In this document: in pieces, positions 1 to 64,000 of the stretch
Numbering within the stretch: the stretch's first letter is position 1
Layout of the letters: every line of letters begins with the position of its first letter
Source: Synechococcales cyanobacterium
Lineage (GTDB): Bacteria > Cyanobacteriota > Cyanobacteriia > CAKZMO01
Length of the DNA: 64,000 nucleotides
Assembly (NCBI GenBank): GCA_035285585.1
Contig: JAYKGU010000315.1
Span: forward strand, 5,040 to 69,039
Reading direction: 5' to 3'
Position numbers and translations under genes: made by a program
The notes under the pieces: model-generated
What the model saw: only the letters and a program-made list of their open reading frames with translations
Told to the model about the DNA's origin: nothing
Databases searched by the model: none

Positions 1-510
1 ATGGGGAAAGGGGGCGACGACCTTATTCAGGGCAACGACGGTAAGGACATTCTCTTTGGCGACGAGGGGAACGACCAGCTATGGGGCGGGCGCAACCGCG
101 ATAAGCTCCATGGCGGGACGGGCAATGACAAAATGTGGGGCAATGGGGGCCATGACGTCCTTTTCGGCAACGATGGCAACGATACCCTCTATGGGGGCAT
201 GGGCAGGGATCGATTGATTGGGGGCGCAGGCAGCGATACCTTTGTTTACACGAAACGGAGCGATCGCCGCGACCTCATTACCGACTTCCAGGTGGGCACC
301 GACCAGATCGACCTGTCCCGGCTCCTCAAATCCCTCAAAATCTCTGAGACCAACGTTTTGGGGAACATTGTCCAGCTTCAACAGCGGAGCGATCGCACCC
401 TGGTCCGCATTGACGCCGATGGCTCAGAGGGCAACCAGTCGGCCTTTACCCTGGTAGCCCTGAAAGGCGTTAGCGCCAGCGATCTGCAGGCCAGCGACTT
501 CGTTTTCTAG
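1..510 (+). CDS. RTX/hemolysin-type calcium-binding repeat protein, C-terminal fragment (5' end outside window)
   Basis: Repeated GGxGxD nonapeptide motifs (GNDGKDILFGDEGNDQLWGG...GGAGSDTF) typical of RTX beta-roll; ORF open at window start. Confidence 0.6.
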   Translation: MGKGGDDLIQGNDGKDILFGDEGNDQLWGGRNRDKLHGGTGNDKMWGNGGHDVLFGNDGNDTLYGGMGRDRLIGGAGSDTFVYTKRSDRRDLITDFQVGTDQIDLSRLLKSLKISETNVLGNIVQLQQRSDRTLVRIDADGSEGNQSAFTLVALKGVSASDLQASDFVF

Positions 511-602
511 GCCACCCTCCTGCATTTGCGGCAGGTTCTCACCCAAGGCTGGACAATCCGAACGGGACAGTGGAGTGTTCAGCATCCCACTGTCCTAGCG
601 GC

Positions 603-2573
603 TCAGGCTCCAGAGCGCAGTTTGTCCAGCACCGAGCGATCCTCCAGGGTCGAGGTATCCCCCGACACCTCCTGGCCTGCCGCCAGGGAGCGCAGCAGCC
701 GCCGCATAATCTTGCCCGATCGCGTCTTGGGCAGGGCGTCGCTGAACTGAATTTCTCCCGGACGGGCGATCGCCCCGATTTCCTTGACTACGTGCTGCTT
801 CAGCTCATTCTTCAGGGCGTCACTGGGTTCCACGTCCCCTTCCAGGGTGATAAACGCAAAGATTTCTTCTCCTTTCAGCTCATCGGGCTTGCCCACCACA
901 GCGGCCTCCGCCACGGCGGGATGGGAAACCAGGGCCGACTCAATTTCCATCGTCCCCAGGCGGTGGCCCGAAACGCTGATCACATCATCCACCCGGCCCA
1001 TCACCCAGAAGTAGCCGTCCTCATCCCTGCGGGCACCGTCCCCGGCAAAGTAGAGATAATGGCCATCCTTCGGGGCAATGTGCTCCCAGTAGGTGCGGCG
1101 GAAGCGATCCGGATCGCCGTACACCGTGCGCATCATTCCCGGCCAGGGGTGGTTCACCACCAGGTAGCCCCCTTCGTTTGCGCCCACGGGGTTGCCGTCC
1201 AGATCCACCACGTCTGCCAGAATACCAGGGAAGGGCCGGGTGGCCGATCCGGGCTTGGTGGGAATTGCCCCCGGCAGAGGCGTGATCATCACGCCGCCCG
1301 TTTCCGTCTGCCACCAGGTATCCACAATGGGGCAGCGGCTGTTGCCAATCACCCGGTGATACCACATCCAGGCTTCGGGGTTGATGGGTTCGCCCACGGT
1401 ACCCAACAGCCGCAGGGAGGATAGATTGCGCGAGCGGGGGTGGTGCTCACCCATGCGGATGAAGGCCCGAATGGCGGTGGGAGCAGTGTAAAAGATATTC
1501 ACGCCATACTTTTCCACCACGTCCCAGAAGCAGCCCGGATTGGACGGTCGGGGCACGCCCTCATACATAACGCTGGTGGCTCCGTTGGAAAGGGGGCCGT
1601 AGACGATATAGCTGTGTCCGGTAATCCAGCCCACGTCCGCCGTACACCAGTAGACATCTGTGTCCTGCAGGTCAAAAATCCACTTAGTGGTCATGTGGGT
1701 GTAGAGGTTGTAGCCTGCGGTGGTGTGGACGACGCCCTTGGGTTTGCCGGTGCTGCCGGAGGTGTAGAGGATAAAGAGCAGATCTTCGCTGTCCATCGGC
1801 TCGGCGGGGCAGTCTGCCGAAACGCCCTGCTGCAGGTCGTGCCACCAGTGGTCGCGCCCCGGCTCCATCGTTATATCTTCTCTGGTGCGCTGCACTACCA
1901 GCACATTTTCGACCGTGGGGGCAGCACCGTTGGCCAGGGCGGCATCCACCTGGCTCTTGAGGGCGATCACCTTGTCTTTGCGGAAGCCACCATCGGCGGT
2001 CACCACCAGCTTGGCCTTGCCATCGTTGAGGCGATCGCGCAATGCCTCGGCACTAAACCCGCCAAACACCACTGTATGAGGCGCACCAATACGAGCACAG
2101 GCCAGCATGGCGATCGCCGCCTCTGGAATCATGGGCATGTAGATGCCCACCACGTCTCCTTTTTGAATGCCCAACTGCTTGAGCACATTGGCAAATTGAC
2201 AAACTTCCCGGTGGAGCTGGGCATAGGTGAGGGTGCGGGAATCCCCCGGCTCCCCTTCCCAAATGAGGGCCGCCTTATTGCGCCGCCAGGTGGTCAGGTG
2301 GCGATCGAGGCAGTTATAGGACAGGTTGAGCTTCCCCCCGTCAAACCACTTGGCAAACGGCGGCTGCCAGTCTAAAACGGTTTGCCATTTTTGAAACCAG
2401 TGCAGTTCGGTTTCAGCCAGCTCTGCCCAAAACTGCTCCGGGTTAGCCCTGGCCTGCTCGTAAAGGCGCTCGTAGTCTGCCAGACTCTTAATGTGCGCGT
2501 TCTGGGCAAATTCCTGGGGAGGTTGGAAGAGCCGGTTTTCGTGGAGGACGGATTCAATTGCAGGGTGTGACAT
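603..2573 (-). CDS. acs: acetyl-CoA synthetase (AMP-forming)
   Basis: 656 aa; N-terminus ...[12 protein letters not shown]..., motifs [11 protein letters not shown], adenylate-forming domain signature; full-length. Confidence 0.9.
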
Positions 2574-2763
2574 GGGTAAATCAGCAGCAGAACAATGAAG
2601 AGTAAAGGGTTTCAGGGGCGATCGCCAGTACCTGACCCAGCCATTCCAGTACCATACTGCGTTTCCTGGTTAATTGAGCAACCAGTTAGATTTTCTTTAA
2701 GCTGCGACGAAAGTGGCGCAATTTCCAGGAAAATTGGGAAACTATCCTGCAGATAGGATCCAC

Positions 2764-2795
2764 CATTTTTCTAGGCCGAATTTTGAGCAGGCCGA
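2764..2795. repeat. perfect tandem direct repeat 2 x 16 nt (GGCCGAATTTTGAGCA)
   Basis: read directly in acs / 3201-ORF divergent intergenic region. Confidence 0.8.
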
Positions 2796-2857
2796 ATTTT
2801 GAGCATGTTGAAAACTATTACAAATCTTCTGAAATGAGCTACCCTTATGACATCTGT

Positions 2858-2892
2858 GGGCATAGGTTGAAAATATGGGCATAGGTTGAAAA
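2858..2892. repeat. tandem direct repeat 2 x 16 nt (GGGCATAGGTTGAAAA) separated by 3 nt
   Basis: read directly in same intergenic region, ~60 nt downstream of first repeat pair. Confidence 0.8.
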
Positions 2893-3200
2893 GAGCAATT
2901 CTGCCGCAAGAGTTATCGTTAGATAGCTGTGGATCAATAGCTGCAGGTTCATATCTTTAGGCAGATGCTTTCACATAGATGTTTCCGACCAGCGATTTAC
3001 AATCTACCTACAAACGTCCGCCAGCTTTTTCTAAGCACATGTTCCCAGCTTATTTGCTAATCAGCCCTTCTGGACAGTCGCAAAGCGGGCCGGGTGAGAT
3101 GAGGATTCTGAAATCGAACTGGGAAACCTAATGTTCAAAGCCGCGAAAAAAGCATCCATCTTTTATTTGCCGCCTCTATTGTTTAGTCAAGGATTCTGTC

Positions 3201-6200
3201 GTGACTTCTCAACGGGATCAATTACAAGCGCTTATTAAGAGAATTGACGATTTGCTGAAGCGCACCGACTCTCGGTCCGGCGTTCGGCTACCCGAAATGG
3301 GGGCAGAGCGCCAGGTACTGGCGCAAACCCGTGAGTACCTGAGCCGCCTGGAGCAGCAAATGGCGGGCGGGCAGCCCTTTCCCCAGCCCGATAACGGCAG
3401 CGCCCTGATGGCCCAAAATCAGCAGGGGTGGCAGGCTCCAGCGCCGCAGATGGCCGAAACGGCCCAGCAGGTGCTGCAGGCCATTGTGCAGGAAATGAGC
3501 TTCCTGCGCACCAACATGATGCAGCCGCTGCGGGAAGAGGTGATTCAGCTTCAGCAAGAGCGGCACTTGCTGACAACCGAGATTCAGCGACTGCAGCAAG
3601 AGCGCCAGCAGCTGGCGGCGTCGCCCCAGCTCAACCAGCAAAAAATGATCCAGGAGTTTCTGAAAACGCTGATGGGGCGGCTGCAGGAGCAGCTTGCAGG
3701 CCAGGTGGCCCAGGCGATCGCCAATCTGGAAGCCCAGGCGGCTCAAACCTACTCGCTCACTGGGGGGGCTGCCCCCCAACAAATCCAGGGCCAGTCCACG
3801 GCCCTGCCCCGCCTGTCTCCCGCCGAACGACTCAAGCACCTGCAGCGCTTACAGGCCCAGTCTGACGATTTACTGCTGCGGCTGGACTCGACCCTGCGCG
3901 TCGTTTTTGAATCGCTGCAAACTAACGTTACTAGCTACCAGGACTCCCTCGCTCAGGGCCTGGAAACCATGCAAAGCCTTGGTCAGCCTGGAGAAACCAT
4001 GTTTACCGCCCTGGTGAATCGGCTGGCCAATCAGCTGGGGCGGGAAGCCTCTTATTACCTCAAGTCGCCGCCGCCCACCGAGTGGGAACTGCCCGGTCTG
4101 GCCAGCACCGACCAGGGAACAGATATTTTACTGGCCAATTCACCTGCAGACCAGGCTGAACAGCCACCGACATCCTCCGTGGCGGCGTCTCAGAATGTCC
4201 AGGACGAGATCCCCGACGACCAGGTCAACCGCATCCTGGGAACGGCTGCGCCTGCACCCGCCTCGTCCGCGCCAGAAACAGCCGCCCCGATCAGCCACCC
4301 CCTCATCAACGATCTGCTCAACGACCTGGATGCAGACCTGGCTAACCTGAACCAGGAGGACGACCTGGAGCTAGACCTGGGCCTGGACAACCTGGATCTG
4401 GACGCCGCCAGCATCGATTTGGCCGATGAGCTGTCCGACGGGGACACACCCACGCCGCTTGCCGATGACCCGTCTCCCCTACCACCAGCCGCCGCGCCTC
4501 AGCCCCCTAGCATTGAGGTAAATGACCTGTTTAGTGAGCTGGGTGAGCTGAATGAATTGGATGCAGCACCTGATGTCGCCGATGTCCCCGCTGACGCTGC
4601 CCCCCCAGAAAGAATGCCCGGAGCAGTCGATGCCGAGACAGATGAGGCCCTGGCGTTGCTGAACCAGCTCGCTACCGAGATGGAGGATCAGTTAGATGAA
4701 TCACCCTGGGATAAGCCAGGGGAGGAGACGAGCGATCGCCCGTCGGAGGATAATCTATCTGAAATGGCCACCCAAAGCGATTGGGATGCCCTGGATGAAC
4801 CGCTCTATGGCGATCGCCCCGACCTCTATGCAGAATCATCTGGCCTTCTGAATAACGAAATTGACCACGCGATCAGCGACAGCTTTGAGGACGAACTTGA
4901 AGCCGAGCTTGAAGCCGAGCTTGAAACCGAGCTTGAAGACAAACCTGCAGCCGCAGCAGACGAGATCGATGATTTTTATGCCGTCTTCAACGCCGCTACC
5001 GGCAGCGATCCATTAAGCTCGGACGACGATATTGACTCCTATGATCTCGATCCAGATGACCTCGATTCCAAAGAGGGCCATCAGGAAATTGACTCAGAAG
5101 CCTCTCTCTCGAACCTGTTTGATGAAACGGCTGACGAAACGGCTGAGGAAGAGTTCTTCACTGCCTCAGCCGGGCAGCCCGACTGGAACCAAATCGGCGG
5201 CTCAGAGGAGGTGGAGACAATCCAGCGCCTGACGGATCTGGTGCCCGATGACCCCTTCCCTGACTCAGATATGTCCACTGAGCTGTCTGAGCTAGCCGCG
5301 GGCGATCGCTATACCAACGGTTCAGCAGACATTTATATCCAGGCCTCTCCCGATGAAGACCTGCTCTCAACCACAGATACGGCGCTCACATCGGCTGATT
5401 TTCAGCTCGACGACACCCTGATGCGCCAGCTTTCAGTGGATCTGTCAAGCCTGGAAGGGCTGGAAGACGTGGAAGACGTGGAAGATACGGGGCTGGCAGA
5501 AGGCCCACCCACCGCCGCCGAAGAAGACTGGGCGGCAGCGGCAGCTACCCTTGATGCTTTTAGCGATGAGCTGGGGCCGCAAATTTCCCCTGACGAATCG
5601 GCTTTTGCTGAGCAACCTTCCCCAGAACATGTCCCCGATGCGCCTCCCGAGGCAGAGGGATCTGGAGCTGACTCTAGCGAATTGAGCAACGGGATGACGC
5701 TAGACAGCTTTGCAGACCGGATTTGGCCGCCTGCTTCGATCCTGGCAGACGAAACAGATGCAAGCCCTGCCGCCTCAGCGCCAGCCAACCCATCTCTGGA
5801 AGGCACCATCGAGTCGCTGTTTGAAGATGAAGGCTGGAAAACCCTCTCCCAAAATGAACCTGGTTCAGCCAGCCACTCGGCTGCTATTTCCCAGGAGGAT
5901 TTGGGCCTTGATGGACTGTTTCAGACGGACGACGGGGATGATGCCCTGTCCGATCCTCCGGCAACCCCAGCGCGATCGCCCAACCGTCCCACCGATGATC
6001 CTGAGACGCTCACCTATCCCTCGGCCCAGCTCTTTGCGGATCTCTTCCCCACCCCATCAGTTCCGGCTGAAGGGGAGATGGGCGATCGCTTCGACATGAC
6101 CCTGGATGATTTCGGCATGGCCGCCGATCCCTGGGAAGAAGTACCCGCCAACCCATCACCCGCCGCCGATTCTGATACCGGAGCAGGAGAAGAAACGCTG

Positions 6201-6470
6201 ACCCGCGAGAGCATTGCCGCCCTATTTAGCGACTTACCGGAGGAAGCCCCTGGTGCGCCATCCCAGGGGGAAAGCCCGGAGCAAACCCTGGCCGATCTGC
6301 TGCGGAACCCTAACGCATCGGTGCCGGGGCGCGATCGCCCCCCTGAGACCATCGAATTCCCCTCCCCGGAAGGGCTGGATCGGGAGAACGACCTCGATCC
6401 TTTCTCCCTGCTTTTTGAGTCGCGGGATGTGGATACTCCCAGCGGCGAGGATACTGAAAAAAAAAACTAG
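3201..6470 (+). CDS. large coiled-coil / highly acidic low-complexity protein (N-terminal ~300 aa Q/L-rich heptad-like; C-terminal ~750 aa D/E/P/A-rich disordered)
   Basis: 1089-aa uninterrupted ORF, GTG start with AAGGA SD; internal 12-nt and 9-nt tandem repeats coding ELEA/VED; no recognisable enzymatic motif. Confidence 0.6.
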   Translation: MTSQRDQLQALIKRIDDLLKRTDSRSGVRLPEMGAERQVLAQTREYLSRLEQQMAGGQPFPQPDNGSALMAQNQQGWQAPAPQMAETAQQVLQAIVQEMSFLRTNMMQPLREEVIQLQQERHLLTTEIQRLQQERQQLAASPQLNQQKMIQEFLKTLMGRLQEQLAGQVAQAIANLEAQAAQTYSLTGGAAPQQIQGQSTALPRLSPAERLKHLQRLQAQSDDLLLRLDSTLRVVFESLQTNVTSYQDSLAQGLETMQSLGQPGETMFTALVNRLANQLGREASYYLKSPPPTEWELPGLASTDQGTDILLANSPADQAEQPPTSSVAASQNVQDEIPDDQVNRILGTAAPAPASSAPETAAPISHPLINDLLNDLDADLANLNQEDDLELDLGLDNLDLDAASIDLADELSDGDTPTPLADDPSPLPPAAAPQPPSIEVNDLFSELGELNELDAAPDVADVPADAAPPERMPGAVDAETDEALALLNQLATEMEDQLDESPWDKPGEETSDRPSEDNLSEMATQSDWDALDEPLYGDRPDLYAESSGLLNNEIDHAISDSFEDELEAELEAELETELEDKPAAAADEIDDFYAVFNAATGSDPLSSDDDIDSYDLDPDDLDSKEGHQEIDSEASLSNLFDETADETAEEEFFTASAGQPDWNQIGGSEEVETIQRLTDLVPDDPFPDSDMSTELSELAAGDRYTNGSADIYIQASPDEDLLSTTDTALTSADFQLDDTLMRQLSVDLSSLEGLEDVEDVEDTGLAEGPPTAAEEDWAAAAATLDAFSDELGPQISPDESAFAEQPSPEHVPDAPPEAEGSGADSSELSNGMTLDSFADRIWPPASILADETDASPAASAPANPSLEGTIESLFEDEGWKTLSQNEPGSASHSAAISQEDLGLDGLFQTDDGDDALSDPPATPARSPNRPTDDPETLTYPSAQLFADLFPTPSVPAEGEMGDRFDMTLDDFGMAADPWEEVPANPSPAADSDTGAGEETLTRESIAALFSDLPEEAPGAPSQGESPEQTLADLLRNPNASVPGRDRPPETIEFPSPEGLDRENDLDPFSLLFESRDVDTPSGEDTEKKN

Positions 6471-6511
6471 CTGAACCGGCAGCACCAACCGATTCTCCCC
6501 GGCCATTCGCC

Positions 6512-8407
6512 ATGCCCCCCGCCCTGGATGACTGGCCGCGAGAGGCGGGTGAGTCGCCCTGGTGCTTAGGGATCGACATCGGTACCACGGGCATCTCAGC
6601 GGTGCTGCTCCATCGCGTCGAGCGCCGTCTTTATCCGCTCTACTGGCAGCGACTGGAGGGTGCTTCAACGCCCCGATTGGGTCGCCGCTTTCGCCTCCCT
6701 GCTACCGTGCAGTATGTTCAGAATGGGCAGGGGGGAAGCCTCGACATTCTGGCCAGTTTTGCCGACCAGCCTCCCCAGGCCCCCCCCCATGGTTCCGCAA
6801 GCCTGCAGCTTGACAGCCTCAAGCCCTACCTCAATCTGGCCATTCCCCACTATTCACCTCAGACTGAACAGTGGGAGCCAGTGCTGCAGTGGTCCAACTC
6901 CCAGGCCATCACCCTCAGCTGGATTTACCAAACCCTGCTTTCGCTGCTGGCAACTCTGAATCAGCGATCGCCCTCCACGTCCCTCTGGCAAATGGCCCCA
7001 CGACCAATGCTGGTGTGTGGCGCAGTGGGGCTGGCGGATGAACAGCTTCATGAAGCCCTGCGTCAAACGGCGGTTGTCCTGGTGGGCTGTCCTGCTGACT
7101 GGACGGAGGCCTATCGGTTCAACATTCGGGAGGCTCTCTTGGGGGCACGGCTGGTGTCGCGGCCTCAGCAAGTTCTATTCGTAGACGAGGCGATCGCCAC
7201 CCTCCTGTCCGAGTTGCGCAGTGCCGATGCCCAACCCATTACCCTCCCCAGCCAGCTCTCCCACAAACCCCAGCTCTACAGCCGCGACTGGCAGGGCCAT
7301 ACGCTAATCATCAATGGCGGCGCAGCGGTAACCGAATTAGCCCTGGTCAATTTGCCTGGAGCCAACGACCCGCTCACCCACACGGCATTTCTCCGACGAA
7401 CCCTGCCCTATGCAGGCCACGCCCTCGACCAGGATATCGTCTGCCAGATTCTTTATCCGCTGCTGTGTAGCCGAGTGCCCGCCCAACAGGCACTGCAGGA
7501 CTTCCTCACCCAGCTCGATCTGGCGACGGTAGACTTTCCCTCCGTAGGGGAACCGGATTTAGTTAAGCGCCATCGGCTGCAGCAGCGGCTCCGGCAGTCG
7601 GCCCAGGGGCTGGAGTGTCTGGCGATCGCCCGCCGCCTGAAGGTTCACCTGCAGCACAAAACCGAAGATACCTTTGAACTAGCTGGGCAGACCTGGAGCG
7701 TCACCCGCCCGGATCTGGGCAGCCGAATCTTTTTACCCTACATCCAGCGGCTCAAGCGCGACATCAATGCGCTCCTGGAAAAACAAGACATCCAACCCGC
7801 AGCGATTCAGCAAATCATCTGTTCCGGTGGCACAGCCTCGCTGCGCATGGTGGCCCTCTGGCTACGGGAAAAGTTTGCCAACGCCACTATCGTACAAGAC
7901 ACCTATGGGGGCGATCGCCCTTCGCCCCACCACGATGCCCTGTCTACCTGCAGCCGCGTTGCCTATGGGCTGGCAGCCCTGCCGCTCCACCCCCACTTGC
8001 TGGAGTCCCTCCAGCAGACCTGCGAGCCTTATCATCTCCTGGCGCTGCTGCTGCAGATGCCTCCAGATGTGTCCCTATCTCTGGAGGCCATCCTCTCTTT
8101 TCTGCAGGAGCACGGCATTGATCCCGAACGGTGCCATCAGGAAGTGTTGGCCATTCTGGAGTCCCACCTGCCAGCCGGTCTGGTGCCCACCGCCCCTGAC
8201 CAGGTGCTGCTCACGGTGCCCTCCTGGGACTACATGCAAACCCAACTTTCCTCAGAGACGCCGCTGTTTCAGCCTATGGGCGATCGCCTCTACCATGCCA
8301 ATGCCCAACAGTGGCAGCGGCTGCATCGCTATTTACACTTGATTACCACCAGCACGCGGCAAAAGTTTTTTGATGCAGCAGGGGTCAGCTTTACGCTCCA
8401 TCGCTAG
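6512..8407 (+). CDS. divergent actin/Hsp70-fold (ASKHA) ATPase-like protein with C-terminal helical domain
   Basis: 631 aa; phosphate-1-like GIDIGTTGISAV near N-terminus, phosphate-2-like LIINGGAAVTEL, adenosine-motif-like IICSGGTASLRMV; 41-nt gap after preceding gene suggests operon. Confidence 0.55.
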   Translation: MPPALDDWPREAGESPWCLGIDIGTTGISAVLLHRVERRLYPLYWQRLEGASTPRLGRRFRLPATVQYVQNGQGGSLDILASFADQPPQAPPHGSASLQLDSLKPYLNLAIPHYSPQTEQWEPVLQWSNSQAITLSWIYQTLLSLLATLNQRSPSTSLWQMAPRPMLVCGAVGLADEQLHEALRQTAVVLVGCPADWTEAYRFNIREALLGARLVSRPQQVLFVDEAIATLLSELRSADAQPITLPSQLSHKPQLYSRDWQGHTLIINGGAAVTELALVNLPGANDPLTHTAFLRRTLPYAGHALDQDIVCQILYPLLCSRVPAQQALQDFLTQLDLATVDFPSVGEPDLVKRHRLQQRLRQSAQGLECLAIARRLKVHLQHKTEDTFELAGQTWSVTRPDLGSRIFLPYIQRLKRDINALLEKQDIQPAAIQQIICSGGTASLRMVALWLREKFANATIVQDTYGGDRPSPHHDALSTCSRVAYGLAALPLHPHLLESLQQTCEPYHLLALLLQMPPDVSLSLEAILSFLQEHGIDPERCHQEVLAILESHLPAGLVPTAPDQVLLTVPSWDYMQTQLSSETPLFQPMGDRLYHANAQQWQRLHRYLHLITTSTRQKFFDAAGVSFTLHR

Positions 8408-8922
8408 GAAATTACCGGAAATGGTCTGGTTGGTGTTGTAGGGGCAAATGGATTTGTCTTGAAAGTCCGTCGGCTCGGGATATTTTCTCTAGGAAAGTGC
8501 CTGAGACAGGGCCGCCTGCCAGGCTATCGGTAGTAAAACTGACATCCGTGGGAACTAGCGTCAGCGGGTTACACGGAGGCAGATGGTGGTTGTGGCAGAT
8601 CTCCATGGGGGGTTAGACCCCTCATAAGACTCTGCCAAGACCCTTGGAGATTCCACTGCCGGACTGAAGAGGTATAGCTTCTATCACATCTTTACAAAGG
8701 CCACATCGAATTCAAAGATTAGACAAATACCCGACATTTGCCTACCTGGATCCGAGAGACAATTCGTATATTTACGGAAAGACAATTTCATACCGCTTGC
8801 ACCAGTAGACATTCGTTTTACAAACTTCTCATCTAGCCTGTCATCATATATCTACTGCATCGGTCATCGTCGAAATATTAACCAGTCACCACCGAAAGGA
8901 AATTAAGAGATAAGGGCTTACC

Positions 8923-9618
8923 GTGATTACCACCTCTAACCTTTCCCCCTCCACTGCACATTCTCCCGCAAGGGTTCAGCCACCAGCCGCCGCTGGCATC
9001 TCTGAAAACTTGCATCCCTCCGTTAACAGCAAGCTCAAGCGATTGGTCGATATTGTCGGTGCCCTGGCTGGATTAGCCATTACCGCCCCAGTTGCCTTAG
9101 TCGTGGCGATCGCCACCCAATTTGATAACCCTGGCCCCATTTTCTACAGTCAAACTCGCTGTGGGGCAGGCGGCTATACCTTCCGCATCTGGAAGTTTCG
9201 CTCAATGGTTGTCAATGCCGACCAGCTCAAGCATCTGGTACCCAACCAGGCCAAGGGCCTTATCTTTAAGAACAGCAATGATCCCCGCATTACCCGTGTT
9301 GGCCGCTTCCTGCGTCGCACAAGCCTGGATGAATTGCCCCAGTTCTGGAACGTCCTTCGCGGTGAGATGAGTCTGGTGGGTACCCGCCCACCCACCGTGG
9401 ATGAAGTGCTGCAGTACGAACCCCACCACTGGAAGCGCCTGTACGTCAAACCAGGTATTACGGGCGAGTGGCAGGCCAATGGTCGTTCGAAGGTAGAAGA
9501 TTTTGAAGACATCGTTGCGCTAGACGTCGCTTACCAGGAAAAGTGGTCAGTGGCCTACGATATCTACCTCATCCTTAAGACCATCTGGGTGGTCTTGAAG
9601 AAGGAAGGCGCTTATTAA
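8923..9618 (+). CDS. polyprenyl glycosylphosphotransferase (bacterial sugar transferase, WbaP/ExoY family)
   Basis: TM helix then PGPIFYSQTRCG...FRSM...LDELPQFWNVLRGEMSLVGTRP signature of Bac_transf domain; GTG start. Confidence 0.8.
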   Translation: MITTSNLSPSTAHSPARVQPPAAAGISENLHPSVNSKLKRLVDIVGALAGLAITAPVALVVAIATQFDNPGPIFYSQTRCGAGGYTFRIWKFRSMVVNADQLKHLVPNQAKGLIFKNSNDPRITRVGRFLRRTSLDELPQFWNVLRGEMSLVGTRPPTVDEVLQYEPHHWKRLYVKPGITGEWQANGRSKVEDFEDIVALDVAYQEKWSVAYDIYLILKTIWVVLKKEGAY

Positions 9619-9695
9619 GTAGACCCTGAAAATCGACCCCAGGCAATAACCAGGGGCAACGATCTCATCGGCCTGTAGAAATCGTCATTAAAAAA

Positions 9696-9723
9696 GCGCA
9701 CCCTTTTGGATGCGCTTTTTTAA
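9696..9723 (+). terminator. rho-independent terminator (AGCGCA-loop-TGCGCT + T6)
   Basis: 6-bp GC stem, 10-nt loop, followed by TTTTTT, ~80 nt after sugar transferase stop. Confidence 0.6.
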
Positions 9724-9964
9724 TGGTTGCCATAGAGCTAGACCTCCAAGTCGGCTCAGCTCAGGAAAGGTTCTGCTCCATTGAGGGACATCCGGAGCAT
9801 TACAGTCGTTCAATATAGAGTTTTGTTAAACTTTAGGTGTAAGCGCTGGATAATTGACCGGATTCTTGAATAGCTTCGAAGTAAGTACCAATAAGATTTT
9901 TCGGCAAAAAACTTAACAGGTACAGGTCAACTCCTGTTAACCTGGGTACACTTAATAAAATAAC

Positions 9965-10009
9965 GGTAAACACTGAGCCGGTAAACGCTGAGTCGGTAAA
10001 TGCTGAATC
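9965..10009. repeat. degenerate tandem repeat 3 x 15 nt (GGTAAAYRCTGARYC)
   Basis: read directly in AT-rich stretch. Confidence 0.6.
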
Positions 10010-10136
10010 AACTTTGACCGGGCTGATCATGGCTGAACCAGGCGCTCCTGAATCTGTTTTGAATTTGTTTCTGAATTGACTCCTACCGGGTCACCGCTGC
10101 TGAATTAACCTACATCATCCACGCGGAGAAATCGTC

Positions 10137-10346
10137 ATGCCCCTCCCATCCAATGTAGATACATCAAGAGACACCCTTCAGAGCGTGATCGACCGCATTT
10201 TTGCAACAGGTCGAATTACCAACAGCGATAAAGATTGGTTACTGAAGGCGGCCCTATCAAACTCTGAACTCAGCTCAGCCGAAATGGATGCGGTGCGCCG
10301 GGTTTTTGATCGCCTCAAGATGGGGCTGGTCAAAGTGACGGACTAG
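10137..10346 (+). CDS. small hypothetical protein (69 aa)
   Basis: ORF only; SD-like GGAGAAA upstream; no family recognised. Confidence 0.25.
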   Translation: MPLPSNVDTSRDTLQSVIDRIFATGRITNSDKDWLLKAALSNSELSSAEMDAVRRVFDRLKMGLVKVTD

Positions 10347-10377
10347 TTAGCCAGCTTCATGGGTGGGGCAGACCCAG

Positions 10378-12870
10378 CTAGGTCAAAATTGCGCCGCCCA
10401 TGATGCGCCGATAGCGGTAGTCCAGTTCGTCTTTAAGGACAGGATGGGAGTGTAAGGTCGGATCTTCCTGGCTGAGGCTGACAGCGGCTTGACGGGCAAT
10501 TTCCAGCACGTCCTGATCGTCGACCAAACTAGCCAGGGCAAAGTCTGGCAGCCCCGACTGGCGTCGCCCTAGCACCTCGCCAGGGCCGCGAAACCGCATG
10601 TCCATCTCAGAAATGAAGAAGCCATCTTGAGACTGCTCCAGCACCCGTAACCGCTGCAGGGCAGTTTCCGTTTTTGAATGGCTCATCAGCAGACAAAACG
10701 ACTGCTCTCCGCCACGTCCCACCCGCCCCCGCAGTTGATGGAGCTGGGAGAGGCCAAATCGCTCGGCGTGCTCAATCAGCATGACCGTGGCATTGGGCAC
10801 ATCCACCCCCACCTCCACGACGGTGGTGGAAACCAGAATTTGGGTCTGGTTATCCCGAAACTGGCAAATGGCCTCATCCTTCTCGGCGGAGGTCATACGC
10901 CCGTGGAGCAACCCCACCTTAAAGTCAGGAAAAATCGTCTCCTGGAGCCGCTGGTGCTCGTCAATGGCCGATCGCAAATCTAGCTTTTCCGACTCCTCCA
11001 CCAGGGGTAGCACCACGTAAACCTGCCGTCCCTGGGCGATCTCACGCCGCATCAGGTCGTAGGCATGGGTGCGATCGCGCCCCGCTAAAATCGTAGTTTT
11101 CACTGGCTTTCGTCCCGGCGGTAGCTCGTCAATCTGGCTCACGTCCAGATCCCCGTGGAGGGTCAGGGCCAGGGTGCGCGGGATGGGAGTCGCCGTCATA
11201 GTCAGCACATGGGGGTTCTCGCCCTTCTGCTGGAGCCGTGCCCGCTGCTCCACGCCAAAGCGGTGCTGCTCATCAATTACCACCAGGCCCAACCGGCGGA
11301 ACTGCACCGGGTCTTCAATCAGGGCATGGGTACCCACCAGCAGGGGCAATTCCCCCGTCGTCAGTTCTGAATGAATTTGTCTGCGCTTGGCGGCTTTTGT
11401 AGAGCCGGTTAAGAGTTCCACGGGCAGATGCAGTCGGTTGAACCACTCCACCAGCTTCCGGTAGTGCTGCTCGGCCAGCACTTCAGTGGGAGCCATGAGG
11501 GCGGCCTGGTAGCCCGACTGAATCGCCGCCAGGATGGCCACTACGGCCACCACGGTTTTGCCCGATCCCACATCGCCCTGCACCAGTCGATTCATCGGCA
11601 CGCTGGTCTGCAAATCGGCGAGGATATCGTTGATCACTCGCTGCTGGGCGGTGGTCAGGGCAAAAGGCAACACCTGGTAGAACTGATTCACCAACTCACC
11701 GCTGGGAGCCAAGACCACCTGAGTTTCGTGCTGGCGCTGCTGGAGGCGGCGGCGCAGGAGACCAAGCTGCAGGTAGAAAAATTCGTCGAACACCAGGCGG
11801 CGGCGGGCAGCGGCCAGGGCATCGGCATGGGGCGGGAAATGGATATGGGCGATCGCCTCCTGAATGCCCACTAGCTGATAGGTCTGACGCACCCCCTCGG
11901 GCAGGGGATCCAGGAGCTGGGTGGCGGCGGGGAGAGAGGCCACCACCGCCTTGCGCACCAGATCGGCGGCCACCCCCTCCGTGAGGGGATAGACGGGCAC
12001 CACCCGACCCACCGTCATGGAATCGATGGAACCGCCCGCGTGGTCGATTACCTCAATCTGGGGATCGTCCAGGGTCACACCATACTTGCTTTTTTTAACC
12101 AATCCCGATGCCGCAATGATTGCCCCCGGCGGATAGAGGCGCTTTTGCTGCTCCTGCCAACCCCGGTTGCGGAAGCGATTCCCGGCAAAAAAGCGGCTTA
12201 GCTTGATTTGCCCAGACGCATCCCGCACCTGCAGCTCGAGGATAGTCAGCTTGTTGTTGCGGGGGCTGCTAAAGCAGTTGCAGCTTTTTACCGTGCCCAC
12301 CAGGGTCACCGTTTCCCCCACCTCCAGGTCGCGGATGTTCACCTGGCGGGCATAGTCGATGTGGTCACGGGGATAGTAGAACAGCACATCCCGCACCGTG
12401 TGCAGGTTGAGCTTGGCGAGGCGATCGCTATTTTTTGCCCCGATCCCCGGCAAGTAGGTTACCGGCTGATCCAGACTGAGCTTCGAATACTGGTGGCGGG
12501 CGTCAATGGACGCAGTTTTGGGCACCCTGGTTCGCGCCGATTGGCCCGATGGAGTAGCCTGGGGAGAGGCTGGAGCGGCCCCCGCCGCCGCCGGAGCAGA
12601 TACCGACTCCAGACTGCGGAAGGTCTGGTAAAGTATGCGGCGAGCGTCGGCCACCAGGTGCTGCCGCTGGGCAAACGAGAGATCGGCATAGGTGGAGAAC
12701 TGCTGGGCGATCGCCTTCCACCGCAGTCGCTCCTCAATGGGCAGCTCGGCAGGGGGTTGGTCGAAATTCAGCCGCAGAAACTCGCTGAAGCGGTACTGAT
12801 TCCCCATCAGGTCGTTAAAGCCCCGCTCTGCCTCAATTGCCAGCGCTTTCTGTAGTCGTGACCAGTCCAT
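10378..12870 (-). CDS. recG: ATP-dependent DNA helicase RecG
   Basis: 830 aa; Walker A GDVGSGKT, DEQHRFG (DExH), wedge/helicase arrangement typical of RecG. Confidence 0.9.
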   Translation of the reverse strand: MDWSRLQKALAIEAERGFNDLMGNQYRFSEFLRLNFDQPPAELPIEERLRWKAIAQQFSTYADLSFAQRQHLVADARRILYQTFRSLESVSAPAAAGAAPASPQATPSGQSARTRVPKTASIDARHQYSKLSLDQPVTYLPGIGAKNSDRLAKLNLHTVRDVLFYYPRDHIDYARQVNIRDLEVGETVTLVGTVKSCNCFSSPRNNKLTILELQVRDASGQIKLSRFFAGNRFRNRGWQEQQKRLYPPGAIIAASGLVKKSKYGVTLDDPQIEVIDHAGGSIDSMTVGRVVPVYPLTEGVAADLVRKAVVASLPAATQLLDPLPEGVRQTYQLVGIQEAIAHIHFPPHADALAAARRRLVFDEFFYLQLGLLRRRLQQRQHETQVVLAPSGELVNQFYQVLPFALTTAQQRVINDILADLQTSVPMNRLVQGDVGSGKTVVAVVAILAAIQSGYQAALMAPTEVLAEQHYRKLVEWFNRLHLPVELLTGSTKAAKRRQIHSELTTGELPLLVGTHALIEDPVQFRRLGLVVIDEQHRFGVEQRARLQQKGENPHVLTMTATPIPRTLALTLHGDLDVSQIDELPPGRKPVKTTILAGRDRTHAYDLMRREIAQGRQVYVVLPLVEESEKLDLRSAIDEHQRLQETIFPDFKVGLLHGRMTSAEKDEAICQFRDNQTQILVSTTVVEVGVDVPNATVMLIEHAERFGLSQLHQLRGRVGRGGEQSFCLLMSHSKTETALQRLRVLEQSQDGFFISEMDMRFRGPGEVLGRRQSGLPDFALASLVDDQDVLEIARQAAVSLSQEDPTLHSHPVLKDELDYRYRRIMGGAILT

Positions 12871-12882
12871 GCTGTCGCCTGC

Positions 12883-14010
12883 TTACGGACTCTCTTCCTC
12901 AAACCAACTGGATCGCCAGGCCGATTCGGCTTCAGCGATCGCCCATTCCCGCTTCTTTTTAAAGTAATCCTTACCCAGCTTATGAAGCTGGGCCGTGAGT
13001 TCGCGAATCCTGGCTCGCTTAGCGGCCAACAGCGCATCGCTGAACTCCAGCTCCGCAGGGCGGAGCCGCACAGCCATAATCCGGGTAATTTGCGAACCCT
13101 CCTCCTCACTTTCGGTTTCAATCAGGAGATTGAGCATATTAGGCGGGCCACCCACCGCTTCTGCAGAAACGTCGGCTTTGAGGGCAGCTTCAATCACCGC
13201 CTCAGGCAATCTGCGGGGAATGATTCCCGCTTTTTGCAGGCTAAAGTTCACTGCCTCCGCCAAACTGCGCAGAATATCGCTGAGCGTTTCCTCCAGTTGC
13301 TCTTGCTGGATCACGATCAGCTCCGGGGTCACCTGCAAGGGGCCGCTTTCCTCAGGCGTCCCTGCCCAAGGGGAATCTGGGGAGCTTCCCACTCCATCGT
13401 TCCCCGCTGGATGGGCGATCGCATCCTCCCCGCCCAAATTTTCCTGGGATGACAACGGCAGCAGCAGCAGGGGGTATTCCTCCGAAGTGGGCTGTATCTC
13501 CGGGAAGTCATCATCCTCGTCGGTTTCGGACTGGGCGCTCAAAAACGATTCCAGGGCTGCCGCCACGGCAGCGGCGGGATCGGGGTCAGGCGGCGACTCC
13601 GCCGCTGGAGCCACAGCCTGCTGGAGTCCCTCATGGATGGGTAGGTTGACTTTCGGTTCAGCCTCCACCAGGGGGGAGGGGGAAAAATCATCACTGTCAT
13701 CGGGGTCGGGGCGATCGCTCTGACTGATCCGAACAGGATCGGCCAGGTCTACCTGGGCACGGCGGACATGGTTGCGAATTGCCTCCTGCAGAGTTTGGCG
13801 CTGCTGAAACGAAAGCGCCAGAAACCTCTCTGGATAACCCTGGGTACACAGGTGATAGCAGGCTAAGACCACCTGCCGCCGCAGAGAATCTTTGAGATGG
13901 GACAGGTAATCTCGATAGGCTTTATTAAAATCAGTGGCGATCGCCTCCAAAGCCGTTTCCAGCATGGCCAGCTCTTGCTTAATCTGCTTCATCACATCAG
14001 CCCTATCCAT
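12883..14010 (-). CDS. hypothetical protein with acidic/Pro-rich central linker, immediately upstream of recG (12-nt gap)
   Basis: 375-aa ORF; structured N- and C-terminal segments flanking D/E/P-rich region; no family recognised. Confidence 0.5.
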   Translation of the reverse strand: MDRADVMKQIKQELAMLETALEAIATDFNKAYRDYLSHLKDSLRRQVVLACYHLCTQGYPERFLALSFQQRQTLQEAIRNHVRRAQVDLADPVRISQSDRPDPDDSDDFSPSPLVEAEPKVNLPIHEGLQQAVAPAAESPPDPDPAAAVAAALESFLSAQSETDEDDDFPEIQPTSEEYPLLLLPLSSQENLGGEDAIAHPAGNDGVGSSPDSPWAGTPEESGPLQVTPELIVIQQEQLEETLSDILRSLAEAVNFSLQKAGIIPRRLPEAVIEAALKADVSAEAVGGPPNMLNLLIETESEEEGSQITRIMAVRLRPAELEFSDALLAAKRARIRELTAQLHKLGKDYFKKKREWAIAEAESAWRSSWFEEESP

Positions 14011-14034
14011 TCACTGATCTCGCCTTACCTCTTT

Positions 14035-14069
14035 AAAAAAAAGCAGGTCACCTGTATCCGTTGACCTGC
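14035..14069 (-). terminator. rho-independent terminator for rpsB-tsf operon (GCAGGTCA-loop-TGACCTGC + U8 on minus strand)
   Basis: 8-bp perfect stem with A8 on plus strand = U8 after hairpin on minus strand, 60-95 nt past tsf stop. Confidence 0.65.
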
Positions 14070-14131
14070 CCCACGATCCCAATTTAGCGATCTGGCCCAA
14101 ATGAATGGGCCATGGATCGTTTACGGCTCAT

Positions 14132-15229
14132 TTACTTCTTCTTACCCTTTTTGCTACCGCCACTGCTGCCTTTCTTCCCGCCACTCTTTTTAGAAGGCTC
14201 TGAGAACCCAGCAGTCTTTTTGGGAGCGGCTTCCTTAGCGGAGGTATCCGATTCAGGGGCCTTCTCTTCTACGGGTGCCTCCGGCTCGGCGACGGCTGGC
14301 GATTCGGCTACTGCCTCTGGTTCAGGAGTAGCTTCCGGTTCAGCAGCAACCTCTACCTCCGGCTCAAGAGCAGCTTCGGGTTCGGGAGCCGCAACCTCTG
14401 CTTCGGCTTCAGGAATGGTTTCCGGCTCGGGAGCGGCAACTTCTGCTTCCGGCTCAGTAACAGCTTCGGGTTCGGGAGCGGCCTTAGCAGCGGCGGGTTC
14501 GGGTGCAGGAACAGGAGCCTCCGGGTCAGGAGCGACTTCAGGTTCAGCAGCAGGCTCAGGGGCCGGGGCAGTTTTCTTACCCGCCTGGGCAGCTACCTCA
14601 GCAGCGAAGTCTGTCTCCTCTTTCTCGATGCCCTCACCCAAAACGAAACGAGCAAAGCGACGCACCTGAATCTTCTCGCCAAGCTGGCCAGAGGTCGTCT
14701 TCACCAGTTCCTCAACGGTGATGCTCTGATCCCGGATGTAGGGCTGATCGAGCAGGGAAAGCTCCTGTAAACGCTTGCCAATGCGTCCCTCGACGATCTT
14801 CTCGCGGATGTTCTCTGGCTTATTTGCCAGATCGTCGCGTCCCATTTCGATTTCCTTTTCCTTTCGCACCGTTGCTTCAGGAATCTCGTCCGTGGAGACG
14901 TATTCCACGTTGGGGCAGGCGGCAATCTGCATGGCGATGTTCTTCACCAGATCCTGGAATTCCTCGTTGCGGGCAACGAAGTCAGTCTGACAGTTGACTT
15001 CCACCAGCACGCCAACCCGACCGCCGGTGTGAATGTAGCTGCCAACCAATCCCTCAGCAGCCACCTTACCTGCTTTTTTCTCGGCGGAAGCAATTCCCTT
15101 TTGGCGGAGCCACTCCGTCGCTTTCTCCATGTCGCCCCCAGTTTCGGTGAGGGCTTTTTTGCAATCCATCATACCCGCGCCAGTTTTTTCGCGCAGCTCT
15201 TTTACGAGTTTTGCCGATACTTCAGCCAT
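14132..15229 (-). CDS. tsf: elongation factor Ts with ~150-aa C-terminal Pro/Glu/Ala-rich and Lys-rich extension
   Basis: N-terminus [27 protein letters not shown] (UBA-like EF-Ts N domain); canonical core ~215 aa then PEPEA repeats and [19 protein letters not shown] tail. Confidence 0.9.
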
Positions 15230-15402
15230 TGCCTAAGTCCTACTCTATTCGCTAGTGATTCCAATCTGGCGTTGCTTTCGCACTCAGTTAATAGATTAAC
15301 AACCAACTGCACCGACTTCAGATCAACCCGGTTCTGCTGAAAGCCTATTCGATCAATAGAGGTTTCGGCATCCAAAACCCCTGACGAATTTTAGATTAGT
15401 GA

Positions 15403-16203
15403 TTAAGAGTCGGAATCGTCTTCATCTTCGTCTGTGGACTCGTCGTAGTCGTCGTAGTCGTCCTCAGCCCCGTCGTAATCGGCATACATATCCTCGTCGC
15501 CCATATCCATGTCGTCTAACTGCCCGTGGCGACCTTCGTAAATCGCATCGGCAAGGCGACCGATGATGAGCTTGATGGAGCGAATGGCGTCGTCGTTTGC
15601 GGGAATGGGAATATCGGCGTAATCAGGATCGCAGTTGGTGTCCAGCATCGAGACGATGGGGATGTCTAGCTTAATGCATTCCTGAATAGCGTTGTACTCC
15701 CGCCGCTGGTCAATGATGACGACAATATCGGGAACCTGGCGCATCAGTTTAATACCGCCCAGGTACTTTTGCAGCTTTTCTAGCTCACGGCGGAGCACGG
15801 CGGCTTCCTTCTTTGGAAGCAGATTCAAAGCTCCGGTTTCTTCGCGGCGCTCCAGCTCTTTGAGGCGATCGACCCGCGTTTTAATGGTAGTCCAGTTGGT
15901 TAGCATGCCCCCCAGCCAGCGCTGGTTGACATAGTAAGCACCACAGCGAGAAGCTTCCTGGGCGACGATCCCGGCGGCCTGCCGCTTGGTGCCGACAAAC
16001 AAAAATTTCTTGCCCTGCTCGGCAGCATCCCGCATGTAGGCGTAGGCTTCTTCCATGAGCTGGGCGGTCTGCACCAGGTCAATGATGTGAACGCCATTGC
16101 GGGATGTGTAAATATATTCCGCCATTTTGGGGTTCCAGCGGCGGGTCTGGTGGCCAAAGTGGACCCCTGACTCAAGCAATTGAGCCAATTCAACAACCGG
16201 CAT
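15403..16203 (-). CDS. rpsB: 30S ribosomal protein S2 (acidic C-terminal tail)
   Basis: [27 protein letters not shown]; classic rpsB-tsf arrangement. Confidence 0.9.
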
Positions 16204-16339
16204 AGTTTTCTCCTGTTAGTTCGGGTTTATCCTCCATCCAGATGTGATTTCCCTGGCGCTTGCATGGTTTTGAGCGACGAGAAACACCCGAAGGTCTGGA
16301 TGTGTGATTTTTTGACAACCCTACTAGGGTAGCACGGTT

Positions 16340-17281
16340 CTAGGGCACTTGTTCGCCATATTCCGCGTAGGCAGCATAGACGCCCTGGACGTTGTACCAG
16401 TTGAGGAAGATGCGGGCAATTTCCAAAGCGAGCTGGGGCCTGCCGCGATCGATCAGCCATTGCAGTAGGGGAGCCAGGGTGGTTTCGTTGAGCCTGCCGC
16501 CCCCGGTGAGTCCGCCCCAGAGGAGGCGATGCAGCCAGGTCATCTGGATCATCAGGCGCACGTCCCAGGTGGGGTGCTTCTGGTAGAAGAGGACGCCCAT
16601 GCGGCCCCGTTGAATTTCCCGGTCAATCAGGCGGGGGATCTGGTCGAGGGTGAAGGGGGGGTGCCAGTGGTAGCCGACGGCTTCCGGGCACTTGATCAGC
16701 TTCAGGCCCAGTTTCTTGAGGCGCACCCCCAGCTCCAGGTCTTCCCAACCGTAGAGCTGGAAGCGGGTGTCGAACAGGCCAGCGGTTTCCAGCCAGTGTT
16801 TGGCGATCGCCACATTTCCCGTCGCAAAGTAGGCCGCCGAAAAGTCCGTAATCTTAAACGGCTCAGCCGTGGGATTCTCGAAATTACAGGTGTTGACCAC
16901 CCGGCCATAGGTGAAGAGGCGATCGCTCCCCATCTGCCCATATCCTCGGCGGAGCGCCTCGGCATGGCACTGGAGAAACGTCTCGGTGACCACCAGATCA
17001 CTGTCGATGAAGATGATCGTATCGCCCTTGGCCTCACGCACCCCCAGGTTACGGGCAGCGGCGGGGCCTTCGTGGGCCTGCTGGAACAGCCGCAGGTGGG
17101 GAAACTGGTCACTACTGGTCAGCCAGGGGACGGTGTCGTCGGTGGAGCCATCGTCCACTACCACGACTTCGTAGCTGGCGATCGCGCTCTCCGGCTGCCA
17201 GCGCTGCTGCTCCAGAGCCGTGAGGCACTTCTCCAGAATGGGCTTGCGGTTGTAGGTGGGAATGACAACGCTGAAAAACAC
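16340..17281 (-). CDS. family 2 glycosyltransferase
   Basis: FSVVIPTYNRKPILEKCL...VVVVDDGSTDDT DxD-type GT-A fold motifs. Confidence 0.8.
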   Translation of the reverse strand: MFFSVVIPTYNRKPILEKCLTALEQQRWQPESAIASYEVVVVDDGSTDDTVPWLTSSDQFPHLRLFQQAHEGPAAARNLGVREAKGDTIIFIDSDLVVTETFLQCHAEALRRGYGQMGSDRLFTYGRVVNTCNFENPTAEPFKITDFSAAYFATGNVAIAKHWLETAGLFDTRFQLYGWEDLELGVRLKKLGLKLIKCPEAVGYHWHPPFTLDQIPRLIDREIQRGRMGVLFYQKHPTWDVRLMIQMTWLHRLLWGGLTGGGRLNETTLAPLLQWLIDRGRPQLALEIARIFLNWYNVQGVYAAYAEYGEQVP

Positions 17282-17338
17282 AGACTGACTCCCGCTGCGA
17301 ATACCCTGTGATCGTAGCTGGAATCACGTCTAATGTAT

Positions 17339-17466
17339 CCGCAGATTTCGCAGATGGACGCAGATAAAGATCCAGCATCAATCTGCGCTAATCTGCGCCA
17401 TCTGCGGACAATTAACTCCCCTTCTGGAACTGCTTAAGCGGCGGGTAAAATTACGGCAAATCTGCG
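17339..17466. promoter_or_regulatory. array of heptamer CGCAGAT (x3, direct, 10-nt phased) followed by ATCTGCG (x4, inverted orientation) in divergent promoter region
   Basis: read directly; copies at 17340,17349,17359 and 17381,17391,17400,17460. Confidence 0.4.
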
Positions 17467-17576
17467 GCACCGTCAGCCGTTGCTGGGTATAGTGATAGAA
17501 CAATCTGGCGCGTTAACTCGCATCCGGTCTGTTCGCGTTTTTTCTACTCATCTCCTCTGCTGATTGCCGATTACCT

Positions 17577-18389
17577 ATGAAGCCCTACCTTGCTGCTGCG
17601 GTGCAAATGAATAGCGTCCCTGACGTTGCTAAGAACTTGAGTCAGGCCGAAGATTTGATCGATCTGGCGGTGCGCCAGGGGGCGGAACTGGTCTGCCTGC
17701 CGGAAAATTTCCCGTTCCTGGGCGACGAAGTGGCGAAGGTGCAGCAGGCGGGGGCGATCGCCAGCGAGAGCGTCAAGTTCCTCAAAACCATGGCCCAGCG
17801 CTACCAGATTACCCTGCTGGGCGGCGGCTTCCCGGTGCCCATTGAGGACGATCGGGTCTACAATCGCGCCCTGCTGGTGGGGCCGGAGGGCGAGGAGCTG
17901 GCCTGCTACGAAAAAGTTCACCTGTTCGACGTGAACCTGCCCGACGGCAATACCTATCAGGAATCTCGCACGGTGCTATCGGGCACCCAACTGCCCCCGG
18001 TGCATCCCTCCAAGGATTTGGGCAACCTGGGGCTATCGGTGTGCTACGACGTGCGCTTCCCCGAACTCTACCGCCACCTGTCCCAAATGGGGGCCGAGGT
18101 GCTAATCATCCCCGCCGCCTTCACCGCCTTCACCGGCAAAGACCACTGGCAGGTGCTCATCCAGGCGCGAGCCATTGAAAACACCTGCTACGTCATCGCC
18201 CCCGCCCAAACGGGCATCCACTACGCTCGCCGCCAAACCCACGGCCACGCCATGATCGTCGATCCCTGGGGCGTGATTCTCGCCGATGCTGGAGAAGCAC
18301 CGGGGGTGGCGATCGCCTCCATTGACCCCTCCCGCATCGCCCAGGTGCGCCGCCAAATGCCGTCACTACAGCACCGCGTTTTCATTTAA
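17577..18389 (+). CDS. carbon-nitrogen hydrolase (nitrilase superfamily)
   Basis: 270 aa; E...K...C triad context incl. VCYDVRFPE catalytic Cys motif. Confidence 0.8.
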   Translation: MKPYLAAAVQMNSVPDVAKNLSQAEDLIDLAVRQGAELVCLPENFPFLGDEVAKVQQAGAIASESVKFLKTMAQRYQITLLGGGFPVPIEDDRVYNRALLVGPEGEELACYEKVHLFDVNLPDGNTYQESRTVLSGTQLPPVHPSKDLGNLGLSVCYDVRFPELYRHLSQMGAEVLIIPAAFTAFTGKDHWQVLIQARAIENTCYVIAPAQTGIHYARRQTHGHAMIVDPWGVILADAGEAPGVAIASIDPSRIAQVRRQMPSLQHRVFI

Positions 18390-18426
18390 ATACCCGGTAC
18401 GGGCAAAAGATCCGGAGTTTCATCCA

Positions 18427-19101
18427 TCATCGGGACAAACGCCGAGAAGGCTTGCCCTCAAAAGGAATCAGGGTGCCTTCGGCGATCGCATAAGCCACCG
18501 TCCCCAATTTCAGCGAAACCTCATAGCCACCCGTAAAGCTACCAAACGAGGGCAGCAAGATCAGGTTTTGGGGGCGATCGACGTAGAAGCAGGGGAGCCG
18601 CAGGGAATCCAGACGGGTTGTGAGCTTCAGGCAGGGATGGACGTGACCGCACAGATTGAGGTGATTTGCCTGGGGTTGGGGATCGTGGCTGAGGAACAGG
18701 GTTCCCAACGCCAATGTTTCAGTAATTTGCTGGTTGGGAATCTGGGGGAGGTGGTGGGCGAAGGGGCGATCGTGGTTACCGACGAGGAGGGTCACATCCG
18801 CATCAGTCCCATGCAAAAATGCGGCCCACGGTTCGAGCACCTCGTCTACCAGCGCTAACCGGGAGTGGAATAAGTCGCCCAGGATGACCAGGCGCTGCGG
18901 TCGGAACCGCTGACAGAGCTGGGAGAGGCGATCGAGGGTGTCCTGGTTCACCCGGTTGGCGATGGGGATTCCATAGTGCTGGAAGGTCTCCGACTTGCCC
19001 AGGTGGAGGTCGGCCACCAGCAGGGTTTGCCAGTCGGGCAGGTAGATGGCCTTTTCCGGCAGCAGGGTGAGGGTGGTATGGGCGAGGGTCAGGTCAATCA
19101 T
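18427..19101 (-). CDS. pdeM: ligase-associated DNA damage response phosphoesterase PdeM (calcineurin-like metallophosphoesterase)
   Basis: LVADLHLGKS...ILGDLFH...GNHD metallophosphoesterase motifs; start immediately after helicase stop (overlap/abutting). Confidence 0.7.
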   Translation of the reverse strand: MIDLTLAHTTLTLLPEKAIYLPDWQTLLVADLHLGKSETFQHYGIPIANRVNQDTLDRLSQLCQRFRPQRLVILGDLFHSRLALVDEVLEPWAAFLHGTDADVTLLVGNHDRPFAHHLPQIPNQQITETLALGTLFLSHDPQPQANHLNLCGHVHPCLKLTTRLDSLRLPCFYVDRPQNLILLPSFGSFTGGYEVSLKLGTVAYAIAEGTLIPFEGKPSRRLSR

Positions 19102-21536
19102 GAGGGCGTCTTTTTCTCCCACTGCTGCTTCAGGCGCTCGATGCGCTCCAGCAGGCTTTCGTTGGACATGCGCGAGTTGAGCCGCTCCACCAGCAGGGGA
19201 AAGGCGAAGGGCGAGGGCCGTTTCGTGTCCTGCCAGCGGAGGGTGAGATGGCTGAGCCGATCTAGGGTGGCGGTGAGGCGATGCACTTCGAGCTGCTGCG
19301 CCATCACCTCCCGCTCGGCCTGCCGCAGCAGCAGATTCTCCGGCTCATATTTGCTGAACACTTCAAAAATCAGGGAGGAACTCACCTGGAGTTGGCCAGA
19401 GGTTTTGCGGGAGGAGGGGTAGCCCTTAAACACCAGCCCCGCCACCTGGGCAATGTCGCGGAAGCGCCGCTGAGTAAGTTCTGACAGATTCAGGCTGGCC
19501 TTCACGTCGTCGTAAAGCGCCTCCAGGCTGAGGAAGTCTTCAGAGAACAGGGTTTTGAACGGATAGTCCCTGGGAGCCAGAATCTCAAAGCCGTAGTCGT
19601 TCACCGAAATCGTAAAGGTGGCGTGCTGCTGGCGGGCAAAGCGATAGCCCCACAGAAAGCCCAGCCCCTCATGCACCCAGCGTCCCTCGAATGGGAAGAC
19701 ATAGAGATGTTGCCCTTCGCGGGTTTGGCAGGTTTCGATCAGCAGCTCATCGGCGGCGGGCAAACGGGAGAGGCGCTGCTGCACCGAGAGAATGGGGCGG
19801 ATGCAGGTGAGTTCCTCGTTCTGGTGGGAGTCCATCAGGGCGTTGGCGACCTCCTGCCGCAGGTGGTGGCTGAGGGTGTCGGAAATGGCTAGATTGCCAC
19901 CGTACCAGACGGGGGTGACCGTGGACTTTTTGGTGGTATTGCGCACGTAGACCACCATGTCCTTCATCATCCAGAACTCTAGCTGCCGTCCCGCAAAGAA
20001 AAACACGTCCCCCTTCTTGAGGCGCGAGACAAAGTTTTCCTCGACGGTGCCGATGTCCTTGCGATTTGTATAAACAATGCGCACCGTCTGGTTGGAGGAA
20101 ATGGTGCCGATGCCCATCCGGTGCATGCGGGCGATCGCCCCCTCCGTTACCCGATAAACCCCATCCTCCCGACTGACCTTGCGATAGCGGGGATAGGCGC
20201 TGAGGCACTGGCCGCCGTTCTCAATAAAATTCAGCATCCACTGGAATCCCCCGTCCGTCAGGTCCGCATAGGCGACGGTTTGCCGCACGTCCGCCAGCAC
20301 GGCTTCTGGGACAAAGCCATCACCGCAGGCCAGGGTCACCAGATGCTGAATCAGCACATCATAAGGACAGGCAAGCGGATGGCGGGCCTCAATATCCCCC
20401 AGGGCCAGCCCCCGCCGAAAAGCAGAGATTTCCAGCAGCTCCAGGGCGTTGGTGGGCAGAAACAAAATTTCCGAGGTGCCTTCGGGGATGTGGGCCGATC
20501 GCCCCGCCCGCTGAAGCAGTCGCGCCAGGTTTTTGGCGCTGCCAATCTGCACCACCCGCTCCACCGGCTGGAAGTCCACCCCCAGATCCAGGGACGAGGT
20601 GCAGACCACCCACTTAATGTCCCCGGACTTCACCCCTGCCTCGATCGCCTCTCGCTCTTTGACGTGAATGGAGCCGTGGTGGAGCGCGATGCGATCGCCA
20701 TACTCCGGCACCGCAAACTGGAGGGCCTGATACCACCGCTCGGACTGGGAGCGGGTGTTGGTGAAAATCAGAGTAGACGTTTCGATGTCCAGGGCGTCCA
20801 CCAATTCCTGGAACATGCGCAGCCCCAGATGTCCGGCCCAGGGAAAGCTGTCTACGGATTCCGGGAGAATGCTGCGAATGACGGTGCGCCGCTTCAGGTC
20901 GGACTGGATGATCACCGGCTGGCAGCCCAGGCCCACCGCCGCCTGGGCCGCTTCCTGGGGATTGCCCAAGGTTGCCGACACCGCCCAGGTTTGCAGGTCG
21001 GGTCGCAGTCGCCGCAGGTGGGACAGGCACAGCTCCGTTTGAGTACCCCGCTTGGAGTGAAGCAGCTCGTGCCACTCATCCAGAATTACCGCTTTCAGGG
21101 CACTGAACCGTTTGGCAGAGTCCTTATAGGAAAGCATCACCGAGAGGGATTCGGGGGTGGTGATCAGGATATCTGGCATGGCCTTGAGCTGGCGGGCCTT
21201 GCGGGAGGAGCTGGTGTCCCCCGTGCGGGACTCCACCGTCAGGGGCCAGCCCATCTCTTCAATGGGGCGGCGGATGGCCTGCTCGATGTCCCGCGCCAGT
21301 GCCCGCAGTGGTGTGAGGTAGAGGAGCTGTAGTCCTACGCCAGGGGATTCCAGGAGTTGGGCGATCGCCCCCATCACGGCAGCATAGGTTTTGCCCGACC
21401 CGGTGGGCACCTGAATCATGCCGCTTTGGCCCGCCAGGTAAGCGTCCCAGGTTTGCCGCTGAAAGGGCAGGGGCTGCCAACCCTGGCGCTGAAACCAGTC
21501 GAGGATTGGCTCTAGACGGGGGCAGGACACGATCAA
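19098..21536 (-). CDS. lhr: Lhr-core type DEXH-box helicase (ligase-associated DNA damage response helicase)
   Basis: 812 aa; Walker A PTGSGKT, DEWH box, SAT, QRAGRSAH motif VI, long C-terminal WH/domain-4-like region. Confidence 0.8.
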   Translation of the reverse strand: MIVSCPRLEPILDWFQRQGWQPLPFQRQTWDAYLAGQSGMIQVPTGSGKTYAAVMGAIAQLLESPGVGLQLLYLTPLRALARDIEQAIRRPIEEMGWPLTVESRTGDTSSSRKARQLKAMPDILITTPESLSVMLSYKDSAKRFSALKAVILDEWHELLHSKRGTQTELCLSHLRRLRPDLQTWAVSATLGNPQEAAQAAVGLGCQPVIIQSDLKRRTVIRSILPESVDSFPWAGHLGLRMFQELVDALDIETSTLIFTNTRSQSERWYQALQFAVPEYGDRIALHHGSIHVKEREAIEAGVKSGDIKWVVCTSSLDLGVDFQPVERVVQIGSAKNLARLLQRAGRSAHIPEGTSEILFLPTNALELLEISAFRRGLALGDIEARHPLACPYDVLIQHLVTLACGDGFVPEAVLADVRQTVAYADLTDGGFQWMLNFIENGGQCLSAYPRYRKVSREDGVYRVTEGAIARMHRMGIGTISSNQTVRIVYTNRKDIGTVEENFVSRLKKGDVFFFAGRQLEFWMMKDMVVYVRNTTKKSTVTPVWYGGNLAISDTLSHHLRQEVANALMDSHQNEELTCIRPILSVQQRLSRLPAADELLIETCQTREGQHLYVFPFEGRWVHEGLGFLWGYRFARQQHATFTISVNDYGFEILAPRDYPFKTLFSEDFLSLEALYDDVKASLNLSELTQRRFRDIAQVAGLVFKGYPSSRKTSGQLQVSSSLIFEVFSKYEPENLLLRQAEREVMAQQLEVHRLTATLDRLSHLTLRWQDTKRPSPFAFPLLVERLNSRMSNESLLERIERLKQQWEKKTPS

Positions 21537-21576
21537 AACTTCTCCAACGGGCTGATCAGAGGGGGCCGCAAGTTTA

Positions 21577-21658
21577 CGTAGGGTGTGTCATCGCGTAGCG
21601 TGACGCACCGAAGCGTGAGGTCGCGGTGCGTTGGGCTGACGCCACAACACACCCTACG
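21577..21658. repeat. structured inverted-repeat element, family GTAGGGTG...CACCCTAC (12-bp outer arms, nested CGCACCG/CGGTGCG hairpin)
   Basis: read directly; shares GTAGGGTG / AGCGTRACGCACCG / GGGCTG / CACCCTAC blocks with element at 39740-39832. Confidence 0.55.
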
Positions 21659-21760
21659 GCTGGGGGACACTGCGATCGCCCCATTGTTGGTGGGGGCGAA
21701 CAGAAGCATGAAACCCAACAATCTTAAACTTAACGATATAGCCCTGCGGGCTAAGGTTTG

Positions 21761-21796
21761 AGTGTGGAACCTCTGTGACGCAGGGGTTCCACACCT
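21761..21796. other. perfect 12-bp stem / 12-nt loop hairpin (AGGTGTGGAACC...GGTTCCACACCT)
   Basis: read directly; intergenic between lhr (minus) and Uma2 gene (plus). Confidence 0.6.
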
Positions 21797-21849
21797 CTTG
21801 AATGTCCTGACGTGAAAGCGTAATGCTATAATACACAGCTTAAAAAATT

Positions 21850-22458
21850 ATGGGACAGACCCCAACTCAACCAGAAACCCTATTGCTTGAGCTGCCAGAC
21901 GCGATCGCCCTCCACGTCACTCAAGAACAGTTTGAGGCACTGGCAATTGCCAATCGAGACTTAAGGCTAGAACGCACGGCAGCCGGAGAATTGCTCGTGA
22001 ATCCCCCCACAGGCGGCGAATCGGGTAGGCGTAACCGCAGCATCACTGGACAACTCGATCGCTGGTATGAAGAAAACGAAGACTTAGGAGAAGCGTTTGA
22101 CTCCTCGACGGGATTTAGGCTGCCCAACGGGGCTGACCGCTCTCCTGATGCTGCTTGGGTCCGTCGAGAACGTTGGGAATCCCTGACTCCCCAACAGCGA
22201 AAAGGCTTCGTCCCACTGTGTCCCGATTTTGTCGTCGAATTGCGGTCTGAATCGGATAGCCTCCCAAAATTGCAGGCCAAAATGCGGGAATACATCGATA
22301 ACGGAGCCAGACTAGGATGGTTAGTTGACCCACAGAACAGGCAGGTAGAGATCTATCGCCCCGACAGAGAAGTGGAAGTGTTGGAAAATCCCCAGGAATT
22401 TTCTGGCGAGGATGTACTACCGCAGTTTGTTATGCGTTTTAGCAGGATTTGGTGCTAA
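21850..22458 (+). CDS. Uma2-family (DUF820) putative restriction-endonuclease-like protein
   Basis: 202 aa; N-terminal pattern ...EQFEALAIANRDLRLERTAAGELLVNPPTGGESG... typical of cyanobacterial Uma2 proteins. Confidence 0.75.
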   Translation: MGQTPTQPETLLLELPDAIALHVTQEQFEALAIANRDLRLERTAAGELLVNPPTGGESGRRNRSITGQLDRWYEENEDLGEAFDSSTGFRLPNGADRSPDAAWVRRERWESLTPQQRKGFVPLCPDFVVELRSESDSLPKLQAKMREYIDNGARLGWLVDPQNRQVEIYRPDREVEVLENPQEFSGEDVLPQFVMRFSRIWC

Positions 22459-22464
22459 TTGGTG

Positions 22465-22607
22465 GCGCGATCATTGGTATGGGCTGTGTTGGGTTTCGCA
22501 TCCGCTCAACCCAACCTACAAAGTTTTCTATTGACTCAAATTCACAACAGTAGCGCGATCATTAGTATGGGCTGTGTTGGGTTTCGCATCCGCTCAACCC
22601 AACCTAC
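22465..22607. repeat. two copies (22465-22519, 22553-22607; 1 mismatch) of a 55-nt repeat each containing hairpin GTTGGGTT-12nt-AACCCAAC, in convergent gene gap
   Basis: read directly. Confidence 0.8.
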
Positions 22608-22646
22608 GGTTGCTGGCGCTGTCAACTGAGAACCAGGATGTGAAAG

Positions 22647-23594
22647 CTAGGATGCAGTCCCCTGAAGACGGTTGAGATTCCAGTTGACGCAGGAAACGCC
22701 AAGAATGACCAGAACACTGCCCAGCAGCAAGGCACTGGTAATCGATTCCTGTAGGAAAAGCGCACCAAACGTTACGGCAAATATGGGTACCAGGTTGATG
22801 AAAATAGACGCCTTAGCCGGACCAATGGCCTGAATTCCCTCGTAATACCAGCTAAACCCCAACACTGTGCCCAGCAGGCCCAGATAGAGTAGACTCAGCC
22901 ATACAGACGGCATCGTCAAGGGGGACCCGTCTCCGCTCCTGTCCCACAGGGCCAGCGGCAGCAGGGCGATCGCCCCCACCCATACCGCATAGGTCGTGGC
23001 CACGACAGGGGAAAGTTCTTTCATCACCTGTCGGCCAACTATGGAATACACGCTCCAACTCGCCACACAGCCCAAAAGCAGCAGTTCACCCCGCCCTATC
23101 CCTTCAGACAGCAGTGTTGCGAGCTGTCCGTCGGTGATCACCAGTGCCGCCCCCACGAGGGAAATCAGCGTTCCAATCAGCTTAAACCGGGTCAGGCGCT
23201 CCTGCAAAAATAGGGCCGAACACAGGGTAATCACCACCGGATTTAAGGCGATGATCAGCCCCGCACGGCTGGCGGGTATCGTTTGCAGGCCTGAAAAGAA
23301 AAACACGTTGTAGGCAAACACACCGCTCAGACCCAGCACAAGAATCGGGAAAATTTGGCGGGCTTTAAGCGGTGGCAGCGGCTCCTGGCGATGATAGGTC
23401 CAGAGGTAGAGGGCGATCGCCGCGATCGCAAATCGACCCAGTGCTGCCCCATAGGGACTCATCTCCTGAGCCAAAATTCGGCCTGCAATAAATGTACCGC
23501 CCCAGAAGGCCATGGTCAGCACCAGCTTCAGATAAATCAGAGACATGTTTGGCGTCTTGCAACAGCGTATGGCTTCAGCATAGTCCTTACTCAA
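22647..23594 (-). CDS. DMT-superfamily (EamA-like) transporter
   Basis: 315 aa, ~10 predicted TM helices, duplicated EamA-like halves. Confidence 0.8.
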   Translation of the reverse strand: MSKDYAEAIRCCKTPNMSLIYLKLVLTMAFWGGTFIAGRILAQEMSPYGAALGRFAIAAIALYLWTYHRQEPLPPLKARQIFPILVLGLSGVFAYNVFFFSGLQTIPASRAGLIIALNPVVITLCSALFLQERLTRFKLIGTLISLVGAALVITDGQLATLLSEGIGRGELLLLGCVASWSVYSIVGRQVMKELSPVVATTYAVWVGAIALLPLALWDRSGDGSPLTMPSVWLSLLYLGLLGTVLGFSWYYEGIQAIGPAKASIFINLVPIFAVTFGALFLQESITSALLLGSVLVILGVSCVNWNLNRLQGTAS

Positions 23595-24127
23595 TGCAGG
23601 TTTAGGGCGTAGTTATGGAATCAAAACTGGCTTAAATAATTACAGCCGGTTTACCTCCAACCGTCTTTGGGCATGGAGACCCGGACTTGCACCGTGGTAT
23701 CTGGGTTGATGGGCATTTGGCAACAGTGTGGCAACAGTTCTCCCTCAGACTAGCAAAAAGAACCCCCAGGGTTAAGCCAGGGTTAAGTTTGAGCCTGTTC
23801 CTTATCTTGTAGTCCCCTGTGTCCAGCATGTTGTCTTGAGATAAGAATCATTTCGAAGTATCAAGAAAGAATTCGGGTTTTCAATAACTTTCAGCGCTAA
23901 ATTCGTTGGCAAATAAAGCCCATCACGCCTGGGCCGAATATTACAAAAGTTCAGATCAATTTAAAGGTTATGGTTCCCGGAAAACGTCAAGATTTGCATC
24001 GCCAGATCTGACAATTTCCTTAAGACATTGCGCTCAACGGGACTCCTCATTAGAGAATTCGGCTAGCTAGAGTTGGACGCAACATGCGCTCTAGATGCCG
24101 CCCGTTTGTCACGTTGGGTATCAAGCA

Positions 24128-27100
24128 ATGAACACCAATCAACCGCCCGTTAAGCAGGGTCTTTATGACCCCCAATTTGAACACGATGCCTGCGGCGTCG
24201 GATTTGTCGTCCACATGAAGGGAGTCCAGTCCCACGCCATTGTCGAACAGGCGCTGACGATTTTGCTCAACCTGGAGCATCGCGGTGCGGTGGGGGCCGA
24301 ACCCAACACGGGTGACGGTGCTGGCATTTTGATGCAGGTGCCCCACAAGTTCATGACCAAAGTGGCGGCGATCGCCAACATCACCCTCCCCGCCCCTGGC
24401 CACTACGGCGTGGGCATGATTTTCGCCTCCCCCGATGCCGCCGCCCGCGAGCAGGGCCGCCGCGCCTTTGAGCAGGTGGTCGCCGCCGAGGGTCAGCAAG
24501 TCCTGGGCTGGCGCGACGTGCCCACCGACCATTCCTCCCTGGGGGAGACGGCACGGGCCAGCGAACCGTTTATGCAGCAGGTGTTTATTGGGCGATCGCC
24601 CGACGTAACCGACGAACTGGCCTTCGAGCGGAAGCTCTACATCATCCGCAAAATGGCCCACACCGCCATCCACTGCACGGGCATTGATACCTACTGGTAT
24701 CCCGCCAGCCTCTCCTGCCGCACGATTGTCTATAAGGGGATGCTGACCCCGGCCCAGGTGGGCGACTATTACCCGGATTTGAGCGATCCGGACCTGGAGA
24801 GCGCCCTGGGGCTGGTGCATTCCCGCTTCAGCACCAACACGTTCCCCAGTTGGGAGCGATCGCACCCTTACCGCTACATCGCCCACAACGGCGAGATCAA
24901 CACCCTGCGGGGAAATATTAACTGGATGCACGCCCGCCAGTCCCTCTTTGAGTCCGAGCTGTTTGGCGATGGCCTGAAGCGGGCCTATCCGCTGATCAAC
25001 ATTGAGGGCAGCGACTCCCTGATTTTTGACAATGCCCTGGAGCTGCTGACTTTGGCGGGGCGATCGCTCCCCCATGCGGTGATGATGATGATCCCCGAAC
25101 CCTGGACGGCCCACGAGTCCATGAGTGCGCAGAAGAAGGCGTTTTACAAATACCACTCCTGCCTGATGGAGCCGTGGGATGGTCCCGCCTCCATCGCCTT
25201 CACGGACGGCACCATGATGGGGGCAGTGCTGGATCGCAACGGTCTGCGGCCTTCCCGCTACTACGTCACCAAGGACGACCGGGTGATCATGGCGTCGGAG
25301 GCCGGGGTGCTGCCCGTGGAGCCGGAAAACGTGCTGAAGAAGGGCCGCCTGGAGCCGGGGCGCATGTTCCTGGTGGATATGGCGGCAGGGCGCATTGTGG
25401 CGGATGAGGAGATCAAGCAGCAGATTGTCTCCGAGCATCCCTACCAGGAATGGCTGGATCGGCACATGGTTTCCCTGGCGGATCTGCCTGACGCCATTAA
25501 TACGTCCGACGCCGTTAATACGTCCCACGACCGCGTAGGGGCACGGCATGCCGTGCCCCTACGCAACCCATCGCAACCCACCGGCATCCCGCAACCCACC
25601 GATATCACGCAACCCACCGGTATCACGGAACCCACCGATATCCCGCAACCCATCGACATCGCGGAACCCATCGGCATCACGGAACCCACCGATATCCCGC
25701 AACCCACCGACACCACGGAACCCACCGACATCACGGAACCAGCCAATATACCCCTACACCAGCGGCAGAAGGCATTCGGCTACACCTTTGAAGAACTGCG
25801 AATGCTGCTGACGCCGATGGCCCAAAACGGCGTGGAAGCAATCGGGTCGATGGGGACGGATACGCCCCTGGCAGTGTTGAGCGATCGCCCCAAGCTTCTT
25901 TACGACTACTTCCAGCAGCTTTTCGCCCAGGTGACCAACCCGCCCATCGACTCCATCCGCGAGGAAATCATCACCTCCCCGGAGACCACCATCGGCTCGG
26001 AGCGCAATTTGCTGAAGCCAGAGCCGGAAAGCTGCCATCTGATTGAGCTGAAAACTCCGGTGCTCACCAATGGAGAACTGGCGAAGCTGAAGGCCATTAA
26101 TCACGGGGATTTCAAGTCGGTCACTCTACCAATCCTGTTCGACCCCAAATTAGGTGTCGCCGGGCTGGAGACCCGGATGGACGCCATTTGTGCCGAGGCG
26201 GATGCGGCGATCGAGGATGGGAAGAGCGTGCTTATTTTGAGCGATCGCCCCCTCGATGCCGACCACGCCCCCATCCCCGCCCTGCTGGCCGTCGCAGGAC
26301 TGCACCACCACCTGATCCGCAAGGGCACCCGCACCCGTGTCGGCCTGGTGCTGGAGTCGGGCGAACCCCGCGAAGTCCATCATTTTGCCGTGCTGATTGG
26401 CTATGGCTGCGGGGCCATCAACCCCTACCTGGCCTTTGAGACCATCGACGCCATGATCCAGCAGAAGGAGCTGCTGAACGTGGATCTCAAAACCGCCTGC
26501 AAAAACTACATTAAGGCGGTGACTAAAGGGGTGATTAAGATCGCCTCCAAAATCGGCATCTCCACCATCCAGAGCTACCGGGGTGCCCAGATTTTCGAGA
26601 GCATCGGCCTCAACCAGGCAGTGATCGACAAGTACTTCACCTGGACGGCTTCCCGCATTGAGGGGGCGGATCTGGCGGTGATTACCCAGGAGGCCATCCT
26701 GCGCCACGCCCATGCCTTCCCCGGTCGGGAGGTGGAGGACACCACCCTGGACGTGGGCGGCGAATACCAGTGGCGCAAAGAGGGCGAACGTCACCTGTTC
26801 AGCCCCGAAGCCATCCACAGCCTCCAGCGAGCCGTGCGCGAAGGCGACTACGATCTCTACAAAAAATACGCTGCCCTAGTGAATGACCAGAGCAAGACCC
26901 ACTTCACCCTGCGGGGACTGCTGGACTTCAGAGCCAGAGAACCCATCCCCCTGGAGGAAGTGGAGTCTGTCGAGGAGATTGTCAAGCGGTTCAAGACCGG
27001 GGCCATGAGCTACGGGTCGATTTCCAAGGAGGCCCATGAGACGCTGGCGATCGCCATGAATCGCTTAGGCGGCAAGTCCAACACGGGCGAAGGCGGCGAA

Positions 27101-28945
27101 GACCCCGAACGCTACACCTGGACAAACGAGCAGGGCGACTCCAAAAACAGCGCCATCAAGCAGGTGGCCTCCGGTCGCTTTGGCGTCACCAGCCTCTACC
27201 TCTCCCAGGCGCGGGAAATCCAAATCAAAATGGCCCAGGGAGCCAAGCCCGGTGAAGGGGGGCAATTACCCGGACTCAAGGTCTACCCCTGGGTAGCCAA
27301 GGTGCGCCACTCCACCCCCGGCGTGGGCCTGATCTCGCCGCCGCCCCACCACGACATCTATTCCATTGAGGATCTGGCAGAACTGATCCACGACCTGAAG
27401 AATGCCAACCGGGAAGCCCGCATCAGCGTCAAGCTGGTATCAGAGGTGGGCGTCGGCACCATCGCCGCCGGAGTCGCCAAAGCCCACGCCGATGTGGTGC
27501 TGATCTCCGGCTTCGACGGCGGCACGGGCGCATCACCCCAGACCTCCATCAAGCACGCGGGACTCCCCTGGGAGCTAGGTCTGGCGGAAACCCACCAAAC
27601 CCTGGTGCTAAACAACCTCCGGTCGCGCATTGCCGTGGAAACTGATGGGCAGATGAAGACGGGGCGGGATGTGGCGATCGCCACCCTCCTGGGCGCTGAA
27701 GAGTACGGCTTCTCCACCGCGCCCCTGGTCTCCCTGGGCTGCATCATGATGCGGGTCTGCCACAAGAACACCTGCCCCGCCGGTATCGCCACCCAAAACC
27801 CCGTCCTCCGGCAAAACTTTGTGGGCGATCCCCAGCACACCGTCCACTTCATGCGGTTCGTCGCTCAAGAACTGCGGGAAATCATGGCAGAACTGGGCTT
27901 CCGCTCCATCAACGAGATGGTGGGCCGCACTGATGTGCTGGAAGCCAAGCAAGCCGTGGATCACTGGAAGGCCAAGGGCATCGACCTGTCCAAGATCCTC
28001 CACCAGCCGCAGGTGGGCGCAGACATCGGGCGCTACTGCCAGATTCCCCAGGATCACGGGCTGGACAAGTCCCTGGACATGACCACCCTGTTGGACCTGT
28101 GCCGCCCCGCCATCGAAAGCGGCGAGCCGGTCAGCGCCACCCTCCCCATCTGCAACATTAACCGGGTGGTGGGCACCATCCTCGGCAACGAAATCACCAA
28201 GCGCCACTGGGACGGCTTGCCCGAAGACACGGTACGGCTCCACTTCCAGGGCAGCGCCGGACAGAGCTTCGGCGCATTTGTCCCCAAAGGGGTGACGCTG
28301 GAACTGGAAGGGGACGCCAACGACTACTTTGGCAAGGGACTCAGCGGCGGCAAGCTGATCATCTACCCCCCCAGCGGCTCCACCTTCGTGCCGGAGGAGA
28401 ACATCATCATCGGCAACGTCGCCTTCTACGGCGCGACCGGGGGCGAAGCCTACATCTCTGGCGTGGCTGGGGAGCGGTTCTGCGTCCGCAACTCTGGCGT
28501 CCGCACGGTGGTGGAAGCGGTGGGCGACCACGCCTGCGAATACATGACCGGCGGCAAGGTAGTGATTCTCGGCCAGACCGGGCGCAACTTCGCGGCAGGC
28601 ATGAGCGGCGGCATCGCCTATGTACTGGATGAGGCGGGCGATTTCCCCACCCGCTGCAACACCCAGATGGTCGATCTGGAGCAGTTGGCGGACCCCGAAG
28701 AAATTCGCGAAATCCACGACCTGATCCAGAAGCACGCGGACTACACCCAGAGTCAGCGTGCCAAGACAATTCTGGAAAATTGGGAGAGTCTAATTCCCAA
28801 GTTCGTGAAGGTGATGCCCCGCGACTACAAGCGAGTGCTGCAACACATCCAGAAAGCCCTGGCGGACGGCCTCAGCGGCGACGATGCCCTTGCCGCCGCC
28901 TTCGAGGAAAATGCCCGCGACATTGCCCGCATTGGCGGTAGTTGA
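24128..28945 (+). CDS. gltB: glutamate synthase large subunit (NADH-GOGAT alpha)
   Basis: propeptide then [11 protein letters not shown] Ntn-amidotransferase start; FMN and 3Fe-4S central/synthase domains; GXGXG C-terminal domain; paired with gltD downstream. ORF opens at 24095, start chosen at Met 11 aa before Cys. Confidence 0.9.
25533..25564. repeat. 32-nt perfect palindrome GCGTAGGGGCACGGCATGCCGTGCCCCTACGC lying in-frame inside gltB
   Basis: read directly; member of TAGGGGCA..TGCCCCTA family (also 28955, 38892). Confidence 0.85.
25564..25752. repeat. in-frame 18-nt tandem repeat (~10 units, CAACCCACCGRYATCNCG) encoding hexapeptide repeats PTDIxQ/PTGITE within gltB
   Basis: read directly; units start 25574,25592,25610... 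; translated ...[32 protein letters not shown]... Confidence 0.85.
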
Positions 28946-28954
28946 TGCACCTGA

Positions 28955-28985
28955 GGTAGGGGCAAGGCAATGCCTTGCCCCTACC
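28955..28985. repeat. 31-nt palindrome GGTAGGGGCAAGGCAATGCCTTGCCCCTACC 10 nt after gltB stop
   Basis: read directly; same family as 25533 and 38892. Confidence 0.85.
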
Positions 28986-29027
28986 TGAAATCAATGGGAT
29001 GAGATTAGAAGGTGAGAAGCAAAACCA

Positions 29028-29351
29028 ATGACTGCGAATGTTATGACAACCAAGCAGTATGTTGAGGAACGGGAGCGAGCATATCGAATTATTAACAAAC
29101 GAGTGTCACTCGACTCCGTTGTCTATTCATTTCTGGCTGGACAATCTCCTGAAAGTATTCTCCAATCGTTCCCGGCACTGACTCTGGAAGAAGTGTATGG
29201 AGCGATCGCCTTCTATCTCGCTAACCGCACTGTTATTGATGAGTATCTAGTTGAGGGAGAGCAACAATTTGAAGCGCTCAGGCAACAAGCTAGAGAGGCA
29301 AATGCGTTGTTATACCAGAAGCTCTATCGCGCATCAAATGATTCACAATGA
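29028..29351 (+). CDS. DUF433-domain protein (antitoxin-like), AT-rich insertion between gltB and gltD
   Basis: 107 aa; ...[35 protein letters not shown]... matches DUF433 pattern; local GC visibly lower than flanks. Confidence 0.55.
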   Translation: [107 protein letters not shown]

Positions 29352-29435
29352 AGCTTCGATTCCAGGCTGATGCAGGAACCTCAAGATTGGCTCAATCGAA
29401 TCGCTTACTTACCCCTTTAATTTGAAAAAAAGATC

Positions 29436-30916
<1,481 letters not shown>

Positions 30917-30920
<4 letters not shown>

Positions 30921-31825
30921 AACAGATTGTTCAACGCCCGCCAAACCGATGTATAAAAATTGCCGCCATCGTCCTGGACGCGGAAAATCTGGAACGGGGC
31001 GTCCAGGTTGCCGATAAATGGGCGCAGCCGCCAGCCGAGCTGCATGCCCACGATCGCGTAGATGCCGATCCAGATACGCAGCAGCAGGTTGTTGAGGGGT
31101 TGCTCCATGCGAAAAGCGATGTAGGAGCAGCCCCGATACAGATAGCGCACGCCGTAGATGCCGCACAGCCCAAAAATCAGCACGTGCATCAGCAGCAGAA
31201 ACTGGTAGTTCTGGGTGGTAAGGCCGAAGAAGAAGGCAATGGGGGCAAGGCTGGCCAGCAGGATGGTCGTGGTGCCCAGGGTCATCACCATGAGGGCGAC
31301 GGTCTGCAAAAACTTGAAGCTCTGGCCGAGGAGCACGTTAAAGGTGTAGAGGGACGGAATGCAGATCAGGGCAGTGAGGAGGAAGAGAATCGGCAGCTTA
31401 ATGGCGGAGGCGATCGCCTGCAAAACTCCGTTATACATCCCCATTACCACGCCATAGATCGCGGAGAGCAAAATACAGAGAATCGACATGGACGCAATAA
31501 TGCGGGGCAATTCCTTCTGGCTGTGAATTTGCTCAAACAGGGCCGTCTGCGCCCGCAGGATGTAGTCGAGGAAATAGAAGGATAGCTGTAAAACGCCGCT
31601 ATTGTGAATCGTTTGCCGGAGCGCCTGAATTTCTTTTTGGGAGAGTTCTTGAGAACGGGGCGATCGCTTCCGGCGAACATCAGGGGGCAGAGATTCTAAA
31701 AACTCTTCACCTGGGGTAGCCCAGTCTAGCGTTACATCCTCTTCGTAAGTGCCGGAGATGGTTTTATCATTCGGTTTCTTGTCGGATTTTTCGGTGCCCA
31801 GGTCAGGCGGAAATTCGGGTTCCAT
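30917..31825 (-). CDS. integral membrane protein, possibly Yip1-like (5-6 TM); start uncertain (ORF extends to 31948)
   Basis: hydrophobic helices in C-terminal 220 aa, hydrophilic N-terminus; no catalytic motif. Confidence 0.4.
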
Positions 31826-31961
31826 AACATCCTCATAATTTGCTACAGCCGTGGCGGTTCCAGTTGATGGCTGTTGTAGCAAATTTATGGGGGCGATCGC
31901 TAGCGAGGAATTTCCCGAACGTCTCACTATTAAAGGCGTTCGGGTCATTTTACTGTTGGTT

Positions 31962-32024
31962 GGGGCGAAGCATTCGGTAGATACTTTTGGATGTATCCAA
32001 AGAACTTTGGCCGAATGCTTCGCC
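31962..32024. other. long composite hairpin: 15-bp outer stem GGGCGAAGCATTCGG/CCGAATGCTTCGCCC enclosing inner 7-bp stem TTTGGAT/ATCCAAA
   Basis: read directly; lies at 3' end of 90-aa ORF on minus strand. Confidence 0.7.
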
Positions 32025-32025
32025 C

Positions 32026-32298
32026 TTACCGGTTAGATTTGCGACCTCCAGGCGGTGTGCGGTGGGGGCCAAAATATTTTTCGCTACGATACCGCAACCA
32101 GACGCGGAGCTGTTGGGGAATTTGGTCTTTCTGCTCCGGGGTGAGGGTGTTGTAGAGGGTTAGGGCCTTTTCTCGCTCGCCTCGGCAGGCGCGATTGTTG
32201 TGGGCATCCCAGTAGGAGCGGGCCACGCGGATGCGGCGACACACCTCTTTGACTAGGGTGTCACCGCTCAGGGGTTCGTCGGATTTCCGTTTTGCCAT
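32026..32298 (-). CDS. small basic hypothetical protein directly downstream of ispH (exact 3' end uncertain by a few nt)
   Basis: ATG 1 nt after ispH stop; Arg/Lys-rich; no family recognised. Confidence 0.35.
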   Translation of the reverse strand: MAKRKSDEPLSGDTLVKEVCRRIRVARSYWDAHNNRACRGEREKALTLYNTLTPEQKDQIPQQLRVWLRYRSEKYFGPHRTPPGGRKSNR

Positions 32299-32299
32299 C

Positions 32300-33532
32300 T
32301 CAGGCGATCGCCACCGCTCCTTTCAGCTCAAAGATTTTCTCAATGACGTCTGAGACCACCTTGTCAGGGGTCGAGGCTCCCGACGTGACGCCGACGGCGA
32401 TCGCACCATCGGGCAGCCAGTTCTCCTGAATCGCCAGGTCTTGCTGGAGGGGCTTGTGCTCGATGCGATTGTCTGGCCCGATGCGATCGGCGCTGTCGAT
32501 GTGGTAGGAGGGAATGCCGTACTCAATGGCGATTTCCTGGAGGTGGGTGGTGTTGGAGGAGTTGTAGCCGCCGATGACCACCATCAGGTCCAAGTCTTTC
32601 TTCACCAGGTCATACATGGCGTCCTGCCGCTCCTGGGTGGCGTCGCAGATGGTGTTGAAGCTCATGAAGTGGTCGTTGAGTGCCGTGGGGCCGTACTTCT
32701 GCATCATGGTGCGCTCAAACAGCTTGCCAATCTGCTCCGTCTCCCCCTTGAGCATGGTGGTCTGGTTGGCGATGCCGATTTGCACCAGGTCGCGATCGGG
32801 GTCAAAGCCGGGGGAGCAGGCTTTGCGGAAGGTGGCCATGAATTCGTCCCGCCGCTGCTGCCGTTCTTCTGGAGAGTCCCCAGGGCTGAGGATGTAGTCG
32901 CACACGTACTGGGCCTGCTTCAGGTTGAGGACGATCAGGTAAGTCCCGGCGAAGGAGCTGGTGGCCACCGTCTCCTCATGGTTGTATTTGCCGTGGATGA
33001 TGGAGGTGTAGCTTTTTTTCTTGTGCTTCTCCACCGAGTTCCATACCTTGGCCACCCAGGGACAGGTGGTATCGACGATGGTGCACTGGCGATCGCTCAA
33101 AAGCTGCATTTCCTGGACGCTGGCCCCAAAGGCGGGCAGGATTACCACATCGCCCTTGCTGACACCGGAAAAGTCCTTCTCGTTGTCCTTCACTTCGATA
33201 AACTCGACCCGCATGTCCCGCAGCCGCTGGTTCACCGAGGGATTGTGGATAATCTCATTGGTAATCCAGATGCGCTCGGTGGGAAAATGCTGCCGGGTTT
33301 CGTAGGCCATGGCCACCGCCCGCTCCACGCCCCAGCAGAACCCAAAGGCTTCCGCCAGGTGAATGGTCACGTCGCCCCTGGTGAGGGTGTAGTGGTGGTC
33401 GCGGATCTGCTGGATGAGGCTGCTCTGGTACTCCGCATTCATCACAGTGGAGATTTCTGCCTCGTGGCCGAACCCTTTGCGGTGATAGTTTTCCGACTGA
33501 TTGAGCGATCGCTTGAAGGCTTTTGTGTCCAT
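32300..33532 (-). CDS. ispH: 4-hydroxy-3-methylbut-2-enyl diphosphate reductase (long cyanobacterial form)
   Basis: [10 protein letters not shown]...[16 protein letters not shown]... conserved LytB Cys; ORF opens at 33607 but MDTKAF start matches cyanobacterial IspH. Confidence 0.9.
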
Positions 33533-33607
33533 GCCCATTCCTACTTCAGCATTGCAAACCGGGGTTGCTCTTAGCCTACCAAAACATTTCACCCCAAGTC
33601 CGCCCAA

Positions 33608-34606
33608 TTAGCTCTGATCCAGCGCCAGTTGCTCAAAGAGTTGCAGGGCCGAGGTCCACACGAGGTAGCCGTTGCGGTTGAGGTGCAGTCCATCGGTGGT
33701 AAGGTCGAGCCGGAGGTTGCCGTCGGCATCACTGAACAGGGGATACAGATCCAGGAAATCGGCCCCTTCCTGACGGGCGATCGCCGCCAGTTCCCGATTC
33801 AGGTTCCGGATGCGCTGGTTGGGAATGGCCAGCAGCCGCTCCTTCCCCTCCCAGCTTGACTCCTCTCCGGCGTGGGGCAGCACCGACTGCACCACAATCG
33901 CCGCATCGGGGTGCTGCTCGCGGAGTTCCTGGATAATGGCCCGCTGATTCGCCAGAATCGTGGCATCCGTCACCTCCCGCAGCATGTCGTTGATGCCAAT
34001 CATCACGAAAATCGTGTCGGGCTGGGTGCGGTCGATTAGATCCAGTCGCTTCAGCAGGCCTGCCGTTCCCTCCCCAGAGATGCCCTGGTTCAGCCAGGTT
34101 TGGGACGGGGGCAGTAGCTCGCTGGGGAACCACAGGCTGATGGAGTCTCCCATGAGAATGCTCAAATTGTCCGGCGCTTCATTGGCGATCGCCCGCGCTT
34201 CCGTCTCCAGCAGAGCAACCCACTCGTCATAGCTCAAGTCGAGCCGTGGCCCCAGTGCCGGGGGGGGTAGGTCAGGGGAATCGTCTGAGGCAAGCTGGCT
34301 AGAAGCAGACGACTCCGCCAGGGACAATGGCGCATTAGAGGTCATCGCCTGGACTTCCGGTGGACTGACTTCACCTGCGATCGCCCGAGTTGAGGGGCTA
34401 GGGGGGCGGGGGCGATCGCGCCAACCCAGCACCAGCACCAGGGCAAGCAGCACCGCATTGACCCCCAGGGAGACATAGCACCAGGCTGGCAGCACGTACA
34501 CATGGGGAGAATGGACCGCAAATCGAATCGACCGCGCCGTTGTGCGACGGAGGTGATCGAAGTGGCGATCGCCCAGCCGTTTGTCTTGCTGAACCTTATC
34601 TACCAC
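33608..34606 (-). CDS. SGNH/GDSL-family hydrolase with N-terminal TM anchor and Pro-rich linker
   Basis: block I GDSIS-like (MGDSISLWF), ...IFVMIGINDM..., DGLHLNRNGY block V. Confidence 0.7.
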   Translation of the reverse strand: MVDKVQQDKRLGDRHFDHLRRTTARSIRFAVHSPHVYVLPAWCYVSLGVNAVLLALVLVLGWRDRPRPPSPSTRAIAGEVSPPEVQAMTSNAPLSLAESSASSQLASDDSPDLPPPALGPRLDLSYDEWVALLETEARAIANEAPDNLSILMGDSISLWFPSELLPPSQTWLNQGISGEGTAGLLKRLDLIDRTQPDTIFVMIGINDMLREVTDATILANQRAIIQELREQHPDAAIVVQSVLPHAGEESSWEGKERLLAIPNQRIRNLNRELAAIARQEGADFLDLYPLFSDADGNLRLDLTTDGLHLNRNGYLVWTSALQLFEQLALDQS

Positions 34607-34837
34607 GGGTTAGCTACCTACTGCCGAAAGCCATCAAGATAGAGTGTATCTGAAATTCTTGCCATGTCCAGGCTGTAAGTAGGTCAGCACAATTAAATTC
34701 ATGTTAGAAAACCGGGGGAGGTTAAGCAAAAACCGCCAGGCGGTGGTTACACCAGACCCAGCGGTGAGATAAACCTAGACGATGGATAGAAAATTACTCA
34801 GTCAAACCACCGATACCAGGATAACGAGACCCAAAGC

Positions 34838-36253
34838 CTATGGAGTCGAGGTCATCCCCGAATGGCTGGTAATACTCGCAGCAGGCATCCCAGCCGCACC
34901 ACTCGCGTCTTTAACAAAACCGCTGTAAGCTTCCATGCCATGCTCAGCAATATCGAGGCCCATCAGCTCGTCTTCCTGAGAAACGCGAATGCCTACAGTA
35001 GCCCGGAGGACACCCCAGAAGATGGCAGAAGCGATGACGGTAAAGGCACCAATCGCCACGATACCGAGAATCTGGGAGCCAAGCTGGGCAAAGCCACCGC
35101 CGTAGAGCAAGCCGCTCTCCGTATTGAACAACCCAACGGCCAGAGTTCCCCAAACGCCGCAGACGAGGTGAACCGAAAGAGCGCCGACGGGGTCATCAAC
35201 TTTAATGCTGTCAAAGAAGAATACAGAAAAGACCACGATAATACCAGCAATCAAGCCGATAATCACGGATCCAAGATAGTCAACGCCTGCACAGCCAGCC
35301 GTAATGCCGACCAGACCAGCCAGGATGCCGTTGATAATCATGGACAGGTCAGGCTTACCAGAGGTAACCCAGGAGGTGACTGTCGCAGCGATACCGCCTG
35401 CGGCGGCTGCCAGGTTGGTGGTCACCGCAATGAACGGAACAGCCTCAGATGCCGCTAGCTCAGAACCAGGGTTGAAGCCGAACCAGCCAATCCACAGAAT
35501 CAGACAGCCCAACATGGACAGGCTCAGGTTGTGACCGGGGAGGGCCGTAGGCTGACCGTCCTGATACTTACCAATCCGGGGGCCAAGGAAGATGGCACCC
35601 ACCAGCGCTGCCCAACCGCCAACTGAGTGGACTACGGTGGAGCCTGCAAAGTCAGAGAAGCCGACGCCGCCCAACCAACCATTACCACTCCAGACCCAGT
35701 GTCCCGTGATGGGGTAAGCGATTCCGGTTAGCAGGACGCTGAAGACCAGGAAGGCAACGAAGTGAACCCGCTCAGCTACAGCACCGGAAACGATCGTCGC
35801 AGCGGTAGCGGCAAAGGCAACCTGGAACAGGAAAAATACAGACACAGGTAGCCCTGCGGGGAAGGGGTCTAACCCATAGGCAGCAGAGTCGCCGGTCAGG
35901 AACCAGCCACCACCACCGATAAAACCACCGCCGCCACCAAACATGATCGAGAAGCCGATCGCCCAAAAAGCAATGGTCGCTAAGGCGAAGACAATCAGGT
36001 TTTTGGAAAGAATGTTGACGGCATTTTTCTGGCGACAAAAACCAGTTTCTAACATGCCGAAGCCCGCGTTCATGAAGATCACGAGCACCGAGGCAACAGT
36101 AATCCAAATAGCGTCAAGTACGCCTTTGACATATTCAGGGGTTATTGCTTCCTCCTGGGCAGAGGCCGCCAGGCCAACAGCACCTACGATGAGAAAAGCC
36201 AGGGGAGCACACGCCGCCCATTTCCAAGACGACTTGGAAAGCATTCCTGCCAT
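34838..36253 (-). CDS. amt: ammonium transporter (Amt/MEP family) with signal peptide
   Basis: 11 TM; signature regions ...DFAGGTVVH..., GAIAERV-like; ORF opens at 36364, likely start at MAGMLSKSS. Confidence 0.85.
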
Positions 36254-36470
36254 TTTGCCAAATGCAATTTCAGGCGTAGACCATGAGGCCAGACCCGTCG
36301 CTTTCGCGCGCTTGCCTCTTCCTTTCAAACGTTTCTTGCTGAGCACAATTTTAGACATCATCACTGGACGTTCCTATTAATTACCATCGAGCAGCAAACC
36401 CACTCGGGCTGTTTCGAGTCTCACAAACCAGGAGGAGCGATTAGAAGGAACCAGAATCTACAAAGCGGAA

Positions 36471-36484
36471 GTAGCCTGCACTAC
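36471..36484. promoter_or_regulatory. candidate NtcA binding site GTAGCCTGCACTAC (GTA-N8-TAC) upstream of amt
   Basis: exact palindromic-class match ~220 nt upstream of likely amt start; amt genes are classical NtcA targets. Confidence 0.4.
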
Positions 36485-36779
36485 AGGATTTAAAATTCAT
36501 ACCACAGCCTGATTAGTTTGGAAACAAGTACCCAAGCAGCTTTCAGGTGCTCTCAAATCCCACTAAAAACAAGCGGCAGAGCATATTGCCGACCGATTAA
36601 AGTCAGCGCCGTGGAACAAACCTGCACCGCTAAACTGTGTGACCTATTTGTAGAAACGATTGCACCAGTAATACGATGTGTCTTCTGTATAAGAGAATAC
36701 CATTCTCCACAAGAGCACGGGGATGAGTCGAAATTCTGGGGCTTAAAACCCCCACTGAGACGCTTTAAGGACAGTTCGA

Positions 36780-37139
36780 CTAGAAAATAACTTCGTCTTC
36801 TTTCCGCCATGCCGGATCAACAATGCAGAGAAAGATTAAATCTTCTTCACCGCAGTTGCGAATGAACTGACGAGCATGGGGCGGAATGTAAACTGCGTCG
36901 CCTGGTTCAACAATTTTTTGTTCCTCGTCAATGGTCATTTCTCCCTGACCCTGCAGAATGTAGTACACCTCAGAGGTGGTTAAGGCGTGGGGAGTCGAGG
37001 ATTGCCCCATCGCTACCACCGCGTGGGCAAGGCTGTAGCGCAGATCAATCGGTTGTTTGTCGGGATGGAGAAGCTCTCGCAGGCGAGTGCTGTCTCCCGC
37101 CACAAACTCAGCACAATCCTGTAATCGTTGAACGAGCAT
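36780..37139 (-). CDS. cupin-domain protein (ORF extends to 37238; internal Met start favoured)
   Basis: two-motif cupin pattern ...YILQGQGEMTIDEEQKIVEPGDAVYIPPHARQFIRNCGEE... Confidence 0.6.
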   Translation of the reverse strand: MLVQRLQDCAEFVAGDSTRLRELLHPDKQPIDLRYSLAHAVVAMGQSSTPHALTTSEVYYILQGQGEMTIDEEQKIVEPGDAVYIPPHARQFIRNCGEEDLIFLCIVDPAWRKEDEVIF

Positions 37140-37155
37140 TTGAGTGACCCCATGA

Positions 37156-37518
37156 CTAGCGATCGCAATAAGCAGGCAACCGGGACGCTTCGACAGGCTC
37201 AAAATCAGGGCAGTTAATCGCCGCTTCTGAAAGGGCAATGGTGGGTCGGACGGGACACTTCAGGTGATAGTCTCCTGTGAAATATTGACAATCAGCGCAG
37301 GGAATTTTGTGCATCCGCTTCGCCCTGGATACCCCGTCCCGGACAGCCGACCACATACTCCAGGCCAACAGTAAAAGCAGCCCCCACGCCGCCACAAAGC
37401 AAATGGGCACCAGAGCCGGTTGAACAAACTCGATCAGATGTCGCAGAAAGTTGAAAAAGGTTGCCAGTACCTGGTTAACCATGTCGCTACTCATCAAAAT
37501 ATAGTTCCTCGAAAACAT
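37156..37518 (-). CDS. small Cys-rich membrane protein (one TM, CxxC...C...C)
   Basis: ORF with hydrophobic helix and CADCQYF...HLKCP...NCP; likely start at Met 13 (37482). Confidence 0.3.
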   Translation of the reverse strand: MFSRNYILMSSDMVNQVLATFFNFLRHLIEFVQPALVPICFVAAWGLLLLLAWSMWSAVRDGVSRAKRMHKIPCADCQYFTGDYHLKCPVRPTIALSEAAINCPDFEPVEASRLPAYCDR

Positions 37519-38118
37519 AATGCGGGCTGAAGGTTTTTAGGGAGATTTTTAATATCAAAGCCTGTCGTTATTTCTTAATTTTTTCTTGCTTTAAAGAATA
37601 TGTAAGACAAAGACAAAGGTTTAGATGTGCGATCGCTCAACGCTTAGTTACTGCATCTAAACAGGTCAGCTTTATTCCCACTAAAATTCATTATTTAAAT
37701 TTTATTGTTCAATCGCTAATCCTACTGGCTCAGATTGTTAAACTTCCCTAACTTTTGTTGCAAATCTTTTATTTTCGTCCTTGAAGCGCCTACCCGAAAA
37801 CCCCCTCAGTTTTTTGGCAGCCAAAACTTCAAGCGCTTTGTTGGATAGGTTCCAAAGGAGAAGGTTAACCGGGCGATCGCTTCGCCAATTCTCCCCCAGT
37901 CGCCACAAAATAGCTGCAGATACAAGGTACTCCATCCAAAATCCCCTGAGCACCTCCAAAAGGCAGAATCACAGGGCAATTGACGACAGCACAGTGGAGG
38001 TTTGGGAAAGGGCATTTTGGAAAAAGATCTAAACTCCGACCGGAAAACCGGGGTTTATGGCATCATAAGGGGCAGGATAGATGTTTACGCTATTTCAAAC
38101 CTAGAGGAAACGACACCA

Positions 38119-38756
38119 TGACACTTCAGTTAGGGGACACCGTCCCAAACTTTACTCAGCAATCATCCGAGGGAGAAATCAACTTCTACGACTGGGCAGG
38201 CGATAGCTGGGTTGTCCTGTTCTCCCACCCCGCCGACTATACGCCTGTTTGCACCACCGAGTTGGGCGAAGTTGCCAGGCTCAAGCCCGAATTCGACAAG
38301 CGAAATGCCAAGGTAATCGCCCTCAGCGTAGATGATGCTGAATCCCACATGGGCTGGATTAATGACATCAACGAAACCCAAAAAACCTCGGTTAACTATC
38401 CGATTCTGGCGGACAACGATAAGCAGGTTTCTGAGCTGTATGGCATGATTCACCCCAATGCCAACGCATCGCTGACAGTGCGCACGGTATTCGTAGTTGA
38501 TCCCAACAAAAAGCTGCGCCTGACCCTCACCTATCCCCCCAGCACGGGCCGCAATTTTGAGGAAATTTTGCGCGTTATTGATTCACTACAGTTGACCGAC
38601 AACTTCAGTGTCGCTACCCCTGTTAACTGGAAAGATGGCGATGACTGTGTAATCGTACCGTCGCTCAAAGATCCTGAGGTATTAAAGGAAAAATTCCCCA
38701 AGGGCTACACCGAAGTAAAGTCTTATCTACGGATGACGCCACAGCCCAACAAATAA
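38119..38756 (+). CDS. 1-Cys peroxiredoxin (Prx6-like)
   Basis: MTLQLGDTVPNF...FSHPADYTPVCTTELG peroxidatic Cys motif; ORF opens at 37980. Confidence 0.85.
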
Positions 38757-38808
38757 CCCTTGAATGGGCAGATTAAGATAGGTCGCCTTAAGTAAACGCG
38801 ACTGTTGT

Positions 38809-38850
38809 GGGGTGTACTTCCCGGTGGGAGGCGCACCCCGCTTGTTTTTC
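38809..38850 (+). terminator. rho-independent terminator (GGGGTG-loop-CACCCC + GCTTGTTTTT)
   Basis: 6-bp GC stem then T-run ~55 nt after peroxiredoxin stop. Confidence 0.55.
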
Positions 38851-38891
38851 TGTGACCCGATATTCAGAGCTGTGAATTTAATAGGGTGAAA

Positions 38892-38929
38892 AACCTGTAG
38901 GGGCATGGAATTCCATGCCCCTACAGGTT
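38892..38929. repeat. 38-nt perfect palindrome AACCTGTAGGGGCATGGAA|TTCCATGCCCCTACAGGTT between convergent genes
   Basis: read directly; family TAGGGGCA..TGCCCCTA. Confidence 0.85.
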
Positions 38930-38966
38930 AAATAATTACTGAGAATCCAACTTTACACTCTTAGGA

Positions 38967-39449
38967 TCAAGCCGCCGCCAGGGTTTGGGAAAGAGGCTGC
39001 CAGCGGAAGGTGCGATCGCCCCCCATTTCAACCACAACCTTAATCCGTGGCTCGATCTGCGGCAGGGCAGTCAAAAATTCTAGCTCCTGACGCGACAAAA
39101 TCATGCCCTCCAGCAACCAGATCACCAGGCCCTTCGATTGGGGCGGGAGCTGCTCAAGCTGGTAAGTGGCCGCCGGGGGCAGGTAATAGCGGTAGCCCAC
39201 TGCCGCCCCGGTACCGATATCTTTCTTTCCCAGGTGGGGTGGACGCACCCCATGGACATCAAGCAGGTAGGCAGAAACATCGCCCAATCCGCGCGATGCC
39301 AGATGCAACATGCCATATCCGGCTGCCCTCAGGCGACGCTGATAGCGCCCTTCGTACCCCCCTTCTAGAGGCACGTAGACCGCCAGGGCACCCGCACTTT
39401 CCAGATCTTTCGCAAACCTTTTACCGGTCACGATTAATGCCATCGCCAA
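38967..39449 (-). CDS. hypothetical protein (160 aa)
   Basis: ORF only; no motif recognised. Confidence 0.4.
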   Translation of the reverse strand: MAMALIVTGKRFAKDLESAGALAVYVPLEGGYEGRYQRRLRAAGYGMLHLASRGLGDVSAYLLDVHGVRPPHLGKKDIGTGAAVGYRYYLPPAATYQLEQLPPQSKGLVIWLLEGMILSRQELEFLTALPQIEPRIKVVVEMGGDRTFRWQPLSQTLAAA

Positions 39450-39739
39450 CTTTCTCCTTAAAGGTGATTTCAGGCTGCTAACCCACCTACCCGGTATCCG
39501 GCAACCATGGCCCCGCCACAGTAGCGCCCCTTGGGCAGGTACTCAGCACCAATGATGTCATATTTAATATCGTCCAATATCGTTATCTTAAGACACGCAA
39601 CCGGCACTTAAAGCACAAGGGGAAAAATGCCTCCCCTGACCCAGAGGTCAATATCCAGAGGTCAATATAGAGTTTCTTATGCGGGTGGAGTACAGCATGA
39701 GACGCGCCTAGGAGATTTCCGTGAAAGCCCATACCGCCC

Positions 39740-39832
39740 GTAGGGTGCCGTATAGCCCAAGGGCATGGCTATCGCTAGAGCGAAGCGTAACGCACCGTGG
39801 GCTGGTAATTTCATTTCAAGAAATCACCCTAC
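39740..39832. repeat. second copy of GTAGGGTG...AGCGTAACGCACCG...GGGCTG...CACCCTAC structured element
   Basis: read directly; compare 21577-21658. Confidence 0.5.
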
Positions 39833-39854
39833 CCGCATCTCATGCGATTGAAGC

Positions 39855-39886
39855 CACTCCAGGATTGTTAGAATAACCCTGGAGTG
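39855..39886. other. 9-bp perfect hairpin CACTCCAGG-14nt-CCTGGAGTG
   Basis: read directly in ORF-free leader region. Confidence 0.6.
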
Positions 39887-39988
39887 ATTCCGAAATGGCC
39901 AGGGGATCCTTTGATCTAAAGTAGGGCCTCTTAAAATTCTTGTGGACAATCGCTCTAGATTTATCTATACTGTTTAATCGTGGCTAAT

Positions 39989-40060
39989 CCAATCCTGGCT
40001 GATTGGTTCGGCTGGTTGGTTTGGCTGACTGGTTTGATTGATTTTACTTTGATTGATTAG
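39989..40060. repeat. degenerate tandem repeats (GGCTGAYTGGTT x3-4, then TGATTGATT x2)
   Basis: read directly. Confidence 0.6.
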
Positions 40061-40588
40061 CGACGTTGATCGGGCGCAGTTCAAATTTGGCTGCTCCTGC
40101 CAAACTTGCTCCCTCAGGTTTAACCAGGGCTTTCAGTAAAGCTCAGCCTGGTTGCCTAATTGCTCAGGAGCACTGAATGTAGTGGCTGTAAAGGATACTC
40201 AGTGGAGGGCGATCGCGCCTATCTGCTAAAGTCCTAGCCCCATGCGTAGGTCTGTGTTGAAAGTGCCCCATACCTGGACTGAATACAGGCCGCAGGTGTG
40301 GCCTGGCTGGGAACCGTGCTGCTAAGGATTGGGGTTGCATTTCTGCGATCGCCCTCCAGGCAGACTATTTGCGACCAAAGGCGGAATGAGCGAAAGTTGC
40401 TCAAACGTCTTTGATCGCAGTGAGCTGATGCCGAATAAAGGCTTGGCTCGAGTTTAGTGTGGCTTAAGATTCCATTTTTTAGGCCCAGCTTTCTCCTCCA
40501 GATCGCAAAAGATCTTCTTTGTCTAAAAAGAGGAATCAGCTAGATCCGCAGGATCTGAACCAATGTACTGTTCGTATTAGAGGGAGAC

Positions 40589-41230
40589 GTGACGATCGTG
40601 GCCGTAGGTATCCTTGGCACCAAACTCGGCATGACCCAAGTCTTCGATGACGAGGGCAGAGCTATTCCAGTCACCGTGGTGCAGGCAGGCCCCTGCACCG
40701 TCACACAAATCAAAACAGAGCAGACGGATGGGTACACCGCCATTCAGGTAGGCTACGGTAGCGTGTCCGAAAAGGCCCTGAATAGGCCGAAGCTGGGACA
40801 CCTCAAAAAGTCTGAAACATCCCCGGTGCGCCACCTGCGCGAGTATCGACTCGCCCAGCCTGGTGAATTTGAGCTGGGGCAGCAAATTACCGTCGCCAGT
40901 TTTGAGGCAGGCCAGCTTGTAGACGTAATTGGCACCAGCATTGGTCGTGGATTTGCGGGCTATCAAAAGCGCCACAACTTCCGTCGAGGCCCGATGGCCC
41001 ACGGTTCAAAAAACCACCGTCTGCCCGGTTCAACGGGTGCGGGCACCACGCCAGGGCGCGTCTATCCTGGAAAGCTGATGGCGGGACGGTATGGCGGTAC
41101 GCAGGTGACGATCCGCAAGCTGTCGGTTGTGCGGGTAGATACCGAGCGCAATCTTCTCTTGATTAAGGGAGCTGTCCCTGGGAAGCCAGGTACGTTTTTG
41201 GACATCCGGCCTACAAAGACCTGGAAGTAA
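40589..41230 (+). CDS. rplC: 50S ribosomal protein L3
   Basis: GTG start with AGGGAG SD; ...[13 protein letters not shown]... Confidence 0.9.
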
Positions 41231-41362
41231 GTGAGCTGGCTGTCGCGATCGCCCACAGCGCGATCGCATCCCGAAGGGTTTTACACACCGGATTAAAGCC
41301 GCTGGTGCCATCCTGGTCAGGGCAATCAAGATAATGGCGAGATGAAGTAAGGGGGAGAAACA

Positions 41363-41995
41363 ATGGTGGATTGCGTTGTGAAAAATTGGCAGGGCGATGA
41401 AGTTGGCGCTGCTACGTTTGACTTAAATGTGGCCAGTGAAGAAAACGCGCCTCACATTGTGCATCGTGCCCTGGTGCGCCAGCTAGCGAATGCTCGCCAG
41501 GGGACGGTTTCAACCAAAACCCGCTCGGAAGTTCGCGGAGGCGGACGCAAGCCCTGGCGGCAAAAGGGTACGGGTCGGGCCAGGGCAGGGTCGATTCGGT
41601 CTCCGCTGTGGCGGGGAGGCGGCGTCATTTTTGGGCCAAAGCCGCGAGACTTTGAAATCAAAATGAACCGCAAGGAGCGGCGATTGGCCCTACGTACCGC
41701 TTTCCAGAGCCGCTCTGAAGACCTGATTGTGGTTGAAGATTTCTCCGAAGATCTGCCCCGTCCCAAGACAAAAGAATTGGCGATGGCCCTGGCTCGTTGG
41801 GGCGTCGCCAGTGACGCAACGGTGTTGCTAATCGTGGCCGAGCGTAGTGAGAATATCTACCTGTCTGCCCGCAACATGCAATCCGTTAAGCTCATCTCCG
41901 CCGCCAACCTGAACGTTCATGATTTGCTGGTGGCCGATCACATCGTGATCACCGCTTCCGCTTTAGAAGCCGTTAAGGAGGTCTACGATGCCTAA
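41363..41995 (+). CDS. rplD: 50S ribosomal protein L4
   Basis: sequence/order. Confidence 0.9.
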
Positions 41996-42290
41996 ATTTG
42001 ACGCCCGCAGTTTGCCTGACCTGGTGCGCCGTCCCCTGGTCACAGAAAAGGCAACTATTCTCCTTGAAGACAATAAGTACGTTTTCGAGGTTGATCCCCG
42101 CGCCACCAAGAACGACATCAAAGCAGCCATCGAATCTCTGTTCGATGTCACTGTGGTTAAGGTCAATACACAAAATCCGCCCCGCAGGTCCCGCAGAATT
42201 GGTCGGTTTACGGGACACAAGCCCCAGTACAAGCGGGCAATTGTCACCCTGGCCGAAGATGATGAAATTGTGTTGTTCCCTGAGGTTTAG
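41988..42290 (+). CDS. rplW: 50S ribosomal protein L23
   Basis: sequence/order; 8-nt overlap with rplD. Confidence 0.9.
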
Positions 42291-42371
42291 GGCGATCGCT
42301 CCCCTTAGGAATCTTCTTACCCGATAAACTTCTGCCGTTTTCGCTGTTACTGCCGTTATTTTTTCTGAGCT

Positions 42372-43235
42372 ATGGGTATTCGTTCTTTCCGACCTTACAC
42401 CCCAGGCACCCGCGAGCGGGTCAATTCAGACTTTGCCGAGATTACTCGTAACGAACCCGAAAAGTCCCTTACCCGATATATTCACCGTTCCAAAGGGCGC
42501 AACAACCGGGGCGTCATCACCTGCCGCCATCGGGGCGGTGGGCATAAGAAGCTTTATCGCTTCATTGATTTCCAGCGCAATAAGCGCGACATTCCGGCTC
42601 AGGTCGTTTCTATTGAGTATGACCCAAACCGCAACGCCAGAATTGCCCTGGTTCAGTACGAAGACGGCGAAAAGCGCTACATCCTGCACCCAGCAGGGCT
42701 GACCGTTGGTAGCAGCATCATCGCGGGCGAGAACGCTCCGTTTGAAGTTGGCAATGCCCTGCCCCTTGGCAACATCCCCCTGGGAACAACAGTTCACAAC
42801 GTCGAGATTTTCCCTGGTCGTGGTGGCCAAATCGTGCGGGCAGCGGGCACCTCAGCTCAGGTGGTAGCCAAAGAAGGAGCGTTTGTCACTCTGAAGCTGC
42901 CCTCCAGCGAGGTACGGCTCATACGTCGCGAGTGCTATGCCACGATCGGCCAGGTCGGCAACGCCGATGTACGCAACACCAGCCTGGGCAAAGCGGGTCG
43001 AAAGCGCTGGTTGGGGCGTCGTCCGGAAGTTCGGGGTAGCGTCATGAACCCGGTTGATCACCCCCACGGTGGTGGTGAGGGCCGCGCCCCCATTGGTCGG
43101 AGTGGGCCAGTCACCCCTTGGGGTAAGCCTGCTCTCGGTAAGAAGACTCGGAAGCGGAAGAAGCTCAGTAATTCCCTCATCGTGCGTCGCCGCCGCCGCT
43201 CTTCGAAGCGGGGTCGGGGCGGTCGTAACGCTTAA
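42372..43235 (+). CDS. rplB: 50S ribosomal protein L2
   Basis: ...[12 protein letters not shown]... signature. Confidence 0.92.
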
Positions 43236-43297
43236 TTTGCAACGATTAACTCTGAAGTTGTCTAAAGCAAAGTTTTCCTAGCTGTGGAGATGGTGCT

Positions 43298-43576
43298 ATG
43301 TCGCGCTCACTAAAAAAAGGCCCCTTTGTGGCTGATCACTTATTGAAGAAAGTTGAGGATCTCAACGTCAAGGGTGAAAAGCAGGTGATCAAGACCTGGT
43401 CACGGGCATCTACAATTTTGCCCCAGATGATTGGTCACACCATTGCTGTCCACAACGGACGGCAGCATGTCCCCGTGTTTGTCACCGAACAAATGGTGGG
43501 ACATAAATTAGGAGAATTTGCCCCAACTCGCACTTTCCGTGGACACGCGAAGAGCGATAAAAAGGCACGTCGCTAA
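43298..43576 (+). CDS. rpsS: 30S ribosomal protein S19
   Basis: [11 protein letters not shown]... Confidence 0.92.
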
Positions 43577-43634
43577 AGAAGGTTTATTAACTTGAACGGG
43601 TGGCTCAGGCTTGCCAACGCTGTAGGAGAACGAG

Positions 43635-44003
43635 ATGGTTGTCAGTACGGAATACGAAGTAAAAGCGATCGCCCGCTACGTGCGCATGTCACCGTTCAAG
43701 GTGCGGCGGGTTCTCGATCAAATTAGAGGACGCTCCTATCGGGAAGCGCTGATTATCCTGGAGTTTATGCCCTATCGGGCCTGCGAACCCATTCTGAAGG
43801 TGCTGCGGTCGGCGGTTGCCAATGCTGAGCATAACGAAGGTCTAGAACCCGCCAGCCTGATAATCAGTCAAGCCTATGCCGATCAGGGGCCGGTTTTTCG
43901 GCGATTTCGCCCACGGGCACAGGGGCGGGCTTACCAAATTCGCAAGCCAACCTGCCACATTACCATTGCCGTCGCTCCCTCCTTTGAGGACGACGACGAG
44001 TAG
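43635..44003 (+). CDS. rplV: 50S ribosomal protein L22
   Basis: sequence/order. Confidence 0.9.
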
Positions 44004-44067
44004 TTTGAAAAACTTCGTTGAATTCCGCTCTTAGCCATTCAGTTGCCCGTTGAACAGAGGACAGATT

Positions 44068-44799
44068 GTGGGACAGAAGATACATCCAGTTGGGTTTCGC
44101 CTCGGCATCACGCAAGAACACCGCTCCAAGTGGTTTGCCGATTTTAAGCGCTATCCTGATTTGCTTCAGGAAGACTACAAAATCCGTGACTATGTGACGA
44201 AAACGCTGAACAATGCAGGCATTTCCGAGGTCTGCATCGAACGCAAGGCCGATCAGATTGATCTGGAAATTCGTACCGCCCGACCTGGGGTGGTTGTCGG
44301 TCGGGGTGGTTCAGGGATTGAGCAGCTGCGGACTGGTCTGCAGCGCGAGCTGGAAGACAGCAATCGGCAGATTCGCATCAACGTCGTAGAAGTGGCACGG
44401 GTAGATGCGGATGCTTCGCTCATTGCTGAATATATCGTTCAACAGCTCGAACGGCGGGTTTCGTTCCGCCGCGTTGTCCGGCAGGCCATCCAGCGGGCAC
44501 AGCGGGCGGGGGCTGAGGGTATCAAAATTCAGGTAAGCGGTCGTCTGAATGGTGCGGAGATCGCCAGAACTGAATATACCCGTGAAGGCAAAGTGCCCCT
44601 CCATACGCTGCGAGCCGACGTTGACTATACCTATCGAACGGCCCAAACCACCTATGGCGTTTTGGGAATCAAGGTCTGGGTCTTCAAGGGAGAAATTATC
44701 CCTGGCCAGGAAGAAATTGCGGCTCCAGCGGCAACGCAGCCACGCCGCCGTCAACAGCGCCGTCGCCAGCAGTTTGAAGATCGTTCAAACGAAGAATAA
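44068..44799 (+). CDS. rpsC: 30S ribosomal protein S3 (basic/acidic C-terminal extension)
   Basis: GTG start giving [15 protein letters not shown]; ORF opens 44050. Confidence 0.9.
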
Positions 44800-44848
44800 A
44801 TCTTACGCTACGAGTTAAATTTCAAGCGGCTTTTGAAGGTACGGAATC

Positions 44849-45268
44849 ATGTTAAGTCCTAAGCGAACAAAATTTCGAAAGCAACAGCGCGGGCGAATGC
44901 GGGGGCTGGCAACTCGGGGATCGAGTCTCAACTTTGGCGATTTTGCGCTGCAAGCGCTGGAACCTGCCTGGATTACCTCACGCCAGATTGAGGCCAGCCG
45001 TCGAGCCATGACCCGCTACATCCGTCGGGGTGGCAAGATCTGGATTCGTGTGTTTCCCGACAAACCCGTTACCATGCGTCCGGCGGAAACCCGCATGGGT
45101 TCGGGTAAAGGAAACCCAGAGTTTTGGGTAGCGGTGGTTAAGCCAGGACGCATCCTGTTTGAAATTGCCGGAGTGCCCGAAGCAACTGCCCGCGAAGCAA
45201 TGCGTCTCGCCTCCTTTAAGCTGCCCATCAAAACGAAGTTCATTGCGCGCGAGCCGGAGGAGAGCTAA
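44849..45268 (+). CDS. rplP: 50S ribosomal protein L16
   Basis: [17 protein letters not shown]. Confidence 0.92.
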
Positions 45269-45270
45269 CG

Positions 45271-45558
45271 ATGCCCTTATCAAAAATTGGCGATTTTCGT
45301 CGCTTAAGTGACGATGAGCTAAACGAGCAAATCGTTGAAGCCAAAAGAAAGCTGTTTGAACTGCGCTTTCAAAAAGCAACCCGCCAGCTAGAAAAATCCC
45401 ACGAATTTAAGCATGCTCGTCATCGGATTGCTCAGTTAATGACTGTAGAGCGGGAGCGGGAGCTAGAGCGAGTGGCAGAAGAAGCCCAAGCGCTCGAATC
45501 TGAAGAAGCGGCTAGCGTTCCGTCTGTAGAGTCAGAGTCAACGATTGAGGAGGCGTAA
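45271..45558 (+). CDS. rpmC: 50S ribosomal protein L29 with acidic C-terminal extension
   Basis: order; 95 aa vs ~65-70 typical. Confidence 0.85.
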   Translation: MPLSKIGDFRRLSDDELNEQIVEAKRKLFELRFQKATRQLEKSHEFKHARHRIAQLMTVERERELERVAEEAQALESEEAASVPSVESESTIEEA

Positions 45559-45564
45559 CCCCAA

Positions 45565-45816
45565 ATGGCAACCAAAGAAAGAGTTGGCGTAGTGGTAAGC
45601 GACAAGATGAATAAAACCGTCGTTGTCGCAGTGGAAAACCGGGCACCCCACCCCAAATACCGCAAAATTATAGTTCGTACTAAGCGATATAAGGCACATG
45701 ACGAGGACAATCGCTGCCGAGTGGGCGATCGCGTCCGCATTCAAGAAACCCGTCCCCTCAGCCGCACAAAGCGCTGGATGGTCTTGGATGTCTTAGAAAG
45801 CGCCGCTGATATGTAA
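45565..45816 (+). CDS. rpsQ: 30S ribosomal protein S17
   Basis: sequence/order. Confidence 0.9.
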
Positions 45817-45866
45817 CTTGCTTTCCGTTTTCGTGTCCCCTCAAATCGTTATCCAGGAGATCAGTC

Positions 45867-46232
45867 GTGATTCAGCAAGAGTCTTACTTAAATGTGGCCG
45901 ATAACAGCGGGGCACGCAAGCTAATGTGTATCCGCGTTCTCGGGGGAAACCGCCGCTACGCCAATGTGGGAGACGTGATTATCGCAGTCGTTAAAGACGC
46001 GACTCCCAACATGGCTGTTAAAAAGTCCGATGTTGTGCGCGCTGTCATCGTTCGGACGAAGAAGGGGCTACAGCGTGATAGCGGCATGAGCATTCGGTTT
46101 GATGACAACGCTGCAGTGATCATCAACGCCGAAGGTAATCCACGGGGTACCCGTGTTTTCGGGCCGGTTGCCAGGGAACTGCGGGACAAAAACTTTACAA
46201 AAATTGTTTCGCTAGCGCCGGAGGTGCTCTGA
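45867..46232 (+). CDS. rplN: 50S ribosomal protein L14
   Basis: GTG start, [16 protein letters not shown]. Confidence 0.92.
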
Positions 46233-46585
46233 TGGTAAAAAAAACGGCTAAGGCGGCAAAAGTTCGCCACAAAATGCACGTCAAAAAAGGTGACACAGTG
46301 CAAATCATCACTGGTCGGGAAAAGGGCAAAGTGGGAGAAATCCTCAAAACCCTGCCCGAGTCGAGCAAGGTCGTGGTGAAGGGCGTCAATATCAAGACCA
46401 AGCACGTCAAGCCGCAGCAGGAAGGGGAGTCGGGCCAGATTACCACCTTTGAAGCTCCTATCCATAGCTCAAACGTCATGCTGTACTCAACCAAGGAAAA
46501 AGTGGCCAGTCGAGTCTGCTATACCTACAGCGAAGACGGACGAAAGGTGAGAATGCTGAAAAAAACCGGCGAGGTCATTGATTGA
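46232..46585 (+). CDS. rplX: 50S ribosomal protein L24
   Basis: ATGA overlap with rplN stop. Confidence 0.9.
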
Positions 46586-46708
46586 GTTGGCAGTGGATTA
46601 ACCGCCCATTCCTCCCGCATTTACACCCGCCCCTGATTAAGCAACGTTAGACAGTTACGAAATACGTGATCCCTGACCAAGCCCAGGGAATGGAAGGACA
46701 CCCAAAAT

Positions 46709-47260
46709 ATGGCAACAAACCAACGATTGAAAACACTCTATCAGGAAACGATTATTCCCAAATTGATGGAAGAGTTTCAGTACTCCAACATCCATCAGGT
46801 GCCCAAGGTGGTGAAGGTGACGGTTAACCGGGGATTGGGAGAAGCATCACAAAATGCTAAAGCAATGGAGGCATCCCTGGCCGAAATCGCTATGGTTACT
46901 GGTCAAAAGCCTGTTGTGACTCGCGCAAAAAAGGCGATCGCCGGTTTCAAAATTCGCAAAGGGATGCCGGTTGGCATCATGGTAACGCTGAGAGCCGAGC
47001 GTATGTATGCCTTCCTGGATCGCCTCATCAACCTGGCCCTGCCTCGAATTCGTGACTTTCGCGGGGTCAGCCCTAGCAGTTTCGACGGGCGGGGGAATTA
47101 CACCCTCGGCCTGCGGGAGCAGATCATCTTTCCAGAGGTAGACTACGACAGCATTGACCAGATTCGAGGCATGGATATTTCCATTGTGACCACAGCCAGC
47201 AGCGATGAAGAAGGCCGTGCCCTCCTTCGAGAAATGGGTATGCCCTTTCGGGAGAAATGA
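46709..47260 (+). CDS. rplE: 50S ribosomal protein L5
   Basis: sequence/order. Confidence 0.9.
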
Positions 47261-47285
47261 CAAAGTTTCGTATTAAGAGGAAGCT

Positions 47286-47687
47286 ATGGCGTCTAATGAC
47301 ACAATTGCGGATATGTTAACGCGCATTCGAAATGCGAGTCTAGCTCGGCACCAGGAAACCAGGGTGCCGCTGACAAAAATGACTCGCAATATTGCCCAGG
47401 TTCTACAAAACGAAGGGTTCATTACGGGCTTTTCGGAGACGGGCGATGGTATCAAGCGCCAACTGGTCATTTCGCTAAAGTACAAGGGCAGAAATCGTCA
47501 ACCCATTATCCGAAAGCTCAGCCGCGTCAGTAAACCAGGACTGCGGGTCTACTCGAACCGTCGGGATTTGCCCCGTGTTTTGGGCGGCATCGGCATCGCC
47601 ATCATCTCAACGTCCCACGGCATTATGACGGATCGGGAAGCCCGACGTCAGGGGATTGGCGGTGAAGTGCTCTGCTTTGTTTGGTAA
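47286..47687 (+). CDS. rpsH: 30S ribosomal protein S8
   Basis: sequence/order (no rpsN between rplE and rpsH, as in cyanobacteria). Confidence 0.9.
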
Positions 47688-47805
47688 GGCATCAACCTTC
47701 TTCAGAGGTTTGATGGGGGAAGGGTAGCGACGTGATCGGCAGCGCCTTTCCAAGAAAACACGGCCTAACCGTCGGATTGCAAATGTGCTGCAAGGAGAAT
47801 TATTT

Positions 47806-48345
47806 ATGTCTCGAATTGGTAAACGCCCCGTTCCCGTGCCGCCAAAGGTCACTGTCACAATTAATGGGCAGCATGTGGCGGTGAAGGGGCCAAAGGGCGA
47901 ATTGGCTCGCACGCTGCCCCCTGAAGTCGAAGTTGTTCAGGAGGGGGAAACCATTGTTGTCACCCGGCGGAACGAATCCCGTCCTGCCCGACAGCGCCAT
48001 GGCCTCTGCCGTACCCTGGTCGCCAACATGATTGAAGGGGTTTCTCAAGGCTTCCAAAAACGCCTGGAGATTCAGGGCGTGGGCTACCGTGCCCAGGTGC
48101 AGGGGAAAAATCTTATTCTCAACGTCGGCTACAGCAACCCGGTGCAAATTGAGCCGCCCGATGGCATCCAGTTCAGTGTCGAGGCCAACACAAACGTGAT
48201 GGTTAGCGGCATTGACAAGGAGATTGTCGGAAACATCGCAGCCCGGATTCGGGCCGTTCGTCCGCCTGAACCCTACAAAGGTAAAGGCATTCGCTATGCC
48301 GGTGAGATGGTTCGACGCAAGGCAGGTAAGGCAGGTAAGAAGTAA
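47806..48345 (+). CDS. rplF: 50S ribosomal protein L6
   Basis: MSRIGKRPV start; ORF opens 47785. Confidence 0.9.
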
Positions 48346-48707
48346 TGAAAACAAGTCGTAAGGAAGCAACCCGTCGTCGTCACTCGCGGATCCGGCGCAA
48401 AGCCATCGGTACCTCCGAACGGCCCCGCCTCGCCGTCTTCCGCTCTAACCAACACATCTATGCCCAGGTTATTGATGACAGCACCCACCACACACTGGTT
48501 TCAGCCTCTACCCTGGAGCCAGAGCTGAAGGCTGAGCTGGAGGCTAGCAACACCTGTGAGGCGTCTTCCAAGATCGGAGAACTGATCGCCAAGCGATCGC
48601 TCGAAAAAGGCATTACCAGCGTCGTATTTGATCGGGGCGGTAAGCTGTATCACGGTCGGGTAAAGGCTTTGGCTGAAGCAGCTCGCAACAATGGGCTTGA
48701 TTTCTAG
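48345..48707 (+). CDS. rplR: 50S ribosomal protein L18
   Basis: sequence/order. Confidence 0.9.
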
Positions 48708-48772
48708 CGATCGCCCTGCGATTGGCTAGGCTGGAGGGGAGAGCGTGGAACTGAATCTAGAGGAATAGGAGC

Positions 48773-49297
48773 ATGGCAAATCGTCGTAATAAAAACAATA
48801 AAGCGAAAGAGAAAGAGTCAGATTGGCAAGAGCGGGTAGTGCAAATTCGCCGGGTCACCAAGGTGGTAAAGGGCGGTAAAACTCTGAGCTTTCGTGCCGT
48901 TGTCGTCATTGGCAATGAGCGGGGTCAGGTAGGCGTGGGCGTGGGTAAGGCCAGCGATGTCATCGGTGCGGTTAAGAAGGGCGTCGCTGATGCCCGTAAA
49001 CATCTGGTCGATGTGCCTCTGACAAAATCCAACTCCCTCCCCCACCCCACCAATGGTGTCAGCGGTGGCGCACGGGTGATGATGCGTCCGGCAGGCCCTG
49101 GAACCGGTGTAATTGCTGGGGGTGCGGTACGCACCGTCCTTGAGCTGGCAGGAGTGCGGAATGTCCTGGCAAAGCAGCTAGGCTCTAGCAACCCCCTGAA
49201 CAATGCCCGAGCCGCTGCGGCTGCCCTTGATGTCCTTCGCACCTTTGCTGAGGTCGCTGAGGAGCGAGACATTGCTGTTGAGCAGCTCTATGCTTAG
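48773..49297 (+). CDS. rpsE: 30S ribosomal protein S5
   Basis: sequence/order. Confidence 0.9.
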
Positions 49298-49364
49298 CCA
49301 CGGCTATCTCTGCAAAATTTGACAAGAGTCATTACGAATCACTTGGTTGTCATTAGGTTAGGTC

Positions 49365-49811
49365 ATGAGACTAGAAGACGCTGTTCCAAAGGACGGTTCT
49401 AAAAAACGCCGCCGCCGCATTGGCCGAGGAATTTCTGCGGGCCAGGGAGCAAGCGGCGGGTTTGGTATGCGAGGACAAAAGTCTCGCGCTGGGCGCAGTA
49501 CCCGTCCCGGCTTCGAGGGTGGCCAGTTACCCCTCTATCGACGGATTCCTAAACTGAAGCATTTCCCCCTCGTCAATCGCACCTCGTATACCGTGCTCAA
49601 CGTGGGCAAGCTGAATAACCTGCCGCCCAATTTTGAGGTAACCCTGGCCTCTCTGATAGACCTGGGCATCATTACAGCCAACGATGGCGCACTAAAGATT
49701 TTGGGCGATGGTGAACTGAGCGTGCCGCTTACCGTTAAAGCAGCGGCATTTACAAAATCGGCACGGGCCAAAATTGAGGACGCGGGCGGTCGCTGCGAGA
49801 CGATCGAGTAA
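49365..49811 (+). CDS. rplO: 50S ribosomal protein L15
   Basis: sequence/order (no rpmD before it). Confidence 0.9.
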
Positions 49812-49918
49812 GGGCGGACTTGGGATCAGTCATCCTGCTTGCTCCACCGGATGAGCGGTATGCTAGATAAAGGATTGTTTATTCTTTTGCGACGGGTCAC
49901 AGCGAGGGAGATGCCCTG

Positions 49919-51226
49919 ATGGTTGTTAGTCGAGATAAGACGCCAACGGCTCAAGAAACGTTTATGCAAATGGCCCAGGCCGCTGGCCTACGCAAGCGGT
50001 TATTAATTACCGTCGGGCTATTAATTCTGGTGCGACTAGGTATTTTTATTCCTGTGCCAGGGATTGATCGGATCGCCTTCCAAAACAGCATCCAATCTAG
50101 CGGTCTGGGCGGCATTGTAGGCTTTCTTGATATCTTCTCTGGTGGTGGTCTCTCGCTTCTGGGGATTTTCGCCCTGGGAATTATTCCCTACATCAATGCT
50201 TCCATCATCATGCAGCTCCTGGCGGCGGCCATTCCCAGCCTGGAAGACCTTCAAAAAAACGAAGGGGAAGCGGGGCGGCGCAAGATTTCTCAAATCACGC
50301 GATATGTAGCCCTGGGCTGGGCAGTCTTACAAAGTTTTGGCATTGGGCTGTTGGTTAACAACTTCGCCCTCGAACCCGGTCCCCTCTTCATAGCCAGTAC
50401 GGTCATTTCCCTCTGCGCAGGCTCCATGTTTGTTATGTGGGTGGGAGAGCTGATTACCGAACGGGGCATTGGCAACGGCGCATCCTTGCTGATTTTCGTC
50501 AACATCGTCTCAACGCTGCCTCGATCCCTTGGACAAACCATTGAGTTGGCTCAAAGTGGCGATCGCAGCCTGGTTGGGGGCATTATTATCTTGCTTCTGG
50601 TCTTCCTGATTATGATCGTGGGGATCGTTTTTGTACAGGAAGGTACCCGCCGCATTCCCATTGTTTCAGCTCGACGACAGGTAGGGCGCAAAACCTACCT
50701 TGAGAAGAGCAGCTACTTACCTCTGAGGCTCAACCAGGGTGGTGTTATGCCCATTATCTTTGCCTCAGCCGTGCTCATCCTCCCTGCTTCCCTGACACAG
50801 GTTATCCCTAACGATTATCTGCGTCAGGTAGTAGAAGCTCTGCGTCCTGGTAATTGGCTCTACATGGTTGTCTATCTTTTGCTGATTCTGTTCTTCAGCT
50901 ACTTCTACGCCTCCCTGGTTGTTAACCCAGTCGATATGTCTCAGAACCTGAAGAAGATGGGAGCAAGCATTCCAGGAATCCGACCGGGTAAAGCCACCAG
51001 CGACTATCTCACACGAGTTCTCAACCGCCTAACTTTCCTGGGAGCAATCTTTTTGGGACTGGTAGCCATCGTGCCAACGGTGGTTGAGGGAGCAACCCGC
51101 GTCACCACGTTCCAGGGCTTAGGGGCTACGTCACTGCTGATTCTGGTTGGAGTAGCCATTGACACGGCCAAACAGGTACAGACCTATGTTATCTCCCAGC
51201 GATATGAGGGCATGGTGAAGCAGTAA
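49919..51226 (+). CDS. secY: preprotein translocase subunit SecY
   Basis: 10 TM; MQMAQAAGLRKRLLITVGLL N-terminus. Confidence 0.92.
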   Translation: MVVSRDKTPTAQETFMQMAQAAGLRKRLLITVGLLILVRLGIFIPVPGIDRIAFQNSIQSSGLGGIVGFLDIFSGGGLSLLGIFALGIIPYINASIIMQLLAAAIPSLEDLQKNEGEAGRRKISQITRYVALGWAVLQSFGIGLLVNNFALEPGPLFIASTVISLCAGSMFVMWVGELITERGIGNGASLLIFVNIVSTLPRSLGQTIELAQSGDRSLVGGIIILLLVFLIMIVGIVFVQEGTRRIPIVSARRQVGRKTYLEKSSYLPLRLNQGGVMPIIFASAVLILPASLTQVIPNDYLRQVVEALRPGNWLYMVVYLLLILFFSYFYASLVVNPVDMSQNLKKMGASIPGIRPGKATSDYLTRVLNRLTFLGAIFLGLVAIVPTVVEGATRVTTFQGLGATSLLILVGVAIDTAKQVQTYVISQRYEGMVKQ

Positions 51227-51516
51227 TGCTGGTGTTCAGTAGTCAGCTTCTACGGGGGTCAATCTTTAGGATTATGAAGATCCTTAGAAAGATTTGTTAA
51301 CTTATCCTGGGAGTGCTGTGTAGTCGCGGAGGGTTGAGCTTGGTGTCATTTTCCTAATCAATGGCGATCGCGCTCTAGCCTTAAAGCCAAACTGCTTCCC
51401 AGAAGTTATTTCCCCCCGCAGGTGGGCTACTCTCCGCCAAAACCCCAAGTAAATCGGAAGGTGCCGAATAAGAGATATGCCATCTGTCCCACTATTTCCC
51501 CAGGAGGAAGCCCGTT

Positions 51517-51744
51517 TTGTCTAAACAAGATCTGATTGAAATGGAAGGAACCGTAACGGATTCTCTGCCAAACGCCATGTTTAGGGTGGATCTGGATAAC
51601 GGGTTTAATGTCCTAGCCCATATCTCCGGGAAGATTCGCCGGAACTACATCAAAATTCTACCGGGCGATCGCGTCAAAGTTGAGCTAACCCCTTACGACC
51701 TGACCAAAGGGCGCATTACCTATCGCTTGCGAAATAAGAAGTAG
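51517..51744 (+). CDS. infA: translation initiation factor IF-1 (TTG start)
   Basis: S1-like fold sequence ...[43 protein letters not shown]...; AGGAGG SD 9 nt upstream. Confidence 0.9.
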
Positions 51745-51829
51745 GGGAACCACCCCGTTTGCCGCCTCGCGGAATTTGGGGAACGCGTTTAAGCAGGGAA
51801 GGCTGTCAACCTCTCTGCAAATTTTTATG

Positions 51830-51858
51830 TTGTTGAAACTCCCAATATTAGGTAGAAT
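51830..51858 (+). promoter_or_regulatory. candidate sigma70-type promoter (TTGTTG -17- TAGAAT) ahead of rpmJ-rpsM-rpsK-rpoA-rplQ
   Basis: hexamer match and spacing read directly; ~50 nt upstream of rpmJ. Confidence 0.35.
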
Positions 51859-51908
51859 AGATTGTTCTTGTGCTATAGATTTGCAACTCAAGAGATTAGA
51901 GAAAAAGG

Positions 51909-52022
51909 ATGAAAGTTAGACCGTCTGTACGAAAAATGTGTGAAAAGTGCCGCATCATCAAACGCCGAGGGCGCGTCATGGTGATTTGCGTAAACCCAAA
52001 GCATAAGCAACGTCAGGGCTAG
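51909..52022 (+). CDS. rpmJ: 50S ribosomal protein L36
   Basis: 37-aa [40 protein letters not shown] (below ORF-track cutoff). Confidence 0.9.
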
Positions 52023-52092
52023 GCCTAAACCCACAGGGATTCTGTTAGCAGCAATTTAGAAGAAACGAAAAAATTGAGCAGGAGGGCAGGAA

Positions 52093-52476
52093 GTGGCACG
52101 GATTGCCGGAGTGGATCTCCCCAGAGATAAGCGAATTGAGATTGGACTAACTTATATCTACGGCATTGGCTTGTCGAGATCAAAGGAAATTTTGGCGGCT
52201 ACCGGCGTTAATCCTGATGTCCGGGTTAAAGACCTGACTGACGCCGATATTGTTGCCCTGCGGGAAGTCATTGAAAACGACTATCAGGTTGAGGGTGACC
52301 TCAGACGCTGGGAGTCGATGAACATTAAGCGATTGATGGACATCGGTACCTACCGGGGACGGCGACACCGCATGGGTTTACCTGTCAGAGGACAGCGGAC
52401 TCGTACTAACGCACGGACTCGGCGGGGTGGTCGCCGTACGGTGGCTGGGAAGAAAAAAGCTCCAAGTAAGAAGTAA
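52093..52476 (+). CDS. rpsM: 30S ribosomal protein S13
   Basis: [14 protein letters not shown]. Confidence 0.92.
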
Positions 52477-52575
52477 ACCCCATGTCTTGAGCGCCTTTTT
52501 GCAACTGGATGCCCATAGGCGCAAGATCGTTTGGCGAATACAAAGAACAGGCAAAGCATAAGAGAACCGAAGGCG

Positions 52576-52971
52576 ATGGCAAAGCAAGCACCGAGAAAAG
52601 CTGGAGCAAAAAAACAGAAGCGCAATGTTCCCAATGGCGTTGCGCACATTCGTTCCACGTTTAACAACACAATCGTGACGATCACCGACGTTGCTGGGGA
52701 AGCTATTTCCTGGGCTTCTGCAGGTTCAAGTGGGTTCAAGGGTGCCAAGAAGGGAACACCATTTGCGGCCCAAACGGCTGCTGAAAATGCGGCCAGGCGT
52801 GCTATTGACCAGGGCATGCGGCAAATTGAGGTGATGGTCAGCGGACCAGGTGCCGGACGCGAAACAGCAATTCGTGCCCTCCAAGGGGCCGGGCTAGAAA
52901 TTACGCTAATCCGCGATGTCACGCCGATTCCCCATAACGGTTGCCGTCCACCAAAGCGCCGCAGAGTTTAA
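52576..52971 (+). CDS. rpsK: 30S ribosomal protein S11
   Basis: [25 protein letters not shown]; ORF opens 52531. Confidence 0.9.
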
Positions 52972-53147
52972 ACCCAGGGCAAGTGCTCAGGAGAATGGAT
53001 CCGCATCTATACGGCTGCATGCAGGGCCATGGCGATCGCCTTTCAGATTCGCTTCAAGGGGCGGCTAAGCGAGAAGAGAAAGGGTTAGGAAGAGTTGAGC
53101 CGGGAAGGCAAGGGTTGTCTTTCGTTGAGGAAGAGGGAGGCTGGTAG

Positions 53148-54095
53148 ATGGCACAGTTCCAAGTTGAATGCATTGAAACAAATACAGAGAAAAATCAAAG
53201 CCTGTACGGCAAATTTGTGATGGAACCGCTAGAGCGGGGGCAGGGTATTACCGTTGGCAATGCCCTTAGGCGGGTGCTGCTGTCTAATCTACTGGGAACA
53301 GCGGTGACTGCGGTTCGCATTGCTGGCGTTAGCCACGAGTTCATGACGGTGCCTGGCGTGCGGGAAGACGTACTGGACATTCTTCTAAATATGAAGGAGG
53401 TAGTCTTAAAAAGCTACTCGCCTCAGCCCCAGATTGGCCGCTTGCTGGTGCAAGGCCCAGCCACTGTGACCGCTGGTCAACTTGACCTGCCTGCAGAGGT
53501 CGAGGTGATTGATTCAGACCACTACATTGCATCGGTTTCATCAGGGGCGACTCTGGAAATGGAGTTTCGCATCGAAAGCGGCGTGGGTTACCGGGCCGTT
53601 GACCGGGGGCAAGACGAAACAGCAGCCCTCGACTTCCTGCAAATTGATGCAGTTTTCATGCCCGTCCGTAAGGTGAACTATTCCATTGAGGATGCTCGCG
53701 TGGGCGGCTCCCTGGAAAAGGATCGCCTCGTGCTGGAAATCTGGACAAACGGCAGCCTCACCCCCCAGGATGCCATGAGTCAGGCTGCCAGCATTCTGGT
53801 AGAGCTCTTCGATCCCCTCAAGGATGTTACGATGGTCACCGACGATGACGGTGATACCCCTGAAGAGAATCCAGAGAGTCAAATTCCCATTGAGGAACTA
53901 CAGCTTTCAGTCAGGGCTTATAACTGCCTGAAGCGTGCCCAGATCAATTCGGTTGCAGATCTGCTTGACTACACTCAGGAAGATCTGCTCGAGATCAAAA
54001 ACTTTGGAGCCAAGTCGGCAGAAGAAGTCATTGAGGCACTTCAGGAACGCCTGGGCATTACCCTGCCCCACGAAAAGTCAGCCAAGTCAGGCTAA
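53148..54095 (+). CDS. rpoA: DNA-directed RNA polymerase alpha subunit
   Basis: 315 aa, NTD + CTD (HhH) pattern. Confidence 0.92.
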   Translation: MAQFQVECIETNTEKNQSLYGKFVMEPLERGQGITVGNALRRVLLSNLLGTAVTAVRIAGVSHEFMTVPGVREDVLDILLNMKEVVLKSYSPQPQIGRLLVQGPATVTAGQLDLPAEVEVIDSDHYIASVSSGATLEMEFRIESGVGYRAVDRGQDETAALDFLQIDAVFMPVRKVNYSIEDARVGGSLEKDRLVLEIWTNGSLTPQDAMSQAASILVELFDPLKDVTMVTDDDGDTPEENPESQIPIEELQLSVRAYNCLKRAQINSVADLLDYTQEDLLEIKNFGAKSAEEVIEALQERLGITLPHEKSAKSG

Positions 54096-54228
54096 ATCGA
54101 GGGGTACGGGAAAGCGCCACTCTGGCTATTGATTAGTGCTGAGTTGCCAGCCTGATTCGAGCCTCAAATTTTTCCTTGAATGCCCACTTCTCCTACTGTT
54201 GTCTCGCTACTTCGATTGAGTTTCAGCC

Positions 54229-54579
54229 ATGCGCCACCGTTGTCGTGTTCATCAACTAGGCAAGCCTGCCGATCAGCGCCGTGCCTTACTACGATCGCTC
54301 ACCACCGAGCTGATTCGTCACGGACGAATTACCACTACCAAAGCCCGCGCCAAAGCTGTGCGTGAAGAGGCCGACAGAATGATTACCCTCGCTAAAGATG
54401 GCTCTCTGGCGGCTCGTCGCCGTGCCCTGGGCTACATGTACGATCAGGATCTTGTACATGCCCTCTTTGAAGGGGTGAACGAGCGGTATGGCGATCGCAA
54501 CGGGGGCTATACCCGGATTATCCGGACTGTAAAGCGCCGGGGCGACAGCGCTGAAATGGCGATCATTGAGTTGACTTAG
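54229..54579 (+). CDS. rplQ: 50S ribosomal protein L17
   Basis: sequence/order. Confidence 0.9.
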
Positions 54580-54627
54580 GGCGGTATAGGTCGCTAACCC
54601 GATAAACCAGGTTCAGTTGAGTGCGAG

Positions 54628-55506
54628 ATGTCTTTGCAGCGCGATGGGGTAGAAATTCAGCATCAGTTGGGTGAGGAGAAGCAGCGGATTGCCCTCATCA
54701 TCCAATATGCTGGCACCCATTACCACGGCTGGCAGAGGCAGCCCAACCATCTATCGGTTCAGGAAGTTGTTGAAACGGTGCTTCAGTCGGTGCTGGGCGA
54801 TCGCGTCGTTCTCCACGGGGCTGGCCGTACCGATTCGGGGGTTCATGCCGCCGCGCAGGTCGCCCACTTCGATGCGCCTGCGCTGATCCCCGCCCACCGC
54901 TGGATGAGTATCCTCAACCACCGCCTCCCCCCCGACATCGTGATTCGCGGTTCAGCTCAGGTTCCCCCATCCTGGCATGCCCGATTTTCTGCTCTATGGC
55001 GGCGCTATCGGTACACCATTTACACTGAAGCCTGCCCTAATCTCTTTGTGAAGCCCTTCACCTGGCACTATTACCACGATCCCCTGGATACGGGGCTGAT
55101 GCAGGAGGCGCTGCAGCCATTATTGGGACGGCATCATTTAGCCGCCTTCCATCGCGCCGGGTCGAGCCGACCCCATTCCTGGGTGGAGGTGCAGGAGGTC
55201 CTGTGTGAGCGCGATCGCGAATTTATTCGCATTGAGCTGCAGGCAAGCGGTTTTTTGTACGGCATGATGCGGCTGCTGGTGGGAATGCTGGTGGAGGTGG
55301 GTCGGGGTTGGCGATCGCCCGGTTCCTTTACCGAGATCTGGCGATCGCAGGGGCGGGATCAGGTGAAATATGCCGCTCCTCCCCAGGGGCTTTGCCTCTT
55401 AAGGGTTGGCTACGCAGATTTTCCCTTTCATCCCCGTCTCTGGTATGACACGCAGCCCCACTTTTCCCTTGGTGCTTGCCCAGAGCTGGAATACTGTTCA
55501 GGTTAG
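54628..55506 (+). CDS. truA: tRNA pseudouridine(38-40) synthase
   Basis: ...RIALIIQYAGTHYHGWQRQPN...GAGRTDSGVHA (catalytic Asp). Confidence 0.88.
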   Translation: MSLQRDGVEIQHQLGEEKQRIALIIQYAGTHYHGWQRQPNHLSVQEVVETVLQSVLGDRVVLHGAGRTDSGVHAAAQVAHFDAPALIPAHRWMSILNHRLPPDIVIRGSAQVPPSWHARFSALWRRYRYTIYTEACPNLFVKPFTWHYYHDPLDTGLMQEALQPLLGRHHLAAFHRAGSSRPHSWVEVQEVLCERDREFIRIELQASGFLYGMMRLLVGMLVEVGRGWRSPGSFTEIWRSQGRDQVKYAAPPQGLCLLRVGYADFPFHPRLWYDTQPHFSLGACPELEYCSG

Positions 55507-55583
55507 GTTTGAGGTTAGGTCAAGAAGGCCGTTGCGATCGCCCGTGATTTTGTAATTTTCCCTTTATGTAGGTTGCTATCGAT

Positions 55584-56042
55584 ATGATGAACAAAACATA
55601 CGTTCCCCCTAAAGGCTCTTTTGAGCAGAAATGGTACGTCATTGACGCCGAAAACCAGCGCCTGGGGCGGTTGGCCACCGTTGCTGCCAACGTCTTGCGG
55701 GGTAAAAACAAGCCTATCTATTCTCCCCACATGGACACTGGGGATTTTGTGGTGGTTATCAATGCCGAAAAAGTAGCCGTAACCGGCAACAAGCGCACCC
55801 AAAAGCTTTATCACCGCCACTCTGGCCGTCCCGGTGGGATGAAGGTGGAAACCTTCGACAAACTACAAAAGCGGATCCCGGAGCGGATCGTCGAGCAGGC
55901 CATTCGGGGGATGCTGCCTAAGAACTCCCTGGGGCGACAGCTTTTCACCAAGCTCAAAGTTTATGCTGGTCCTGATCATCCCCATCAGGCGCAGCAGCCT
56001 GAACAGTTACAGATTCAAACAGTTCCTGGAGGAAATCAATAA
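55584..56042 (+). CDS. rplM: 50S ribosomal protein L13
   Basis: sequence/order. Confidence 0.9.
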
Positions 56043-56455
56043 TGCAGGCGGAAGGTAAAACCGATCGGGTGATGTACTGGGGAACAGGACGGCGGAAGTC
56101 TTCAGTGGCTCGCGTTCGTCTGGTTCCGGGTAGTGGTCAGTTAATTATCAACGGCAGACCGGGTGAGGAATATCTCCAGTTCAACCTGGGATATTTGGCA
56201 GCCAGCCGTGCTCCCCTGGAAACCCTGGGGCTGGAGGGCGAGTACGACATTCTGGTGAATGTGAACGGGGGCGGGCTGACTGGTCAAGCCGACTCCATTA
56301 AGTTGGGGGTGGCGCGGGCGCTCTGTCAGCTAGACCCTGACAACCGCAAACCACTGAAGATTGAGGGCTACCTGACGCGCGATCCCCGTGCTAAGGAGCG
56401 GAAAAAGTACGGTCTGCACAAGGCTCGCAAAGCTCCTCAGTACTCCAAACGATAA
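56042..56455 (+). CDS. rpsI: 30S ribosomal protein S9
   Basis: sequence/order; ATGA-type overlap. Confidence 0.9.
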
Positions 56456-56518
56456 TTTTGCAAGCGCTAATTTCTCTGCGTGGAAATTGAAGACATAGTG
56501 ACATTGAGGACTTGACCC

Positions 56519-58034
<1,516 letters not shown>

Positions 58035-58040
58035 GGTGTA

Positions 58041-59360
58041 ATGGCGCGTTTTCTGCATCTGGCCGATATTCATTTGGGGTTCGACCGCTACGACAGCCCC
58101 CAGCGGACGCTGGACTTTTTCTACTCCCTCTACGACGTCCTGGATCGCTACGCCGTGGCTGAGCAGGTAGATTTCGTGGCGATCGCGGGCGACCTGTTTG
58201 AGCACCGCACCATTCAACCGGCGACCTTGAACCAGGCCCAGGCTTGTTTGCAATTGCTAAAAGATGCTGCGATTCCGGCGATCGCTATTGAAGGCAACCA
58301 CGACAACCGCCCCTACGGTACTAAGACCAACTGGCTGCGGTATTTGGCAGACTGGGAGCTGCTGATTTTGCTAGAACCGGGTGACGTGGCGGCGGGTGAT
58401 CCCTTCTACGAACCGTGGAGCGCCGAGACGCGACGGGGGAGCTACTTAGACCTCTCCTGCGGGGTGCGGGTGGCGGGATCCCAGTGGTACGGAGCTACCG
58501 CGCCCCTGGCCATTGAGCAAATTGCCGAAGCCCTTGAGGCGCTTCCGTCTGGCCCGCCCCACACCGTGCTGCTGCTACACCATGGTCTGGAAGGGCAGGT
58601 AGCCCGCTATGCTGGAGCGCTGCGGTATGACGAGCTGCTGCCCCTGCGTCGGGCCGGGGTGGATTATCTGGCCCTGGGCCACATCCACAAAAATTACTCG
58701 GTGGATGGCTGGATTTTCAACCCCGGTTCTCTGGAAGCCAACAGTATTGAGGAGGCCAGATATTCAAGGGGAGTTTATCTCGTCGAGATCTCAGCGGCGG
58801 GCATTCAGGCCGACCTCAAGCAGGATTACCGCCAGCGAAAAATCCTGCGGTTCACGTTGAACACCAAAGGCACAGAAAGTTTAGAAGAAGTAGAGCAGGG
58901 GGCGATCGCCTGCATCCAGACGGGGATCGCCCGCCACATCCCTGATCCCGGTGATCTTACCCCCGACGATGCCCCCATTGTTGAACTGCGCATTGAGGGG
59001 GAGGTCGGTTTTGATCGGCTGGATCTGGATACCCGCAAACTCCAGCGCCAGCTTCGGGAGGCCAGCGGGGCGCTGATTTTTTTGCTGAAGTACGAGGTCA
59101 GTCCCGTCACTTACCAGACGGCAATCGCCGAAGACGAAAATCGCCTGCAGATCGAACGGGAGGTCTACACGGATTTGGTGATGGCCAACAGCACCTACCG
59201 GAAGCAGGCCGAAACGATTACCCGTGGGCTGCTGGAGCTGAAGGAACTGCAGCTGGATGGCCAGGATGAGCCGGAGCTGTATCAATACATTGAGACGCTG
59301 CTGGCCCCAGATAAACCGCCCCTGTTGCGGCTCGTTGCGCCCCCCCCTGCCGCTGAGTAG
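58041..59360 (+). CDS. SbcD/Mre11-like calcineurin-type DNA repair phosphoesterase (no adjacent SbcC)
   Basis: MARFLHLADIHLGFDRYDS...DFVAIAGDLFEH...EGNHDN...LGHIH motifs I-V. Confidence 0.75.
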   Translation: MARFLHLADIHLGFDRYDSPQRTLDFFYSLYDVLDRYAVAEQVDFVAIAGDLFEHRTIQPATLNQAQACLQLLKDAAIPAIAIEGNHDNRPYGTKTNWLRYLADWELLILLEPGDVAAGDPFYEPWSAETRRGSYLDLSCGVRVAGSQWYGATAPLAIEQIAEALEALPSGPPHTVLLLHHGLEGQVARYAGALRYDELLPLRRAGVDYLALGHIHKNYSVDGWIFNPGSLEANSIEEARYSRGVYLVEISAAGIQADLKQDYRQRKILRFTLNTKGTESLEEVEQGAIACIQTGIARHIPDPGDLTPDDAPIVELRIEGEVGFDRLDLDTRKLQRQLREASGALIFLLKYEVSPVTYQTAIAEDENRLQIEREVYTDLVMANSTYRKQAETITRGLLELKELQLDGQDEPELYQYIETLLAPDKPPLLRLVAPPPAAE

Positions 59361-59495
59361 GCTGGTGGCGCTGAGAGCGTGGGCCAGACAAAAATTTGTT
59401 AAGCTTTACTAAAATCCTTGTCCGCAAGGAGCGGGTTTTTAGCGCCTGTCCTAATCGGGCGATCGGGTTAGAGTGTCCTTTGGGGGAAAGTTTCC

Positions 59496-61208
59496 ATGCT
59501 GCGCTTAGAGCACGTCAGCAAAATTTATCCAACCGGTGAGGTGTTAAAAGACATCAACTGGGAAGTGAAACCGGGCGATCGCGTCGGTCTAGTTGGCGTG
59601 AACGGGGCTGGTAAGTCCACCCAACTGCGCATTATCGCGGGGGAAGAAGAGCCAACCAGCGGCCAGGTGATCCGCTCCGGCAGTTTCGAAGTGGCCTACC
59701 TGACCCAGGAGTTTGAGGTGGATCCCAGCCGCACCGTGCGGGAAGAATTTTGGAGGGTCTTTAAGGAGGCGAACGACGTCCAGCACGAGATGAGTCTGGT
59801 GCAGCACCGTATGGAGGCCGCCGATCCCGAAGAACTGGACAACCTGATCCACCAACTCGATCGCCTGCAGCGGCGGTTTGAAGCCCTGGATGGCTACACT
59901 CTGGAATCGCGCATTGAGAAAATTCTGCCAGAAATGGGGTTTGAGGCAGAGGATGGCGATCGCCTGGTGAGCGCCTTCAGCGGCGGCTGGCAAATGCGCA
60001 TGAGTTTGGGGAAAATTCTGCTCCAGGCTCCCGATCTGCTGCTGCTGGACGAGCCGACCAACCATCTGGATCTGGAAACCATCGAGTGGCTTGAAAATTA
60101 CTTAAGAAGCCTGACGACGCCGATGGTGGTGGTTTCCCACGACCGGGAATTTTTAGACCGCCTCTGCACCCAAATCGTGGAAACCGAGCGGGGCGTTTCT
60201 ACCACCTACCTGGGCAACTATTCCGCCTATCTGGCCCAGAAGGCCGAGGCTCAAGAAGCCCAGCTCAGCGCCTACGAACGCCAGCAAAAAGAACTGGAGA
60301 AGCAACAGGCATTTGTCGATCGCTTTCGGGCCAGCGCCACCCGCAGCACCCAGGCCAAAAGCCGCGAGAAACAGATCGAGAAAATCGAGCGCATTGAAGC
60401 GCCCGTTGCTGATTTGCGCTCCCTCCAGTTCCAGTTTCCCCCCGCCCCCCGCAGCGGGCGGGAAGTAGTGATTATTAAAGACCTGACCCACGAGTATGGG
60501 GATAAGATGCTGTTTTTGGGGGCCAATCTGCTGGTAGAGCGGGGCGATCGCATCGCATTTCTTGGCCCCAACGGTGCGGGAAAGTCTACCCTGCTACGAT
60601 TCATGATGGGCTTTGAAAAGCCAGTTGAAGGCACGGTCAATCTCGGGGATCACAACATCATTCCCGGATATTTTGAGCAAAACCAGGCAGAAGCGCTACC
60701 GCTGGACAAAACCATCATGGACACTATCCACGATGAGGTGCCCGACTGGAAAGATGAAGAGGTGCGCACCCTCCTGGGTCGATTTCTCTTCAGCAAAGAC
60801 AGCGTTTTCAAAACGGTGCGCTCTCTCAGTGGTGGAGAAAAGGCTCGTCTGGCCCTGGCCAAGCTGCTGCTCAGCCCCACGAACCTGCTGATCCTGGATG
60901 AGCCGACCAACCACCTGGATATTCCCGCGAAGGAAATGCTGGAAGCCGCCCTCCAGCAGTACGAAGGCAGCCTGATTGTCGTCTCCCACGATCGCTACTT
61001 TATCTCCAAAGTTGCCAACAAAATTGTAGAAATTCGGGACGGTGAGCTACTGGTTTACCGGGGGGATTATCATTACTACCTGGATAAGCTGGCAGAAGAG
61101 CGAGAGAAAGCTAGACTGGAGGCGATCGCAGCGGAGAAGGCCGCTAAGGCCGCAGAGAAGCGCGACAAGCAGCGCCAAAAGCGAAAGGCTAAAGCTCAAA
61201 AGGGATGA
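59496..61208 (+). CDS. ABC-F family ATPase (two ABC domains, no TMD; translation-associated)
   Basis: two Walker A (GVNGAGKST, GPNGAGKST), two LSGG signatures, inter-domain linker, Lys-rich C-terminal tail. Confidence 0.85.
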   Translation: MLRLEHVSKIYPTGEVLKDINWEVKPGDRVGLVGVNGAGKSTQLRIIAGEEEPTSGQVIRSGSFEVAYLTQEFEVDPSRTVREEFWRVFKEANDVQHEMSLVQHRMEAADPEELDNLIHQLDRLQRRFEALDGYTLESRIEKILPEMGFEAEDGDRLVSAFSGGWQMRMSLGKILLQAPDLLLLDEPTNHLDLETIEWLENYLRSLTTPMVVVSHDREFLDRLCTQIVETERGVSTTYLGNYSAYLAQKAEAQEAQLSAYERQQKELEKQQAFVDRFRASATRSTQAKSREKQIEKIERIEAPVADLRSLQFQFPPAPRSGREVVIIKDLTHEYGDKMLFLGANLLVERGDRIAFLGPNGAGKSTLLRFMMGFEKPVEGTVNLGDHNIIPGYFEQNQAEALPLDKTIMDTIHDEVPDWKDEEVRTLLGRFLFSKDSVFKTVRSLSGGEKARLALAKLLLSPTNLLILDEPTNHLDIPAKEMLEAALQQYEGSLIVVSHDRYFISKVANKIVEIRDGELLVYRGDYHYYLDKLAEEREKARLEAIAAEKAAKAAEKRDKQRQKRKAKAQKG

Positions 61209-61603
61209 ACTCTACCGGGTGCAAAACCCCGCTGGCGTGTGTCTCCAGGAGTCATAAACTTATCTTAATATTCTTTAAGTAGGGTGTGGGTAGGCTGTAC
61301 TTGCAGGGCTTCATAACTACGAGTAGAGTCTGAGGGTACAAGGTTGATCAGTTAACCATGTGAAGTCTAGGCGCTAGCAGCTTGAGCAGGTAATTTTACT
61401 TATCTCTTCTAACAGCAAAGTTTATCAATAGTCAGAGTAAAGACTATCAATTTGAGGGCGAGCGGCAGCGTTGAGTTTGGTTTTAACTGAAACGAGGCTG
61501 AATTTCAGATCGCTTACTGGGTCTTATTGTCAGCAATCAGATCTGCGATCAGACAGTGGTATTATTGCGAAAAATCTTGGCGTTTTAAAAAGGGGCGATC
61601 CCC

Positions 61604-63202
61604 ATGGCACATGACCCGATCTCTCCCGTTGTTTTAGTCATTCTCGATGGATGGGGATACCGCGAGGAATCCCAGGCAAATGCCATCGCTGAAGCCAATA
61701 CCCCTATTATGGATAGCCTGTGGGCGGCCTATCCCCGAACGCTCATCCGCACATCGGGTAAAGACGTGGGCCTGCCCGACGGGCAGATGGGTAATTCTGA
61801 GGTTGGCCATCTCAATATCGGAGCGGGGCGGGTCGTTCCCCAGGAGCTAGTACGGATTTCAGATGCCGTCGAGGATGGTTCCATTCATCACAATCCAGCA
61901 CTCCTAAAGCTTGCGGATACTATCCGTGAGCGGGGCGGCAAGCTGCACCTGGTGGGCCTCTGTTCGGATGGTGGCGTCCACTCCCACATTAACCATCTCT
62001 TTGGCCTGCTGCGGTTTGCCAAGCAGGAGGGGCTGAATGATGTGTGTATCCACGCCATCACCGATGGCCGTGACACGCGACCCACCTCCGGAGTTGCCCA
62101 CATTCAAGCGATCGAAGACTATGTGAAAGAGCTGGGGCTGGGACGCATTGTCACCCTGAGCGGTCGATATTTCAGCATGGATCGCGATCGCCGCTGGGAT
62201 CGCATCCAAAAGATGTATGACGTCATGACGACCGATGGCAATGGGGACGGGCGTTCGGCATCCCAGGTACTCAAAGACGCCTATGACAGCGAGGTAACTG
62301 ATGAATTTGTCCCCCCCACTCGCATCGAGTCAGGTCAGGTAGACCCAGGGGATGGCGTCATCTTTTTCAACTTCCGCCCCGATCGCGCCCGGCAGCTCAC
62401 CCAGGCCTTTGTCGATCCTGACTTCAACGGATTCGAGCGGAAGCAAGTCATACCGCTGGCTTTTGTCACTTTTACCCAATACGATCCCAGCTTCCCGGTG
62501 GACGTTGCCTTCCAGCCCCAAAACCTCAACAACATTCTTGGAGAGGTGATTGCCCAGCACGGACTGCGCCAGTTTCGGACAGCGGAAACCGAGAAGTATG
62601 CCCACGTCACCTACTTCTTCAACGGCGGCATTGAAGACCCGTTTGCAGGGGAAGATCGGGAACTGATCCCCAGTCCCATGGTGGCCACCTACGATAAGGC
62701 TCCGGCCATGTCGGCGGATCAGGTAACCGACGGGGCGATCGCCGCCATCGAAAAGCGCATCTATTCCCTGGTGGTTATCAACTACGCCAACCCCGATATG
62801 GTGGGCCATACGGGTAACCTGGAGGCCAGCATCCAGGCGATCGAGACGGTGGATCGCTGTCTGGGTCGCCTGTTGGAAAGCGTCATCAGGGCGGGTGGCA
62901 CGACCATTATCATCGCAGACCACGGTAATGCCGAGTACATGCGGGACGAGCAGGGAAATCCCTGGACAGCCCACACTACAAACCCGGTGCCGTTTATTTT
63001 GGTCGAAGGCGAAGGCCGTAAAATTCCCGGACACGGCACGGAAGTAGCCCTGCGGTCGGATGGCCGCCTTGCCGACATCGCCCCCACGATTCTAGAAATT
63101 CTTCAGATTCCCCAACCAGAGGAGATGACCGGGCGATCGATTCTACAGCCGGTTGGCTTTGATGTCCGGCCCAACCGCTCCCCGGTGCGCGTGTCCATTT
63201 GA
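61604..63202 (+). CDS. gpmI: 2,3-bisphosphoglycerate-independent phosphoglycerate mutase
   Basis: MAHDPISPVVLVILDGWGYREE...SEVGHLNIGAGR catalytic Ser region. Confidence 0.92.
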   Translation: MAHDPISPVVLVILDGWGYREESQANAIAEANTPIMDSLWAAYPRTLIRTSGKDVGLPDGQMGNSEVGHLNIGAGRVVPQELVRISDAVEDGSIHHNPALLKLADTIRERGGKLHLVGLCSDGGVHSHINHLFGLLRFAKQEGLNDVCIHAITDGRDTRPTSGVAHIQAIEDYVKELGLGRIVTLSGRYFSMDRDRRWDRIQKMYDVMTTDGNGDGRSASQVLKDAYDSEVTDEFVPPTRIESGQVDPGDGVIFFNFRPDRARQLTQAFVDPDFNGFERKQVIPLAFVTFTQYDPSFPVDVAFQPQNLNNILGEVIAQHGLRQFRTAETEKYAHVTYFFNGGIEDPFAGEDRELIPSPMVATYDKAPAMSADQVTDGAIAAIEKRIYSLVVINYANPDMVGHTGNLEASIQAIETVDRCLGRLLESVIRAGGTTIIIADHGNAEYMRDEQGNPWTAHTTNPVPFILVEGEGRKIPGHGTEVALRSDGRLADIAPTILEILQIPQPEEMTGRSILQPVGFDVRPNRSPVRVSI

Positions 63203-63373
63203 GGCATGTCCGTAAACCCCTGTAGAGGTTTGGGGATCCAAAAACTCGGGCGATTTTTTGGATAGGCACTCGACAGAAGCCATTAAAATGGTGAAAGGGA
63301 TGGGCGGCTTACCACTGGCCGCCCCCATCATCTTTCTGGTTATAAATCCTACGCTGAAATTTTAGGGGTTGAT

Positions 63374-63604
63374 ATGGCGCTTGTGACGCTGGTTAAAGTT
63401 ATCTGGGCGATCTCGGCCCTGGGGTTAATTATTCTCGTGCTGCTGCACAGCCCAAAGGGAGATGGACTGGGAGGCATTGGGGGACAGGCACAGCTTTTTA
63501 CAAGCACCAAGAGCGCCGAACTTACCCTCAACCGCGTCACCTGGACGTTGTCGGTGCTGTTCATTGGTCTCACGCTGGTGTTAAGCGCTGGTTGGCTGGG
63601 CTAG
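63374..63604 (+). CDS. secG: preprotein translocase subunit SecG
   Basis: 76 aa, two TM, LLHSPKGDGLGGIGG motif; gpmI-secG synteny. Confidence 0.85.
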   Translation: MALVTLVKVIWAISALGLIILVLLHSPKGDGLGGIGGQAQLFTSTKSAELTLNRVTWTLSVLFIGLTLVLSAGWLG

Positions 63605-63636
63605 TTCACCGGCGATCGCCCCTCGTCTTCGCCAGC

Positions 63637-64000
63637 TTGATTAGCCTGGTGCTGCTGCTGCTGGGATATGGAGCCTGGCGATCGCCCACCTCTGCCCAGA
63701 GTTTTACAGATCAACTGCGGCCTTTTTTATCTGAGGCGATCGCCCACCCTCTGCCCCAAACCCTGCAAGCGTGGCGCGACCCGTCCCATTCCGGCGACTA
63801 TTTCGATCGGGTCAGCCCTACGGATGTGGGCTATCTGGTGTGGACGCGGTTCCCCATTCGGATCTATCTCGCGCCGCAGAATGGAGACCCACCCACGGTG
63901 AATCCCTCGTCACTGGCGGATTGGCAGGGGGCAGTGAGGCGAGCCTTGGACGATTGGAATCAATATCTGCCGCTGACGCTAACTCCCGATCCCGGCCAGG
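63637..64000 (+). CDS. hypothetical protein, N-terminal TM segment, 3' end outside window (non-ATG start, position uncertain)
   Basis: open frame to window end; ...LVLLLLGYGAWRSPTSAQSFTDQLRPFLSEAIAHPLPQTLQAW... Confidence 0.35.
   Translation, partial: MISLVLLLLGYGAWRSPTSAQSFTDQLRPFLSEAIAHPLPQTLQAWRDPSHSGDYFDRVSPTDVGYLVWTRFPIRIYLAPQNGDPPTVNPSSLADWQGAVRRALDDWNQYLPLTLTPDPGQ

Follow-up and report, generated by a model that had tools for sequence, protein, structure and literature searches.

The 64-kb window, meaning the whole stretch of DNA analysed, contains three perfect palindromes that are very probably 'double-foot' REPs, RAYT-linked non-autonomous repeats in which a G+C-rich stem is bounded by a GTAG foot at the 5' end and a CTAC foot at the 3' end. 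One of them is translated in frame inside gltB, where it forms part of a lineage-specific expansion of an inter-domain linker, and the other two lie near the 3' ends of genes. The features concerned are as follows.

24095..28945, + strand: gltB, NADH-type glutamate synthase large subunit, an intact ORF of 1616 aa with all four Pfam domains.
25535..25562 (palindrome 25533-25564): copy 1, GTAGGGGCACGGCATGCCGTGCCCCTAC, translated in gltB as VGARHAVPL(R).
28956..28984 (palindrome 28954-28986): copy 2, GTAGGGGCAAGGCAATGCCTTGCCCCTAC, upstream of a DUF433 ORF and gltD.
38897..38924 (palindrome 38892-38929): copy 3, GTAGGGGCATGGAATTCCATGCCCCTAC, between the convergent peroxiredoxin gene and ndhN.

Each copy has a core of 28-29 bp that reads GTAGGGGCA, a self-complementary centre of 10-11 nt, and TGCCCCTAC, and all three begin with GTAG and finish with CTAC. 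The stem (GGGGCA.../...TGCCCC) comprises 12-14 pairs with GGGG/CCCC at its base, while outward of the core the palindromy continues for a further 2, 2 and 5 locus-specific bases in copies 1, 2 and 3, respectively. The centres vary between copies yet remain self-complementary, with a single unpaired central A in copy 2. As RNA, each copy is predicted to fold at -33 to -35 kcal/mol (z-score -5.3 to -8.2). The pattern TAGGGGCA-N(4-20)-TGCCCCTA is matched three times in the window and not once in 100 dinucleotide-preserving shuffles; no additional degenerate copies are present in the window with up to 3 mismatches allowed. A further occurrence of TAGGGGCA at 8439 was discarded, as its partner arm is absent. 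The coordinates and sequences of the three palindromes given in the original prediction were confirmed, as was the placement of copy 2, whose GTAG begins 10 nt past the gltB stop codon, and of copy 3 between convergent genes, namely the peroxiredoxin gene (37980-38756, + strand) and ndhN (38967-39449, - strand).

A GTAG start and a CTAC end are what define the 'double-foot' REPs of TnpA_REP/RAYT subclass 2.4 (Quentin, Siguier, Chandler & Fichant 2018, PMC6006769). Table S1 of that study lists the REPs GTAGGGGCACGGCATTGCCGTGCCC and GTAGGGGCAAGGCAGTGCCTTGCCC from Calothrix, as well as 28-mers of the form GTAGGGGCA...TGCCCCTAC from Chlorobium (GTAGGGGCAATTCATGAATTGCCCCTAC) and Chloroflexus (GTAGGGGCACAGCGCGCTGTGCCCCTAC), and REPs in the table have stems in common with window copies 1 and 2. 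The likeness extends to the GT[AG]G and C[TC]AC feet, the GGGGC(A/G) stem, the perfect 28-nt palindrome, the in-frame copies inside genes and the hosts, which are Cyanobacteria, Chloroflexi, Chlorobi and scattered other phyla; no structural difference from the REPs described there was found, and no gltB linker insertion was noted among its cases. The original prediction, which knew of no described equivalent for the motif, does not stand on this point, since the same motif is catalogued among the subclass-2.4 REPs of Table S1, and in-frame REPs within genes had likewise been published (PMC3733652). The class of element, its motif, its association with a transposase and the occurrence of in-frame genic REPs are therefore all previously published. 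The window also carries the other REP type of subclass 2.4, the 'canonical long' REP (PMC6006769), in one copy that resembles the REP of an Anabaena cylindrica subclass-2.4 REPtron in Table S1.

31959..32029, + strand: second REP type, a 'canonical long' REP, GTTG-GGGCGAAGCATTCGG-33 nt-CCGAATGCTTCGCCC-TTAC, intergenic.

Together, three double-foot copies and one long REP occur in 64 kb against an expectation of zero. A hairpin-like match inside gltD (29741-29765) was set aside, as it reflects merely the conserved codons of a TGRVCPAPC cluster.

A motif scan of GTDB species genomes returned at least 118 loci, with the window itself showing no nucleotide match to the 118 listed, and among these matches about 35 are cyanobacterial and about 30 belong to Chloroflexota, the remainder including many other phyla, a host range that agrees with the one published for RAYT group 4. 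A 28-mer identical to copy 1 is found at loci in Dehalococcoidia, Gemmatimonadales, Planctomycetota and Caldilineaceae, and a 29-mer identical to copy 2 occurs at a non-orthologous site in a Leptolyngbyaceae MAG (L091). At 5 of the 118 loci listed, a subclass-2.4-like Y1 transposase gene contains or adjoins the motif. These five transposases score 29-35 bits on Pfam Y1_Tnp (cut-off 23), bear NHxH, WQ and YIxxNP motifs, and have a REP-associated tyrosine transposase model as their top NCBIfam match; on NCBIfam REP_Tyr_transpos, the two that were measured (L063 and L048) reached 58-70 bits against a curated cut-off of 80. In four of the five the palindrome lies in frame within the transposase gene and directly follows the HUH motif; three copies flank the remaining gene, which is that of the cyanobacterium Chamaesiphon (L048). 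Such placement inside or next to the transposase gene agrees with what has been published as the hallmark of subclass 2.4.

On the model of E. coli TnpA_REP and of IS200/IS605 elements, the copies would be recognised as hairpins of single-stranded DNA and dispersed by a REP-associated tyrosine transposase of the Y1 (HUH) type. This enzyme would belong to subclass 2.4 (RAYT group 4), with its gene at another place in the genome; searches of the 64-kb window with phmmer and tblastn found no RAYT gene. That subclass-2.4 enzymes mobilise double-foot REPs is inferred from E. coli TnpA_REP and from co-location. Two copies sit at the usual sites of REPs, just 3' of genes, and one landed in the inter-domain linker of the NADH-GOGAT GltB.

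Mobility without a RAYT, either through RNA or another transposase as for the SDR-type repeats of Nostoc or as remnants of MITE terminal inverted repeats, was also considered. SDR1-8 of Nostoc punctiforme, as reported by Elhai and co-workers in 2008, are 21-27 nt long, show compensatory changes, occur often in tandem repeats and are mutually nested, and their movement through RNA was reportedly proposed; SDRs are not known to be associated with GTAG or RAYT. The resemblance is one of very small cyanobacterial repeats with compensatory changes, and two further traits reported for SDRs are present here, as tandem repeats surround the gltB copy and one REP is nested within another in a cluster of the relative L121. 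Such an origin is nevertheless very improbable: the feet and stem are exactly those of REPs catalogued in REPtrons and are co-located with Y1 transposases, and no target-site duplications or longer surrounding element accompany the window copies.

Variation within the family is strongly compensatory. Among 36 distinct 28-mers, 96.6% of cells are paired, falling to 34-48% when the partners are slid, and 67 double-sided changes are observed against 18.5 +/- 4.5 in shuffles, none of 500 of which reaches the observed value. This family-wide covariation bears out the earlier description of a dispersed palindromic family with compensatory changes, but the selection on hairpin or cruciform structure that was read from it is overstated. 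The two innermost pairs, which are unable to pair in a hairpin loop, are still usually complementary; therefore, the mode of origin of the element, or recognition of both strands, may account for the symmetry no less well than selection.

It is unlikely that the palindromes are host-selected structures and not mobile elements, that is, terminators, 3' mRNA-stabilising hairpins or cruciform/protein-binding sites whose likeness stems from shared function. Copies 2 and 3 do lie directly downstream of genes and fold very stably, and copy 3 has a short U run on the minus strand, after ndhN; however, this is the only such run, no U tract follows copy 2, and none of the three was called in a consensus scan for intrinsic terminators. 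Moreover, the peroxiredoxin gene is provided with a separate terminator-like site (38823-38842), and termination at copy 1, which lies within an ORF, would be detrimental. An invariant 9-nt GTAGGGGCA across phyla, in or near RAYT genes, is likewise unexpected of generic hairpins. Rfam has no match anywhere in the window. REPs in E. coli stabilise upstream mRNA, and a secondary, co-opted role is compatible with the REP explanation.

The copies also resemble the GTAG REP superfamily (Di Nocera, De Gregorio & Rocco 2013, PMC3733652) in their GTAG tag and stem-loop. That superfamily is defined by an unpaired tag at one end of the stem-loop, whereas in the window GTAG pairs with CTAC and the symmetry extends 2-5 nt further; the window copies thus lack the unpaired tag and fit the later-defined 'double-foot' variant. 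GTAG REPs prefer the 3' sides of genes, between unidirectional or convergent ORFs, which is where copies 2 and 3 lie, and intragenic REPs, like copy 1, are a minority class, with in-frame members encoding 10-30 aa and clusters up to 82 aa (PMC3733652). The superfamily includes cyanobacterial families (GTAG-12, -15 and -16), and the string GTAGGGG is absent from those supplements of the study that were examined. REPINs (Bertels & Rainey 2011, PMC3116915) are similar in that two inverted REP halves fold into a single long hairpin, regarded as what a RAYT mobilises, and a double-foot REP can be viewed as a REPIN that has lost its spacer by deletion (PMC6006769). The REPINs of groups 2 and 3 differ in having a spacer, imperfect arms and hundreds of copies in Proteobacteria; for RAYT group 4, the abundance of flanking 16-mers is only modest.

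The comparison with Rickettsia RPEs made originally holds as an analogy. RPE-1, with a length of about 100-150 bp, is confined to Rickettsia, and RPEs are not known to be linked to RAYTs. Judged from the literature, the resemblance is one of function and not of membership, in that a selfish palindrome is translated as an extra segment of an intact conserved protein, a precedent cited in PMC3733652, where the short RPE-4 and RPE-6 are assigned to the CGTC type.

Copy 1 is in frame in gltB, between the Pfam domains GATase_2 (residues 33-453) and Glu_syn_central (556-840), so that ORF and domains agree with its predicted translation in the linker that joins the amidotransferase domain to the central one. 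The gene is identified as the NADH-type large subunit by gltD, which follows downstream (29436-30920), and by Bacillus GltA, the closest solved relative of GltB. The linker, 106 aa long here, spans 29-31 aa in about 130 orthologs, a set that comprises 102 of the 107 proteins and most of the 30 DNA loci compared. The palindrome itself is only part of an expansion of about 78 aa that consists mostly of 18-nt tandem repeats, which corrects the original account of a palindrome inserted in frame.

25508..25741 (approximate bounds), + strand: lineage-specific linker expansion, about 78 aa (234 nt).
25490..25529, + strand: 18-nt tandem repeat, 2.2 copies, directly 5' of copy 1.
25572..25740, + strand: 18-nt tandem repeat, 9.4 copies with 84% matches, directly 3' of copy 1.

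The DAVNTS unit is duplicated in the expansion, which further comprises the REP segment and about ten hexapeptide units of the PTDIT(E/Q) type, all in an 18-nt register, and units of the 3' array are similar to the ancestral EPANIP codons. The hexapeptide repeats flanking the REP resemble slipped-strand duplications of ancestral linker codons (DAINTS, EPANIP) and may have arisen in this way. The gltB copy would have survived because the linker tolerates changes in length, the insert as a whole keeps the frame, and two of the three reading frames of the REP are free of stops, the remaining one containing TAG. An AlphaFold model of a 300-aa fragment was poor overall (mean pLDDT 52.8), and in it the insert is without secondary structure at pLDDT 37-47, which weakly suggests that it is disordered. 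The description of gltB as an essential gene is not established, because the enzyme is of the NADH type and cyanobacteria usually possess a ferredoxin glutamate synthase as well.

Alignment of orthologs supports the expected lineage specificity, as the gltB copy is missing from the whole comparison set of about 107 proteins and about 30 orthologous DNA loci, the nearest relatives, at 79% nucleotide identity, among them. No relative bearing the insert turned up when metagenomes were scanned with its peptide, and an exact-protein look-up of GltB and GltD gave no match, which may in part be due to different choices of start codon. An apparent homolog of the insert, P0110, was rejected, its coverage being due to a duplicated, artefact-like fragment. 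The linker is evidently unstable in the clade, with 45 aa and another small tandem repeat in the nearest relatives and a T/A-rich run in L124, and a degenerate REP-like sequence stands in L120 where L119 has a perfect REP. Such instability would suit an origin of the gltB palindrome in place, by template switching in a hypervariable, repeat-prone linker, instead of by insertion. This is extremely improbable, as the stem of copy 1 is shared with the two other window copies, and its 28-mer recurs unchanged in unrelated phyla, making an independent local origin implausible.

The REP of L119 and its counterpart in L120 belong to a different double-foot family, GTAGAGACG, and occupy the same gltB linker as copy 1. 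In the nearest relative, yet another REP is found right after the gltB stop. The REP-in-REP cluster of the relative L121, past the gltB stop codon, is of the GTAGGATGGGCA kind. What is new, although modest, is a REP between two in-frame 18-nt arrays in a linker enlarged by 78 aa, a different double-foot REP in the gltB linker of another cyanobacterium, and the distinct REP 3' of the gltB stop in the nearest relative. Different double-foot families may share these cyanobacterial landing sites, the linker and the 3' flank of gltB, and a resident REP hairpin may promote local replication slippage that gives rise to new in-frame protein repeats. The broader proposal, that REP landing is non-random, with the gltB linker and 3' flank as recurrent targets in cyanobacteria and hairpin slippage as a source of peptide repeats, is tentative and of rather low probability. 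Many copies of the family are also centred exactly in longer, locus-specific inverted repeats, which suggests either that REPs insert into the tips of hairpins or that the flank is duplicated in inverted orientation; no published description of this centring was found.

The value of the finding as a discovery is small, since the class, the motif and in-frame REPs are already in print. It provides an annotated example of a conserved metabolic enzyme that tolerates a 78-aa linker expansion composed of a REP and slipped hexapeptide repeats, and of unrelated REP families at the same two gltB positions in different cyanobacteria. Peptides such as VGARHAVPL or RGTxxRAPT in predicted proteins should be taken as REP-encoded, and the case offers material for questions about the insertion site preference of RAYTs and about REPs as seeds of protein repeat expansion.

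Three palindromes are present in the window exactly as the original prediction had reported, and their anatomy can be read directly from the DNA. A search for TAGGGGCA-N(4-20)-TGCCCCTA returns 3 matches in the window against 0 in dinucleotide-preserving shuffles (n=100), and no further copies are found there at up to 3 mismatches. The conserved core consists of GTAGGGGCA, a self-complementary centre of 10-11 nt and TGCCCCTAC, with GTAG at the start and CTAC at the end in all three; palindromy extends outward in a locus-specific manner by 2, 2 and 5 bases in copies 1, 2 and 3. The relevant window features are as follows.

Palindromes and neighbouring features of the window
25535-25562, palindrome core of copy 1, inside the gltB ORF
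28956-28984, palindrome core of copy 2, 10 nt past the gltB stop
29436-30920, gltD-like small subunit, downstream of gltB
31959-32029, second repeat type, GTTG-GGGCGAAGCATTCGG, a 33-nt spacer and CCGAATGCTTCGCCC-TTAC, intergenic, between two minus-strand ORFs
38897-38924, palindrome core of copy 3, between a peroxiredoxin gene (plus strand) and ndhN (minus strand)

The window is cyanobacterial: it encodes NdhN and contains the HIP1 octamer GCGATCGC 104 times in 64 kb (1.5 expected), a HIP1 density typical of HIP1-rich cyanobacteria. Each palindrome has an RNA folding energy between -33 and -35 kcal/mol, with z-scores from -5 to -8, and no Rfam family matches them. A reading as canonical terminators was rejected, as a terminator scan calls none; copies 2 and 3 could possibly play a secondary role as mRNA stabilisers. 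A lone GTAGGGGCAAAT half-site also lies at 8438-8465, 30 nt beyond the end of the ORF at 6512-8407, followed by ATTTGTCTTGA with only weak complementarity to it; this may be a decayed repeat or chance.

The palindromes are members of a family already described and catalogued. A superfamily of small palindromic repeats (REPs) tagged with GTAG was defined by Di Nocera et al. (PMC3733652); it includes cyanobacterial families, prefers positions 3' of genes in unidirectional or convergent arrangement, and has many members in frame within genes. In-frame REPs are a known phenomenon. Quentin et al. (PMC6006769) describe REPs of a 'double-foot' kind, which carry GT[AG]G at the 5' end and C[TC]AC at the 3' end, and their Table S1 contains the window motif itself: the Calothrix entries GTAGGGGCACGGCATTGCCGTGCCC and GTAGGGGCAAGGCAGTGCCTTGCCC correspond to the stems of copies 1 and 2, and Chlorobium (GTAGGGGCAATTCATGAATTGCCCCTAC) and Chloroflexus (GTAGGGGCACAGCGCGCTGTGCCCCTAC) are also listed. 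The second repeat type, at 31959-32029, resembles the Anabaena cylindrica entry of the same table, a 'canonical long' REP of subclass-2.4 REPtrons, the subclass to which the double-foot REPs also belong.

Copy 1 is translated within a 1616-aa gltB ORF (24095-28945), between the Pfam domains GATase_2 (residues 33-453) and Glu_syn_central (556-840). The best solved relative of this GltB is Bacillus GltA, not the Synechocystis ferredoxin enzyme, and the protein is an NADH/NADPH-type large subunit. Compared to solved structures, approximately 78-80 extra residues lie between the two domains. Counted from the PYxxW motif to FGYT, the linker is 106 aa in the window; 102 of 107 protein orthologs have a linker of 29-31 aa, as do most of the 30 orthologous DNA loci. 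An 18-nt register holds across the entire expansion, which has three parts.

Parts of the gltB linker expansion
Part 1, a single duplication of DAINTS to DAVNTS
Part 2, a 51-nt segment with the REP
Part 3, about ten PTDIT(E/Q)-like units (84% identity), resembling the ancestral EPANIP codons

Subtracting 78 residues would bring the linker to the canonical length of 30 aa exactly. The REP is perfectly palindromic and the surrounding repeats have diverged, indicating that it is younger than they are or has been kept homogeneous. In an AlphaFold model of the GltB fragment, poor overall, the insert has no secondary structure (pLDDT 37-47), which faintly hints that the linker may be disordered and tolerant. 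In-frame repeat growth is not limited to gltB in this genome, as further tandem repeats occur at 14342-14482 (period 45 nt), 4885-4944 (24/12) and 9964-10006 (15), at least the first two inside long ORFs.

That the gltB insert is lineage-specific, as originally proposed, is borne out by presence and absence observed directly among gltB orthologs. The closest relatives found, loci L121 and L122, share 79% nucleotide identity over gltB and gltD and have no REP in the gltB linker, which is 45 aa with a different small tandem repeat. A further ortholog, L124, has a T/A-rich run here, and together these indicate a linker of unstable length in this clade. In L119, a cyanobacterium (3.45-Mb JGI contig), a different double-foot REP, GTAGAGACGTTGCATGCAACGTCTCTAC, occupies the same linker (6379-6406) and is translated as VETLHATSLQ, while its relative L120 holds a degenerate 26-nt version, GTAGAAACCAGCGATGGTGCGTCTAC, at 344-369. 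In the spacer just past the gltB stop of L121 (6565-6686), corresponding to the position of copy 2, a third REP family forms a nested cluster, in which the arms GTAGGATGGGCAAAG and CTTTGCCCATCCTAC enclose more GATGGGCAAAGG half-copies; L121 lacks the DUF433 ORF that in the window (29028-29351) separates gltB from gltD.

A scan for GTAGGGGCA-N(8-13)-TGCCCCTAC in GTDB species, each represented by a single genome, recovered at least 118 loci, those listed comprising about 35 cyanobacterial, about 30 from Chloroflexota and others from many phyla. Among the matches listed, the centre is perfectly self-complementary in 88 of 121 copies, and further real genes contain in-frame copies, as a rule at positions between domains. 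A Y1 transposase is encoded at 5 of the 118 loci listed.

Family copies in other genomes
L018:2883-2910, in frame in purL, just before the FGAR-AT linker domain
L055:3085-3112, in frame in a Ser/Thr kinase, between the Pkinase and AAA_16 domains
L011:1226-1253, in frame in a DUF2851 protein
L026:1156-1184, in frame in a PfaD-like enoyl reductase
L015:7757-7784, L051:661-688, L063:2208-2235 and L087:6099-6126, in frame in a RAYT-like (REP-associated tyrosine transposase) Y1 gene, directly after the HUH motif
L048 (Chamaesiphon):1614-1641, 1838-1865 and 2444-2471, flanking a Y1 gene

The five transposases score 29-35 bits against Pfam Y1_Tnp (cut-off 23), and their best NCBIfam match is the REP-associated tyrosine transposase model, which gives 58-70 bits, as measured for L063 and L048, and has a higher cut-off, 80. 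Their motifs (PNH[VIMF]H, WQRNYYE and YIxxNP) are consistent with subclass 2.4, and the in-frame palindromes within RAYT-like genes, which use two reading frames, one giving VGARYIVPLQ, reproduce a published hallmark of that subclass. Longer locus-specific inverted repeats (6-19 nt) are exactly centred on 14 of the 121 copies listed, with about 0.03 expected by chance, and on all three copies beside the Chamaesiphon RAYT, suggesting that the element inserts at the tip of a hairpin or that its flank is duplicated in inverted orientation. These outer repeats, the L119 and L120 linker REPs, the L121 cluster and the other in-gene copies go slightly beyond the literature found.

Covariation is seen directly across 36 distinct 28-mers of the family: pairing holds in 96.6% of cells, falling to only 34-48% with slid partners, and double-sided changes number 67 against 18.5 +/- 4.5 in shuffles, of which 0 of 500 reach 67. 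The original prediction took such symmetry as selection on structure, which is convincing in part; the innermost two pairs are complementary in 29-30 of the 36 sequences, although pairing there is impossible in a hairpin loop. Symmetry of this kind belongs to a duplex palindrome and not to a stem alone, and these inner pairs mean that it may come from how the element arises. An origin by deletion between an inverted REP dimer has been suggested (PMC6006769), and use of both strands is another possible source.

No RAYT-like gene lies within the 64-kb window; co-location with such genes is observed in the other genomes. The window copies would be non-autonomous elements, with a RAYT from elsewhere in the genome handling them in the form of single-stranded hairpins. 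Two of the three REP reading frames are free of stops (VGAxxxxPL and RGxxxxAPT, both occurring in real genes) and the third has TAG; the gltB copy would persist because its linker tolerates the added residues and the reading frame stays intact.

Follow-up and report, generated by a model that had tools for sequence, protein, structure and literature searches.

Does a long run of hexapeptide repeats within glutamate synthase, a core enzyme of nitrogen assimilation, constitute a new functional module, or is it a by-product of replication that the enzyme merely tolerates? The question is raised by a stretch of 64,000 nucleotides (hereafter the window) from a Synechococcales cyanobacterium, in which the gene for the large subunit carries ten tandem 18-nt units in frame, and for which no report of repeats in the glutamate synthase (GOGAT) linker was found in the literature. 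Taken together, the evidence set out below indicates that the array is probably a lineage-specific coding minisatellite in a permissive linker, i.e. a tolerated by-product of slippage that brings no new functional module.

The host gene, gltB (24128..28945, + strand), encodes the large (alpha) subunit of NAD(P)H-dependent glutamate synthase, with 1605 aa from the annotated start; the reading frame is open from 24095 (24095-28945, 1616 codons), and the NCBI start corresponds to M12 at position 24128. The product is identical to NCBI MEB3360393.1 ('MAG: Synechococcales bacterium'). The four Pfam domains, GATase_2 (22-442), Glu_syn_central (545-829), the FMN domain Glu_synthase (891-1258) and GXGXG (1340-1525), are intact and in order, with E-values of 1e-86 to 1e-192. 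The closest solved structure is 7mfm, B. subtilis GltA (E=0), with which the N-terminal motif aligns, placing the catalytic Cys after a short propeptide. Downstream, gltD (29436..30920, + strand; Pfam Fer4_20 and Pyr_redox_2) encodes the NAD(P)H-glutamate synthase small (beta) subunit, and thus the array-bearing gene belongs to a standard gltBD pair, an arrangement also present in two relatives, L001 and L003. Judged by its domain order and the adjacent gltD, the array-bearing gene reads as a GltB.

The array itself (25574..25753, + strand) consists of ten head-to-tail, in-frame units, as delimited by TRF, the register, a unit table and pattern enrichment. The unit (SAACCCAYCGRYATCNCG) has the consensus SAA CCC AYC GRY ATC NCG, which reads [Q/E]-P-[T/I]-[G/D]-I-[P/T/A], and both TRF and the frame reading reproduce the approximately ten hexapeptide units, and their translation, of the original prediction made from this DNA. 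TRF assigns a period of 18 over 25572-25740 (9.4 copies, 84% matches, zero indels, score 205), as well as a three-unit higher-order period of 54 (3.1 copies, score 262). Units 4 and 7 are identical, the longest exact internal repeat is a 31-nt segment found at 25622 and 25676 (54-nt spacing), and divergence is greatest in the last unit, EPANIP (25736-25753). Pro at codon 2 never varies and Ile at codon 5 hardly does; of the six nucleotide sites that vary among units 1-9, five alter the amino acid, and the mean pairwise divergence between units is 16%. A degenerate pattern of the unit gives nine contiguous matches in the array and two weak, scattered ones, against ∼0.63 expected in the whole window, and a count of 11 is reached by no shuffle. 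With tandem copies beyond chance, a unit length that is a multiple of three and a frame that is kept, the array has the build of an in-frame VNTR. Beyond the weak scattered matches, no further copies of the unit are found elsewhere in the 64-kb window, and none in plasmids, where a search with the array gave one 47-nt match in Cupriavidus at chance level. The GC content of the array (0.59-0.63) is the same as that of the remainder of gltB, and a foreign origin was ruled out on these grounds. The array RNA is essentially unstructured on folding, which is confined to the neighbouring palindrome, and a G-quadruplex or i-motif was dismissed as weak, as one GGG/CCC run per 18 nt would leave loops of ∼15 nt. 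A 499-aa antisense ORF had been described as reading through the array; this ORF (24050-25549) in fact ends within the palindrome and so does not read through the repeats, whereas the antisense ORF that truly crosses them spans 25441-25746 (101 aa). Neither was retained as a gene, as both are without a Pfam match and lie opposite a highly conserved gene.

The palindrome is perfect, 32 nt in length (25533..25564; 16+16 nt with no spacer), and composed of GCGTAGGGGCACGGCA followed by TGCCGTGCCCCTACGC. Its arms, GTAGGGGCACGGCA and TGCCGTGCCCCTAC, are 100% complementary and give a 14-bp hairpin in RNA folding. It is read in frame as VGARHAVPL, and is short, GC-rich and bounded by GTAG/CTAC, the features of a GTAG-tagged REP stem-loop; the DNA form of the family is GTAGGGGC...GCCCCTAC. 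The array lies downstream at a distance of 7-9 nt, in agreement with the placement given in the original prediction. Between the two is a junction or proto-unit, CGCAACCCATCG (25562..25573, + strand; R-N-P-S; TRF and sequence), in which the opening 10 nt of the unit recur out of register (TRF row 25562-25580: 10-nt period, 1.9 copies). On the 5′ side of the palindrome, TRF and a repeat search reveal an unrelated in-frame 18-nt tandem duplication (25490..25529, + strand; DAINTS/DAVNTS, 2.2 copies) that is missing from L001, the closest ortholog. The palindrome family is represented within the 64 kb by three full copies and one half-site, two of these being intergenic; a second member (AGGTAGGGGCAAGGCA a TGCCTTGCCCCTACCT; 28954..28986) is situated 9 nt past the gltB stop codon and is not part of the array. 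An identical 28-nt palindrome core is present in the gltB linker of Leptolyngbya iicbica, and ∼13% of sampled cyanobacterial GltBs have the palindrome in the same loop.

The loop in question connects the amidotransferase and central domains, and measures 86 residues in the window GltB versus ∼8 in homologs. The segment from GRLEPGRM to FGYT is 136 aa here, compared with 59-104 aa (median 60) in the 77 bacterial loci listed, consistent with the view that a short linker is normal in GltB; these loci, the matches listed for an N-terminal 890-aa query, are taxonomically scattered, exclude the closest species and served for the loop-length distribution only. With a second anchor pair the distance is 128 aa in the window versus 49-86 aa in 118 cyanobacterial homologs, and the window linker is the longest among the ∼200 homologs examined. 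The insertion had been called unusual, which holds for its length. In kind, the array stands out less than had been implied, because low-complexity insertions and small tandem duplications have a general hot spot at this site, across cyanobacteria, Planctomycetes and Betaproteobacteria. The 118 cyanobacterial loops hold varied low-complexity inserts (NG-, PS-, HP- and DTG-rich), and that of L004/L005 contains a different small tandem duplication (15 nt x2). In the window GltB, Pfam domain coverage stops at residue 442 and resumes at 545, and the alignment to 7mfm breaks at chain residues 451/460. Residues 459-539 of the fragment modelled with AF2 have a pLDDT of ∼27-31 and are all coil with no secondary structure, in a model of moderate overall quality (mean pLDDT 61.6). 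The insert is accordingly predicted to be disordered and to behave as a surface loop, as had been expected, and the B. subtilis counterpart is exposed. No family match was obtained for the insert (residues 443-544) in Pfam, and a word-indexed search of 5.8 billion proteins returned zero matches. An exhaustive phmmer search of 1.84 billion representatives gave 52 matches, all to unrelated low-complexity repeat proteins of the [E/Q]Pxx[I/V]x type and none to GltB; these were dismissed as homologs, being unrelated proteins without an informative family. Acidic, Pro-rich in-frame repeats are also seen in other housekeeping genes of the window, e.g. in the EF-Ts tail (45-nt x3.1), which speaks for a tolerance of such repeats across the genome.

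Among the relatives, the number of units falls from ten in the window to two in L001 (94.9% nucleotide identity) and to one each in L002 (85%) and L003 (83%), and some other relatives are without any unit. The two units of L001 are GAATCCACCGAAATCCCG and GAATCCACCGACATCCCC, the single unit of L003 is GACTCATCCAATATCCCT (DSSNIP), and that of L002 is degenerate; the positions orthologous to the junction read CGTAACCACTCG in L001 and CGCACCCCATCG in L003, ahead of the double and single unit, respectively. The window and L001 GltBs share 97.2% amino-acid identity over 1551 aligned residues, with the length differences confined to the loop (3+3+48 residues). The terminal unit of the window retains the ancestral AAT-AT(A/C)-CC(C/T), N-I-P, as is usual in arrays whose edge units are old and whose interior units have been homogenised. 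The original prediction had suggested that the array could be hypervariable through changes in steps of 18 nt. Counts of ten, two and one are what such steps would give, but a very fast rate looks unlikely, as the array units differ by 16% on average, against 11% between the two closest genes at four-fold (neutral) sites. The array thus has the appearance of a slowly evolving coding minisatellite, and not of a fast contingency locus. An insert of identical length in all relatives that forms a conserved structured domain, the finding that would have spoken against a variable array, is not what is seen, because the loop varies across cyanobacteria and the closest ortholog has two units, and the insert is predicted to be disordered; on the sequences compared, the loop is hypervariable across cyanobacteria. 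The 16% versus 11% divergence further implies that much of the array may predate the split between the window lineage and L001, L001 would then have contracted to its two units, and the long retention of the array leaves room for selection.

These observations can be accommodated by a simple course of events. A single ancestral hexapeptide segment, D/E-S-S/T-N/D-I-P, immediately ahead of the conserved sequence that opens the central domain, would have multiplied into ten head-to-tail copies, most likely by replication slippage or unequal recombination, and partly in 54-nt blocks of three units. As gltB is essential for nitrogen assimilation, only length changes in multiples of 3 nt would have survived. 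The resulting 60 extra residues, rich in Pro, Thr, Ile, Asp and Glu, would loop out as a disordered acidic segment and leave the ammonia tunnel and the catalytic domains undisturbed, the expansion being tolerated because it falls in a solvent-exposed loop joining the glutaminase (Ntn-amidotransferase) and central domains. The palindrome would be a REP-like element that was acquired independently and exploits the permissive site as well, and it may have promoted the tandem duplications on both its sides by stalling replication. The 31-nt repeat at 54-nt spacing, together with the identical units 4 and 7, provides a substrate for more in-frame gain or loss. From these patterns we infer slippage as the mechanism, a neutral or near-neutral effect of the insert on the enzyme, and any causal role of the palindrome. 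Neutrality is not guaranteed, because in B. subtilis the corresponding loop is regulatory and binds a partner, and the Pro/Ile pattern and the five of six amino-acid-changing sites are compatible with some peptide constraint, although these numbers are too small to test.

A selected spacer or interaction loop, be it a flexible tether, a feature of solubility or halo-adaptation, or a loop for partner docking, is accordingly the reading that deserves comparison, and we regard it as unlikely, if with a small chance of being correct. The insert sits exactly at the site of the 'GudB regulatory loop', residues 445-455 of B. subtilis GltA, which is exposed and inserts into its demonstrated partner GudB (bioRxiv 10.1101/2021.04.12.439528). 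The excess of unit divergence (16%) over neutral divergence (11%) means that the array has persisted for some time, Pro at position 2 and Ile at position 5 are kept or nearly kept, hexapeptide arrays of the [E/Q]Pxx[I/V]x kind recur in unrelated proteins, and acidic repeat tails occur on other window proteins. Against this, the closest ortholog, at 97% amino-acid identity, functions with two units and others with one or none, neither sequence nor length of the loop is conserved across cyanobacteria, no recognised family or motif is found in the insert and no cyanobacterial partner is known; that Pro and Ile are conserved can itself be explained by recent common descent of the units. A bolder form of the same idea, to which we attach a low probability, would make the GltB loop a recurrent landing site for translated GTAG palindromes (VGAxxxxPL) that seed in-frame expansions and diversify a loop in contact with a regulatory partner, as its B. 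subtilis counterpart is, with the array as an evolved, extended docking or regulatory arm in place of neutral filler. That palindrome and flanking 18-nt repeats arrived together, as one composite mobile element of REP/MITE-like type, is very improbable. The palindrome does appear to belong to a dispersed GTAG-tagged family, with further copies in the window, it is found in the same GltB loop in at least six separate cyanobacterial clades, tandem duplications flank it on both sides in the window, and published examples exist of intragenic GTAG-tagged REPs that add peptides tens of residues long (Di Nocera et al. 2013, PMC3733652). However, a homolog of the unit exists in L002, which is without the palindrome, and as a single copy in L003; no such repeats adjoin the palindromes at 28954 and 38892 or those in the gltB loops of L086, L087 and L088; and the unit is found nowhere else in the window, in plasmids or by protein search.

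An origin of the copy number or unit order in short-read metagenome assembly, whether by creation, inflation or collapse of repeats, is quite improbable. The source is a metagenome-assembled genome, so that the exact copy number depends on assembly, and an assembly at small k could be misled by the repeats inside the array, which reach 31 nt and have periods of 18 and 54 nt. No second independent sequence of the window allele is found in the collections searched, and an exact look-up of the window protein in a contig index gave no record. A metagenome scan with a 21-nt flank common to the window and L001 gave no match, and a degenerate pattern for a 13-residue stretch met only two contigs, from a more distant relative (P0004 type) with a different 15-nt duplication. 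The units are nevertheless imperfect (84% matches) and each 33-mer in the region is unique, and since the longest exact internal repeat is 31 nt, assembly with k>=33 would be unambiguous. Moreover, the array leaves the reading frame of the 1605-aa protein exactly intact, the rest of this protein matches its ortholog at 97% identity, and the sister lineage, assembled independently, carries a homologous two-unit array at the same place. A contingency locus, i.e. a fast-mutating on/off switch for gltB or a source of variation in an exposed epitope, is hardly credible despite the tandem structure with long exact sub-repeats and the copy-number differences between relatives. The unit length is a multiple of three, and slippage cannot therefore shift the frame; the host is a cytoplasmic core enzyme; and the units are 16% diverged, unlike the near-identical units of fast contingency repeats. 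With no frame change, an intragenic position and diverged units, the array is not a phase-variable contingency repeat.

If the tolerated coding minisatellite is the true reading, the locus provides a clean natural example of insertion tolerance in a core enzyme, with 86 residues in place of ∼8, and a permissive GOGAT site usable for tagging or engineering. It would also show the same few codons exposed to two distinct repeat processes, colonisation by REPs and expansion of a minisatellite, and strains of this cyanobacterial lineage could be told apart with the array as a marker. The locus would have no bearing on open questions of nitrogen assimilation unless the loop binds a partner, as it does in B. 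subtilis.

Several known systems resemble the locus in part. Cyanobacterial genomes contain heptanucleotide short tandem repeats (STRR), with 7-nt units that are mostly intergenic. They also contain HIP1, an 8-nt dispersed palindrome (PMC4390886), which occurs in the window as GCGATCGC; all are repetitive cyanobacterial DNA, but neither STRR nor HIP1 fits an 18-nt coding array. Rickettsia palindromic elements and GTAG REPs are, like the window palindrome, short, in frame and translated within a functional gene, and the window palindrome seems to be dispersed as they are. The likeness of GTAG REPs extends to the palindrome only, as the array is non-palindromic, non-dispersed and derived from local sequence. 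The B. subtilis GltA loop is the structural counterpart of the window loop, at the connection between the Ntn-amidotransferase and central domains, but is short and non-repetitive, whereas the window loop has 86 residues, is repetitive and acidic, has no known partner and shares no sequence similarity with it. Interdomain linkers of bacterial multidomain enzymes include the PT linkers of cellulases and the Ala/Pro-rich linkers of 2-oxoacid dehydrogenase E2 chains. Here the motif [Q/E]P[T/I][G/D]I[P/T] matched no described linker family in Pfam or protein searches, and, unlike the Pro/Thr-linker enzymes, GltB is tightly packed and contains a tunnel, so that its domains are not beads on a string and the segment loops out from a normally 8-residue connection rather than acting as a tether. 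In all other respects compared, the array is like coding minisatellites and Pro-Thr linkers, with head-to-tail units that are multiples of three, low complexity, predicted disorder, a location between folded domains and variable copies. Repeat expansions in permissive linkers are ordinary in kind; what is unusual about this one is its place.

An 18-nt unit repeats in tandem across 25572–25740 (9.4 copies, 84% matches, 0 indels), and a 54-nt super-period is also present. The array lies in gltB (24095–28945, + strand, annotated start 24128), which encodes the NAD(P)H-glutamate synthase large subunit with its four canonical Pfam domains and is followed by gltD (29436–30920); NCBI MEB3360393.1, a protein of a ‘Synechococcales bacterium’ metagenome-assembled genome, is identical to the encoded GltB. 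Translated in the gltB frame from 25574 onwards, ten units give a 60-residue hexapeptide array, and the degenerate unit pattern has nine contiguous matches here versus ∼0.6 expected across the whole 64-kb window. The in-frame array of the original prediction is real, and its translation of the ten units was exact; only the remark that a 499-aa antisense ORF reads through the array is incorrect, as that ORF (24050–25549) ends in the adjacent palindrome, short of the array. No family match was found for this ORF or for a 101-aa antisense ORF at 25441–25746. The GC content of the array equals that of gltB, so the DNA is not foreign and such an origin is ruled out; strand skew alone stands out, owing to a C/A-rich unit. 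The array RNA is unstructured, the sole stable fold being the 14-bp hairpin of the palindrome.

In the protein, the Pfam match to GATase_2 extends to residue 442 and that to Glu_syn_central begins at 545 (1605-aa numbering); in Azospirillum brasilense GltB, the glutaminase/central-domain boundary is at residue 422/423 (PMC8097209). The alignment to the best solved relative, Bacillus subtilis GltA (7mfm), is interrupted between chain residues 451 and 460, and thus 86 window residues stand in place of ∼8. These comprise three adjacent features: an 18-nt duplication (×2.2, 25490–25529) encoding 12 residues, a perfect 32-nt palindrome (25533–25564) translated as VGARHAVPL, and the ten-unit array. 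An AlphaFold2 model of residues 12–901 (47 homologs) is of moderate overall quality (mean pLDDT 61.6), and residues 459–539 form its longest continuous low-confidence stretch (pLDDT ∼27–31) with no secondary structure, from which the insert is best described as a predicted disordered loop-out at a surface connection.

Most of the best 120 cyanobacterial homologs are ∼1525–1535 aa long, and the interdomain loop is the main length-variable segment among them, with many unrelated low-complexity inserts. Between anchors, the loop measures 128 aa in the window versus 49–86 aa in the cyanobacterial homologs (118 of the 120 have both anchors), and the matching segment in other phyla spans 59–104 aa (median 60; 77 loci among the matches listed) versus 136 aa in the window. 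The window loop is therefore the longest found, among the matches listed, of a widely varying GltB loop. Longer versions among these matches occur in Planctomycetes (lengthened by up to ∼44 aa; L006, L007, L009–L011, L013, L018) and in Comamonadaceae and other Betaproteobacteria (lengthened by ∼11–21 aa; L017–L028, L051); the inserts are conserved in sequence inside each group, and the lengthening is independent.

The DNA of the nearest relatives points to the origin of the array. The gltB locus L003 (83% nt identity) has one unit, GACTCATCCAATATCCCT (DSSNIP), ahead of PLHQ, L002 (85%) carries a single degenerate unit without a palindrome, and L001, the closest (94.9%), has two, GAATCCACCGAAATCCCG and GAATCCACCGACATCCCC (ESTEIP, ESTDIP), 3′ of an imperfect palindrome. 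Of the ten window units, the final one, GAACCAGCCAATATACCC, is still nearest the ancestral N-I-P form. Window and L001 GltB share 97.2% aa identity over 1551 aligned residues, with all gaps within the interdomain loop. An identical length across relatives and a conserved structured domain, which would have refuted the original prediction, were not found; the opposite holds (10 versus 2 versus 1 units). Two metagenome contigs of another, P0004-type relative, L004 and L005 (JGI12210J13797_10025310, JGI12048J13642_10428023), have a different in-frame 15-nt ×2 duplication (SVRTG/SVRTD) in the gltB loop, which shows that this loop has gained small tandem duplications more than once. Synteny upstream of gltB differs between L001 (1–2688), with a gas-vesicle cluster (gvpK, gvpL/F, gvpG, GvpA-family genes), and the window (19098–23594), with an Lhr-type helicase, a Uma2 endonuclease and an EamA transporter.

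Units 1–9 differ pairwise by 0–22% (mean 16%) versus 11% at four-fold degenerate sites between window and L001, and most units would therefore be about as old as this split, or older. Units 4 and 7 match exactly, and an identical 31-nt stretch occurs twice, 54 nt apart; these probably record a later three-unit duplication and may provide a substrate for more in-frame gain or loss. The profile appears to be that of a slowly evolving coding minisatellite; a fast contingency locus is very unlikely, given the mean unit divergence and a unit length that is a multiple of three, with which the array cannot switch gltB off.

An assembly artefact is unlikely, since all 33-mers across the region are unique and the reading frame is exact. 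A composite mobile element is still less credible, since relatives show the unit to be of local descent; no other copy of the unit was found in the 64-kb window or in plasmids. No Pfam family matched the insert, and among 5.8 billion proteins a word-indexed search gave 0 matches. In an exhaustive phmmer search of 1.84 billion representatives, the only hits were tandem-repeat proteins that are unrelated and share a loosely similar [E/Q]Pxx[I/V]x hexapeptide; no glutamate synthase and no informative family was among them. A selected role has somewhat more in its favour, whether in tethering, in solubility or, as in B. subtilis, in docking a partner: among units Pro2 is invariant and Ile5 nearly invariant, and the array has been retained over time. 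Yet close orthologs function with two, one or zero units, and no conserved features mark the loop, making such a role improbable.

We propose that a single hexapeptide-coding segment in an exposed, permissive interdomain loop multiplied through slipped-strand mispairing or unequal recombination, with selection acting as a filter for frame preservation only. The outcome would be a disordered, acidic, Pro/Thr/Ile-rich loop-out that affects catalysis little or not at all, and the perfect palindrome would have been acquired independently in this permissive loop. Palindromes stall replication and stimulate nearby misalignment, and in the window alone tandem duplications lie on both palindrome flanks; a causal contribution to the array is therefore plausible. 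The gltB loops of the palindrome-bearing cyanobacterial loci L086, L087 and L088 have no arrays beside the palindrome.

Acidic repeats also occur elsewhere in the window. The − strand ORF 14132–15229, elongation factor Ts by its N-terminal sequence, has a ∼150-aa C-terminal extension of PEPEA/EVAA-type acidic repeats, the clearest in-frame acidic Pro-rich extension, which includes a 45-nt ×3.1 tandem repeat (14342–14482). Ribosomal protein S2 by sequence (15403–16203, − strand) has a long, strongly acidic D/E/Y-rich terminal tail, and a very acidic, low-complexity 1089-aa ORF (3201–6470, + strand) has short in-frame tandem repeats at 4885–4944, 5120–5150 and 5461–5485 (ELEAELEAELETELED, VEDVEDVED). 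Such extensions in housekeeping genes suggest a genome-wide tolerance for, or tendency to, expansions.

The palindrome is one of several related elements delimited by GTAGGGGC...GCCCCTAC, with perfect GTAGGGGCA...TGCCCCTAC members at 28954–28986, 9 nt past the gltB stop, and at 38892–38929, in an intergenic gap with no ORF of at least 60 aa, and a half-site at 8438–8446. By its sequence, this REP-like family matches the GTAG-tagged REP class, described in cyanobacteria with occasional in-frame occurrence inside genes (PMC3733652). A GTAG...CTAC palindrome, always read as VGAxxxxPL, occupies the gltB loop in 15 of 117 cyanobacterial homologs (1863–1890 in both L086 and L088; also the L087, L001 and L003 linkers); on a rough NJ tree these fall into six or more separate clades, and sister taxa often have none. 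The 28-nt core is identical between the window and Leptolyngbya iicbica, at ∼77% protein identity (N-terminal 890 aa). This pattern suggests that one permissive site has received the palindrome repeatedly or has retained it for long. Between window 25535–25562 and the L001 linker GTAGGGGCAAATCGCCATTTGCCCCAAC, 10 of 28 positions differ in genes with 94.9% identical DNA, and four of five central base pairs have changed on both sides, preserving the hairpin; the pattern resembles a swap for another family member or arm-to-arm correction, rather than ordinary point mutation. The recurrence of translated GTAG palindromes in one GltB loop across cyanobacteria is the most interesting point remaining. 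The array itself is known in kind, as a minisatellite expanded within the coding sequence of a disordered linker, beside an intragenic REP-like element.
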